Below, piece after piece: positions 1-64,000 of a DNA stretch of 64,000 bases (position 1 is its first letter; each line of letters starts with the position of its first letter). Source of the DNA: the human T2T-CHM13v2.0 reference genome, Homo sapiens. The position numbers were made by a program, and so were the translations under genes. The stretch lies in assembly GCA_009914755.4 (NCBI GenBank), contig CP068257.2:34304001-34368000 (forward strand), written 5' to 3'. The notes below the pieces were generated by a model. The model ran no database searches and had not been told where the DNA came from. It saw only the letters and a list, made by a program, of their open reading frames with translations.

Positions 1-450
1 TGGAACCAACCCAAATGCCCATCAGTGATAGACTGGATAAAGAAAATGTGGTATATATACACCATGGAATACTATGCAGCCATAAAAAAAGAATGAGATC
101 ATGTCCTTTGCAGGGACATGGATAGAGCTGGAGGCCGTTATCCTTAGCAAACTAACCCAGGAACAGAAAACCAAATACCACATATTCTCACTCATAAGTG
201 AGAGCTACATGATGAGAACACATGGACACACAGGAACACATGGACACACAGAGGGGAACAACACACACTGGGGCCTATAGGAAGGTGAAGGGTGGGAGGA
301 GGGAGAGGATCAGGAAAAATAACTAATGGGTACTAGGCATAATAACTGGGTGATTAAATAATCTACACAACAAACCCCCATGACACAAGTTTACTTATGT
401 AACAAACCTGCACATGTAACTTAAACAAAAGTTTAATAATAATAATAAAC
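1..450 (+). mobile_element. LINE-1 3' end: ORF2 C-terminal remnant plus 3'UTR, ending in an (AAT)n/A-rich tail. The tail motif aacaaaagtYtaataataata is duplicated at 421-483.
   Basis: Matches the remembered L1PA 3' end, including cccaaatgcccatcagtgatagactggataaagaaaatgtggtatatatacaccatggaatactatgcagccataaaaaa and gtttacttatgtaacaaacctgcacatgtaacttaaa. Confidence 0.85.
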
Positions 451-2594
451 TTAACTTAAAACAAAAGTCTAATAATAATATTGATGCCAGCAGCTTCCCC
501 AGGACAATTCTATCAGAGTCACTGAGGATGGGTTGCAAGCAGTAAAGATTTTATAAAATGGATCAGGTGATGACATTGTACTGCCAGGATTATGTACATT
601 GAAAGGACCTAAAGCAAATATCAATAAATGATCTGCTCACAAAGAAGGGACTTAGCCAACCACAAAAAGGTTTAAGCAAGTCTGAGTGGCTGTCAGTATT
701 GTTACTATAGAGAAGTCCTGTATCAAGTGATCAGGCAGATGAGCTTTAGACTCCAGGGTAGAGAATGATTAAATTCCACTGAACAACAGAAACAGCCCAG
801 AGATTCCTAATGCAGAGGGAGCCGTGCCATGTTCAGACCATATTTCTTCCCTCCACCCCGTGCCAACTCAGTCTCCTGGAAAAAGAAGATGGAACCAGTC
901 CTCAGAGTGGATTTCTTTGTCCAAATGGACAGTTTGAGTCAGGGAACCATTTGTTTAGAATGGCTAAGAAAACTGAAAGTTTAGGGTAGAGCAAGGGGGG
1001 AAAGGGGGTACCCCAAGCCCCTGACATGGGTATTTTCATTTGAAGTTCTAAGACCTTATTTCTGCAAGGAGGCTCTTCTATCTCCCTGACTTCTACCCAT
1101 TGAGTCCCCAACCCAACTCCAGCTCTTTATATCAAGGCAAATTATTCTCTTTCTCATCACATTCTGTTCAACTGTGTGCAGATAGCTCGTGTTTCCCACC
1201 ATTTGCTGTTGCTAAGTCAAAGTCCACACAAGGTATTTAGTTCTTATGAATATACATCAGAGCCTGCAGCATCAAATACCAGATTCTCTGCCCTTCTCTG
1301 ATCTCTCTCCAGCTCTGCTTCTACACCTTTCTATTACTGAAGTCCCACAAATGTGTTAAAATATCCCAGCTGTGCTACCAGCAGCCCAGAACACGGAATA
1401 AACCATACTGATCTTACTCTTGAAAAAACTGTATTTCACGAACAGAATTCTTCCTCATTGTTTTATATCGTAACTGTCATTATGAGAGAAGACACCACTG
1501 CAGCCCCACATCCCGTGATCCAAGGGCAGATACCTAGCACATATCAGGTGAATATCTTGTTTCTCCATGTTAAATTGTGCTTAATTGTTTTTCTATTTGC
1601 AAACATAGGTCTCCTTCATACTGGGCATTGACCACAATGGGTGGCCAAAAAGAGAGAAGATTTTCTTGAATATGAATACAGATTTAAGCGGGAGAAATTG
1701 TTATAAATCATGGCACTGTCTTCCAAAGGCCGAGTGCACAGCATAAAACTTTCCCGGTTCATTTCAAGCCACTATTGAGTTCATCAATGCTTTATTTGTG
1801 AAAGTAAATTCTTAGCCTTACAAAACATCTATTCAAACATCAATGACTCAGAATTCTGGGACTTTCCTGCTAGTCTGGAAATCATGTTTATGATACAAGT
1901 GCCTAGTTAATAAAAGCCTGCCTTCCATGCGTCAAAGACCTTTATGATCTTAAAGAAAGAAAAAGTGGAGACGCTGCACTGGCTGCTTTCCTTTGTCCTT
2001 CTTTTGCTATGTCCATGATGTTTGTGAGGTTTTGTTGCACTTAAAATTAATTGGTGGATATTTGGGGCAGCGAAACTATGCTGCATGAGACTGTAATGGT
2101 GGATCTGTGTCTTTATATGTTTGTCCAAACCCACAGAATGTACAATGTGGAGGGTGAAACTTAGAGTAAACCACGGGCTCTGGGTGATGGACATGTAGCA
2201 ATGCAGGTTCATCAATTGGAATAAATGCACCACTCTGATGAGGGATGTTTCTAGTTGGGGAAGCCATGCATGTGTGGGGCCTGAGGTGTGTGGGAAATCT
2301 CTGCACCTTCCTCTCGGTTTTGCTGTGTACTTAAACTGGTCTAAAAAATAAGGTCTATTAATAAATAGATAAGTAACCAATCCTGTTGGAAGCTGGCCTT
2401 GCTACTGCACTCACAGGCTCTTAAAAATTTGAGGGAGAATGTTTCCCTTCAAAACACAGGAAAAGTGCAGGTAGGAGCATCGTGGAAGGCCACCTTTGGA
2501 AGCTGGAGATTTCTGGAGAGGTTGCTCCTCCCTTAGGATGTTTATACCTGCTGTTCTCCTTACCTAGAAATCTCTTTCCACAGGTTTTGAGTGA

Positions 2595-2954
<360 letters not shown>

Positions 2955-5002
2955 TAGAAGCCATCCCTGACAACGGTAAGGTGATGTATCTGCCAAAATG
3001 AGCAAGGAGAGAGAGACTGTGGTCCGAAGGATTGGCCCCCATCTCAGCCTCTCTCTGTGTCTATACCCTTGCCCAGCCTCATCGTGCAAAGAATGCATTT
3101 TATTTCCCCTTGACTTTCAGCTTGGCCATGTGACTTGCTTCAGCTGATGGCATGTGGGCAGAAGGAGAGTTTGCCAGGGCAGCCCAGACCTGAAGCAGCC
3201 TTTTGTTTTCCCATTTGCCTCCCAAACCTCTCCACCAGAAGAGCATGCCACTGCTAACCCCGTGGTTAACCTCCAACCCCAGGCAGAGAATGAGCGATGC
3301 CTGGAGCAGGACCACCCAGCCACACCCACCACGGGTGTGCAGCCACAATGAGTTCTCCTTTGCAGTCACTGAGTTTTGGGGTGCTACTATGTGGCATGAT
3401 GTGACAAATGATATAACAGGCGTGTGGAGTTCTCTTCATAAAGAGAACTTTATGGCACCCAGCAAGCATTTGTTGGCCATTTATCACTCTCCACATCAGT
3501 CTTGCAACCCCTTTTGCATTTTGAAATTACAGATGAAGACAAAGAATAATTAGCAAGTGCTCATATTGCTTATTATCGTAACATCTGTCATATTTATATC
3601 AAATTATTCTAAATGTGCAAAATATATGTTACCCATGAGATTGAAATATGCCCTGAGGTCAGAAACTCCACTGTAACCCACTGAAGATGAGCCAGCAAAG
3701 TCCATCAAGGCTGCCTACTTGGCTCTCTATGCTTCCCCAACTTGGTGCCATGTTGTCCCTGGCACTAACCTTACAGGAGGTTGGTAGAGGGTGGAAGAGA
3801 AAGGAAGGGGGGCAAAGGACAAGAGAGAAGTTAAGAAACTGCACTGACACTTGGTTGGAACCAACAGAATCTACTCCTTACAGGGACATCACGTCCTGAG
3901 ATATTTATGACTATTGCACAAGAGATCAAACGTCATCATCCTCTTGGGGAAATGGCTTCAAAACCCATGAGGCAGTTTATAAGCTCTGAAATCTCCTAAC
4001 AAATGAATGGAAAATTTCTTTGGAGGTTCCATGATTTGTCTGCCAACTCCCAAGAATACGCACATACAGGCACACACAGCTGCATCCAGACCTTCCACCT
4101 CTTGCTGCTGTCAACTTTGTTAGCTGAGACAGGCCAAGACATACTCACCAGCCCCTTGCTGAGATGTGACTCACCTCTCATACCCTCTTTCCCAACATCG
4201 TCATCAATGCCACCTCCCCTTCCCACAGGCTACTCCTCACCACCAAACCACCAGAAGGTGTACAGTGGCCACAGCCATGGTGAGACACCAGCAGACTCCC
4301 ACATCCCTTGCGGATTTATTTGGTTTCATCGATGCATTAGACCACACATGGGAAGAAAATGAGCAAGTGCAAGAGAAAGGTTTCTTTGATCCTAAATCTG
4401 GAAATGAAATATATTTACATAAAGCCATGAAAAGCCAGAAATGGCCAATGAGAAACCACAGCTTGACTCTCAGAGTTAAACACCATTATCAAGCTTTTGT
4501 ATGTCCTTAATGGCTCCTAAAAGCTCCATTTAAAAACAAACCAAAACTCTGGCCAGAGCTGAAGAGACTCTTACAATCAGTGAGGCCTGGGCCTGGGTGA
4601 GATCCGTCAAGCTTGTAAACCTCTCATTCCACCCCTCACCACTCCCCTCACCCAGTGGCATTAACACCCGTGAGCTTCACCCATACATAACTCAGCTCAG
4701 CCACTCTTATTATCTTGGCAGCCTCCGGGAGCCTTTCGCCAAGGTTCTGGGCTCTTTCAGTCAACATGACCAATTCCACATCCTTTTATTAATTACTAAC
4801 CATTTCCCCTTGTAGTCAGCCCTGAAATCCCTGCTTTGATCTGCCTGACAGGTCACATGGTGTGTGCTTCTGAACACAACCCCTCCCATGGCCGACTTCG
4901 AACTGGCAAGCCTGGCAGACATACACACAAGCTAGAAAGACATTTCCTGTAGATACAAGAAAAAGAGGGAGTTCTACCAGGAAACCAATGGCCACAGAGA
5001 AT

Positions 5003-5346
5003 TTTTGTTAATTCATTCTTATATATAATAAATAGATTATTTATTATTAATAAATAATCTATTTATTAATTATAATAAATAATCTATTTATTAATTATAA
5101 TAAATAATCTATTTATTAATTATAATAAATAATCTATTTATTAATTATAATAAATAATCTATTTATTAATTATAATAAATAATCTATTAATAAATAACTT
5201 GTTTATTAATTATAATAAATAATTTATTAATAAGTGATTTGTTTATTAATTATTAATAATTTATTAATTATTAATAAATAATTTATTTATTAATTATTAA
5301 TGATTTTTAATTATTAATTAATATTAAATTTATTTATTTATTAATA
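5003..5346. repeat. AT-rich minisatellite, 25-bp unit ctatttattaattataataaataat. About six perfect copies at 5055-5190, then degenerate copies.
   Basis: The tandem periodicity is directly visible in the sequence. Confidence 0.85.
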
Positions 5347-5895
5347 GCCTGTTGGTATGTATTTAAGAGCAAAATAACAGTGGCTGTCAAAAACACCCTA
5401 CATCCTGTCCAATTAGAGAGACCATAACTTATTTAGATCACAAAAAGACCACGATTCTGAAACCTGAAGTCTAATGAGCTGAATTATGTGCTTAACGGAG
5501 AAGACTCATGGATGAGCCCTCTTGCAGCTTCTGTTAACCTTTTCTGAAGGCACTGGGTCCTCCACAGATCCTGACTGCAGGCAGAATGGCTGGAATGATG
5601 AGATGCCTGTCTTGTAACCAAGACCAGGACATAAGCAGATGCCATTCATCCAGACCCACTTTCTTCCTTGGACCACTGTCTATATAAACAGCCTTTCTGT
5701 TATTTCCAGTGTGGCATTACAACAAACCAGACACATTTTTCAGGGCACATTGATCTATCCCAAGGGTGTAGGTCTATTAATTCCCTCGAGGCTGACAGTG
5801 GATGCTTCCAGGGAAATCTGAAGGCAAGCACACAACTGAATTTAATGAAAATGATTGATTTTTTTTGGTCCACCCCAAGTATCAAAAAGAAAACA

Positions 5896-6207
5896 GGCCA
5901 GGCAAGGTGGTCCGCACCTGTAATCCCAGCATTTTGGGAATCTAAGGCAGGAGGATAGCTTGAGCCTAGTAGTTTGAGACCAGCCTCGGCAGCATAGTGA
6001 GACCCCATCTCTACAAAAAAAAAAAAAAAAATTAATTAGCTGGGCATAGTGGTGCTTGCCTGTAGTCCTAGCTACTGGGAAGGCTGAGGTGGGAGGATCA
6101 CTTGAGCCCAGGAGTCTGAGGCTACAGTGATCAGTGATTCAATGATTGCACCACTCTACTCCAGCCTGGGCAATATGGTCTCTGTGAAAACAGAAAATAA
6201 AAAATAC
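5896..6207 (+). mobile_element. Alu SINE, full length
   Basis: ggccaggcaaggtggtccgcacctgtaatcccagc ... A-rich linker ... gcaccactctactccagcctgggcaa. Confidence 0.9.
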
Positions 6208-7363
6208 AACAAACAGCCATTAACAGACTCAAATTGGTTGGCAAGAGTCAGATCCCACATCAGCTAAAATTGCCACATGATATAAAACACTAAATAATAA
6301 ATGTTTACCTTTATTAAACATTCAGACCATTTCTGGTTAAGAAAACCCTGAACCTTTTTCACTGCATGGCTTAAGATGCAGGTAAGCTAACCATCATCCT
6401 TCCTTTCTCTTGGCAACACTTACGCATACAGATCGGTAATGCCCATCCCACTGCAATAAAAAAAAAAAATACCACATCGACTCTACATCTGCTGCAATTA
6501 TCGTCTGGTGTGAAGATCAAAGGGGCCTTTTCCCCTGGCAGATTACTCGTCTACAGTTCCCTGGCCTGTCAGTGTGGTCTCAGCTGCTCCCACTTGTCCC
6601 ATTGCTGCTCAGGAATCAGCAGCCGCCTAGATCTTCCAGCTATGTGACTGGGCTCGTAATGACAGTAATTGCCAGTCTGTTAAGTCACCTCCAACCAAAA
6701 AGGAAAATGCCTTCCAGACACACTTCTCAGGCCCATGTGAAGAGATAGGAATGAATTCATAAAAGAAAATTATCCAGTCCTGTTTATACAATGCCACTAT
6801 GACCAACAGGCTTTTTTCTTATTAATGGCTTTCATTTCTGGGCCACACAGTGGAACAAAGCGCTTATATGTCCACTCCTTGAGACCATTAAGTCCTTGAC
6901 TTGCTTTGACCATTAAGAAGCCCAAAGAGAGGTGTAGGTCTACCCTTGTACCAGTTCCTCTCTCCCCAAAGTATTTTTGGGGCTGGGGTTGCCTTTGGGA
7001 TTATACTTGCCCAGAAAAGAGACCATCTGGGTTCTTATCTGCAATGGGAGCTACATGAGATTTAAGCTACGTTCCTTCTCATTTCCTCACTACTTTTCTG
7101 TTTACCTTTGATCCTTGTTGGTTATTGTAGGAAGACGTGATTGGTATGGCAATGGGATAATATGTATGACAGTTTCAGTCTTATTTTCCCAGTACAACAT
7201 GCCAGTTGGATAATTCCTCTGAGTAAATATTAACATGAACATTTTCAATATAAAGCCCATTAGCATCCACAAAACTTTGGAATTGTATGTATATGTTGGA
7301 TTATACTTTCACAGAGGTGGATTTAAAGAGGTGAAATTTTGGCTGCAATAAAAGATTCATTCA

Positions 7364-7664
7364 GCTGGGTGTGGTGGTTCACACCTGTAATCCCAGCACT
7401 ATGGGAGGCCGAGGCGGGTGGATCACGAGGTCAAGAGATAGAGACCATCCTGGCCAACATTGTGAAACCCTGTCTCTACTAAAAATACAAAAATTCGCTG
7501 GGCATGGTAGCATGCACCTGTAGTCCCAGCCACTCAGGAAGCTGAGGCAGGGGAATCCCTTGAATCCAGGAGGCAGAGGTTGCAGTGAACTGAGATTTGT
7601 GCCACTGCACTCCAGCCTGGCAACATAGCAAGACTCCATCTCAGGAAAAAAAAAAAAAAAAAAA
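7364..7664 (+). mobile_element. Alu SINE with a 19-nt A tail, flanked by the TSD aaaagattcattc
   Basis: Alu consensus match. The 13-bp direct repeat lies immediately 5' of the element and 3' of the A tail. Confidence 0.9.
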
Positions 7665-8369
7665 GATTCATTCATTAATGTAATCAGATAATGTACACCT
7701 ACTTTAAATGTATATAGAATATATCCTTGGAAACACTTGTGTGCTGCTTGAAGTCTCTTATTCTCAGCTCCACTCTCTCTCCTTTCTCCTCCCCTGTGAC
7801 CCAGGAGCAGAAAGCCTGGAAACTACATTTTCCAAATCCCTCTTGCCAATCAGCCTCTTGTTAGCTTCTACAATGGGAGGCACTAGTAGCAAACTGGAGG
7901 TGGAAGCAAGGGAGATGCTATTTTTTCCATCTTCTGGTAGTGCCTCTAGAGATGGTGGTGGCAGCAGCAAAGGCTGGCAAGGGTGGCTTCTGGGATTCTG
8001 CTGGGTCAGCTCAGTGTTAATAGCAACAATCTTGGTGGATCAGCAAGCATCATGTTCTCTTTGGCTTTCAAGCCTAGGGGGATAGTGACTTCCTGCAGTT
8101 ACCAATCTGTAAGTAAGCTTGACTCCCTGTATTTACTCCTTCGTTCCTCTCAAATCATGCACCACCAATTTGTATGAAATTCCTTCTCTGAAATATTTAC
8201 AGCGGTTTCTAGACAGAATAATGCACTGATTGGACACTGACTGATAACTTATCATGCAAATAATTTATCCCCACACACTGTATTTGCTATGAAGCAAATG
8301 TTAATCAGATGGTTAAAGATGATACGGTAACAATAAGGTCATTTCATTCAGTCTCCAAATTCATGGCAG

Positions 8370-8658
<289 letters not shown>

Positions 8659-8687
8659 GATGATATGGTAATGCTAAGGTCATTTCA

Positions 8688-8920
<233 letters not shown>

Positions 8921-9854
8921 CTAAGACTCTATAAAACAGCCAGATGAGTGGTCCAATCCCCTTTCCAAATAGCTTTGGTTTCAATTTTATGTTTGTTGGC
9001 TTGGGGTCCGTCCATCTGGGTCATGTATTGGGCCAGTGTGGGATCTCAGGCATTGTTACTGGGTTCGCACGGCTGTTCCCTAACCTAACATGGCAGCATT
9101 AGATGCCAGCACTTTGATCCATGCACACACACAGGATATAGACATAAGAGCTTCCCAAACCAACTGGAAAGAGTCCCAGTGGGAATACTCCACGACATAT
9201 TCATCAAAGTCAAATGCAGAGCAAATTGACCTGGCTCATTAATTATGAAAATTCTCTCACAAAGTGACATGTTGCTAACTATGTGGAAGCTTAGCACATT
9301 TTCACGTGGTTCTTTTTGTCTACTTGGATCCAAAATGTCACATTTAGTAATGCGTTGAGGTTTTCTTTTCCTTACTTAGGAAGAAAAAGCTATTTTATGC
9401 CGAACCCACATCTAAATATATATACTCGTGTGTTTACATATGCCCACTATGTGGATAGAGGTAGCCTGTTGGTAAGAAGGAAGTTTGCTATGCCAGAATT
9501 TGTTTTACAAAGATATATAGAAGGAATTTGAAAAATAAATGTTGATTATTTTAAAACCCTTGAATCTATGTTGAGCGCCTGTCCCCCCTGGACTAACTGG
9601 GCAAATTCAGACATCATATGAAAACCTGGCCTTATTTCTCTACATATGTTGGCTAAAGCAGTGAAAAGAACATGGGCCTCTCTCCACCATCACTGAAAGG
9701 AATTTCAGTTCCTTAGGTCTTTCATTTCCTCTCTCAAAATGTAGGAATGAGAACTTTCAGAAGCTCACAAAAGTTACCCTTCTATATTCAGGCCTTTTAT
9801 CTAAACTGAGATGGTCATTATGTACTGCTTGACTTTTAAAAGCTCCTAAATGTG

Positions 9855-10148
<294 letters not shown>

Positions 10149-11927
10149 GCTCCTAAATGTGCCTACTGAATCTTATGACAATGCCTGATCATTGAAAATC
10201 CTTTCTGGATCAGTTAGGTTATTAGTTTGGCTATCATTAAAAAAGGTCAAAGTAACAGTAACTTAAATTGATAATAGTTTATTTATTTTAAATATGGTCT
10301 AATCATAAATATTCAAAGTGTTATAACACTCCATAGTATCAGAGTTCCCGCTCTTCCTGTCCTGCTGTTCTGCCATCCAAAACACATAGCACGTGCATAC
10401 CTGTGCATACCTAAGCCTGTGCATAGAGGCCCCACAGCAACTCTGCACATAGCCCTCAAGGTCACATCCCACGGGCCATGTGGCAGTTCTTGCTGCAAGG
10501 GAAGCTGGGAAACATAACCTTTGTTCTGGGCTGCATTGGACTCAACTTTACTAAAGGAAAGGGATGGCTGAGACCAGCCATGTCTGCCACAGCCTTCTTT
10601 TCATTAAGGTGCAGCGTTTCCCTAAGTATTGGCACAGAGAAGGCACAAAATAGATATGTGTTCAATGAACAAATAAACAAATGAATAAATAAAATTCTTC
10701 AGGGAATGCTTATCTGAAAACAGACATGAAAACAGTTTGCTAGGATATTCACGGTTGGTTGTTTTCATCAATTTCTCAGAGGAGAAATTTAGTTTTTATT
10801 AGATCATTAAATCAATTTAAACAGACATATATTTGTATATCAGCATCAGGAAGAGCAATGTAAATGTCCTACGGGTGACATCATCATATTCTTCCCCAGC
10901 ATTTCTCAAACCTATCTAGCCATGGAACCCTTTGTCAGAGAACATTTACTAATGATTTACAAGACATTCATGAAAAATACTCTCCTGCCTAAAATCTTAG
11001 CAGAAAAATAGAATTCAGCCATTTATCCACTTAGGATAGGACCATAAAGAAGTCAATATACATGTAAATAAACTACATTTTTTTAAAGCAACAAGAGAGA
11101 AGTCTTTTCAGCACATACTATTAACAGTCCCATAGTATCTTCCAATGGCTGTGAATAACTAGTAGGTTGACCTGCCACCTTACATAATGTCTTCATCTCC
11201 CCAGTAATTTCCCAATAATCCTGGAGTACTGGAAATGGAAGACACCTTAAAATGGTATCAAAGCCATTCGTCGGCCTTCAGATCCTAATGTCACTAAACT
11301 AACTGAGAGAAACCAACATCAGAGCAAAACCTCATGACATGAGCTCATTCCTACACAGGGTCTGGAAAACATCACTTCCACTTTAAGTACACACTAAAAA
11401 AGGATGATGATTCAGACAGACAATCTTAGCTGCACTGCGCGGGTGGACAAGGGGATTGTAACCAGCCATCCAGGAAATCTGGCATCTGTCCAGAAAACAA
11501 GTCTAAATTTTGAAAGGTCTCTGCCTAACACATTCAGTTTATGTCCACAGGTCTCTGAGGAAGTGCACTTATAAAGAGGAGATGACTACGTTAGAAATTA
11601 TGACTGAGGCAGCTTTTGCGCTGTAACTCTTGCTTAAAAGGGAAGTACGCCAGTTCCCCTTTGAAACAGTTTCTAAGCAGCAGGTGGCTACCACCAGGAA
11701 GCCAGGCACACGATGCAGCAGTATTGATATCTGGCTGTGTTGTACAGATCTTCCCTTTATCCATTCGAAGGATGTGAAAGCGAGGGCAGAGGGTAGAATT
11801 TTTAGCTGGTAATGGTCTCTTTTAATCAAAGAACTCAATAAATTACAAAGAGACTGAGTCACTTGTCCTGTCTCAAAGAAATGTCATAAGAATAGCTCAG
11901 GGCAGTAAAGGAAGTTTAATTAACGCA

Positions 11928-12296
<369 letters not shown>

Positions 12297-13984
12297 CTAA
12301 AATAGGTTGGGACAATCTATTAGCCAACTATCTACACTCTCCCACCATAGTTTTCATTATTGCATTAATGAAAGCTGAGTCTCCAGAAATTAAAAAAGAC
12401 TGTTTCTCAACCTATCTAAGCTGCAATCCGTTTTAATGAAGCTAAGTATAGAGACAGAGGGAACCTAGATAATAATAGAAATAACTGTGCTAATGTTTAA
12501 AAGAAGAAAAGAATGAGGTTAAGGTTAATTGCAGTAAATAATAATGAAAAATGTGTGTTATTCAATATAGTCACTAAAAGGATGAAAATATTTTCAAATA
12601 TGACTCATTCCAGTTGAAACAGGAAGGGAAGTAAAAGCATCAACATCTGACAAGACATTAAACTCCCTAAGTCAGAGCAGCGCTGCCCCTGTGGGGAAGA
12701 AACTATCCTCCTCCCAATGGCACAGAACCAACTCACTCAAGCCAGGCGCCTCTGGAGAAAGTCACTGAATCACATATGTGTGTGCACACACACACACGAC
12801 AATAGCCAGCCAGAGAGTGAGAAAGAAAGAGGGTATACTGACCCCTAAAGGACCAAGGCAGACTGTAGACATCTTTCAAGAAGGAAAGGAATGAAGAAAA
12901 AAAAAGGCAATAGATAATTTAGCTCAAAATCATGTTGGGAGAGGGTTGACCAGTTCTTGGACCCAGGGATCTTGAGAGAAAGAGTAGATGAGCCCAAATG
13001 TCCTCAGTAGGCACTTGAGGTAAGGAGCCAAGAGCTGACTTAGAAGGAGAAGGAAGGAGGACCCACAGGAATAATAAAGCAAGAAGGAGAGCACTTAAAT
13101 ACACCACATGTCTTCAAATTCGCAGGCCCTAGGGATTTGTAACTTGTTACAAAGTTATTTCTGAAGGCTAGAAAAATGTACAGAAAACATATGCTGCTTC
13201 AAAAGTGGGAGTGGAGAGAGTGGGAGAAAGGGATGACCTGCTTCTGTGAATAAATGTTCCTATTGTAATTCCTTAACTGGCAAAGTACTTTTGTGTAAAT
13301 GATACTTTGTAAACCCATAGGCAGAAACCTAGCTGAGAAATAATCAGCACAAATAGGCAGAGTACAAATGCGTATTTATGCAACTTTCTCGGTTTTTTAT
13401 TTCTTAAAAAAAAGCACTAAACTTCACATTTACAGAAGAATGAAAGGCGTGTCATTTGTTTTAATTTTTTAAGATGTTGATTTAATCTAATCAAGATTTT
13501 GGTGCAAGTGGAATCAACTACCTTAGGAAGGCAGATAGAATTAGAGTCTTGATGTGCAACTCAAATCTAGATGTTTCCTCCTGACTTTCCCCCAGCTCAG
13601 CCTCCTCATCCAACTGCCATTGGACCCTCCACCTTCCCAGACTGAACTCAGTACTTCCCCTTCCTTCACTCTATCTCCTCTTCCATTTTCATCTCTCCTT
13701 CTCCTCTCAACCCTCTTGCACTCTTTCCTAGACCTCAGTTAATGAAGTCGGCATCCATCCAACCTCCAACGCAAGAAATATTTTGAAAAACCCCTGCTTG
13801 AAATAAATGTCACTTCCTTCACTTATAGAATAAAATCCAAACTCTCCCAGCATCATAGAGAAAAGTTCTTCACATATAAGTGCCCATCTACCTTTCAAAC
13901 CTGTCTCCGCTCCTTACCCTATGCTCCCAACACACCCAATTATCCTCCAAGCCCCCAAATCCAATCACATTCCCTTCATCTGGG

Positions 13985-14450
13985 GTGCCCTCCAGGTCTT
14001 TGCCCGGGGAAATGCTATCCACTCCAAGACTCAGCTGAAACACCACCTCTCTGTGAAGACATCCCTAACTCCCCAGGCATAGTCTGTACATCTCTCTTTT
14101 ATCCCTCTATCGCCTTGGGTTAATATAATAGTGTTTCCCCTGTTTCTGGTAATTGATCTGTTTTTAAGACTCTCTTCCTGAGTGGAAAGCAAGAAGATAT
14201 TGCCTTCATCTTTGCATGTGAGCACTAAGCACCTTGGTCACCTTACCTAAAGGGAACACGCTTCCTGCTATGTTTTTCTCCCTAGCGCTACCATATACTT
14301 GCTTGTTTACTTGTTTATTACCTGTCTCCCTCCACTGGACTATGAACTACATGAAAGCAGGTATTTTTGTCTATTCTGCTCTCCTCTGTAGCATCAATGC
14401 CCTGAATAATGCCTGGCACATGATAGGCACTTAATACATATTTGCATGAA
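13985..14450 (+). mobile_element. MLT1-like ERVL-MaLR solo LTR with a MIR-like 3' end
   Basis: ccactggactatgaactacatgaaagcagg ... gcctggcacatgataggcacttaatacatatttgcatgaa resembles the MLT1 3' consensus (ccactagactgtgagctccttgagggcagg ... gcctggcacatagtaggtgctcaataaatatttgttgaatgaa). Confidence 0.45.
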
Positions 14451-14905
14451 CGTGGATCCAAAATGACTTAGAACAGTGTCTAACACATTCAACATACAAG
14501 TACCTCCTACTCCCTAGAATTTTTCTCAGTATTCCTCCAATTCTCCCTCCACCTCCTCTGCATTCCTACCATGACTACATGAGGTTCCACAATACTTGGC
14601 ATTTCATCCATTAATGTATTTTAATCTTGTCTTTCTAAGGAGATTATAAAAATCCCAAGGACAGGTGCCACGTCTTTTAAGAAAGTCAATGTTAAGTATA
14701 ACTCATGCTAGGCACTTCCATGCTTATTGGATCACTTAAGTTTTTTTCCCAAACATCCTGCAAAATTATTTTAGTATTCCAGGTTGACAAATAAACTAAC
14801 AGAGGTGCAGATCTACCTAAATTCACATGGCCTTTAAGTAGCTATTCAAATCGGTTTTGACTCTAACTTTTATGTTCTTTCCAGTACTTCACACCGCATC
14901 TGTTA

Positions 14906-15585
<680 letters not shown>

Positions 15586-17536
15586 CAAGCCCATTGTTAA
15601 ATTTTTCCAAAGCTATAGAAAAGCCAAAAGGAGAAAAACAATCACCCACAAACTCATCATCCAAAAGCAATCACTATTAACATTTATTCTATGATCTGGT
15701 CTTCTTTAACTTTGCATATTTTTAAATAATTGTAATTAGACTGGAAATACAAATTGGTTACACCAGCTTTTCAATTAATATTCTTAAGTTTGTGTACCAT
15801 TTTAAAATTAATATTATAATGATATGACAATTACTATTTATCCATAAGGAGAAACTTTTTCACGTATTTTTCAAAATGTTTTCCCTTGTGAAAAGAAGAA
15901 AAAAACTTTTCCCTTGTGAATTGTCTATTCTTTGCCTACTCACTATTTCCTTGCACATTATATAAAGAATATTCTTTTTTATCCATTTTTTGGAATGATT
16001 TTCTATGCTGTTTCTCAATTATCTCACCCAGTAAGTACCTACCATTGTGCTGAATACAAAATTAGTGTGACCCAATATTGATGATCAATCATTAAAAATC
16101 ATTCACCCAACCGAATGATCAAGGTTAACATCAGCGGTATGAAGTCATGTTGACATCACATGCACCTGCCATGAGGCAATGAAAAGGGCACTTCATCTTC
16201 ATGGTATTCTTCCCAGAAACCCAAAACCCTGGTCTAATCACAAGAAAACATCAGACACATGCAAATGGGGAACATTCTACAAAATGTCTAACCAGTCCTC
16301 TTGAGAAATGTCAAGGTCGTAAAAAACAACAAAAGACTGAGAATCTGTCACAGATTGGAGAAGACTAAGGGGCTGTAATGACTAAATGCAGCATCGTATC
16401 CTGGATTAGATTCTGGAAAAGAAAAAAAGTCATTAGTAGAAAAACAAATCAGAATAAAGTCTATCGTCTAATTAATAGTATTGTATCAATGTTGAGTTCT
16501 TACTTTTTATAAATATGCCACTGTTATGTAAGAGGTTAACATTAAGGAAAACAGGTGAAGAGTATACAAAAAGCTCTCTGTACTGCCTTTGCAACTCTTC
16601 CATAAATCTAAAATGATTTCGACATTAAAAGGTGGGTTTTGTTTTTAATGATTCACTCTGGATGCATAACTAGTGGCATTTCACAGACAATCGCACCTTT
16701 ATCCAACACAACCTTAACCCTTTCATCAACAACCTTAAATTACAAAATAAAAGAAGTATTTATTGAGTTCATAATAAATTAGAAGATAGCTAAGACCCAG
16801 AAACAGAGATTACGTATTGAGTGTGAGTTTGCTGAGCTAAAAAGGAGATTGACAACAACAAAATTAGGTCCATATGACAGGTCAAAATCATGCTCTCTAA
16901 GCAGAAAAAGTGGACCACACAAACTAAAGACAAGTTCCCCCAAGGTGGCATGGTATGTTGGAAATATCCTGGTTCTGAAATTGAGTCACACAACTGCCAA
17001 TTTCCTGTTGGTTAGGAACCTTAGGAAAGTAAATAATCTTCCAGAGTCTTGGTTTCTTCAAATTTAAAACTGAAGTGGTAAGGTTTATTTTATGAAACTG
17101 TGGAGTAGGGGGTCAATCAACTTTTTCTGTGAGTTAGGAAATATTTTTAGGCTTTGTAGATCAGACGGTCTATGTCCCAGCCATGTAACTCTGGTGCTAT
17201 AGCTCAGAAGAAGCCACAGACAACGTGTGAACATGCGGCCTGGGCCTTAAAGAAGAAAGTAGCTGGGGAGTAAGTAGAAAAAGGAAGAAATTAATAGCTT
17301 CCATATGCCACAGAATTCACCCAATGCCATAGCTGGGATCATGCAGGAGGAGCACTGTGGTCAGAGATCTCTATTTCCAAATGTGAATATTGTTCACAGA
17401 AAGGATATGCTATCAGCACTTTGGGAACAAGACAGCTGTAACATGTGTTTGCTGTGTTATTTAAAAATATTTAGCACAACCATAGAAGACAATACAAATA
17501 AATAAGAAGGATGAAACTCAAAGGATATATTACTTA

Positions 17537-17795
17537 ACCGTAATGGCTAATTTTATGTGTCAACTTGACTGGGCCAGAAGGTGCCCAGACATTTGGTTAA
17601 ACATTATCCTGGGTGTTTCCATGAAGGTGTTTTTGGAGGAGTTTAACACTGAACTTAGTAGACTAAGTAAAGCAGATTTCCCTCCCTCATGTAGGCGGGC
17701 CTCATCCCATCAGTCAATGCCCTGAATAGACAAAAAGGCCAACCCTCTCCCAAGGAAGAGAGGACTCCTCCTGCCTGACAGCCTTTAAACTATTG
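17537..17795 (+). mobile_element. 5' portion of a MaLR-like LTR, same family as 35669-36126
   Basis: tgtgtcaacttgactgggccagaaggtgcccagacatttggttaaacattatcctgggtgtttccatgaaggtgtttttggaggagtttaacactgaa ... agcagatttccctcc aligns with 35690-35800. Confidence 0.45.
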
Positions 17796-18534
17796 TCTTC
17801 AATGTTGAATAGAAACATTGGCTTTTCCTTTCTCAATGGCATGGTCACAGACACACTTTCAAACCACTACATTGTGATTCTTTTATTAGACTGGGAATAA
17901 AATGTGTCCTTCCTGGTGAAAGAACATAGTTACAAGGGCCATGCCAAAAACACTTCCTTGAGATCCCCAATTGCAAATCAGGTAAACCTCACATGTGTCA
18001 CCTGCATTAAACCCACCAGTGATTGGAGGAGAGTGTCACAGTGAGCAATGGATGTCTTTAGAAACACACAGGCGGCCTCTCACGGATGTCTCCAAGTGAT
18101 AGAAGATGCTATAAATATACACGAGGGTATGAAAAAGCAGCCTTTGCTGACAGAAACCCTCAGGGTTAAGCTGTCAGAAAATAAATGATACTGGTATAAG
18201 GCAAGGAGAACTTGTTTGCAAAACAGAACAACCTGAGTTTTCCACCTCTGACATGGACTTATCTAAAAAGATGCTACATGAGAAATACTTCCGAGAATTC
18301 TGATAGTATCCTAATTTCAGAGACCCTTGATCCAGCCATGAGTTTATAACCAGAAGGGTGAAGAACTCTTCCTGAGAAAGGTTGCATTTTGCTTCTATGT
18401 CAAGAAGCCATTCGTCCTCCCTTTAATTCCAATTACAGAAATTCATGCTAAGAAATGAAACAGAGATGTGAGAACAATGCATCTGTAACAGTGTTTATTT
18501 CAGCATCATTTCTGAAAGAAAATTTGAAACAATA

Positions 18535-18835
18535 TCTAAGTGTCCATTGATAGAGAAATGATTAAATATTAATATTAAATGATTAAATATGATTAAAAAT
18601 GCAGCATAGGCAAAAGGTAGAATAGTATGTTGCTGTCAAAAATCAGTTTTTGAAGAGTAATGATCTGGAATACAGTATGTTCATTACATAATATAACGTT
18701 AAAAGGAGGATGTAAAGTTATACATTCAACATGATTTCAGTTTGATCTCTAAAATGGTAAGAATTCTTGTTTTCATAATACTTTTCTGTATTTTCCAAAT
18801 TTTCTACAATGGAAATCCATGACTTTTATAATCAG
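18535..18835 (+). mobile_element. Ancient L1 (L1M/L1PB-like) 3'UTR fragment
   Basis: gtccattgatagagaaatg ... gtaagaattcttgttttcataatacttttctgtattttcc resembles old L1 3' ends. Confidence 0.3.
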
Positions 18836-20263
18836 GGGGAAAATTATTATTCAAAGAAATGGATTTGTCCCAAAGAAAACTCCCCCTTTTCAGTGACAGT
18901 ATGGTTCCAATAGCCCAGCACATGGATAAGAGAAGTGACTACAATAAAGATTACCATGATCCCAACCTCTAAAACATTCTCTCTCCGTGCCTCCTCAGCA
19001 AGGTATCCTCCTGCTAAAGGCAGTGTCTACACCCGTAGGGGGAATACTATTACAGACACTCTAGAGAACCAGGCCAACAGTGACTTTTCAGTTACATTAA
19101 CGGCTCAAAGTTTGACCACAAAGCAGCATTAGCAGAGTGGGTTCTGTCTATTCAACAACAGATGATCCTGCCTCCCAATTATCACAGATAAGCCATTCAG
19201 CAAATGCACCATCAACCCAAACAATACTTGCAGGGTTCTAGCACTCTGTGCGATGAGTATTCAGGCGAACGGCTAAAGTTCGTGTCTGGCTAATTTTAAA
19301 ATGTGCTGACTATAAAATTTTCCCAGTATTGCCAGTATAGGGAAGAGCACCTCTCTAATTAAAACAGCTCCTCTGTTCTCTGTTTCTTCTTTCAATGACT
19401 TAACATTACCATCGCCAGCTTTGTCTTAGGTGTACAACAGTCTAGAGTACTTGTAACTGATGCCCAGTGAAAGGGCAAAACTGAGCCGTTCAAACGCTTC
19501 ACAGCCTGAGCGGTTGTGTCTGCGTGCATTAATGAGCATGCATAGTAATGGAGATTTAGCGTGGATACAGAGGGACATCTAGTGACCAGCTAAGTAAAAA
19601 ACACAGTGCAGCCTGCAAACTACATGGAGGCGGCCATGGATCCTTCACCTAAAGTTGTGCTTTATTTGATGAATAAGTATTGAACATCTATTATGTCCAA
19701 GGCACTGCACTAAATTTAGGGGTTACAAAGAACAAGACAAAAATCCTTCCATGAGAGACAGGATTTTCCATAATTTAAAGCTGATGGAAAAACATCTCCT
19801 TAAGTAATGAGTAATTTTTCTGTTGTCTCTATTTATGAAAGGCAAAACGAAATTTCACACTCAAAAGAGAACATCCCTCAAAGGAAACCCAAATTATTTG
19901 CTTTCCTATTGTAAGATAATTTTCCAAAAGCACTAGAAATAAAGTAATATTCTATGTCAGCAATTCCAAACTTGCAATACATGCAACAAGTTTTTTCTTT
20001 GATTTGTGTAACAATTTCCCATATTTCTTCCCGAACCCAAAGGGATGAGTATTATAGAACAGTGTTCTCAAAATAAATTAAAACAAACTTAGCCCTGATA
20101 ATTTTAGAAATTAACTTTATCCTACTCTTTAAGTTAATCAGTCCCAACAGGCTCACAAACTAACCAAAAGTAAATACAAAACTGGAAAATGCTGAATTCA
20201 AGCCCCAAAACTACTATCAAAGACACGAAAGCAGGAACTTTTCTCACCTAACATCCAAAGGAA

Positions 20264-20265
<2 letters not shown>

Positions 20266-20303
<38 letters not shown>
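20266..20303. repeat. (TG)19 microsatellite
   Basis: Direct read. Confidence 0.95.
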
Positions 20304-20307
<4 letters not shown>

Positions 20308-21324
20308 AATCCTTTACTCCCCACCACCACTAAAAAAATATTAATATGTGAAAGTTTTGGAATGTATTTTATTTTGAATATCATAATGTTTTGCATACAT
20401 AAAATGGCACATTGCAAACCACACTATCATGCACTTCTTTTCTGTTATAAGAGGAGGAAAACAATTAAATATTGCTGTACATGGAGCACGTCAAGAAGTT
20501 TGTGAGCAATCCTAGAGAGGGTCGAGTGCCTTTCTTCTGGGAAGAGCCAGTGACAACCCAAATCACCGGGTCATGTAAGACCCATGAAAGTAAAAGCAAC
20601 TCAACTCAGAGTTTATTTTATTTGAGGTTTTTGGTGAATAAGAAATACAGGATATTGCCATTATCTTCAAAGTGAAGACTAAGCAACATTAAATTATTCA
20701 GTAAACGCAGTAAGTAAAAATAAGCTCCAGTTCTACCTTACATACATTTCAGAAAAAGACGCTATGATGAGGGTGGTAATCAGGATAAAACAGAGACCAT
20801 GAGACCAATGTGGACCTTACCATGAGCCACATGCCCTGAAGGTAGACTGGCTATCTTTGGGAAAATCTCAACTCTTCAGATTAAAAGGGTGAATGAATAT
20901 TTCCAGGATTTTTAAATTAAATGTGTTTAGCTATGGCCATTGATGCCTTTTTGTCCTCATTCATTTTCTTCCCAACCTTTAGGGTTACTCCTGCAGCCCT
21001 CTCTAAGCTGCATTGGCCTCTCTCACCCCAGCAGCCCTGTAGCAAGCCCCACAGTCCCATGCTGGCCAGAGGAAGGCAAGGGGGCTCAGCCCATAAAACT
21101 TCATGACTGTCTCAGCTCTGCCTCTTTCCTTCTGGCCTTTTCTATAGTCATGGCTCTCAAATAGCTCACCTGTCACCATCTCCTTCCGACAGTGTCTTCC
21201 AGATGGCTTTGAATACCAGTACCAGGCCAGGCTGAGCCCACAAAGGGCACCAACCAGATAGGCCACTGAGATGGGGCCGGGGTCAGACCTATTGGATCCA
21301 TGCATGCTGTATACACATTGGTGT

Positions 21325-21893
21325 GCACACACACACACAGCATGAGCAAGCACGAACACACACACCCCAACTTACCTCCTCGTTACACATTATACGCCTG
21401 CATGCACACACATACACCCCTACTTACTTACTTCCTCATTATACATCACACATCTGCACACACACACAACCACTACTTACTTCCTCATTACACATCATAC
21501 ACCTGCGTGCACACACACACAAACTTACCTCATTACACATCACACATTTGCACACACACACATCCCTACTTACTTACCTCCTCATTACACATCACACATT
21601 TGCACACATACACATCCCTACTTACCTCCTCATTACACATATCTGCACACACACACACCACTACTTACCTCATTACACGTCACACATCTGCACACACACA
21701 CTTACCTCCTCATTACACATCATACATCTGCACATACACACACACCACTACTTACCTCCTCATTACACATCACACATCTGCACACACACACACACCTTCC
21801 CACATACTTCCTCATTACACATCATACACACACACACATCCCTACCTGTGTACCTCATTACACATCATATATCTACACACTCACACACACACA
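21325..21893. repeat. CA-rich imperfect minisatellite, about 11 units of 37-55 bp (core cctcattacacatcacacatctgcacacacacacaccactacttac)
   Basis: Direct read. The units are anchored on the recurring ctcattacacatca motif. Confidence 0.85.
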
Positions 21894-23389
21894 GCCTTTG
21901 ATAAGAAGAATTGTATGAAATAAATGAACAACTGGTGGCCACTGTCATTAAACCAAGCTTGCTCACCCCTGATTTCAACAGTGTCGGCTCCCCAGAAAGG
22001 AGGCCAGGTCAATGCTGCCGTGTCAGCAGAAAGGACAGTGTGCTTCCAGATGAAAAATACCCAGAGAAATTACAAAGACAGTTATGGTGATTAATCAAAT
22101 TGGAAGACTTAGAATTTACCTTCAAACAGGATTTCTCTCATGCCTCTATTCACAACAGCATAAGAACGTACACATCGGGACAGAACAGTGGCCCAGCAAG
22201 ACCTCCATCCAGACAGCTCCAGCCTGTCCTCTTGTCACAGGCCCCAGCAAGGATCTCGTGCCACTCCTCCCCACCTCTCCTGGGTCTGCACCCAGTGCTC
22301 TGTCATCCTGGTAGACTGTAGTTGGGGTGGCCATCACCCCATTGGCCAGGACAATCCCAGTTACTCCTATTGCCCTGGCATAATTGTTATTAGCACTCTC
22401 TTTTTATTCTGAAAAGAGCTTTGGTCTGGATAATATGTTACATAGCAATTTACCTGTCGGAATGTTTTCTCCACCAACACACCTTTCTTACCTGTTCAGT
22501 TGCAGCGTCAGTGTAAGCACGGGACGCAGATCCTTGCATAGCCCCGTGATTATATGTTGGCCCTGTCCGTGGTTCCCAGAGGTCATTGTGGACACCTTGT
22601 AGGCCATGTACTTGTTGTCCAAGGTAAATGGATCACACGTGCCTTCTGCCTTTTACCTTCCACCTTCAATCATGTTGAACTCGAATCTGCATCAGATACA
22701 CAGGTGAGTGAATACTCAACAAGAGAGAACTCTAATGTATTGAAGCCTATCAATGGATCCATAATAAAAATAATTATCTGTAAGGTTAAGGAAGATATTC
22801 AGCTACTCAGTAGTAAGTAATCACTGAAACCTTTTAAAGAAGCTCAATTCAAAATTCAAATGGGGTGAAATCCACGAACCTCTTTATTTACTCTTAATAC
22901 TAGTAAATGTAGAGAAGGGCAAAGCATAGTTCACATGAATTATTAGAACTGACATTCAAGTGTAAATAAGCCTTTTATTTATAAATGTCATCAGTATTCT
23001 GTTCAAGTGTGTCATGAACCTGTCACCTCATGACAGACACTCAGCAAGTACTTGTTGGCTCATTTATTCGCAGAACAAAACCATTTCTCAGGCTGCATTT
23101 GCAGGCAGCATCGCAGGTGGTGATGAGGTCAGGTGGGGATCAGACACGCCTCTCTTAAAGCCTGGCTCTGCCTTATTAGCTCTTGACTTTGAACAGTCCC
23201 TTCACCTCTCTGAGTTTGTTTCCTGCCTTTGAGTAGGGATCATAGCAACCAATCCCCTAGCATCATTATAGTACCACGTTTAAAGTCCTTATCACAGTGC
23301 CCGGCACTGAGAAAGCTTTCAATCTTTATTTTTACCTAAAAAATTCATATTGTGCTTATTATGTGCCAGGCCCTGTTCTAAGCGCTTAG

Positions 23390-23725
<336 letters not shown>

Positions 23726-23889
23726 AACCCCATGATATAAATATAGATATTAGTATTGTTCCCATTCTACAGATGCAGAGCTGACACATACAGAGGGTAA
23801 GTCCCTGTTCAGAGTCCCACAGCTGGTTACCACCCAGTTAGCCTGGCTCCAGACTCTACTCTCTTCATGCTGCACTAGGCTGCCACTAT

Positions 23890-24250
23890 GGTTTGAACGT
23901 GTTCCCTCCAAAATTCAGGTGTTGAAAGTTAACAGCCAGTAAAATGATATTTGGAGGTGGGGGCCTTTAAGAGGTGATTAAGCCATAAGAACCCCTTTTT
24001 CATGAATGAGTTTAAGGCCCCGGAGGCTTCACACAGCAGTGTTTGTAACTTGCTCTTCTACCTTCCACCAAGTGAGGACACAACTTCCCTCCCCAACAGA
24101 GAGTGCAGCCCTCACCAGACAATCCAACCCACCAGTGCCTTGATCTCGGACTTCCCAGCCTCTAGAACTGTGAGGAAATAAATTGCCGTTCTTCATAAAT
24201 TGCCCAGTCTCGGGCACTCTGTTTTAGCAGTACAACATGGACTAAGATAG
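23890..24250 (+). mobile_element. ERVL-MaLR-type solo LTR
   Basis: gtgttccctccaaaattcaggtgttgaaag ... cttgatctcggacttcccagcctctagaactgtgaggaaataaattgccgttcttcataaattgcccagtctcgggcactctgttttagcagtac ... ggactaagata. Confidence 0.5.
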
Positions 24251-24864
24251 CTGCTATTCCATTTTTCAACATTGCTGGAGCCCACATGGAGAATTAACTA
24301 GAGCTCATGGAGGCCGAAAGCCCAGGAGCTGAGTGAGAAGCTCCACAGGTGGTGTCTTGGCACAGACTTGAGCGGTACAGTTACTGCTACCATGACCCCC
24401 AGCAAGCTGATCCATAGAGATAACCAGCAGCCAGCTCATTCCATCTTAAACCCAGATGGATCCTGAATTATCTTCTATTACTTAAAAAAAAGAAAAAACT
24501 TATCTTCATTTTCCCTTTTGCACTGATACGAACAGACGTGGAGAGAAGATGCATCCAACAGTACCATATCTCCAGATAAAGAAGCAATGCTGAATCATTC
24601 CTTCAAAGTGAAAGTGTTTCAAAGAACCTGCTGCTTAATTCAACCTTTATTTCAGAGATACATTGAGTGTAAAATCATAATTTAGTGATAGCTTGAAGGA
24701 CTTCCTGAACTCACTAGGGTAAGAGTAGGTGGGGGATGGGGGTCTGTTACGGGTTTGTGTCCCCTCAAAAAATACATGCTGGCGTTCTAACTTCTAGCAC
24801 TTAATTTGAAATAGGATCTTTATGGAGTAATCAAGTTAAAATGATGTCATTAGTGTGGGTTCTA

Positions 24865-25237
<373 letters not shown>

Positions 25238-25245
<8 letters not shown>

Positions 25246-25318
25246 AGAGAGAGAGAGAAAGAAAGAGGGAGAGAGAGAGGGAGAGAGAAGGGGGGGACAG
25301 AGAGAGAGAGAAGATGAC
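25238..25318. repeat. (GA)n/(GAGAGGGA)n purine-rich microsatellite derived from the Alu A tail
   Basis: Direct read. Confidence 0.9.
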
Positions 25319-26006
25319 CATCTGCAAGTCAAGTACAGAGGCCCAGAACAGATTCTCCTCACAGCCCTCAGAAGGAAACAACCCTGCAAAGAACTCATAT
25401 AAGCTGGACAGTGAGCAGATGCTAGACAATGAGCAGAGACAGGGAGCTCAGTGCCCCCAGGCAAGACCAGCAGAACCCCACTCTTGGCATAAGAGGGTCC
25501 ACATGCTCTGAGTGGAGGCCTGAGGTCGTTCATCAACAGAGCAGCCACTTCAGGCCGAGGGTGAGTGGTGACTAAACTCCCTGCTTCCCACAGAGGAAGG
25601 GCCAAGCCACACAGCTCAGCAAACATCCATTTCCCTTCTCCTTCCTCCCATCTGACTTGCTGCTGACTGAGGAGACCCTGAGAGAGTCCCCACTCTGCCA
25701 CTGGGGTCACCTGCCCACTGAAGCCAAGAAAAGTCCCATCCAGCTCAGCTCCCCTGGCCAGCCCTGAACAGGCAAGGAAGCCCCTTGCTCTAGCAATTCT
25801 ATTTCTAACCCCCGCCCCCTCGAGGTTGACAGTCATCACCACTGAGGCCTATTTTATTAAAACCTGGGACAGGGGTATGTTCCCCTTCCACAGGTTCCCT
25901 TCCACCTAGATTAACCCTTTGCCTAATTGGCAGAGGTGTAGCAAATGAAGGCAGTTGAACCTGAGGGTGCTACCCTGAAAAAGCAGAAGTCCTTCCCTGT
26001 ATATTC

Positions 26007-26145
26007 TTTTATTATTATTATTATCTTTAAAGACAGGGTCTCACTATGTTGCCCAGGCTGGTCTTGAATTCCCAGCCACAAGAGAACCTCCTGTCTCAGC
26101 CTCCCAAGTAGCTGTGATACAGGTGTGAGCCCACCACGCCCAGCC
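26007..26145 (-). mobile_element. Free left Alu monomer (FLAM-like) with a (TTA)n tail and 16-bp TSD ttccctgtataYtctt
   Basis: gacagggtctcactatgttgcccaggctggtcttgaattcc ... gcctcccaagtagctgtgatacaggtgtgagcccaccacgcccagcc. Direct repeats at 25991-26006 and 26146-26161. Confidence 0.8.
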
Positions 26146-28430
26146 TTCCCTGTATACTCTTATCGTTGTCCTTGACCTCAAGCCTTCCCTTGAAAGTAAC
26201 TATAGGCCTATGTACCCCAAACCTCTGTGCAACCTCTGGTCACTTACCTATGAACACTCCACTCTGCCCCCTTAAATTTCACTCCCCTATATGCTCAGTG
26301 ATCGCCATTCTGGGGCTGGTGCCGTGGAAAGAAGGGATATATACGAGGATCAAGGATGATTTGCACTCTGTAAAATATTGCATTTATATTCCACACCAGC
26401 TTGAATTAAACCCTCCAGATTTGTAGGAATTACCTTTCTTACTGAGGTTTGATTACTTCTATGATTTTGATCTACCAGGAGAAAAAAGAAAATGTACAAG
26501 ATATAAATTTAAAAAACAGAAAAGGTAGCTCCAGATATCTTAAAATATTTTTCTTAATACAGAACATATAGATCCTAATTGCCTTCAAACAGCTATCGCC
26601 CTGTGGATGAAATAGAGATATCTTTATTTTTAATAAACAACAAGAAAAGAATCCTTTATGCGGTGTTCGCGTGGAAGCACCAAACATCTTGCCATGCCAA
26701 GGATCAAATAACTTTATTAATTGACCAATTAAAGCCTTAACCATTCCTACTATAGTCCAAGAATATTCAATAACATGGGGAAAATATTTGTACAACAATG
26801 TTAAGGGGTAAACAGTAGAATTCAGAATTATCTATTACATAATATATGTATAATCACACACAATTATTCTGTACAGGCACAAAAAATGAAATACTTTAAA
26901 TAATGGTCATTATAGCTGAATGATGAGTTCCAGGCAATTCCAGCATGTTTCTGTATTTTCCCAATTTATTAAAATAAGCTTATATTACTTTTTTAATCAG
27001 AGAAAAAAGTTACATTGTATCTTAACCATTTAACAATTATATATCTACTTTATAAGTATATGAATATCCAACTAATTTTACATACCAGGCTGCTAGCCCA
27101 TTAGGAAAATTTTATAACCAACCCCAAAAGTTATTACAAACTGTGCACTGGAACCCATAGAAGCTCAAGATATACAACTGCAAACAAAAATTAAAGAAAA
27201 TATATGAGGTGTTATCACTTCAGCAAGGATAGTTTTTGGTAATTGATTCTGTTTTAGTGTGCCACTAGAAATATATCCTCTTCATTTATGTCCTCTCTTG
27301 CTTTCTCTGAGTGTATAAAATGACAGCTTATGCGGAAATCAAGTCGAGGTCAAATTACCAATATTCTGTAAGTGGCTGGAGGTCAGAATTACCTCCTAAA
27401 GAGCCCTGAGCCCCAGAGTGAGTTTCTATTTATTCAGCATTCTACTTCCCAATCTCAGCTAACAAGGAAAAAAAAAAAAAAAAAGGAGAAAGGGGCAAAA
27501 TGGGTTCCAAACTCAGGGTTCAGCCTGTGTTTTCAAATGACCAAGAAAAACAAAGGCATATGCAGGCACAACCAGACAGAGTACAGGGTAGAAGTCCCTT
27601 GTATTTGTAAAGGCAAATGTTTGATTAGTTCTATTCAGCTTGAATAATTCTAGTTGTGTGATATAAGAAAAAGAGAAAAAACTGTACCCTGGCAAACAGC
27701 TAAGAAATCCTTAATGGGCTTTGAGGGTTCCCTATATTCATTATATTTTTAATGTAACGGGCAGCCACCATGTGCCATGCATACTGCTAGAAACATAAGA
27801 TGCCATGAGAATGTGGCCCTAGATCCTTGGAAGAGTGGGGCTACTTCTTTCCCAATTGTTGAATCTTTTTATGTCTATTTTTGGTTTTAATACATGTTAT
27901 GGAAGCATAATCGTCCTTCCAAAAATACTTGGTAACCAACATTGGTTTAATGGTGTATAAAATTTATTTTGGCTTTAACAAGGCATCTGGATCACAGATT
28001 CCTATAAAGGTTGCAAAGTCAGGCCCCAAGTGATACAGTCCATGGGACACTGCCTTTCCCATCCCTATCCATTCCTCCTGCTCCTACTCCCAGCTGCCTT
28101 GTGAGAAAAGGTCAGTTGTACTGGTTTGCCCAGGATAATGAAATGTCACTGAATGAGCTGCTATAACACTAACTATTTTTACTGCTTTTGCATGTTCCTT
28201 TCTACTTTTATCTCATCTTTGAAAGATGTTTTACGACATCTTTGCAAGATGAATGGAAAAGGCAATGGGGCATGCACTGAAATGTGGACTATGCTAAAGC
28301 TTTGCAACTCAAGACCAAATTCCACATTGATACTTCCTAGTCACTTCCATAGTCTGCTTGCTGCTTTCCCTGCCTCCTCCACCCTATCCCACCCCAACCA
28401 ATTCAGATGGACTTCAAAAATTCAAGTCCA

Positions 28431-28787
28431 GTAGGGCACAGTAGCTTATACCAGTAATCCCAATGCTTTCAGAGGCCAAGTCAGGAGATCACTTGAGGCC
28501 AGGAGTTCAAGACCAGCCCAGGCAACACAGTAAGACCCTGTCTCTACAAAAAATATAAATAAATAAAAATTTTAAATTAGCTGAGCATGGTTGTGGGTGC
28601 CTGTAGTCCCAGCTACTTGGGAGGCTGAGGCAAGAGTATTACTTGAGCCCAGGAGTTTGAGGTTATAATGAGCTATGATTGCACCACTTCACTCCAGCCT
28701 GGGTGACAGAGTAAGACCCTATCTCTAAAATGAATGAATAAATGAATGAATGAATGAATAAATAAATAAATGGATTAATTAAAAAAA
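28431..28787 (+). mobile_element. Alu SINE whose tail has expanded into (AATG/AAAT)n at 28729-28787
   Basis: Alu consensus match, followed by aatgaatgaataaatgaatgaatgaatgaataaataaataaatgg. Confidence 0.9.
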
Positions 28788-29702
28788 CAATCAAATCTGA
28801 TAATGATATTACCTGGCCTAATCCTTTCCAATGGTTCCATGTCACTTACCAAGGACAGTCAGAACTGCTCATGCATATTCCAGGCCTTTCTGGTCATCCC
28901 TGCTGGCTCCGTCCCCACTCCTGCAGCCAATGTGACAGCCCCACACCTGTGCACATGCATTCCCCAAACCCGCACCATCCTCATCCCATCTCATCACCAG
29001 AAGAGCAACTCCTATCTGCACAAGCATCCCATCTTCCATGAAACATGTTTCTTAGAAAAATGTTTAATTAGGAAAGAAATTTAAATCAGTACCTTCTTTG
29101 AAGAAGACCGGAGGGATGGGTTTGGCCCTGGAGAGAAAGTTATACCCAATCTTAGAGAATCTTACCCTGCTTTTTCTTTTATTCAGTACCCAGTAACTAC
29201 TGATGAGGTGGACTCTGTACCACACATTGATTTCACTACTAAAGCCCCAGGAGAATAGACAAGTCCTGGAACCATCGGGGCTGGCAAGACTTTATGGGAA
29301 AATGTGCATAGAAGTAAAACATGCAAACAAGGTATTTTGAGTCCTTGTGAAATATACTTCTGCAGAAGTATATCTTCCACTTTCATCACTGTCCCCAAGA
29401 ACGTTTGGGGAATAAGGTGGCCACTTGGATAGCTAAGCTGCAAAACCATCAGATGATACATGTAAATGGCAGGTTTAAGAGAAAGAATAGCTCCCAGTCC
29501 AGCAATCCACCCATGGGGTTGGATTACCATGTCGAAAGACAAAATGTGCTCCTTGTAAACTAGAGTGGCCAGCCATGGAATCTGCCCAGCCTGTGGGCAA
29601 ATGTTGGCAGGCCCCATCTAAGCACTGTGCAGGGAAGGGGCTGGCCCAAGGACTCCAGCTGCCTGGCCCAGGGGCAGCTCTATCTAAATGAAAGAGTGTA
29701 TT

Positions 29703-30150
29703 AATTTCCTAGAGCTGCCATAACAAATTAGCACAAACTGAGTGGTTAAAAACAACAGAATTGTATGGTTTCACAGTTTTGGAAGCCAGAAATCTGATAT
29801 CAAGGTGTCATCAGGGTTGGCTACTTCTACAGGCTCTGAGGGACAGTGCATTCCATGCCTCTTTCTAGCTTCTGGGGGCTGTCAGGAATCCTTGACACTC
29901 CTTGGCTTGTAGCTTCAGAACTCCAATCTCTGCATCTGTCTTCACATGGCCTTCTTTTCTTCTCTTGTAAGGATATAGAATTTGTAAATTGACACTGGAT
30001 TTAGGGCACACCTAATCAAGGATGATTTCATCTTGAAATCCTTAACATAATTACATCTGCAAAGACTCTTTTTCCAAATAGGGTCACATTTATAGGGCTC
30101 AGGTGGACACACCTTTTGAGTGGCTCACCATTCAATCCACTGCAGAAAGC
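29703..30150 (+). mobile_element. Ancient interspersed repeat, unnamed LTR/MER-type family, shared with 36749-37082
   Basis: gctgccataacaaattagcacaaactgagtggttaaaaacaacagaattgtatggtttcacagttttggaagccagaaatc parallels ggctgctataacaaaatatcatagactaggtggcttattaacagctgaacatgatttctcacagtgccagaggctgaaag. Confidence 0.4.
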
Positions 30151-31111
30151 ATACATTATTCTGACTGAACCTTTGCCACTGATACCCCCAGTTCTGAATC
30201 CAAGCTGATCACACTTCTTTCTGATTGTGATTTCATTCCCCAGGTAGTCAGACCTGCCTGGCATTTTTGAGAATCCAGGCTCTGTGCAGTTACATTTCTT
30301 GTAAAAAATCAATGGATTGGAGATCCGGTTTTACACTTGAGTCTCATGAGAGAGGTGTGTGTCTGTGCTAGAGAGAGAAACAAAACCATCTCTTAATGTG
30401 TTCAGCCAATCTTCTCTGAGCCTGCCAGCCTAGGGCCAAACCCAAGCCTGGCAAATTCTCCAAGGTAAGCCATCCTGGGAGGGCCCTGGAGACACTGCCT
30501 ATCTGCAAAAGACCCTCTGCTATGCGTGGCCAAGTGAGGACCGAGAATCAGTGCGAACTAGAGCTTCTCAATGAGCCAGTAGTCACCCCCGATCCTTCCA
30601 CCCTATGTCTGTGCTGACCAATGGGGTGCACAGTAGTGTGCACTAATGATGTGACCCCTTGGATTATCCTTTTGGAAGATGAAGAGTGGAGCCAGTCAAG
30701 AGGCAGAAGAAGAGATAAAGAAGAACCTTAAAGACCATCCTGACTCCCCATGAACTGTCTCAGATTGAGCGATGCCCACTGTTCAAACACAAGTGTGACC
30801 AACCCATGGCCAGGTAGCTGCTGCCTGAGAAGTAAGGGCCCTCTGCCCTGGAATTTCACCTGCAGCCTCTCCTCCCCAAATACACTCTGCCATGTGTCGT
30901 TGAACCTGAAATCATAGTTTCTAAGCCTCTCTCAGCTACTGTCAAAAAAGCCAATAGGAATAGATCTACATTAAGACTTTTTAACCCATTTTGTGTTGCT
31001 AGTTTTGTAATTGCTGTTGGTGTTTTTACATGATTTCCAAAAGATCTGGCTTCCTGGAGAAGCTGGCAGTTTTCCAGTGATCAAAACTATTCTGTGATAA
31101 GAAAAGGATTG

Positions 31112-31394
31112 GCCGGGCGCAGTGGTTCACACTTGTAATCCCAGCACTTTGGGAGGCCAAGATGGATGGATCACTTGAGGTCAAGAGCTCGAGACTAGCC
31201 TGGCCAACACTATGAAACCCCGTCTCTGCTAAAAACACAAAAACTGCCAGGTGAGGTGGCAGGTGCCTGTAATCCCAGCTACTCGGGAAGCTGAGGCCTT
31301 GAAACCAGGAGGTAGAAGTTGCAGTGAGCCGAGATTATGCCACTGCACTCCAGCCTGGGCAAAAGAACGAGACCCTGTCTCAAAAAAAAAAAAA
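31112..31394 (+). mobile_element. Alu SINE with a small internal deletion (gaggccttgaaacc) and probable TSD aaaaKgatt
   Basis: ggccgggcgcagtggttcacacttgtaatcccagcactttgggaggcc ... Confidence 0.9.
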
Positions 31395-33724
31395 ATGATT
31401 AGGAATTAAGATTAAAGGTCACAATGACACTATGTGTGTGTCCTCAGGGAAGACATTTCAGCAGAGAGATAAAAGCTTCCGGGTGCTTTCATCTGTGAGT
31501 TTCCAACAAACCTGTGAGCCTCCAGCAGTTGTAGAAATTCTCAGACGAGATATGAACTCATTTCCAGACCCACGGACATTGAAATAGGGAAGAAGGACCT
31601 GATGTGAAAGGACAGAGGTAAGGGCCAGTTTGTAGCACTAGAGCCAATAACTGGGAACCTCATAACTCCAACTGAGTCATCCTGGCTCATGCTTCTGAAG
31701 TTAATTTAACTTAAAGAAATATGTTTTTCTTTATGGATGAAGTGCATGGGTCTGTGCTGGGTGTCCTGCCCAGCTTCCCTTCATTTTCTGTGCCAAAATC
31801 AGCCAAAATGCTGTGTCTGTCCATCACTTTTGGCCAATCAAGCAGAAATGCAGGGGCTAGAAGCTCTAGCACATTCCTGTCCCATTTCCTCTCTGTCCCC
31901 CATGATAACAACATCAGCAGGAGATTGTCCAAAACTGGCAGTGGTTTCTGGAGGGAAGGAAATGGCTTCCTAGTGGGAAGGATCAGGGCAAAGGCTATGC
32001 ATGCTTTTGCTTTTCATGTCAGACCCAATGCCTCTGTGCCACTGCCCGATAGAAAAGAAAGATTGTGGAGGACGTAAGTGCTAGAATCATCACATGAACA
32101 TCTTCAGGGACAATGTTCTAGAGGCTCACCTCTATGGTCCTTCAGATGGGAAATAGCAATATCATTTCAGGAAATATCAATGAATTTAATAACTAAACAT
32201 TTCCTGTAAAGAGATAAAGGAAAGAATGACACATTCAGCTGGCAAAAACTTTGGTGTCTAATATATGCCAACTCTTCCTTCTCTAAAGGCTTCAAAAGTC
32301 AAGGCCCATGTGAATACAGAAACATCACTGATTGAGATGAGCATGGTTATTCAATATACTTCTGCCATAATGACACTTCCAAATGCTATCTAAGAGTTTT
32401 TCTGCAAGGAGTTTGGAATCGCTCATGTAAACCCATTGATATTTTTGTTACATTGCAAGGTTTTTCCCCTAAAGTAAGGATCAGACAACAGCCTTCAATG
32501 ATAATTTTTTAAAAAGCTTCCTGCTTTTTTTTTTATGGAAGTTTTCTTTTTCAAAGGTGAAGGATGTTGTTTCTCATGATAGCTTTGTTGCCACCAACAG
32601 AAACTCAAAGTAGAGATCTAGAGGTGAATCAGGTAGGATTACCTACATTGCTGTTCTTGGAACGCAGCTCCACTTATGGGAGAATTGTCAACTATTTTAA
32701 TATTCTATTTTCCAGGAAAACATAGTCCCATGTTCAACAGAAGCCCAGAAAATTCCAAAGCAGACAATCAACAAAGCAGACTCTGTCACCAGGCAAGATA
32801 CAACTACATCTGGGTCAACAACATGAAGAAATACGTTATCACTGTGTAAATACGAACAGTTCCAGGAAACAGATCTTTGCATTCCTGCCTTTTGTTTCAC
32901 TGAAACCAGGACATGGAGCTCATGCTTCCAGACAAATGTCAAGTCTACTTTGACCCTGGCTTTCCCCAAGTACATGAACCCTCCAGGGAGGCAGAGAGTT
33001 GCCTGGCTGAAACCAAAGAATCTTCTGGCCACCCCCAAACCTGCCCCTGGCAGTGGCCTATACAAAGTAAGTCTGAGAAATGTAATACATCTTAGGAATG
33101 CACCTGGAAAATAGCAATATTATATCCACCCAGGGAAAAGTCTTCCTGGGGATTAGAGTGGGCTCTGAAATTTGAGGCTTCTCAAGCTTTCATAATTGTT
33201 ATCCCAATTAATGTAACTGCAGACACCATTCTTATATTCCCAGGTACAATAATGTCCCGTTCCTTTGAAGCTCATCAAGCCATTTGCTTCAACACTTGAG
33301 GAGGCAAGCCCCAAGGTTAACAGCCCTCCACGTGAGCCTCTCATCTGCCTGCTGTACAAATGTGTTTTCTTTGCATTTCAGTCATGCCCTGACCTTGGAG
33401 AGGACGATGTAAAGGGGAATGCCTAATTAACTTTCCATTTATAAACCAATTATTTTACTATTGGCACCTTCATTCTGCAATCACTGACATAAAATCTTTT
33501 ACAAAACAAAATGTAATAAATGAGAAATCGATTGGATTTTTTTTAAGTTTGCTTTGAAGTCAGCCATTAATAAGAAATGTCCTTTAATAAGAGAGATCTG
33601 TCTATAGAAGTTCCTCGACGTCAGAGCCCAGCTGTGCGGCTGCTGGAGGAGACGAAGCCGCATTCAATCAAGGCTTTGGAACTCTTCCTTGTTCATCTTT
33701 AACTGCAAGGACAGAGGCGTACTA

Positions 33725-33875
33725 TTTTTCTTTTTTTTTTTTTTTTTTTTTTTTGGTAGAGAGGGGGGTCTCCGTAGGTTGCTCAGGCTGGTCTCAATCT
33801 CCTGGACTCAAGCAATTCTCCTGTCTTGGCCTCCCAAAGTGCTGAGATTACAGGTGTGAGCCACCACACCCAGCC
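33725..33875 (-). mobile_element. Alu left-monomer-only element (FLAM-like or right-arm-deleted Alu) joined directly to a 30-nt poly-T
   Basis: tttt...ggtagagaggggggtctccgtaggttgctcaggctggtctcaatctcctggactcaagcaattctcctgtcttggcctcccaaagtgctgagattacaggtgtgagccaccacacccagcc. Confidence 0.75.
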
Positions 33876-35668
33876 AGTACCAGAACTACTGCTTTTCTCC
33901 TTAAAAAAGAGGGAAAGAATGTTTTCACATAGATCTTCATGTGCTAAAATCACACCAAAAACTCATGCAAGGTCAATGAAGAACAAAGTTCTCTGCTCCC
34001 ACCACAGAATCTTTGCATTGACTGTCACTGTCCCGGACACTCTTTCCCAGAGGTCAGCATGGTTCTCTCCTTTATCTTCTTCAGTTCATCATCAAGTGTC
34101 ACCTTTTGGTGAGACCTTCCCTCACCACCCTACTGACAACTATAAACCAGCAGCCCCGACATCTGCATCCCTTCTCCACCCTGCTTTCCTCCATAGCACT
34201 CCCATGCTTGACATTCTTTACATTGGGTCTACTCCTCCCTTTTGATTATTCCACGCCTCCCCACCATGAGAATGTAAGCTCCATGAGGACAGGAAGATCC
34301 CAGCAACACCTAGAACAGAAGCCAACATAGAGCCAGCACTCAATAAATATAATGAGACGTATACATAAAGTATTTACAATGGAAAGTCAAAATACCGCTG
34401 CCCATCATGAGCAAGTCATTCCCCTTCTCCCCACAAAGATAGACAGTGTGGTGAAGCCACTGCCCAGGTGAGTCGAGAACAAAGAAGAGAGAGAAAAACT
34501 GCTCCTGTTCTCCAACATCAGATACAAAGCACCGTGCCTTCCATGTCACCTGGGAGCCCAGACTCAGGCAGCTACCATGATCCCTGCCCACACCTCCACC
34601 TGAAACTCCAGAGGGAAGAGGGGTAATGTTCCCTCTGGCTTCTAGCTTGCTCGTGGCTTGCTGGTGAGTTGTATCCAGGGCCAGCTCCATGGGAACTGCT
34701 GTAGTCACACCCAGGGTCCCATACTCAGAAGAGTCCCAAGCTTGGTTTCATGCTCTGCTGTGGCCGTCTGGAAATTCTTTCCAATTTTACCTTTGAACTT
34801 GGGACAGTGGAGCATGCATATGAGCAGAAGAGATTCATAAAACCAAAAGAAAAACTTTATATTTTAGTACCTTTAGCAGCACTTTTTTCTCTGCTTTTTC
34901 AACAAGCAGATCCACATTTTCTTTTTGTACTGAGCCCTAAAAATTACGTAGTTGGTCCTGGATGCATTCATGTTCTTTGTGGAGGGAAAACTTTCTAAGG
35001 TGGAGAAAATCCACTCTGTCTAATGGTTCTGTTCTCCCAACTTGATAGAGGTGTGGCCATCTCTTTCTGGCTAACAACAGCAACAACAAAGCTTAGATTC
35101 TAATAAATCCCAAATCAAGGAGAATAATTGAGCTGATTAGTTGCTTTGAAGGAAAGAAATAATACAGAAAATTCTTTTATAAAAATAATTACTGGAAATT
35201 TTAATAAGCTAATTTAATAAATTTTCCCAGCTAATAAGAGTAGCTGGGAAACTACTTTTGTTGTTGGGAAGCTATTTTTGTTGTTTGGAAACTTCAGAAA
35301 GTTATTTACTGAAGTCATATGACAATTTCTACTACATGTGCACCATGTACCAAAAGGGAATTGTTTAATCCACCTCTTCCCAAGGGCAGAGTCAGGATTC
35401 GTGGACATAAAACCCAAGGCTTTACAAATACTGAAGAGAACTTGGCTATTCAACAATTATGTGTATTAACAAAAGGCAAAATGCATCATTAATTCTATAA
35501 CTTTCTAATTTTGAGAAAACTCCATAGACTCACAGGTTAAATTAAAATAGAAAAAATTTAAATGAATTGCTAAAATGTAAAAGTTAGATGGATCATTCGT
35601 ATGTTGAATGATAATGATATCCAAATTTGATAAATTTCAAAAGATCAAAAAGTTTAACTTCATATAAC

Positions 35669-35968
35669 TTGTGATGGTTAATACTGAGTGTCAACTTGAT
35701 TGGATTGAAGGATACAAAGTATTGATCCTGGGTGTGTCTGTGAGGGTGTTGCCGAAAGAGATTAACATTTGAGTCAGTAGGGTGGGGAAGGCAGATTCAC
35801 CCTTAACCTGGAGGACACAATCTAATCAGCTGCCAACAAACAAAAAGCAGGCAGAAAAACGTGAAAAGGAAAGACTGGCCTAGCCTCCCAGCCTACGTCT
35901 TTCTCCCGTGCTGGATGCTCCCTGCCCTCAGACATCAGACTGCAAGTTCTTCAGTTTTAGGACTCAGA

Positions 35969-36035
<67 letters not shown>

Positions 36036-36126
36036 CACATATACATATATTTATATATATACACACATATACATATATATACGTATCTTCTATTAGTTCT
36101 GCCCCTCTAGAGAACCCTAATACACC
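35669..36126 (+). mobile_element. MaLR-like solo LTR containing an internal (TA)n(CA)n microsatellite at 35971-36085
   Basis: tgtgatggttaatactgagtgtcaacttgattgg ... ttaacatttgagtcagtagg ... tctattagttctgcccctctagagaaccctaatacacc. Confidence 0.5.
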
Positions 36127-36321
36127 AACAGAGTCATATTTTCCCAATTTGTCAATCCTTCCCTATTTCTCTGTCTCTACTATTCTATAAAAGATAATAC
36201 AAGACCTAGGAAATAAAATCAAACACCTACAGAAGTCAGACATGTAACATAAACATGTGAACCAGGCTGAATACAAGACAGAAGGGGTAAGACAGTGGGA
36301 CTGCATGTGTACCTTCTAAAA

Positions 36322-36623
36322 CTTTTTTTTTTTTTTTTTTTTGAGGCAGAATCTTCCTTTGTCACCCAAGCTGGAGCACAGTGACGCAATCTCAGTTCAC
36401 TGCAACCTCCACCTCCTAGGTTCAAGCAATTCTCCTGCCTCAGGCTCCCAAGTAGCTGGGATTACAGGCATGCACCACCACACCCAGCTAATTTTTGTAT
36501 TTTTAGTAGAGACGTGGTTTCACCATTTTGGCCAGGCTGGTCTCAAACTCCTGACCTCAAGTGATCCACTCGCCTCAGCTTCCCAAAGTGCTGGAATTAC
36601 AGGTGTCAGCCACCATGCCTGCC
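36322..36623 (-). mobile_element. Alu SINE (antisense) with a 21-nt poly-T
   Basis: Reverse complement of the Alu consensus. Confidence 0.9.
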
Positions 36624-36748
36624 CACTTTTTTTAATCAAGGAATCTTCTGAATTTTTAATCAAATCAGGATCTTCTGAAAAGCATAAACCAGGGCAGGAT
36701 TCAATGTACAAGTAATTTATTAAGAGAAGCGCCTATGAGTCTCTTATT

Positions 36749-37082
36749 CAGGCTGCTATAACAAAATATCATAGACTAGGTGGCTTATTAACAGCTGAAC
36801 ATGATTTCTCACAGTGCCAGAGGCTGAAAGTTGGACATCAGGATGCCAGCAGCAGTGTTAGGTTCTGGGGAGGGCTCTCTTCTGGGTTGCAGGCAGCTGA
36901 CTTCTTGTTACATCTTCATATGGCAAGACAGGACAAAAGAACTCTCTGAGTGTCTTTAAAGGGAACTAATACCATTCATGAGGCTCCACCCTCATGACCT
37001 AATCACCTCCCAAAGGCCATCACATTGAGATTAGAGTTTCAACATATGAATCTGGGGGGCAAAGACATTCAGTCCATAACAG
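36749..37082 (+). mobile_element. Ancient interspersed repeat, same family as 29703-30150
   Basis: ggctgctataacaaaatatcatagactaggtggctta ... aataccattcatgaggctccaccctcatgacctaatcacctcccaaaggccatcacattgagattagagtttcaacatatgaatctggggggcaaagacattcagtccataacag. Confidence 0.45.
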
Positions 37083-38635
37083 AGACAACATGAGGAGCAG
37101 GCTACTAGAGATGTTAGACCATCGTGTAGGTCTGACCTGCATGAAGGAGAGAGGGAAGGAAGCAAGGTGAATTAGATGCTTCCTCAACTACAGTGCATTT
37201 CTCCAGGAAGTTCTGCAAGGCCAGTTGGGAGGCATCAAGCCACAGTCAGAGGCATCACCTCTCCCAGAAACAGGCCTGTCTGGGTATCCCACCTTGCTCA
37301 GTCATGAAAAGCAAGGTCTCGGGCCGATCAGTGATGGATTTCAAAGCACAGCAGCTGGGGCTGTTGGTCAACGATGCCAACTGCAGTCATAGATCTGAGG
37401 CCATTCTCATATTCTCCATAGTGCCCAATAGAATACACCTGAAGGCTAGCAATCTGAGCCTGCCTAGGCCCTTGTTAAACTCTCATGCTTCATTCTCTCA
37501 CCAACTGTCATCTCTCCATGCCTATACCTCACTACCGACCAAATGAAAGTGTAGCTATCCATTCCATTCAGAAACATGGAAAGAATTCATTCCTTGAAAA
37601 ACAGACCTTGCAGGACCTGTGCTAGGAGCAGACACAACTTCTAAACAAGCTGTCCTTACAGATCTGTTGGAAATCAGTCACTGGAGCTGCCTTCAGGCCA
37701 GAAAGTTTGCATCAGGTGTTCAGGTTGTTCTGTTTCCCCACAGAGGTCACAATGCCCTTGACTGAATGTGGCTCCATGGTTGGATAACTTATGCAGGAAT
37801 AAACCACAATTAAAAAAATAATAACAAATGTTTATGCCAGCTTTTGAATCATAAAGCAATTTCCCATCCTTTCCTTTTCATACAGAAAAGTGTTCCCCTT
37901 AGGAAACTTCCAATGATGCCACTGATTCTTCCATGGATGCAAAAAATTGTGTTAGTGTTGTATTTTCAAGGTTGAGAAGGAAAAAACAAAAACAGCACTA
38001 GCAAACCGAGAACCTGTGAAAATATCGGTGGTAGTGTTGCCACACAGAGAGACTGAAAATATAATGGCTGCATTCCCCAAGGTAGTCTCAAGTTACCAAA
38101 ATCATTCTGTGGAAGGCCGAGAGAAAATAAAGGAAAAGATCCCTGTAAATACGGAAGCAGTGAAGAGAGTAGCAATAGAAGGGCAGCCCTTTAAAAACAA
38201 AGGAATTATAAAACATGAAGGAAGACTAACAGCTAAGCCTTCAGAGGAACCAGAAGAAAACAGGCAACTGCCAGAAAGCCCAAGAACCCTCATACTCAAC
38301 GTGTTCCCCAGAAAACACCCTGCCCTAATGTGTGGGTTTGTTGTTTTTGTTGTTTTCAGGAAATGGAAACCCCATTTCTTCCATTGTACTCATCAGAAAC
38401 CTATCCATGTTTGACAACTTCTCTCCTTCACTCCTATACAACCACATCACCCAGTCTTCTTGGTTTCATTTTCTCTTGAATCCATCCACTTCTCTTAACC
38501 CTAATGTCCACCCTGGTCCAAGTAAAGGTCACATTTTGCCTACTCTTTAACGATGGACCATCCAGCTGGTCTCCTTGAGTCAACTCTTGCTCCACACGCC
38601 CATCATTCTCTAAAGAGTCCTCAGTGGTCTTCTTA

Positions 38636-38930
<295 letters not shown>

Positions 38931-39274
38931 GGATCATATTGTTCCACTGTAGTCTAAACCTCTCTAGTGGGTTCCAATCCAGTTTTCATCACAAAATCCC
39001 TCATGCTTGACAAGATCCTGCATGTTTGTAACCCCTCCCTCTCTAACATATCCGCCCCATCTCCTCAGTCCCTACACAGCAACCACACGGGCTTTCTTTG
39101 GGTTCATCAAATATTGTGCTCCATCTTGCCTCAGAGCCTTTGCAAATACTCTCCCCTCCACCTTTCCTCCCTCTCTTTGCCTATTACTTCCTGCATTTCC
39201 TGAAGCGCAGAAGCCAGTTCCTCAGGAAAACCTTTCCTAACATGCCCTGCCTACCCCATCCCAGAATAACTCAG

Positions 39275-39359
39275 TCTCTCTCTCTCTCTCTCTCTCTCTC
39301 TATACATATATATACATATACATATATATATACACATGTGTATATGTATATATATATAT
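39275..39359. repeat. Compound (CT)13 plus (TA/CA)n microsatellite
   Basis: Direct read. Confidence 0.95.
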
Positions 39360-39522
39360 TACACTTTTTATAGCATGGCTGACATTTTTAGCATATTTGT
39401 AGGGTGGTTTGACTAATCTCTGTTTTTCTGTCTAGACTTAACGCAGGAACTATGCCTGCCTTTAATTTTCTCAATTATTTCACCTGTGGCTAGCCCAGCA
39501 CCTGGCACATAGATGAATAATT

Positions 39523-39561
39523 GGATGGATGGATAGATGGATGGATGGATGGATGGATGGT
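39523..39561. repeat. (GGAT)n tetranucleotide microsatellite
   Basis: Direct read. Confidence 0.95.
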
Positions 39562-40076
39562 CAATTGATCCATTGATTGACTGATTGCTAAGTACCAGAA
39601 TATTATAAAGCCATAAGCCAGAATATTATAAATCCATAAGCCATCTTTCCAGGGGCAGAAATAAATATCAAATGTAGATAAAGGCTAATAGGTAAATATA
39701 CCACTTTTTTAATGTTTTAATTGCTGAATAGGTGCTATATTCACATACTTCAAATCTAAAAGATGTCCACTGAGAATATTTGCTCCTGTTCTGTGTCCTT
39801 CCACTCCATTTTTCACTGCCTTTATAAGTAACTAGTTCAGTAAGTATCTTGTATTCGTTGTGTTTCTTTACACAGATACAAGTAAATGTTATTTTCACTT
39901 TCTTACACAAAAGAGAGAATAGTAGACACAGTGTTTGACACATTGGATTTTGTTGTTGCTTTTGTTTAAGGTAACAACATACCCCAAAGCTCTCTGATTC
40001 ATTCCCTAAGAGCTTCCTTACTCTTTTGTACAGTTCCATGGCAGTCCATTGTATGGATGCAGCATCCTTTATTTAA

Positions 40077-40383
<307 letters not shown>

Positions 40384-40766
40384 ATAGCATTTTAAAGTAA
40401 AGGTTCATAAAAGTTGAAAAAAGGTAAGTTAGGAGGTGGTGGAGTAAGCCTTAAAGACAGAAATGCCTGGGTTTGAATATGAGTTCTGGCCATCATCAGC
40501 TATGTCAACTTGAGTTAGATAAACTTTCTGAGCCTCAGTTTCCTCATCTATAAAATGGAGACAATATTCCTCTAGACATGGCTGAGGATGAAACAGAATA
40601 ACACAAATGAAGCATTTAACTTCTCTTGCATGCTCTCACGCAATCCATCACTTCAAACATCACCCATCAAGGAAGGCTCCCAAGTCTCCTTCTTCAGCTG
40701 AAACCTGCCCTGTTTTTCCAGGTACCTGCTGGATTCTTCCTCTTTTATGTCTTGTATGCCCCCAAT

Positions 40767-41054
<288 letters not shown>

Positions 41055-41817
41055 CCACATCTTTAAATTACAAAATATCCAGAACAAAACCTTCTCAAAA
41101 ATGCCATTTAAAACTGTATTATTTTCCTGCACTTCCCATTTACCCAAAGACCAAGATAACTGAGAGTTTTCTTCTACCCCTGCTTCTCCCTTTACCCACA
41201 CTCTCAATTCAGTCACCAACTCCTGATAATTTTTTTCTCCCAAATCTTCTGGAATCTGTTTCTTCCATTTATTTCCATTCTGACCCAGAACAGGTGCCCA
41301 AGGTTTCCCAACCAGACTATTGCAAAAAAAGGGGGGCCAGACTAGTTTGACTGACTCTGGTTTCATAACCTTTCAGGACAACCTCTCTAACCAGTCCAAA
41401 AGTGATCTTTCTAGAATACAAACCAGGCCTTGTTTCTCATTTGTTTGCCCTCCACCTTCTGTGGGTGGGTGTCTAAAGGAATAGCATGTAAACCATATAA
41501 ACCACAGCCTTCTCCCAGGCCGCACCTCCAGCCCCTCTCCTGGCCTCTGGCCACAGCAAACTTCTGCCTTCCTCTGGGAAACTCTCTCTCTCAAGCCTCC
41601 TTCTCTTTGCACAGGGAACTTTTCTATATGCTGTTCATTCGCTCATTCATTCAGCAAATATTTTTAAGAGCCTGATATATGCCAATTATCCTTTAACTTT
41701 AAAAAGGATGGTCTGGCATGCCCCAGACTACTTAACTCCTAGAAACTTCGTTGATGTAACAGACTCCTGAATTTGCATAGGGTTGACCTCCCACCACTGG
41801 TACACAGGTGTCTTCTA

Positions 41818-42032
41818 GGACAGTGTTTCCCAACCTTGACACTATTGGCATTTGGAGCCAGATAATTCTTTGTTTGGGTAGGGGGCTATCCTTTGTGTTG
41901 TAGGGTGTACAGAAGCATCCCTGAACTCTACCCAGTAGATGCCAGTTGCTCACGTCAACCAATTATAACAACCAAAATATCTGCAGATGTTCCCAAATAT
42001 CCCCTGGGGGTTAAAATCATCCCAGGTTGATG
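41818..42032 (+). mobile_element. Palindromic MITE-like ancient DNA-transposon repeat, same family as 63264-63507
   Basis: cagtgtttcccaaccttgacactattggcatttggagccagataattctttgtttgggtagggggctatcctttgtgttgtagggtg ... ccaaaatatctgcagatgttcccaaatatcccctgggggttaaaatcatcccaggttga. Confidence 0.5.
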
Positions 42033-43049
42033 CCCTGTATTAGGGCATCTATGATACTTGCTACTCCCAAATCAGTAAGTCCAATTAGCATGATGTCACT
42101 AATAGGTGAGACAGAGCAATGTTCTGCAGAATGTCAGCATGATCAAGATCCCTGCAGACATGCAGATAGTGAATGTATACTGCTATCCTTGCCACGGAAA
42201 GGCCAACCACTGCAGAGTCCCCCTATTGATGGAGGTTGACAAGAAATCATTTGCCAGATCAGTAGTCACATATGAAGTTTGAGAAGGCGTGTTGCTCTTC
42301 ATCAGTAAATATAGCAAACCCAGCACAACAGCTTCAAGGGGCTATCACCTAATAGCATCTGCCATCATTTATCTGGTTTTTACACGGACACAGTGGGTAA
42401 ACTGAATGGAGATATTATGGGGACCACCACCTCCTTGCAGCTTTGATGTTCTTGATGATAGCAATCATATCTGTACTTCCTCCTGGAATGCCTTGTTATT
42501 CCTGATTGCCATCTTGAATAATGGGGAAAGAACAGTTTCCGATACTTTACTTGGCCCTTCCCACCATAGTTCCTTACTCCATAAGTGGGAGTTCTGCCAA
42601 CCACTAAATATATCTACCCCAATTGTATATTTGGGGACCTGATAAATAACCACAGGGTAGTTTTTGGACCCAGTGGACCAAATGGACCCATTGTGAAACA
42701 GACTTGGGGTAAAACTCTATTTATCACCAGACTTCCTAAAACTGCCAATCTAACGGGACAGGGCAGGTGGGGAGGGACAACATAAGGCATTTAATATTCC
42801 TTGGTATCATTTAAGATCCCTTGGTATTGAAGCAGCTATGTTGTCTGGGGTAAATACCTAGGGTTTGTCATCTCACACCAGGAAAATTTAGGACACAGAC
42901 ACACATGAGGCATTTAGGAGCAGAAGTTTAATAGGCAAAAGAAAAAGAAAGGAAAACAGCTCTCTTTCTCTAGTGAGAGGGAGGGAACTTCCGAGAGGAA
43001 AAGGCCCGCTGGCGGCAGATGCGCCAGATTTTATAGTCAGGCTTGAGGA

Positions 43050-43180
43050 GGCGGTGTCTGATTTACATAGGGCCCACAGATTGGTTCAAGGTGGTGCCTG
43101 ATTTACATAGGACTCACAGATTGGTTCAAGGTGGTGTCTGATTTACGTAGGGCTCACAGATTGGTTCAATCAGGTATGAT
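43050..43180. repeat. Tandem repeat of 3.1 copies of a 40-bp unit, ggYggtgYctgatttacRtagggcYcacagattggttcaa. Each unit carries attgg, the CCAAT complement.
   Basis: Direct read. The copies span 43050-43089, 43090-43129 and 43130-43169. Confidence 0.9.
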
Positions 43181-43687
43181 GTTTACATACCACTGGGGAA
43201 GGCTGGCCACCCACCCTAATCTTACTTAGCAAATGAAATTTCCCCTTGGCTGGGTCATGTTGTCTGTTCTTTACTGTACACGTGGCTATCAAAGAAAAGG
43301 GAAGATGGAGTTGCTATCTTGAACATGATTGGCACAGCTGCCAGCATCTATGTTGGCAGCTTGATTTTACAGGCTGCTCTTTGTTAGAAAATGATTTGGG
43401 GCTGCTTTTCATTAAAGGAAAAACCTTACCGAGGATTTCCGTACCCTCACTACCTGCCTAAGTAATTTCTTCTTAACTCCTTATCAGTATCAGCTCAAAC
43501 CTTGTATATTACTAATCCTCAAAAAGTCTGAATTGTCCCTATTCTCTGGCACTAGTTACTTGGGGAAATGGGTGCAAATTCCTTAAAGGGGAAGATTAGA
43601 AGAACACATTTTCAGGTATACTGTGGAAAATAGAAGGGTCCTTCTTCAAGGAAGCCTAAGTCTTCCCCTCAATCCACACATCAGTCA

Positions 43688-43896
43688 TTGCAATAAAAAA
43701 TTGTAGACTCTCACTCAGTTTTCAAATGTATTTGGTTGGTGCAAAAATAATTGCAATTTTGCCATTAAAAGTCATGGCCAAAACCACAATTACTTTTGCA
43801 TCAACCTAATAAGCCAGTTTGAAAACTTTACTTCAAGCCGGTTTTCAAACTGGCTTACATTTGAAAACTGAGTGAGAGTCCACAATTTTTTATTGC
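43688..43896. repeat. Near-perfect palindrome with arms of about 58 bp (one mismatch) and a 13-nt loop. A MADE1 MITE is inserted at a TA in the left arm.
   Basis: tgcaataaaaaattgtagactctcactcagttttcaaatg TA [MADE1] TA agccagtttgaaaac tttacttcaagcc ggttttcaaactggcttacatttgaaaactgagtgagagtccacaattttttattgca. Confidence 0.85.
43730..43808 (+). mobile_element. MADE1 (Hsmar1-derived 80-bp MITE) flanked by a TA target duplication
   Basis: tttggttggtgcaaaaataattgcaattttgccattaaaagtcatggccaaaaccacaattacttttgcatcaacctaa, compared with the MADE1 consensus ttaggttggtgcaaaagtaattgcggtttttgccattaaaagtaatggcaaaaaccgcaattacttttgcaccaacctaa. Confidence 0.85.
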
Positions 43897-44176
43897 AAGG
43901 GCTGATGTCAACCTTCTATTCTCCAGCTTTCTTTTTATTATTATTATACAATCTTAATAACATCCTAGTTAGCTGTCCTTCTGTCTCATGCCTAGGAACA
44001 CCAGGATCTCTTAACCATTGCTACAAATCTCTGAAGGTTGAGGCACCCTAAGTACTATTCTGCAGTGTTTCCAATTATAATCATTATGGCCACCTTGCCT
44101 CTGGTGGTTACGAGTTGCCTTCTAGTTTTATAATTCTGGAATCTCACTATCCCCATTGATATAAAGAAGTTCAGTT

Positions 44177-44466
44177 GCAGCCGGGTGCAGTGGCTCACTC
44201 CTGTAATCTCAGCACTTTGGGAGGCCGAGGCAGGAGGATTGCTTGAGGTCAGGAGTTCAAGACCAGCCTGGCCAACATGGTGAAACCCCATCTCTACTAA
44301 AAATACAAAAATTAGCCGGGCATGGTGGTGGGTGCCTATAATCTCAGCCAAGGCAGGAGAATTGCTTGAACCCAGGAGATGGATGTTACAGTGAGCCCAG
44401 ATTGCACCAATGCACTCCAGCCTGGGCAACAGAGTGAGACTCCTATTAAAAAAAAAAAAAAAGAAG
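44177..44466 (+). mobile_element. Alu SINE with 13-bp TSD aagaagttcagtt. Its A tail is followed by (AAG)n.
   Basis: Alu consensus match. Direct repeats at 44164-44176 and 44467-44479. Confidence 0.92.
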
Positions 44467-44811
44467 AAGAAGAAGTTCAGTTCGATGGAAGTGTCTACAC
44501 CCATAACCCCTGCCTACAGAAGACAGACACTAAGATTCTCAAAGATATTAGTGAGGCCTTCACTTGTGTACTCCTGCTGCATTCATAGCAAAAGTGTCTC
44601 CCAGTCTTTTTCAGGAAACACAGTGATGTGGCAGGTTCTCAGGATTCACATAGTAAATTCATTCTAACATTCCCAACTCCTTGAGCCTTAACCCCTTTCT
44701 CGACATAATGCCAAATATGCTCCAGCATCTCCACCTTATCAATTGCAGCCGTCATCCTATCTAAATGTCATGGAGCTGTCTCAAGAGACTATTAGGACCA
44801 GCTCCAGGTAA

Positions 44812-45183
44812 TCATGATGATCTAACACCCTCAAGATACGCTACTACAAGGTGTTTGCTAATTCGTGCCTGCCAGCTCCTGTAAGCCTTTGACACATAGA
44901 CTGTTTTCTCCTGCAGCAGGGATTGTACTTCCTCATTGAAGCTGTGCTCAGGCCTGACTCTGGTTGTTAGCCAGGACATAATGAGATATAGTGGGGACAG
45001 ATCTGGAGAAAAACAATGATCATTGTGTGGAGCACCTCCAGGTGAGGTCATAGTGTAATGCACTGGGAAGACGAGGCTGTTCTCTCCCCAGGTTGTTGGG
45101 AACAGCTTCGGCCAGCCAGGAAGCTTCAGGGAATTGGGGGCTACAATATTCTCAGCCTTGGCCATGCAAACATCACCATCCAA
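44812..45183 (-). pseudogene. Degenerate mariner-like (Tc1/mariner superfamily) transposase C-terminal fragment. It is probably part of an Hsmar-type element spanning roughly 44790-45750.
   Basis: The minus-strand translation PHNDHCFSPDLSPLYLIMSWLTTRVRPEHSFNEEVQSLLQEK ... SWQARISK parallels the Hsmar1 transposase LPHPPYSPDLSPTDYHFFKHLDNFLQGKRFHNQQDAENAF ... RWQKCV. The (Y/F)SPDLSP motif is the mariner third-D region. The frame is not conserved upstream and the ORF begins with a non-ATG codon. Confidence 0.45.
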
Positions 45184-45809
45184 GGTCTTGGTGGTCCACT
45201 CTCCTGTCAGGTCTTTACTTTGACACTGAGGCGGTGTTAAGGCTGTGCATTTTGCTTCTTTTGCATTTCTGCCACCCTTATAATCAGATCCCAGGTTTAA
45301 TAACCTTCTGTCCTGTGGGTTTTAGAGATGAGAACCTCCTCTAAAGTGACTACAGAAATACTCTGGCTTTCAGACAGGGCCTCCAGGTGGCAAATAGCTG
45401 CCCTGCACTTATTATTTTCTTTTTGCAAGGCTTCCAATGCCTTCAAAAGTTACCACCCACATCCAAGTCCTTAGGGTTATTATTGCTCCAAAATGCATCA
45501 AGTGCTCCAGTGTCTTGATAAGTCAGTACTTTGGCTTCCTCCTCTGCCTCATCCTAATTAGCTTCAGATAAAAGCTTTTGTAATTGTGATGCTACAGAAT
45601 GTCAGAGATTGTCACCACCCACTTGCTGCTACCAAAACCCATCAGAAGCTCTGCTTTCTGGGGCCAAGTTTCCCTGGACAGTAGAGCCTTGGGCACACGT
45701 TTACGTGCTAAGACTTCACTGACAAGTGCAATCCTGGGGAAGCAGGAGTATGAGGGAGACCAGTGAGGCAAGGAAGAGGAAGATCAAACACAAGGGCGTG
45801 GGTTACTGA

Positions 45810-46230
<421 letters not shown>

Positions 46231-46692
46231 TGAGATGGAGAAGGGAAAATAACTAATTAGCCAGTCCCTTCCTATCCATCACCTCCTGCTGGGCAAAGGT
46301 GGTGACAGGGGGTTTTAGTTTCTCCATGCTTTCTAGATGCATCCCCCGCCCTCTTCAGGTGAAGCTTCTTCTAGCCAATTCGTACTGCATGGAGAGCAAC
46401 TTGGCCTGTAGTACAGGCAGCAACAATGGCAGCAATGAATTGACTTTGTGACTGCAGGACCAGCACAAGCCATGGCTGGGGCCAAGCCAGCCAGTGGGTA
46501 AGAGAGGTGGGCAGCTCTGTGGTGATATAGAAACTGAGTCAGAGACAAGCCCTAAACTCAGGCCTCACATTTGAATATAAATAAGCTCATTTCAGCACAG
46601 GCGCAAGGTGCAGTGACTGGCAAAGTCATGTAAAGTCCTTTCTGATCCTTTGCAAACTTATGCCCTTAGTTTTTGGGGTTTGGATGGGTTGC

Positions 46693-47022
46693 TTTTTTGT
46701 TGTTTGTTTTTGTTTGTTTTTTTTTTGTATGTTTGTTTGTTTTTGTTGTTAGACACAAGGTCTCTCTCTGTCACCCAGGCTGGAGGGCAGTGGCACAATC
46801 ACAGCTCACTGCAGCCTTGAGCTCCTGGGCTCAAGTGATCCTCCCACCTCAGCCTCCCAAGTAGTTGAGACTATAGGCACATACAACCACACCCAGCTTA
46901 TTTTTTAATTTTCTTTTTTTTTTCTTTCTTTTGTAGAGACAGTATTTTGCTATGTTGCCCAGCTGATCTCAAACTTCTAGCCTCAAGCAAACCTCCTGCC
47001 TTGGCCTCCCAAAGCACTGGGA
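46693..47022 (-). mobile_element. Older Alu (AluJ-like, antisense) with a degenerate (TTTG)n poly-T leader. It lacks about 25 nt of the Alu 5' end.
   Basis: gacacaaggtctctctctgtcacccaggctggagggcagtggcacaatcacagctcactgcagccttgagctcctgggctcaagtgatcctcccacctcagcctcccaagtagttgagactatagg ... Confidence 0.85.
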
Positions 47023-47036
47023 GATTTTGTTTTTTA

Positions 47037-47189
<153 letters not shown>

Positions 47190-47488
47190 GGCAGGCGGTG
47201 GTGGCTCACACTTGTAATCCCAGCACTTTGGGAGGCCAAGGCCTGTAGATCACCCGAGGTCAGGAAATCAAGAACAGCCAGGCCAACATGATGAAACCCC
47301 GTCTCTACTAAAAATAACAAAAATTAGCCAGGTGTAGTGGCATGCACCTGTAATCCAAGCTACTCAGTTGGCTGAAGCAGAATCACTTGAACCTGGGGGG
47401 TGGAGGTTGCAGTGAGCTGAGATCACACCACTGCTCTCCAGCCTTGGTGACAAAGTGAGTGAGACTCCATTTCAAAAAATAAAAGTAA
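47190..47488 (+). mobile_element. Alu SINE, full length
   Basis: ggcaggcggtggtggctcacacttgtaatcccagcactttgggaggccaaggc ... Confidence 0.9.
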
Positions 47489-47896
47489 GAAACAAAGCTA
47501 CATCACAGCTAAAATGTTGACATTTCCTTAATGCATTAATTGAACCTGAGACATTAACCACAGATTTTCAGGGAATTATGCCTGTTCAACCAATAAAGCT
47601 GATGTAGAAAACCAGAATTGTTTTAAATGATGAATTCTATCCCATTGGGCACATTCTTTCAGCTCACTATTGCTATTCTGTCCTGTGGATTTTTGCTTAA
47701 TTAGCTAGACAAATTGCACAAATTCTGCAGTTCTATTTTTACTTTAACTATGGCCAAAGCTCCTTTTCAGTTTCTCATAGCTTTCTACCCTTCAGCTGCT
47801 AGACGTCCCCAGTTATAAGGCAACTCGAAGTGTGTGCAAGGGACAGAAGTTTGTATATCTGAAACTACAATTTGGTAAAACACAAGACAAAGGGGG

Positions 47897-47904
47897 GAGG
47901 AGAG

Positions 47905-47941
<37 letters not shown>
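47897..47941. repeat. (AG)n microsatellite
   Basis: Direct read. Confidence 0.95.
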
Positions 47942-47943
<2 letters not shown>

Positions 47944-49114
47944 TAAGAGTCCTATTTGCACTTACCATGAGCCAAATTGAATTTGGGGGACTTGAAATAT
48001 TTTAATTGTAAAATGTACTATATCGGGCTTCATTACAGATTATGCTCTTAAAGGTGCATTGAAATTGACCATATTGTATTTTATCTAAATTAAGAAAATT
48101 CTCTTTAAAGACCCTGCATTGAATCTTTTTCATGCTAAGTATCATTTTGTGATATGAATAATTGCAACTGATTTTATCTGTTGTATATATTCACATTTAT
48201 CCAGAAATCTTTCAGGAGGCTATCCCTGTATTTCACTTGTTTGGTTTAGGACTTAGTATCCAAAGCGTGCTTTGCTTTTATATTAAATGAATAGTACAGT
48301 GCAATACAAGTCAATACAGACCAAAAACAGGAGCAACAACAGAAATGTATTCAATGGTATGACAGTAACTTTTTCATGCCAACAAGGTCCTCCTTGTACC
48401 TCCTTTGTACCCATTTGTCCTGGGTACAAGGTACACAAGACAACGCACGGTCGCTATATTTTTCTGGTTTTGCATTCAGTAAACCAACATTCATGTGGCA
48501 TTTGAATACCAAGACAGGGCAAAGTTTAGACAGTCACCTTTCATTTTCATCTTTCATTATAATGAGACTTGACGTAACCAGCTGTCTTTGAAGTGCATGT
48601 CACGAACATGCCCATTTAACTCCCTGCTCTGCCAAAGGCCTACGGAGGAGCAAGACTGATTGTCTTGATGTACACAGAGCCAGCACAGTGTTCATCTATA
48701 ATATGACTATGGAGAAGGGAGAGACTTTTAATAAAAATATCCTGTATTCCAACATGAATCTTTCAGACTGGATGAGAAAGGATTTCTTAGACACCCAAGC
48801 TATTAACACTTGGTGGCCAGTCACGGAGTACACTGCCAGGCACACAAAAGGCTCCCTCAAAACCATGCATTGCTTTAGGTCCTTAACTACTTTCCAATTT
48901 ATTCATTTTCTGCAGTACAGTAGGAAAGAAACTTGCATAGATGAGAACCACATAGGAAAACACGCTAGGGATATGACTTTATTTTTTAATTTTTTAACTT
49001 AAATCTTATTTTTTAATTAATTATTAAACTATTGATTATTTTTTAATTTTACAAACTACAGCCAATTGTATAAAAATAATTTGTTCAATAATTCATTTTT
49101 TCTCCACTGATTTA

Positions 49115-49443
<329 letters not shown>

Positions 49444-49977
49444 AAATGCCTCCTTTATTACATGCCAGTTTCCCATATATAATCCTCATACAGTTGAACA
49501 CCTTAAGAGCAAAGACTGAGATTTCCCAAAGAAGCAGCAATTCTGCCTCAAGATACAGAAACCCTGCCCAAGTTTCCAGCCTGCCTGGCCTGGCCTGCAG
49601 AATTCAGAATCAAGACTGCAATGTCAATTCTTTATTTTATTCTATTTGTCTCTTGGTCTATTCCTACACCAGCATCTCTCTCTTTTAATTAGTGAAACTC
49701 CATTGTTCCTGTTCACCTCAAGGAAAGTGAAAATCTCTCCATTATTCTTTTTCAAAGTTTCTTGCCTTTTCTACTGCCTTTGCTTTTTAGTTTAGAATAA
49801 AATCTGCAACAGTATCATCATCCACATTCAGCCTCAAAGGAAGTTCCTTCCCTTCTTCCTTTACCCAACGTATACTAATTAAGCATCTACTGTGTGGGGG
49901 CTACTGTGCCCAGGGGCTGCTCTCACAGTGATCCCAAGTGTCACACAGCCACAGTCTAATAGACTACAGACTAGTTA

Positions 49978-50352
<375 letters not shown>

Positions 50353-50825
50353 TCAAAGGAAGGACTGTGTCCAGATTTAGAGGTTCAGGAAAGATTTCCT
50401 TAAGAAGTGAGAGCTAAGCCTCCACATAGCAAAGGAGTTGGCCAGAAAATCAGAAAGGGGAGAATATTTCAGGCAGGCAGAAGGTAGTAGGTAAGAGAAG
50501 GTAAACTCAGCCAAGAGACTCAATGGAAAATGTCCAATGCGACTGGAAGGTAGAGGCCAAGGCCAGAGGCCTACAAGCTGTATTAGGGAGCCTGTATTCT
50601 TTCCAAAAGCAATGAGCTGCCTTAGAAAGGGTGCTGAGCAGAAGAGAGTAAGGAAAATGTGTCAGGATATCTAATAGTCATTGACTACCCAAATGTTCCC
50701 CCACCCTTCCCAGCACAGTTTTGCTCTGTGGTGAGGCAGTGCTGTGTGAGTAGCTCTGGCCAAGGAACAGTGAGTAGAAGTGATCTGTGACATTTCCATG
50801 CTAAGGCTTGTAAAAACTGTTACTT

Positions 50826-50986
50826 GACCAGGCACAGTGGCTCACGCCTGTAATCCCAACACTTTTGAAGGACTAGGTGGGAGAATCACTTGAGGCCAGG
50901 AGTTCGAGACTGCAGTGAACTATCATTGTGCCACTGCACTCCACCCTGGGTGACAGAGAGCCTGTCCTCCAAAAATAAAAAATAAG
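50826..50986 (+). mobile_element. Alu with an internal deletion of about 140 bp. The left monomer joins directly to the 3' end of the right monomer.
   Basis: gaccaggcacagtggctcacgcctgtaatcccaacacttttgaaggactaggtgggagaatcacttgaggccaggagttcgagac | tgcagtgaactatcattgtgccactgcactccaccctgggtgacagagag. Confidence 0.8.
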
Positions 50987-53646
50987 TAAATTTAAAGCTG
51001 GTCCTTGACCTTCCACACTGGCTGCCACAGCAATCTGGAAGCCATGTGCTGAGATGGTGGCCTCCATGCATAGAAGCAGGATTCCCATGTCACCACATGG
51101 ACAGCTGCCCTGGAGGCTCACCCAACCCACACTGGACTTTTCATGAGCCAAAAATAAATCTTTCTCATGTAAGCCATTGAGGTATCAAGGTTTATTTACT
51201 GCAACAGGAGCAAACTGACTAATAAAGTTTGCAAACATGATCCAGTGATTGGGATCAAAGTTTCCAAAGCTCTATGACAACATTAAAAATCCTTGTCATC
51301 TCTAGCAAAAAAAAATGTCTTCCTCCTTTTGAAAGAAGGGACTAAGATAAACTCATGTCACTGCTTTGCCTTTTCAGGGGTTTACAACTACTTTATTGAT
51401 GAGCACATTGCTCTGCTGAGCAGATGTGAGATTCCTCCTGCTTAGAGAACTGTAAGTAATCTATTATATTCCTCTCTTTCTTTTTCCTTCTTCATGGTTC
51501 CACCTTCCTTGATGATGTATGTGCCTCTTTGTTCTTTCAGGCCTGGCCCTTCTCCCATCCGTCTTCAGCAGTGAGATGGTCCTGGTGGTAACTCAAAGGT
51601 GGCCATGCAGCAACTACAGCCACAAACATTGTCTTCACGCCCAGCCCTGCTGCCCCCTCCCAGGGCAGGAGAGTCTCCTAACACTGCTGCTCCTGCAGGT
51701 GGAGGAACCCGAGATCAAGCCTTGCCTGGTCTCTTATGCTTTGCCTGAACTTGGATACATTCCCTGACTTCTCTGCGACTTAGTTTCTTCTTCTGCAAAA
51801 TGAGGATGATAATGCTTACTTGAGGGTCCTATGGAGATTTATAGGGAGTAACAAATGTAAAGTTCCCAGCTCAGTGTCCAGCATAGGATAGGAATCTCCT
51901 AAATCTGTTTTCCTTTTTCTCTTGCCCTTTCTTCTGAGGAAGAAGCTGAACCTCTCAGATCTTCATAGTTTAATTCCACATCTATCTATCTAGGCCTTTT
52001 GATGGGTACAACTCCATGCTTGAGTGTAGAGGATGCAAAAGATGGAACAATCTAGCTGGGGAGGCAATAGGTACTCATGGGGAAAGGTTAACAGGCTTAT
52101 TAATTAAATGTGTAAATGCCCAAGTGTTTAATATAGACCACAAGTACTTAAGAAGTTCAAAGAAAGAAGAGACACACCTGGGCTCCTGGGATTCAGGCTA
52201 AGGATTCAGCACAGGGAAATGGGAAGATAGAGGCCCTTCCCACCTTCCTTCCCAAGGCTAAGTCTCCCCACTGCTGAGTTGGCCACTCTTTCTAATCCAA
52301 GATGGTCATCAAATTAACAATGAGGGAGATGGAGAGAGATTTTCTCACCAGCTCAGTCCACTCAAACCAGATACGTCCACAGGTACTATCTGATGATTCA
52401 GAAAAGTATAACAAGTATACTTTTGAATGAATTGGCCCACCAAGCACATGCTCTTGGAAGGCCTGCTCAAGGGTAGATGTACTGGTTGTACTTCACATTG
52501 CAGGTTGGGACTTTGCCTGGCACAATTTGCTCAGGTAGACCCTAACATCTGCACCAGTCATACAAAGAGGATTCCCAAAATAAAATAAGAGATTCCCATT
52601 GCTCTGTAAATATTGCACACAAATGCCCTCAAACTCCTAATTCTGGCGGCATTAGCTCCTTATTGATAATAACACCTTCAGCTGGTTGAACTGTTTACGT
52701 GGCTATGACCAGCACGTATAATTTTTGTCAAAAATCTAACAAAGCTCCAGCCACCATTCCCAAAGGAGAACATGGATTTTTGTGTGATCCTATCATATTA
52801 AAATTGCAAAACTATGCAAACTACGTAATATATCCACTTACCTAAGATTCTAACATCAAATACTGCAAAGGCCTTGATCAAAGCAGAACAGGTCAATAGT
52901 GACAGGTCAGATATTTTGTTTCTGCTTCTTTCCAACTCCTCAGGTACATGGAAATTTGGGGGACTAGAAGGCTCAAATTCAGATTTTAAGGTAGGCAGGA
53001 CCCAATAGCTGCTAAAAAACTAACAAGTTCTTAAGAGAGACTGGTTAATAGATGTATAGTGTTGTAAACAAAGGTGGACAACAATCCCACAGTTCTTTCT
53101 CCATATATGAACAACATATGGACCCCACATGTTCAGACCTGGAAGGTGGCCGAGTAGTGATAAGTGTTCTTCTTTAGCATCAGAAAGCAGTGAGGACGGT
53201 CAGGAGACAGCGAGACAGAGAAAACACTAGTGTCATCCTTAAATGTTGTAAGAGCTGTAGTGTGAAGAGAACTAGGCTTTCCCTATAGTTCCGAAGAGCA
53301 GCACTGAGACCAACAGATAAAAGTTACCAGAAGACAAATTTCACCTACATGTGAGGGAGACCTTTCAAGTAATTAAAGCCATTCAAAAACTGGAAGAGCC
53401 ACAAGAGGTGATGAGCATCCTGTCACTGACAAATTCCTACAAAGGCTGCCTTTCACTTTCTTGGCTGCATGGAAATTCAGGGGATCATGAGATTCTTCAG
53501 GCTTCGAAGTCAGGTTTTGTAGAGAATTTCCACATGGACAGAGAAGTTAGGTTGGGTGTCCTCAAATGACTGCCCATAAGCTAACCGAAAATTCTTACTT
53601 CCTCTGATAATATTTTCTTCCAATACAAAGGCTAAGAATTTCCTGC

Positions 53647-53787
53647 ATGCAGGGCTTAATACCTAGGTGATGGCTTGATAGGTGCAGCAAATCACTGTGG
53701 CACACGTTTACCTATGTAGCAAACCTGCATGTCCTGCACATGTATCCTGGAACTTAAAATAAAATGAAATAAAAATTTTTAAAAAAG
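53647..53787 (+). mobile_element. Severely 5'-truncated L1 insertion (about 140 bp of 3'UTR plus A tail) with 13-bp TSD aagaatttcctgc
   Basis: gcagggcttaatacctaggtgatggcttgataggtgcagcaaatcactgtggcacacgtttacctatgtagcaaacctgcatgtcctgcacatgtatcctggaacttaaaataaaatg matches the L1 3' terminus. Direct repeats at 53634-53646 and 53786-53798. Confidence 0.85.
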
Positions 53788-54255
53788 AATTTCCTGCTTC
53801 AGATTATCAGTGAGCACCCTAATCACATCATTATCGTTTCTAGTCTTTTTCCCAACGGACAGGTCCGGTGCTCAATGGCATTTGTGTGATTCTTTCCCCA
53901 CCCCATCCCACAGTCACACCGGCACTCATGCTAAAAGCTGTCCACTATAAACCCCATCATTTATAATGCAAAAAGGGAATCATTGATTTTGCGCTGATGA
54001 GTCACCATAATGCTTTTCTCTTATATGTACTTAATCGCTGTGGTTTCTCCGAGGATGGAAAGCTTTCCTTTCTGTGGGAGGATCTAAATAGCTCTCTAAA
54101 CAGACACCAGCTGGGCAAACAGTGCAGAGAATTTCGGCACAATGTGATAAGAGCAGCCGCACCCGCAACCCAGGTCGCTTCTCAGTACAGCAGCCAAATT
54201 AGAAATAGCTACTGAGCAGATCCTTTTGATCTAACCGTAGGATGCATCCATTTCT

Positions 54256-54571
<316 letters not shown>

Positions 54572-55040
54572 GCAAGGATGCATCCATCTCTTAAGAGAAT
54601 GCTACATCCAGTTTCACGGTTAGTCGCCAAACCTGAAAATTATCCATGTATCATGGAATCAGAATGTGTCTCTCCCAGGATGGGAACTGGACAGAGCTGG
54701 TACAGCACCCAGGCAAGGAGGAAATGATAAAACATCAGCCATGGGATGGGGGTAATGAAATGCTTCCCTTTAGTCCTCATTTCGGCGGCAGCCTTTCCCA
54801 TCCTGCCCGGCATCTTCATGCTGTGCTAATCTTTGTACAGGGGTAAGGCCTTCCGTGTTTATTTCTTCCTTTTGTCCAGAAGGAAGCCACAGTAGTTTGC
54901 AATCTTAAACAGGAAACACAGAACTCAGAATCCAAGAAAGCATACTTTGCCTCTCTCTCTCAAGAAGTCTCAGCAACTATTGAACAAGCTGTGCCCATCC
55001 AACATTACATACTTGTTTGAGGCAGAATGAGATAGAATGA

Positions 55041-55069
55041 AAATAATGAATGAATGAATGAATGAATGA
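55041..55069. repeat. (AATG)n microsatellite
   Basis: Direct read. Confidence 0.95.
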
Positions 55070-56913
55070 CTCCTGTAAGATTGCAGACTGTTGATAGCCA
55101 GGTAGAAATCATCCCTTTAGGAATGTTCTAGCATGTGCATGGGCGTAGATGTGAGAAGAATCACAGCCTCCTCATGTGAAACAAGGGCTGGCCAGGGGTC
55201 TTTTTTAGAGGTTCCTCGGGGCTGGAGTTAGGACAAGTATTTCCAGCTCAATGCACCATGGGAAACTGAAGCTAAAGGAAGAGACAGAGCAAATAAGGTC
55301 TTTAACGCCAAGGCCACCTAGCATGTGACTGTGAGGACAGTCACCCTCCAAGGCAGGTCACATGAACTTAGAGCCCACCTTTTTAAGGGCAAGACTGTTT
55401 GGCTTCTTGCTCTGGTGGAGGAATGAAGCCAAGTCTTTAATTTGCATTTCCCAATTGAGTGGAATCAATCTCTTTTGTATCCTGAAATACTGTGATTGCC
55501 TTGATTGGGTAGTATCTTTACATGCTGAATTCCAAACCGCCAGCTACAGACACACATTCTTTATTTGCACCTTGTCTTTATATAGCCTGGGACACACTCA
55601 GAGGAGGGTGAGCCACATTCTGAAAGGGCTCACAGCGTACCTGGTTTTGCCCACATTAGTGAAGCAAATGGGTCCACCCAGTTGGGTCCACCCAGTCCAA
55701 GTCTCAATGTTGAGCCTTGACCAGAGGTTAAATACAGGATGTGGTGAAAACAGCTGAACCATTAAACCCCCTAGGAACTGAAAACCACATTATATGTGTT
55801 ATTTGTTCTCCTAGGAATTGACGTGGGTATCCAAATCTAAGAAGTATGTTTAGCAAGATACTGATATCAACAAAGGGATGAGGCCCAGGGCATTGTTGGG
55901 GCAACAAAAAGCTCCCCTTCCTTCTTTCTAGAAAAGAGGAAAGGAGTCATGCTGGGTGCAGGGTTCTGGGGAGGAAGGGAGGGAGGCAAGCAGGGATTTG
56001 TTCTTGGAACAGAAAAGCACAAGCAAGCAGAGTGGGCATCCGCCTCAATGCATGGCACTGACCATCCTGCAGACACAGGTGCTGAAGGAGCCTCAGAACG
56101 CAGCTGGCATCATAGGTAGCACTCACAGGCCCATGCAGCCTCCCCAAGCCTGCTTCCCCATGTCCCTTCATGCCCTGCCCACTTTCCTAACCTTGTCCCC
56201 CAGGAGTTTCCACCAAGAGGAGGAGCAGCTGAGCTCACAGTACCTGGAGTTCTGTTGCACACACAGCTGTGCAGGCCCTGCATCACCCTCGGGCCAGGAC
56301 AACACTGGGGCTACATTCACCCAGCTCCACCACCTCCAGTTGCCCCATGCTGAGAAATGGCTTCAAGGAGCAGCCCCATCCTGTGGCCTGGATTTCTCTA
56401 GGTGGGCTCAACTCACCCTCTTCCATTTGTCCTGCTCGTTTCTGCAGAGGCTACGCTGATATGTCACTTTCTTTTTTTCAGGGACCTCAGTCTTGGCCTC
56501 TCCTTTTGAACTGCTCAAGGTCCCCTTACATGTGTTCTTCATTGAGGCTTTTTTGGCAGAGGTTTGCTTCCCCAGAGATTAATAAATGCCCACAGCACAC
56601 TTTGCTGAGGAAGCTGGGTGACACTAGGAGAGCTCTCTGTGTCTCTCTACCCTCCATGTTCTCTAGCAACCACATTCTCCATAGCAGTCTGTGCTCTGAA
56701 AGTTACAGGAGAGGACTCGCTGGGAAAAACCATTTTTCCAACTGGACTCCAAGTTGGAAACTGTCAAGTGGAAACATAAATACAATGAAAGGCTCAGGAA
56801 GAAAACGCAACAATAAATCTCAAGAAGCAGAGAATAGAATGGTGCATGTCAGGGGCTGTGGAGGGGGGAAAAGGGGAGCTTTTCAGTGGGTATAAAGTTT
56901 CAGTTATGCAAGA

Positions 56914-57274
56914 TGATATGGTTTGGCTGTGTCTCCACCCAAATCTCATCGAACTGTACTCCCATAATTCCCACATGTTGTGGGAGGGACCTGATGGAGA
57001 TAATTGAATCACAGGGGCAGTTTCTCCCATACTGTTCTCATGGTAGTAAATAAGTTTCACGAGATCTGATGGTTTGATAAGGGGAAACTCCTTTCGCTTG
57101 GCTCTCATTCTCTCTCTTGCCGCCACCATGTAAGAAGTGCCTTTTGCCTTCCGCCACGATCTTGAGGTCTCCCTAGCCACGTGGAACTGTGAGTTCATTA
57201 AACCTCTTTCTTTTGTAAATTACCCAGTCTTGGGTATGTCTTTATCAGCAGCATGAAAATGAACCAATACACAA
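56914..57274 (+). mobile_element. THE1-like (ERVL-MaLR) solo LTR, about 360 bp
   Basis: tgatatggtttggctgtgtctccacccaaatctcatcgaactgtactcccataattcccacatgttgtgggagggacc ... ccacgtggaactgtgagttcattaaacctctttcttttgtaaattacccagtcttgggtatgtctttatcagcagcatgaaaatgaaccaatacacaag matches the remembered THE1 consensus. Confidence 0.65.
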
Positions 57275-57526
57275 GATGAATGAGTTCTAGAGATCTGTTG
57301 CACAATGTCATGCCTATAGTTTACACAGTATCGTACACGTAAGAATGTGTTAAGAGGGCAGATCTCATGTTAAACATTTTTACCACAAAAAAATAAACAT
57401 ATGATAAAATTAAGAACACAAGGAAACTTTTGGAGAGGATATGTTCATTACCTTGATTGTTGGGATAGTATCCTGGGTATAAGCCTATGTCAAATTCACC
57501 AAATCGTATACATCGAACATGTGCAG

Positions 57527-57833
57527 TTTTGGTTTTGGTTTTGTTTTGACACAGGGTCTTGTTCTGTTGCCCAGGCTGGATGGAGTACAGTGGTGCAATC
57601 ACAGCTCACCGCAGCTTCAAACTCCTGGGCTCAAGCAATCCTCCCATGTCAGCCTCTCATGTAGCTGGGACCACAGGCACGTGCCACCACACCAGTCTAA
57701 TATTTTTTATTTTTTTGTAGAGACAGTCTCACTTTGTTTCCCAGGCTGGTCTCAAACTCCTGGGCTCAAGCAATCCTCCTGCCTCAGCCTCCAAAGTGCT
57801 GGGATTACAGGTATGAGCCCCTGTGGCCTGCCC
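57527..57833 (-). mobile_element. Older Alu (AluJ-like, antisense) with a (TTTTGG)n leader
   Basis: gacacagggtcttgttctgttgcccaggctggatggagtacagtggtgcaatcacagctcaccgcagcttcaaactcctgggctcaagcaatcctccc ... Confidence 0.85.
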
Positions 57834-58194
57834 AGTTTTTCAAATGTATCGATTACACTTCAATAAAGCTGTTTTCCAAATAAAATGAAAAAGAAAACTC
57901 AACCATAGCGGGCGATGGGCTGTGAAGTGGGAGGGAGGATTCCTCCATGGCTCCCCGACTTTGAACTTGGATGCCTAGGTAAATGGCAAACCAGGGAAGA
58001 CACAATAGAGGCGGGTATTGGTGGATTTCCACCCACAACTGCCCCACATAGGCAACCGCTATATGAAATGTTATCACCTCTTCGTTCATGATATATATAT
58101 GCAGTGATGTGATGGTAAATGTTTAGCAACCATATCTCCAAAAAATTGAATGTATGCGTGTGGGTATGTGTGTCTATTCCTGTACAAGTTTACT

Positions 58195-58420
58195 ACAAAT
58201 TTTTAAAATTTTTTCCCAGCTTCATTAAGGTATAATTGACAAATCAAAAGTATACATATTTATAGTGTATAATGTGATGTTTTGGTCTGTGTACACATTG
58301 TAAAAGATTAAATCAAGCTAACATATCCATCACCTCACCTCACATACTTAGCTTATGTTTGTGGTAAGAATACTTAAGATCTACTCTCTTAGCAATTTTA
58401 AGTATATGATACTGTTATGA
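58195..58420 (+). mobile_element. Ancient L1 (L1M-type) 3'UTR fragment
   Basis: cagcttcattaaggtataattgacaaatcaaaagtatacatatttatagtgtataatgtgatgttttggtctgtgtacacattgtaaaagattaaatcaagctaacatatccatcacctcacctcacatac resembles remembered L1M 3'-end sequence. Confidence 0.35.
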
Positions 58421-58426
58421 TCTGAA

Positions 58427-58772
58427 TGTGTGTGTCCCTCCAAAATGCACATGTTGAAGCCTAATCCCCAATGCAATAGTCTTAAGGGACCTTTAGGAGG
58501 TGAGGAGATCACTGGGGTGGAGCCCTCGCAGATGAGATTAGTGCCCTTATAAAAGAGAACTGAGGAAGCTTGTTCTTCCCTTCTGCCCTGTGAGGACCCA
58601 GCTAGAAGGCATCATCTATGAAGCAGAGAGCAAACCCTCATTAGACACTGAATCTTCTAGCACCTTGATCTTGGACTTCCTCAGCCTCCAGAACTGTAAG
58701 CAATAAATTTCTGTTGTTTGTAAGCCACTCAGTTTATGATATTTTGTTATAGCAACCCAAACAGACCAAGAC
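58427..58772 (+). mobile_element. ERVL-MaLR-type solo LTR
   Basis: tgtgtgtccctccaaaatgcacatgttgaagcctaatcccc ... cttgatcttggacttcctcagcctccagaactgtaagcaataaatttctgttgtttgtaagccactcagtttatgatattttgttatagcaacccaaacagaccaagaca. Confidence 0.5.
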
Positions 58773-59391
58773 AAATACATTAACTATAGTTATCATGCTG
58801 TGTCTTATAAATTTTTTGACATGAAGGATGTATAGCACACAATTTACAAATAATAAGATTGCCTTTTATGTAAATCGGTAAAGTCAATTGATTCTTACAG
58901 AATGGTTTTGTTGATTTTTGCCAAACCATTGTAATTGCAGCCAACATATGGCTGCAACTGATGAACAAGTGTAGCTCCAATATGAATGCTGGTTAATATT
59001 TTTGTTTTACATTAACAAGTAAGAAGAAAGCAAAATAAATGACAAAGACATATGGTGGAAAACATTTTCATCATTCATAAGGGCGACTCTTTGTTAAATC
59101 AGGTAGTAGTTGTCAAATACTAGAAGACTGTTTCCTCAATTTTTGTGCCATTTACAATGCAGCAGCTGAAGACATGACAAACTTTTAAGTCGAATCTGCA
59201 TGATTAACATTTCCCCACACTTCCTTGTGTCTAGATAATCAACAAAACAAGCAAGCTCTGATTGGCAGAATTTGTCAATTTTTTTGGTGTAAATACTCCC
59301 ATTGTGGCATATTCCAGGCTACCAAGGTGATGTCACTGAACACAGAGTTGCAAAGAGATGTACAGTAGCACACCAGAGTATTGTATTTTCA

Positions 59392-59722
<331 letters not shown>

Positions 59723-60323
59723 CTATAAATAACCTTAAAAGCACAGCTAATAATAAAAGGCAGTAAAATGATTAAGAAATGATGAGCTTAGAATGTTATC
59801 ATCAAATTCAATATAATTTATTTAACAATAAGTGTAATTAATTTTGAATCATGGCTGTGTTTAACAACTGGCTTGCAAAATTCCTGAAAAGTTAACGGTT
59901 GGCTCTTGCATGCCAGTTCAGCCCAGCCCCAATGCACCGTGACATAAATGCCCAAACAATATGTTATTTTTTGTACTTTAAAAAATGGTAATATGCTGCA
60001 TGCAATCTGGGAGTTGCTTTTTCATACCACATTATGTCACTCTTGTCTTTTGACCCTCAACATCATCCTTGCCCCTTCTTTGCTCTCAGCTGATGTATCA
60101 CAGGATGGGGCAGCCTGGGAACAGCCCTTAGGGTCTCTGTTCTGAGATCATCAGTGAGAAGCACATGGTGGGACAAAGACAGATTTCACTCTTCCTGGGG
60201 CAGCGACAGCGGCAGATAACCGGGCTTCTGCAGTAGCAACAGTGGCTTCCTGATACCTCCTGACTTCTGAGGAGCACCACCTCCCTTGGCTTTTGCTCCC
60301 TGACCATCCTTTGCAACCATTTT

Positions 60324-60517
60324 TTCTTTCTTTTTTTTTTTTTTTTTGAGACAGAATCTCACTGTCGCCCAGGCTGGAGTACAGTAGCACAATCTCTGCT
60401 CACTGCAACCTCCGCCACCCGAGTTCAAACGATTCTCCTGACTCAGGCACCCGCCCCCATGCTTGGCTAATTTTTGTATTTTGAGTAGAGACGGGGTTCA
60501 CCACGTTGGCCAGGATG
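60324..60517 (-). mobile_element. 5'-truncated Alu (antisense) lacking about 95 nt of its 5' end, with 15-bp TSD ccttgcaaccatttt
   Basis: Poly-T, then gagacagaatctcactgtcgcccaggctggagtacagtagcacaatctctgctcactgcaacctcc ... gagacggggttcaccacgttggccaggatgg. Direct repeats at 60308-60323 and 60518-60532. Confidence 0.88.
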
Positions 60518-62044
60518 GCCTTGCAACCATTTTCTAGGCACCTAATTTCCTGAAGTAAACCCTTCCTGCTGGAAATATACAGAATGGTTTCTGGTTCTCA
60601 GACTAAAAGGCTAGAATGTATTCATGTTAATGCTTGTTGCCTACTTTCATCATTTTCACTGTGGTATAATGTTCCGTTTTGTGGCCATATCCCACAGGAT
60701 TCTCCCTAACTTGGCTCCATTTTACACCCTGCCTGCCCAGCCTCTGATACTTTTCATAGCCAGTGTTCTCAGATTAGATTAATAGAGACCGTGCTGCGGT
60801 GTTTACCCAAATGGTTCTCATGCTTACCCATTAGCGTCCTCAATCCTTGATCTCATTCCCCCTCCTTTTCCCATAGATGAACCGGTGGATCCTGCTTTCC
60901 AGTCTGTCACCCTTGGCATACAGGCTACCACGAGTTGAAGGAGGGTCTATTGCTGGAGAAGACTGGTTCATAGGAGTCCGCTCAGGCTCGCAGCTGCCAA
61001 CATGAAAAAAAAAAAATCATCTCAGAAAAATGTAGCTCAGCTGCTTACAATAAGTCATTGTTATACCTACGTTTATCATTGTGGGGCACAGATGCAACCG
61101 TTTCTCTGTGCTAACAAGCTGATTAAGCTCAGCCAGGACTTTTCCAGAGGGGTCCTCCCTCTCCCCACATAATCTATGTTGAGATGCTCAGCACAGAAGT
61201 TAGTGCATTGCTGGAACAAAAAGAAGTCTCTCTTTAGAGGGTTCCTAGCATCACCGCAACTCCCAATTCTCCTCTACCTCTTTGTATTCCTTTGTATCAT
61301 TCATTCCTCGTTCCATGTTTCGTGTCACTGAGCCTTTCAAAGAGGGCAGATACAGCTCTCTATATTTCACAGAGAGCTCTAGAATTGCAATTACATCCAT
61401 GACACATATTTTCATACCCCTCAATTCTAGGGCACTCATAGACCACAGTAAGAGATGCTCCTGCTCATTCTGAGGAACACCAACAGGCAAGATGCACCCC
61501 CTGACTGCCCCACCAAGAGCAGACCATCTGCCCTCTCTGACGGCATGCTTCACTCTGTCAACATGAAATGGCATGTTGTTCCTGAACATCCCATGATGGT
61601 CTGTGCTTCTGTGCCTTTTGCCTATCCTATTTCTGCTTCTGGGCACACTTTTTCTCTCCTTGCCTTTGGGTTGAAGCCCTACTCACCCTTTTACACCCAG
61701 TTCATTCTGAGTTGGACTTCTGGAAGGATCAGAAAGTATCCTCCATGCAGACACCACACATCACTTCACCCTTTTTCCCAAGGCAAACAACACTAACCTA
61801 GTCCAGGTCATGTTCCTGTTAGGCCCAGGTATGCCTCAAAAACTCTAGCAGAACAGCACCCCAGGCAGCATTTCCCAGTCAATCACATGAGCAAGCAAGA
61901 TACACGCCTCTCTGTGTCCCTGTCTAGGTTTCTTCCGTGTCCCTGTCTAGGTTTCTTCCTTTTCTGGAGACAGGCTAGGGACTGGCAGCTGTGACTGTGT
62001 ATTGCTAAGTGCAATTCCAGGAGTCTGCAGAATGGAAGGCACAA

Positions 62045-62046
<2 letters not shown>

Positions 62047-62078
<32 letters not shown>

Positions 62079-62355
62079 CAGAGTTTCACTTCATCACCTA
62101 GGCTGGAATGCAGTGGCGTGACCTCGGCTCATTGCAACCTTGGCCTCCTGGCTTCAAGCAATTCTTGTGCCTCAGCCTCCCTAGTAGCTAAGATTACAGG
62201 CATGCATCAACACGCCCAGCTAATTTTTGTATTTTAGTAGAGACGGAGTTTCACCATGTTGGCCCAGGCTGGTCTCAAACTCCTGACCTCAAGTGATCCT
62301 CCCATCTCGGCCTCCCAAAGTGCCGGGATTACAGGTGTGAGCCACTGCGACCAGC
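62047..62355 (-). mobile_element. Alu SINE (antisense) with a 33-nt poly-T leader
   Basis: Alu reverse-complement match. Confidence 0.9.
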
Positions 62356-63263
62356 CAGGAGCCAAATCCTTGATGCCTCCACAGCCCGAGGCCAAGCAGG
62401 CCTCCCTCTTCCTGTGCTCCCTGATCTGTGCTAAGATCAGGTGCTCCCTCTATTCCCCAATCCTAACCCACTTGGATGCACATGTGATTTTAGTACAGCT
62501 TCCTTTAATTTCATGTTTAATGATTTTTCGTACTACAACTCTTTTTTGTCAGAGCTGTATTTCTATGCTTTTTACCTTCATTGGCAAAGCTTCTGGAAAC
62601 AAAGTATGTTAATGAAATTTTAAAAATAAAAAAATTACATAAAACCCAATTCAGGTATCTCCACTTCCATAAAGCTTTCTCAAACACCACCAATCTGAAA
62701 TACCCTATTCCATGACCTCTGCACATTGTATAGGATTCTTTATGCCCTTGAGGGATGAGGTAAAGTCTTCCCCCTTAATTTCTGTCACTTTAAGAGCAAA
62801 CGTAGTAACAGACAAGGAGCAGACTTACTGTTTACCATAAGAGCTGTAGATTCCCAAGTTCAGTGTTCATCAGCTAAAATGTAAACTCACTACATGCTTA
62901 GCATTCACGTTGGCACATCCAGGTTACCCCTGTGGGACTTGAGGGGCAAGGGGAACCAGTGCCAACATGACGCTCATTCAGCTTGCTGTGCCATGAATAA
63001 TAAAGTCCTTTGTCTCTGACCCAGGGATCTTGTGTCTTCTGCCAGCATCCATAAAACAGTAACAAGCTAACTTATTAGCTTGTAAGTAGAGTAAAATCTC
63101 AGACCCTTTGCAGGTCCTGGTCTGAGTTCATGCCTTTTCTTCTTTGGGACTGGCCCCAGAGTCCAGCATAGGTCCTGATTACTATATATGTAGAAAGTAA
63201 TCAAGTTCAATGGACTAGACTGAGGACAGGGAACTTTCCTTCTACTGAATACCACTTAGCCCA

Positions 63264-63507
63264 GTGTTTCTCTTTTTTTTTTTTTTTTGGCCCAGTATTT
63301 CTTAACCTCAGCACTACTGACATTTGGAACCAGATAATTCTCTATTGTAGGGGGGCTGTTCTGTGCATGATAGGATATTTAGTAGCATCCCTGGCCTCTA
63401 CACAGTAGATGTCAGTAATACCCACCCCCAATCAAAAATGTCTCCAGACATTGCCAAATGTTCCCTGGCAGAGCAGTCTCATCCTCTACCCTCACCACTG
63501 AAAACCA
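63264..63507 (+). mobile_element. Palindromic MITE-like repeat, same family as 41818-42032. Its 5' end is interrupted by a 17-nt poly-T (63273-63289) flanked by a 13-14 bp direct repeat.
   Basis: ggcccagtatttcttaacctcagcactactgacatttggaaccagataattctctattgtaggggggctgttctgtgcatgataggatatttagtagcatccctggcctctacacagtagatgtcagtaatacccacccccaatcaaaaatgtctccagacattgccaaatgttccctggcagagc. Confidence 0.5.
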
Positions 63508-64000
63508 CTTATTTTACCTATGCAGAAGTGGGGGTGGGGTGGGGAGGAGGAAGCAAGGGGTTATAACTAAATTATCATTTAGTGGAGTTTGAGATGCTAA
63601 TGTACCGGAGAGGTATAGAAATATTGCACTCACCTGCCTATTCACTCAAGGATCACACATGATAAGTCATGACATATTGCAGCCAACAGTAAAACACAAT
63701 CGTCGTGAGCACCCATGGGTGCCGGGCAGGAGCGTCCACCGTTCATCCACACCCTCAGCCATTCTGTGAAGTGGGCATTTCCACTCTGCAAGAACCTGAG
63801 GCACAGGGAGGTCACGTGCCTTGCCGAGGGGAAGAGTTTGGACTTGAACGCAGAGCTGTTGATCTCTGTTGCACTTGTTCTTAATCATTAACCTATTGTT
63901 AATGATCCGACAAAGAACGTGGGGGATGACATGGAAGAGAGGGGATTGGAAGTTATGAAATGGGAAACCAAAGTTTACTTTGAGGGGAAAAAAAAGTCAA

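What the first reader, a model, noticed from the sequence alone, without database searches (positions are those of the whole stretch)
43688..43896. MADE1-bearing 58-bp-arm palindrome as a candidate miR-548-family hairpin
A 125-bp element forms an almost perfect hairpin, with arms of about 58 bp, one mismatch and a 13-nt loop. A MADE1 MITE at 43730-43808, flanked by a TA target duplication, has inserted into its left arm. MADE1 copies are the established evolutionary source of the miR-548 family. The MADE1 3' arm here, caaaaccacaattacttttgcatcaacc, is within one or two mismatches of the remembered 3p sequences of miR-548 members, roughly AAAAACCACAAUUACUUUUGCACCA. If transcribed, the MADE1 stem-loop would be a plausible Drosha/Dicer substrate. 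The host palindrome is unusually well preserved for a neutral MITE. That suggests either recent origin or constraint on the secondary structure.
Basis: partly seen in the sequence, partly recalled or inferred. Interest (0 to 1): 0.6.

Follow-up and report, generated by a model that had tools for sequence, protein, structure and literature searches.

The report
Decayed MADE1 nested in a palindrome
A mutation-worn copy of the primate MADE1 mini-transposon sits inside one arm of an unusually clean 150-bp palindrome; it resembles miR-548 genes by common descent, and carries the exact miR-548b-5p sequence on the opposite strand, but nothing here shows that it is a working microRNA gene.

Summary
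A 79-bp MADE1 copy (43731-43809) with TA duplications interrupts the left arm of a palindrome.

The MADE1 copy is ordinary and decayed. It has 9 differences from the consensus. Both CpGs are lost and no change is compensatory. Its folding energy is about half that of the consensus.

It matches Rfam mir-548 only below the curated threshold (65/63 bits against 90). The + strand 3' arm is 2 mismatches from miR-548aa. That reflects shared MADE1 ancestry, not gene status: about 74 of about 6,600 homologous loci are annotated.

In context, both strands fold into a three-way junction that sequesters the flanks the Microprocessor needs.

The host palindrome has no target-site duplication and no second copy, and I could not assign it to a family. 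It must pre-date the MADE1 insertion, so "recent origin" fails. Its arms are cleaner than the MADE1 arms (Fisher p 0.015; 0.06-0.12 without CpG). That is suggestive only, and fits chance or quasi-palindrome correction by template switching.

I could obtain no expression or orthologue data. Low interest.

The parts
43678..43730 (.). Host palindrome, left arm, outer segment (53 nt). The last two bases, TA (43729-30), are the left copy of the MADE1 target-site duplication.
   Evidence: Inverted repeat I1: 53 nt, 94% complementary to 43856-43908. Arm alignment.
43731..43809 (.). MADE1 (Hsmar1-derived MITE) copy, 79 bp. It has 8 substitutions and 1 deletion against the 80-bp consensus, and both CpGs are decayed.
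   Evidence: Alignment to the consensus. Rfam mir-548 model, full-length match 1-84, 65.4 bits (-) and 62.8 bits (+). Arm-to-arm comparison: 8 of 37 mismatched.
43810..43811 (.). Right copy of the TA target-site duplication.
   Evidence: The right arm of the host carries a single TA at the corresponding place (43856-57).
43812..43826 (.). Host palindrome, left arm, inner segment (15 nt).
   Evidence: Inverted repeat I2: 43810-43826 against 43841-43857, 17 nt, 100% complementary.
43827..43840 (.). Central loop of the host palindrome (TTTACTTCAAGCCG).
43841..43908 (.). Host palindrome, uninterrupted right arm (68 nt). This is the 'empty site' version of the left arm.
   Evidence: 65 of 68 positions complementary to the left arm once MADE1 is removed.
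43776..43797 (-). 22-mer identical to mature miR-548b-5p (AAAAGUAAUUGUGGUUUUGGCC). It lies in the 5' arm of the minus-strand MADE1 hairpin.
   Evidence: Exact match. The miR-548b-5p sequence comes from PMC9267438.
43779..43803 (+). 25-mer with 2 mismatches to miR-548aa (AAAAACCACAAUUACUUUUGCACCA). It lies in the 3' arm of the plus-strand hairpin.
   Evidence: The miR-548aa sequence comes from PMC6930298.
43738..43756 (+). Degenerate SETMAR/Hsmar1 ITR core motif with 3 mismatches, including the essential positions G18 and G19.
   Evidence: Motif and essential positions from PMC8327481.
43784..43802 (-). Degenerate SETMAR/Hsmar1 ITR core motif with 2 mismatches, both at essential positions (G2, C17).
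43692..43697 (+). AATAAA hexamer in the left arm. It lies upstream of MADE1 for a plus-strand transcript.
   Evidence: Read directly. Its use as a poly(A) signal is untested.
43889..43894 (-). AATAAA hexamer (TTTATT on the + strand) in the right arm. It lies upstream of MADE1 for a minus-strand transcript.
   Evidence: Read directly. It is the mirror image of the hexamer at 43692-97.

Best explanation
This is a nested transposon fossil in Alu-rich anthropoid-primate DNA. No function is demonstrated.

Shown:
- A roughly 150-bp palindrome of unknown family already existed here. It was either an old MITE whose target duplication has decayed, or a local inverted duplication.
- A MADE1 element inserted at a TA in its left arm by cut-and-paste transposition.
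- The MADE1 copy has since decayed neutrally. It is about 11% diverged from the consensus, both CpGs are lost, and every stem change is one-sided.

Inferred from established knowledge: the insertion was made by Hsmar1 transposase, which was active about 50 My ago.

Its resemblance to miR-548 mature sequences is inherited from the MADE1 consensus. This includes the exact miR-548b-5p 22-mer on the - strand. Several thousand MADE1 and ITR copies share that ancestry.

Predicted, not shown: if read-through transcription crosses the locus, either strand folds into a three-way junction. The junction has a 53-bp outer host helix, the MADE1 branch and a 17-bp inner hairpin. The MADE1 stem would then lack the single-stranded basal flanks that Drosha/DGCR8 uses. 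The long outer helix would be a better substrate for ADAR editing, or for low-level Dicer cleavage, than for canonical miRNA biogenesis.

Inferred: the clean host arms are most simply explained by chance or a low local substitution rate. One or more quasi-palindrome corrections by template switching or arm-to-arm conversion, not crossing the MADE1 site, may also have contributed.
For: MADE1 identity:
- 79 bp with TA/TA duplication, 71 of 80 identical to the consensus.
- Full-length hit to the Rfam mir-548 model, whose printed consensus equals the MADE1 arms.
- The 80-bp architecture of 2 x 37-bp TIRs plus 6 bp is described in PMC1784062.

Decay:
- 8 of 37 arm positions are mismatched and none is compensated.
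- MFE is -30.1/-38.4 against -62.6 kcal/mol for the consensus.
- Both SETMAR core motifs are degraded at essential positions.

Below the family threshold: no Rfam hit at gathering score in the whole window. The region scores 65.4/62.8 bits against 90.

Base rate: 74 annotated mir-548 loci against 6,626 homology candidates. There are 2,679 MADE1 copies.

Three-way junction: present in both the MFE and the centroid structure on both strands.

Primate context: CpG depletion and about 30 Alus.

Host palindrome: no TSD, no other copy in the window, no Rfam family.
Against: - The - strand hairpin is still a respectable pre-miRNA mimic. Its roughly 35-bp stem has only wobble pairs and two small defects (-38.4 kcal/mol, z = -7.5). 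It carries an exact known mature sequence, so low-level processing cannot be excluded.
- The host arms (3 of 68 mismatched) are cleaner than the younger insert's arms (8 of 37). Fisher p = 0.015, or 0.002 for the 58-nt arms. Pure neutral decay does not predict this.
- I could consult no expression, small-RNA, editing or orthologue data.
Confidence: 0.8

Rival explanations
1. The MADE1 copy is a functional but unannotated miR-548-family gene. It would most plausibly be read from the - strand and would act as a second genomic source of miR-548b-5p.
For: - Exact 22/22 match to miR-548b-5p on the - strand.
- The - strand hairpin has -38.4 kcal/mol, z = -7.5 and a nearly continuous stem.
- The family is known to arise from either strand of MADE1 by read-through transcription.
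- New members are still being added, and extra loci have been predicted.
Against: - It scores 25 bits below Rfam's curated threshold.
- The base rate is about 1% of homologous loci annotated.
- There are no compensatory changes in the stem.
- Its flanks are sequestered in host helices.
- An AAUAAA hexamer lies upstream of the hairpin on either strand.
- No CNNC or apical UGU motif is visible in the expected places. I read this from the sequence, and the motif rules come from my own knowledge.
- The family itself is regarded as of questionable authenticity by some curators.
Confidence: 0.07
2. The host arms are kept alike by a neutral DNA-level process. This would be quasi-palindrome correction by intra- or inter-strand template switching during replication, or by short-tract arm-to-arm conversion. 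It would have acted separately on the outer (53-bp) and inner (17-bp) blocks after the MADE1 insertion.
For: - The host must pre-date the insertion, yet it is 4.4% mismatched (1.7% for the 58-nt arms) against 22% for the MADE1 arms.
- The 40 arm positions nearest the centre are perfect, and all 3 mismatches lie in the outer 28 nt.
- Template-switch events of up to 83 nt that convert quasi-palindromes into perfect ones are documented in primates.
- Small nested inverted motifs (GTTTTCAAA / TTTGAAAAC, four times) and a partial direct repeat (AAGCC[A/G]GTTT) lie around the centre.
Against: - Any event crossing the insertion site would have copied or erased MADE1, so at least two bounded events are required.
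- The anomaly weakens to p = 0.06-0.12 when the CpG-driven changes in MADE1 are set aside.
- It disappears if the local non-CpG rate was 4% or less per lineage.
- The clustering of mismatches at the outer end is not significant: (28/68)^3 = 0.07.
Confidence: 0.35
3. The host hairpin itself is under selection as a structured element. It could be a long-hairpin RNA (a source of endo-siRNA or an ADAR substrate) or a cruciform-forming DNA site.
For: Very stable fold (-103 kcal/mol, z = -23). It is better preserved than its own insert. It is the only such palindrome in 64 kb.
Against: - No Rfam family matches.
- The three arm mismatches give no strand-consistent wobble pattern: one is U.G on the + strand, one is G.U on the - strand, and one is unpaired on both.
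- A MADE1 insertion that splits the arm was tolerated.
- No evidence of transcription is available.
Confidence: 0.05
4. The MADE1 copy functions as a SETMAR binding site that tunes local chromatin or transcription.
For: SETMAR binds Hsmar1/MADE1 ITRs in vivo. Both ITR cores are recognisable here.
Against: Affinity falls with the number of mismatches. The core motifs here have 3 and 2 mismatches, hitting the essential positions G18, G19 and G2, C17.
Confidence: 0.04

Closest known systems
MADE1 (Hsmar1-derived MITE, Tc1/mariner)
   Same: About 80 bp, two roughly 37-bp inverted repeats around a short spacer, TA duplication, 89% identical to the consensus, and located in anthropoid primate DNA.
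   Different: Nothing essential. It is a typical, decayed copy: 1-nt deletion, both CpGs lost, ITR cores degraded.
mir-548 family (Rfam RF01061; miRBase, about 74-76 precursors)
   Same: Common descent from MADE1. Full-length alignment to the model (E = 6e-13). Exact miR-548b-5p on the - strand. miR-548aa-like 3' arm on the + strand with an identical seed.
   Different: It scores 65/63 bits against the curated 90. There is no evidence of processing. The stem is weaker than the consensus. The flanks are paired into host helices rather than single-stranded. From my memory of the miRBase hairpin, it is not the mir-548b locus itself, because the other arm differs.
miR-548a-2 / miR-548a-3 'type 1' precursors (MADE1 inserted into another repeat)
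   Same: MADE1 nested in another repetitive or structured sequence.
   Different: There the flanking repeat contributes to an annotated precursor. Here the flanking sequence is a self-complementary palindrome that competes for the basal flanks, and no product is known.
Template-switch-generated hairpins (Monttinen, Frilander and Loytynoja 2023, PMC10710096)
   Same: A near-perfect inverted repeat of a size (arms of 68 nt or less) within the reported event length of up to 83 nt. Quasi-palindrome correction would explain the clean arms.
   Different: I had no ancestral or outgroup sequence to show a one-step origin or correction. The hairpin is much longer than a pre-miRNA.
Palindromic MITE-derived miRNA loci such as mir-1302 (MER53)
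   Same: A palindromic, hairpin-forming DNA element (mentions MER53/mir-1302).
   Different: The host shows no target-site duplication and no second copy, and it matches no Rfam miRNA family.

Membership tests
MADE1 MITE | About 80 bp: two roughly 37-bp terminal inverted repeats around about 6 bp | tested here: met
   79 bp. Arms of 36 and 37 nt around the spacer. Definition from PMC1784062.
MADE1 MITE | TA target-site duplication | tested here: met
   TA at 43729-30 and 43810-11. The undisrupted right arm has a single TA.
MADE1 MITE | Sequence similarity to the family consensus | tested here: met
   71 of 80 identical to my recalled consensus. This is corroborated by the Rfam mir-548 consensus and its E-value of 6e-13. 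ITR cores are found with 2 and 3 mismatches.
mir-548 (Rfam RF01061) | Covariance-model score at or above the curated gathering threshold (90 bits) | tested here: not met
   65.4 bits (-) and 62.8 bits (+). There is no gathering-level hit in the window.
mir-548 (miRNA gene) | About 22-nt products from both arms with Drosha/Dicer overhangs, seen in small-RNA data | not testable with these tools
   No expression data are available. Reads on the miR-548b-5p arm would multi-map in any case.
mir-548 (miRNA gene) | Stem of about 35 bp with single-stranded basal flanks (Microprocessor substrate geometry) | tested here: inconclusive
   The stem is present: nearly continuous on the - strand, with three internal loops on the + strand. 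In context, both flanks are base-paired into host helices in the MFE and centroid structures. This is a prediction only.
mir-548 (miRNA gene) | Structure-preserving (compensatory) evolution of the hairpin | tested here: not met
   All 8 substitutions against the consensus are one-sided. The 4:1 split of wobble-forming transitions in favour of the - strand is not significant.
MITE / DNA transposon (host palindrome) | Target-site duplication flanking the inverted repeats | tested here: not met
   No 2-10-bp duplication at or near the arm ends. The best match is 5 of 8.
MITE / DNA transposon (host palindrome) | Multiple dispersed copies | not testable with these tools
   None in the window. No primate genome or Dfam is available. 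Scans of viral, metagenome and prokaryote collections gave only chance 20-mer hits.
Template-switch-generated palindrome | An ancestral or outgroup sequence lacking the inverted copy, with a one-step replacement | not testable with these tools
   I could obtain no orthologous sequences.
SETMAR binding site | 19-bp ITR core GGTGCAAAAGTAATTGCGG with intact G2, G4, T14, C17, G18, G19 | tested here: not met
   The + copy has G18A and G19A (and G10A). The - copy has G2A and C17T.

The most novel reading that the evidence does not exclude
The composite is a transcribed long hairpin whose host stem has been kept paired by selection or by recurrent template-switch correction. Its - strand MADE1 branch would yield a product identical to miR-548b-5p. 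That would make this a second, hidden source of that miRNA and a natural example of a branched (three-way-junction) pri-miRNA.
Probability: 0.06. Interest if true: 0.45.

Novelty: new member of a known kind. Interest (0 to 1): 0.15.

Why it matters
It matters mostly as a caution. Resemblance of a MADE1 copy to miR-548 matures, even a perfect 22-mer, is inherited from the transposon and is not evidence of a gene. Reads assigned to miR-548b-5p can map equally well to this locus.

It also has minor positive value. The nesting gives a built-in clock, because the insert is younger than the host. This makes the locus a small, testable case for asking whether short palindromes in primate genomes are re-perfected by template switching.

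Tried and rejected
1. Orthologues or paralogues through proteins. An exact look-up of the neighbouring 149-aa ORF found nothing on record. A 1,327-aa pseudo-protein made of 21 local ORFs, searched against 5.8 billion proteins, gave no hit.

2. DNA scans with host-arm 20-22-mers. The viral collection gave none. The metagenome scan gave one chance hit, L001. The prokaryote genome scan gave two chance hits, L002 and L003. None of these collections holds primate DNA, so they say nothing about copy number in primates.

3. Host arm as a MIR SINE fragment. Alignment to my recalled MIR consensus scored no better than shuffles. Rejected.

4. Extension of the palindrome beyond 43678/43908. Only an isolated 14-mer (43624-37 against 43912-25, 13 of 14) was found, with no supporting diagonal. 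I treat it as chance.

5. Host as a young MITE. Rejected because there is no TSD, and because an insertion about 50 My old sits inside it.

6. Six-frame Pfam scan of the neighbourhood to find a host gene. The tool refuses translations that contain stop codons. I did not pursue it with pasted ORFs because the answer would not change the verdict.

7. Full-text search for this copy's own arm sequences in 8 million papers found no occurrence.

Full report
OBSERVATION

- A 79-bp element at 43731-43809 is flanked by TA at 43729-30 and 43810-11.
- Removing it and one TA restores a palindrome.
- The left arm is 43678-43730 + 43812-43826. It pairs with 43841-43908 over 68 nt with 3 mismatches.
- The loop is 14 nt (43827-43840).

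The restored hairpin folds at -103 kcal/mol, against -27.9 +/- 3.3 for dinucleotide shuffles (z = -23). It is the only high-identity inverted repeat in the 64-kb window. The other inverted repeats are an AT-rich minisatellite and diverged Alu pairs.

The window itself is CpG-depleted and carries about 30 Alu copies, so it is anthropoid-primate DNA.

THE INSERT IS AN ORDINARY, DECAYED MADE1

The element aligns end to end with the 80-bp MADE1 consensus at 71 of 80 positions, with 8 substitutions and 1 deletion. I recalled that consensus from memory. Its arms are reproduced by the consensus line of the Rfam mir-548 model printed. The architecture of two 37-bp inverted repeats around 6 bp is given in PMC1784062.

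Several features point to neutral decay.
- Both consensus CpGs have decayed to CpA/TpG.
- Arm against arm, 8 of 37 positions are now mismatched.
- Every change is one-sided. No position shows a compensating change in its partner.
- Folding energy has fallen from -62.6 kcal/mol for the consensus to -30.1 (+ strand) and -38.4 (- strand).
- The two SETMAR/Hsmar1 ITR core motifs carry 3 and 2 mismatches. These hit positions reported as essential for binding: G18 and G19 in one, G2 and C17 in the other.

RELATION TO miR-548

The Rfam mir-548 model (RF01061) matches 43729-43811 full length on both strands, at 65.4 bits (-) and 62.8 bits (+), with E = 6e-13 and 3e-12. That demonstrates homology. Both scores are well under the curated gathering score of 90, and nothing in the window reaches any Rfam threshold.

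The + strand 3' arm differs from it at 2 of 25 positions, with the seed intact.

The - strand 5' arm contains an exact 22/22 copy of miR-548b-5p at 43776-43797. That mature sequence comes from PMC9267438. The - strand also gives the better hairpin, because four of the transitions become G.U wobbles on that strand.

From my memory of the miRBase hairpin, this is not the mir-548b locus, because the opposite arm differs. I could not check that against miRBase.

These matches reflect shared descent.
- miR-548 5p sequences stay close to the MADE1 consensus.
- The genome holds 2,679 MADE1 copies and more than 6,000 ITRs.
- One homology survey found 6,626 mir-548-like candidates against 74 annotated loci. 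The base rate of annotation is therefore about 1%.
- Some curators regard the whole family as of questionable authenticity.

STRUCTURAL CONTEXT

Folded within 311 nt of context, both strands give the same architecture in the MFE and centroid structures. It is a three-way junction of a 53-bp outer host helix, the MADE1 branch and a 17-bp inner host hairpin.

From established knowledge, Drosha/DGCR8 measures about 11 bp from a junction between single-stranded flanks and the stem (Han et al. 2006). Later work identified the basal UG, apical UGU and downstream CNNC motifs. Here the flanks are sequestered in helices, and I see no CNNC or apical UGU at the expected places on either strand. The palindrome is therefore more likely to hinder canonical processing than to help it.

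The long outer helix would be a natural ADAR substrate. That is an inference.

Each arm also carries an AATAAA hexamer, at 43692-97 on the + strand and 43889-94 on the - strand. It precedes the MADE1 on whichever strand is transcribed. Whether it is used as a poly(A) signal is unknown.

THE HOST PALINDROME

I could not assign it to any family.
- There is no 2-10-bp target-site duplication at or near its ends. The best match is 5 of 8.
- There is no second copy of the arm or its flanks in the window.
- It shows no resemblance to my recalled MIR consensus.
- No Rfam family matches beyond generic weak hits to long plant hairpins.

Small nested inverted motifs (GTTTTCAAA / TTTGAAAAC, four times) surround the centre.

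The logic of nesting matters here. The right arm preserves the empty site, so the palindrome existed when MADE1 inserted. Hsmar1 activity dates to about 50 My ago, and SETMAR exaptation to 40-58 My ago.

The host arms are nevertheless cleaner than the arms of the younger insert.

| Comparison | Result |
|---|---|
| Host arms mismatched | 3 of 68 |
| MADE1 arms mismatched | 8 of 37 |
| Fisher p, 68-nt host arms | 0.015 |
| Fisher p, 58-nt host arms (1 mismatch) | 0.002 |
| Fisher p, CpG-driven MADE1 changes set aside | 0.06-0.12 |
| Binomial P(3 or fewer of 68), 6% per-lineage divergence | 0.03 |
| Binomial P(3 or fewer of 68), 4% per-lineage divergence | 0.20 |

The anomaly is real but modest.

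It is compatible with chance or a low local rate. It is also compatible with quasi-palindrome correction by template switching. That process is documented in primates for tracts of up to 83 nt (PMC10710096). Any such event crossing the insertion point would have duplicated or erased MADE1, so corrections must have been confined to the outer or the inner block.

Selection on structure is the least supported reading. The three arm mismatches give no strand-consistent wobble pattern, and a disruptive insertion was tolerated.

WHAT COULD NOT BE DONE

None of the available collections holds primate genomes, small-RNA data, miRBase or Dfam.
- The attempts to reach orthologues through ORF products failed.
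- The scans of viral, metagenomic and prokaryotic DNA gave only chance 20-mer hits.

Expression, copy number of the host family and conservation remain open. The exact tests are listed under next steps.

VERDICT

The locus is a homologue of the miR-548 precursors because it is a MADE1 copy. It fails the curated family threshold, shows neutral decay, and sits in a context unfavourable to the Microprocessor. I put the chance that it is a functional miRNA gene at roughly 5-10%.

The one mildly unusual feature is the cleanness of a palindrome that must be older than a roughly 50-My-old insertion. That deserves a look in primate alignments but does not require function. Interest is low (0.15). It is a new instance of a well-known kind.

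Noticed in passing
window 5024-5345: AT-rich 25-bp tandem array (TATAATAAATAATCTATTTATTAAT, about 13 copies, 78% matches). It is also extensively self-complementary, with many 50-90-nt inverted pairs at 70-80%. This makes it a palindromic AT-rich minisatellite of the kind prone to secondary structure.
   Followed up: no
window 21429-21892: Complex CA-rich minisatellite with nested periods of 45, 185 and 230 bp. It produces spurious His/Thr-rich ORFs of 192-207 aa.
   Followed up: no
window 43049-43169: Three tandem copies of a 40-bp unit (91% matches), about 500 bp upstream of the palindrome. I found no relation to the palindrome.
   Followed up: partly
window 46760-47459: Oppositely oriented Alu fragments lie side by side: - strand pieces at 46760-47022, then + strand Alus at 47054-47459. 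They give a 75-nt, 71% inverted pair (46822-46896 / 47052-47126). This is a more conventional candidate for a dsRNA/ADAR substrate than the MADE1 locus.
   Followed up: no
window, whole: About 30 Alu copies in 64 kb, at 74-90% identity to my recalled AluS consensus. There is no CpG island, and no ORF of 90 aa or more looks like a coding exon. The nearest Alu to the palindrome is 44180-44443 (+), with its A-tail running to about 44475.
   Followed up: partly
window 43624-43637 / 43912-43925: An isolated 14-nt inverted match (13 of 14) just outside the palindrome. It would extend the palindrome only if the left side had gained about 40 nt. No supporting diagonal was found.
   Followed up: yes
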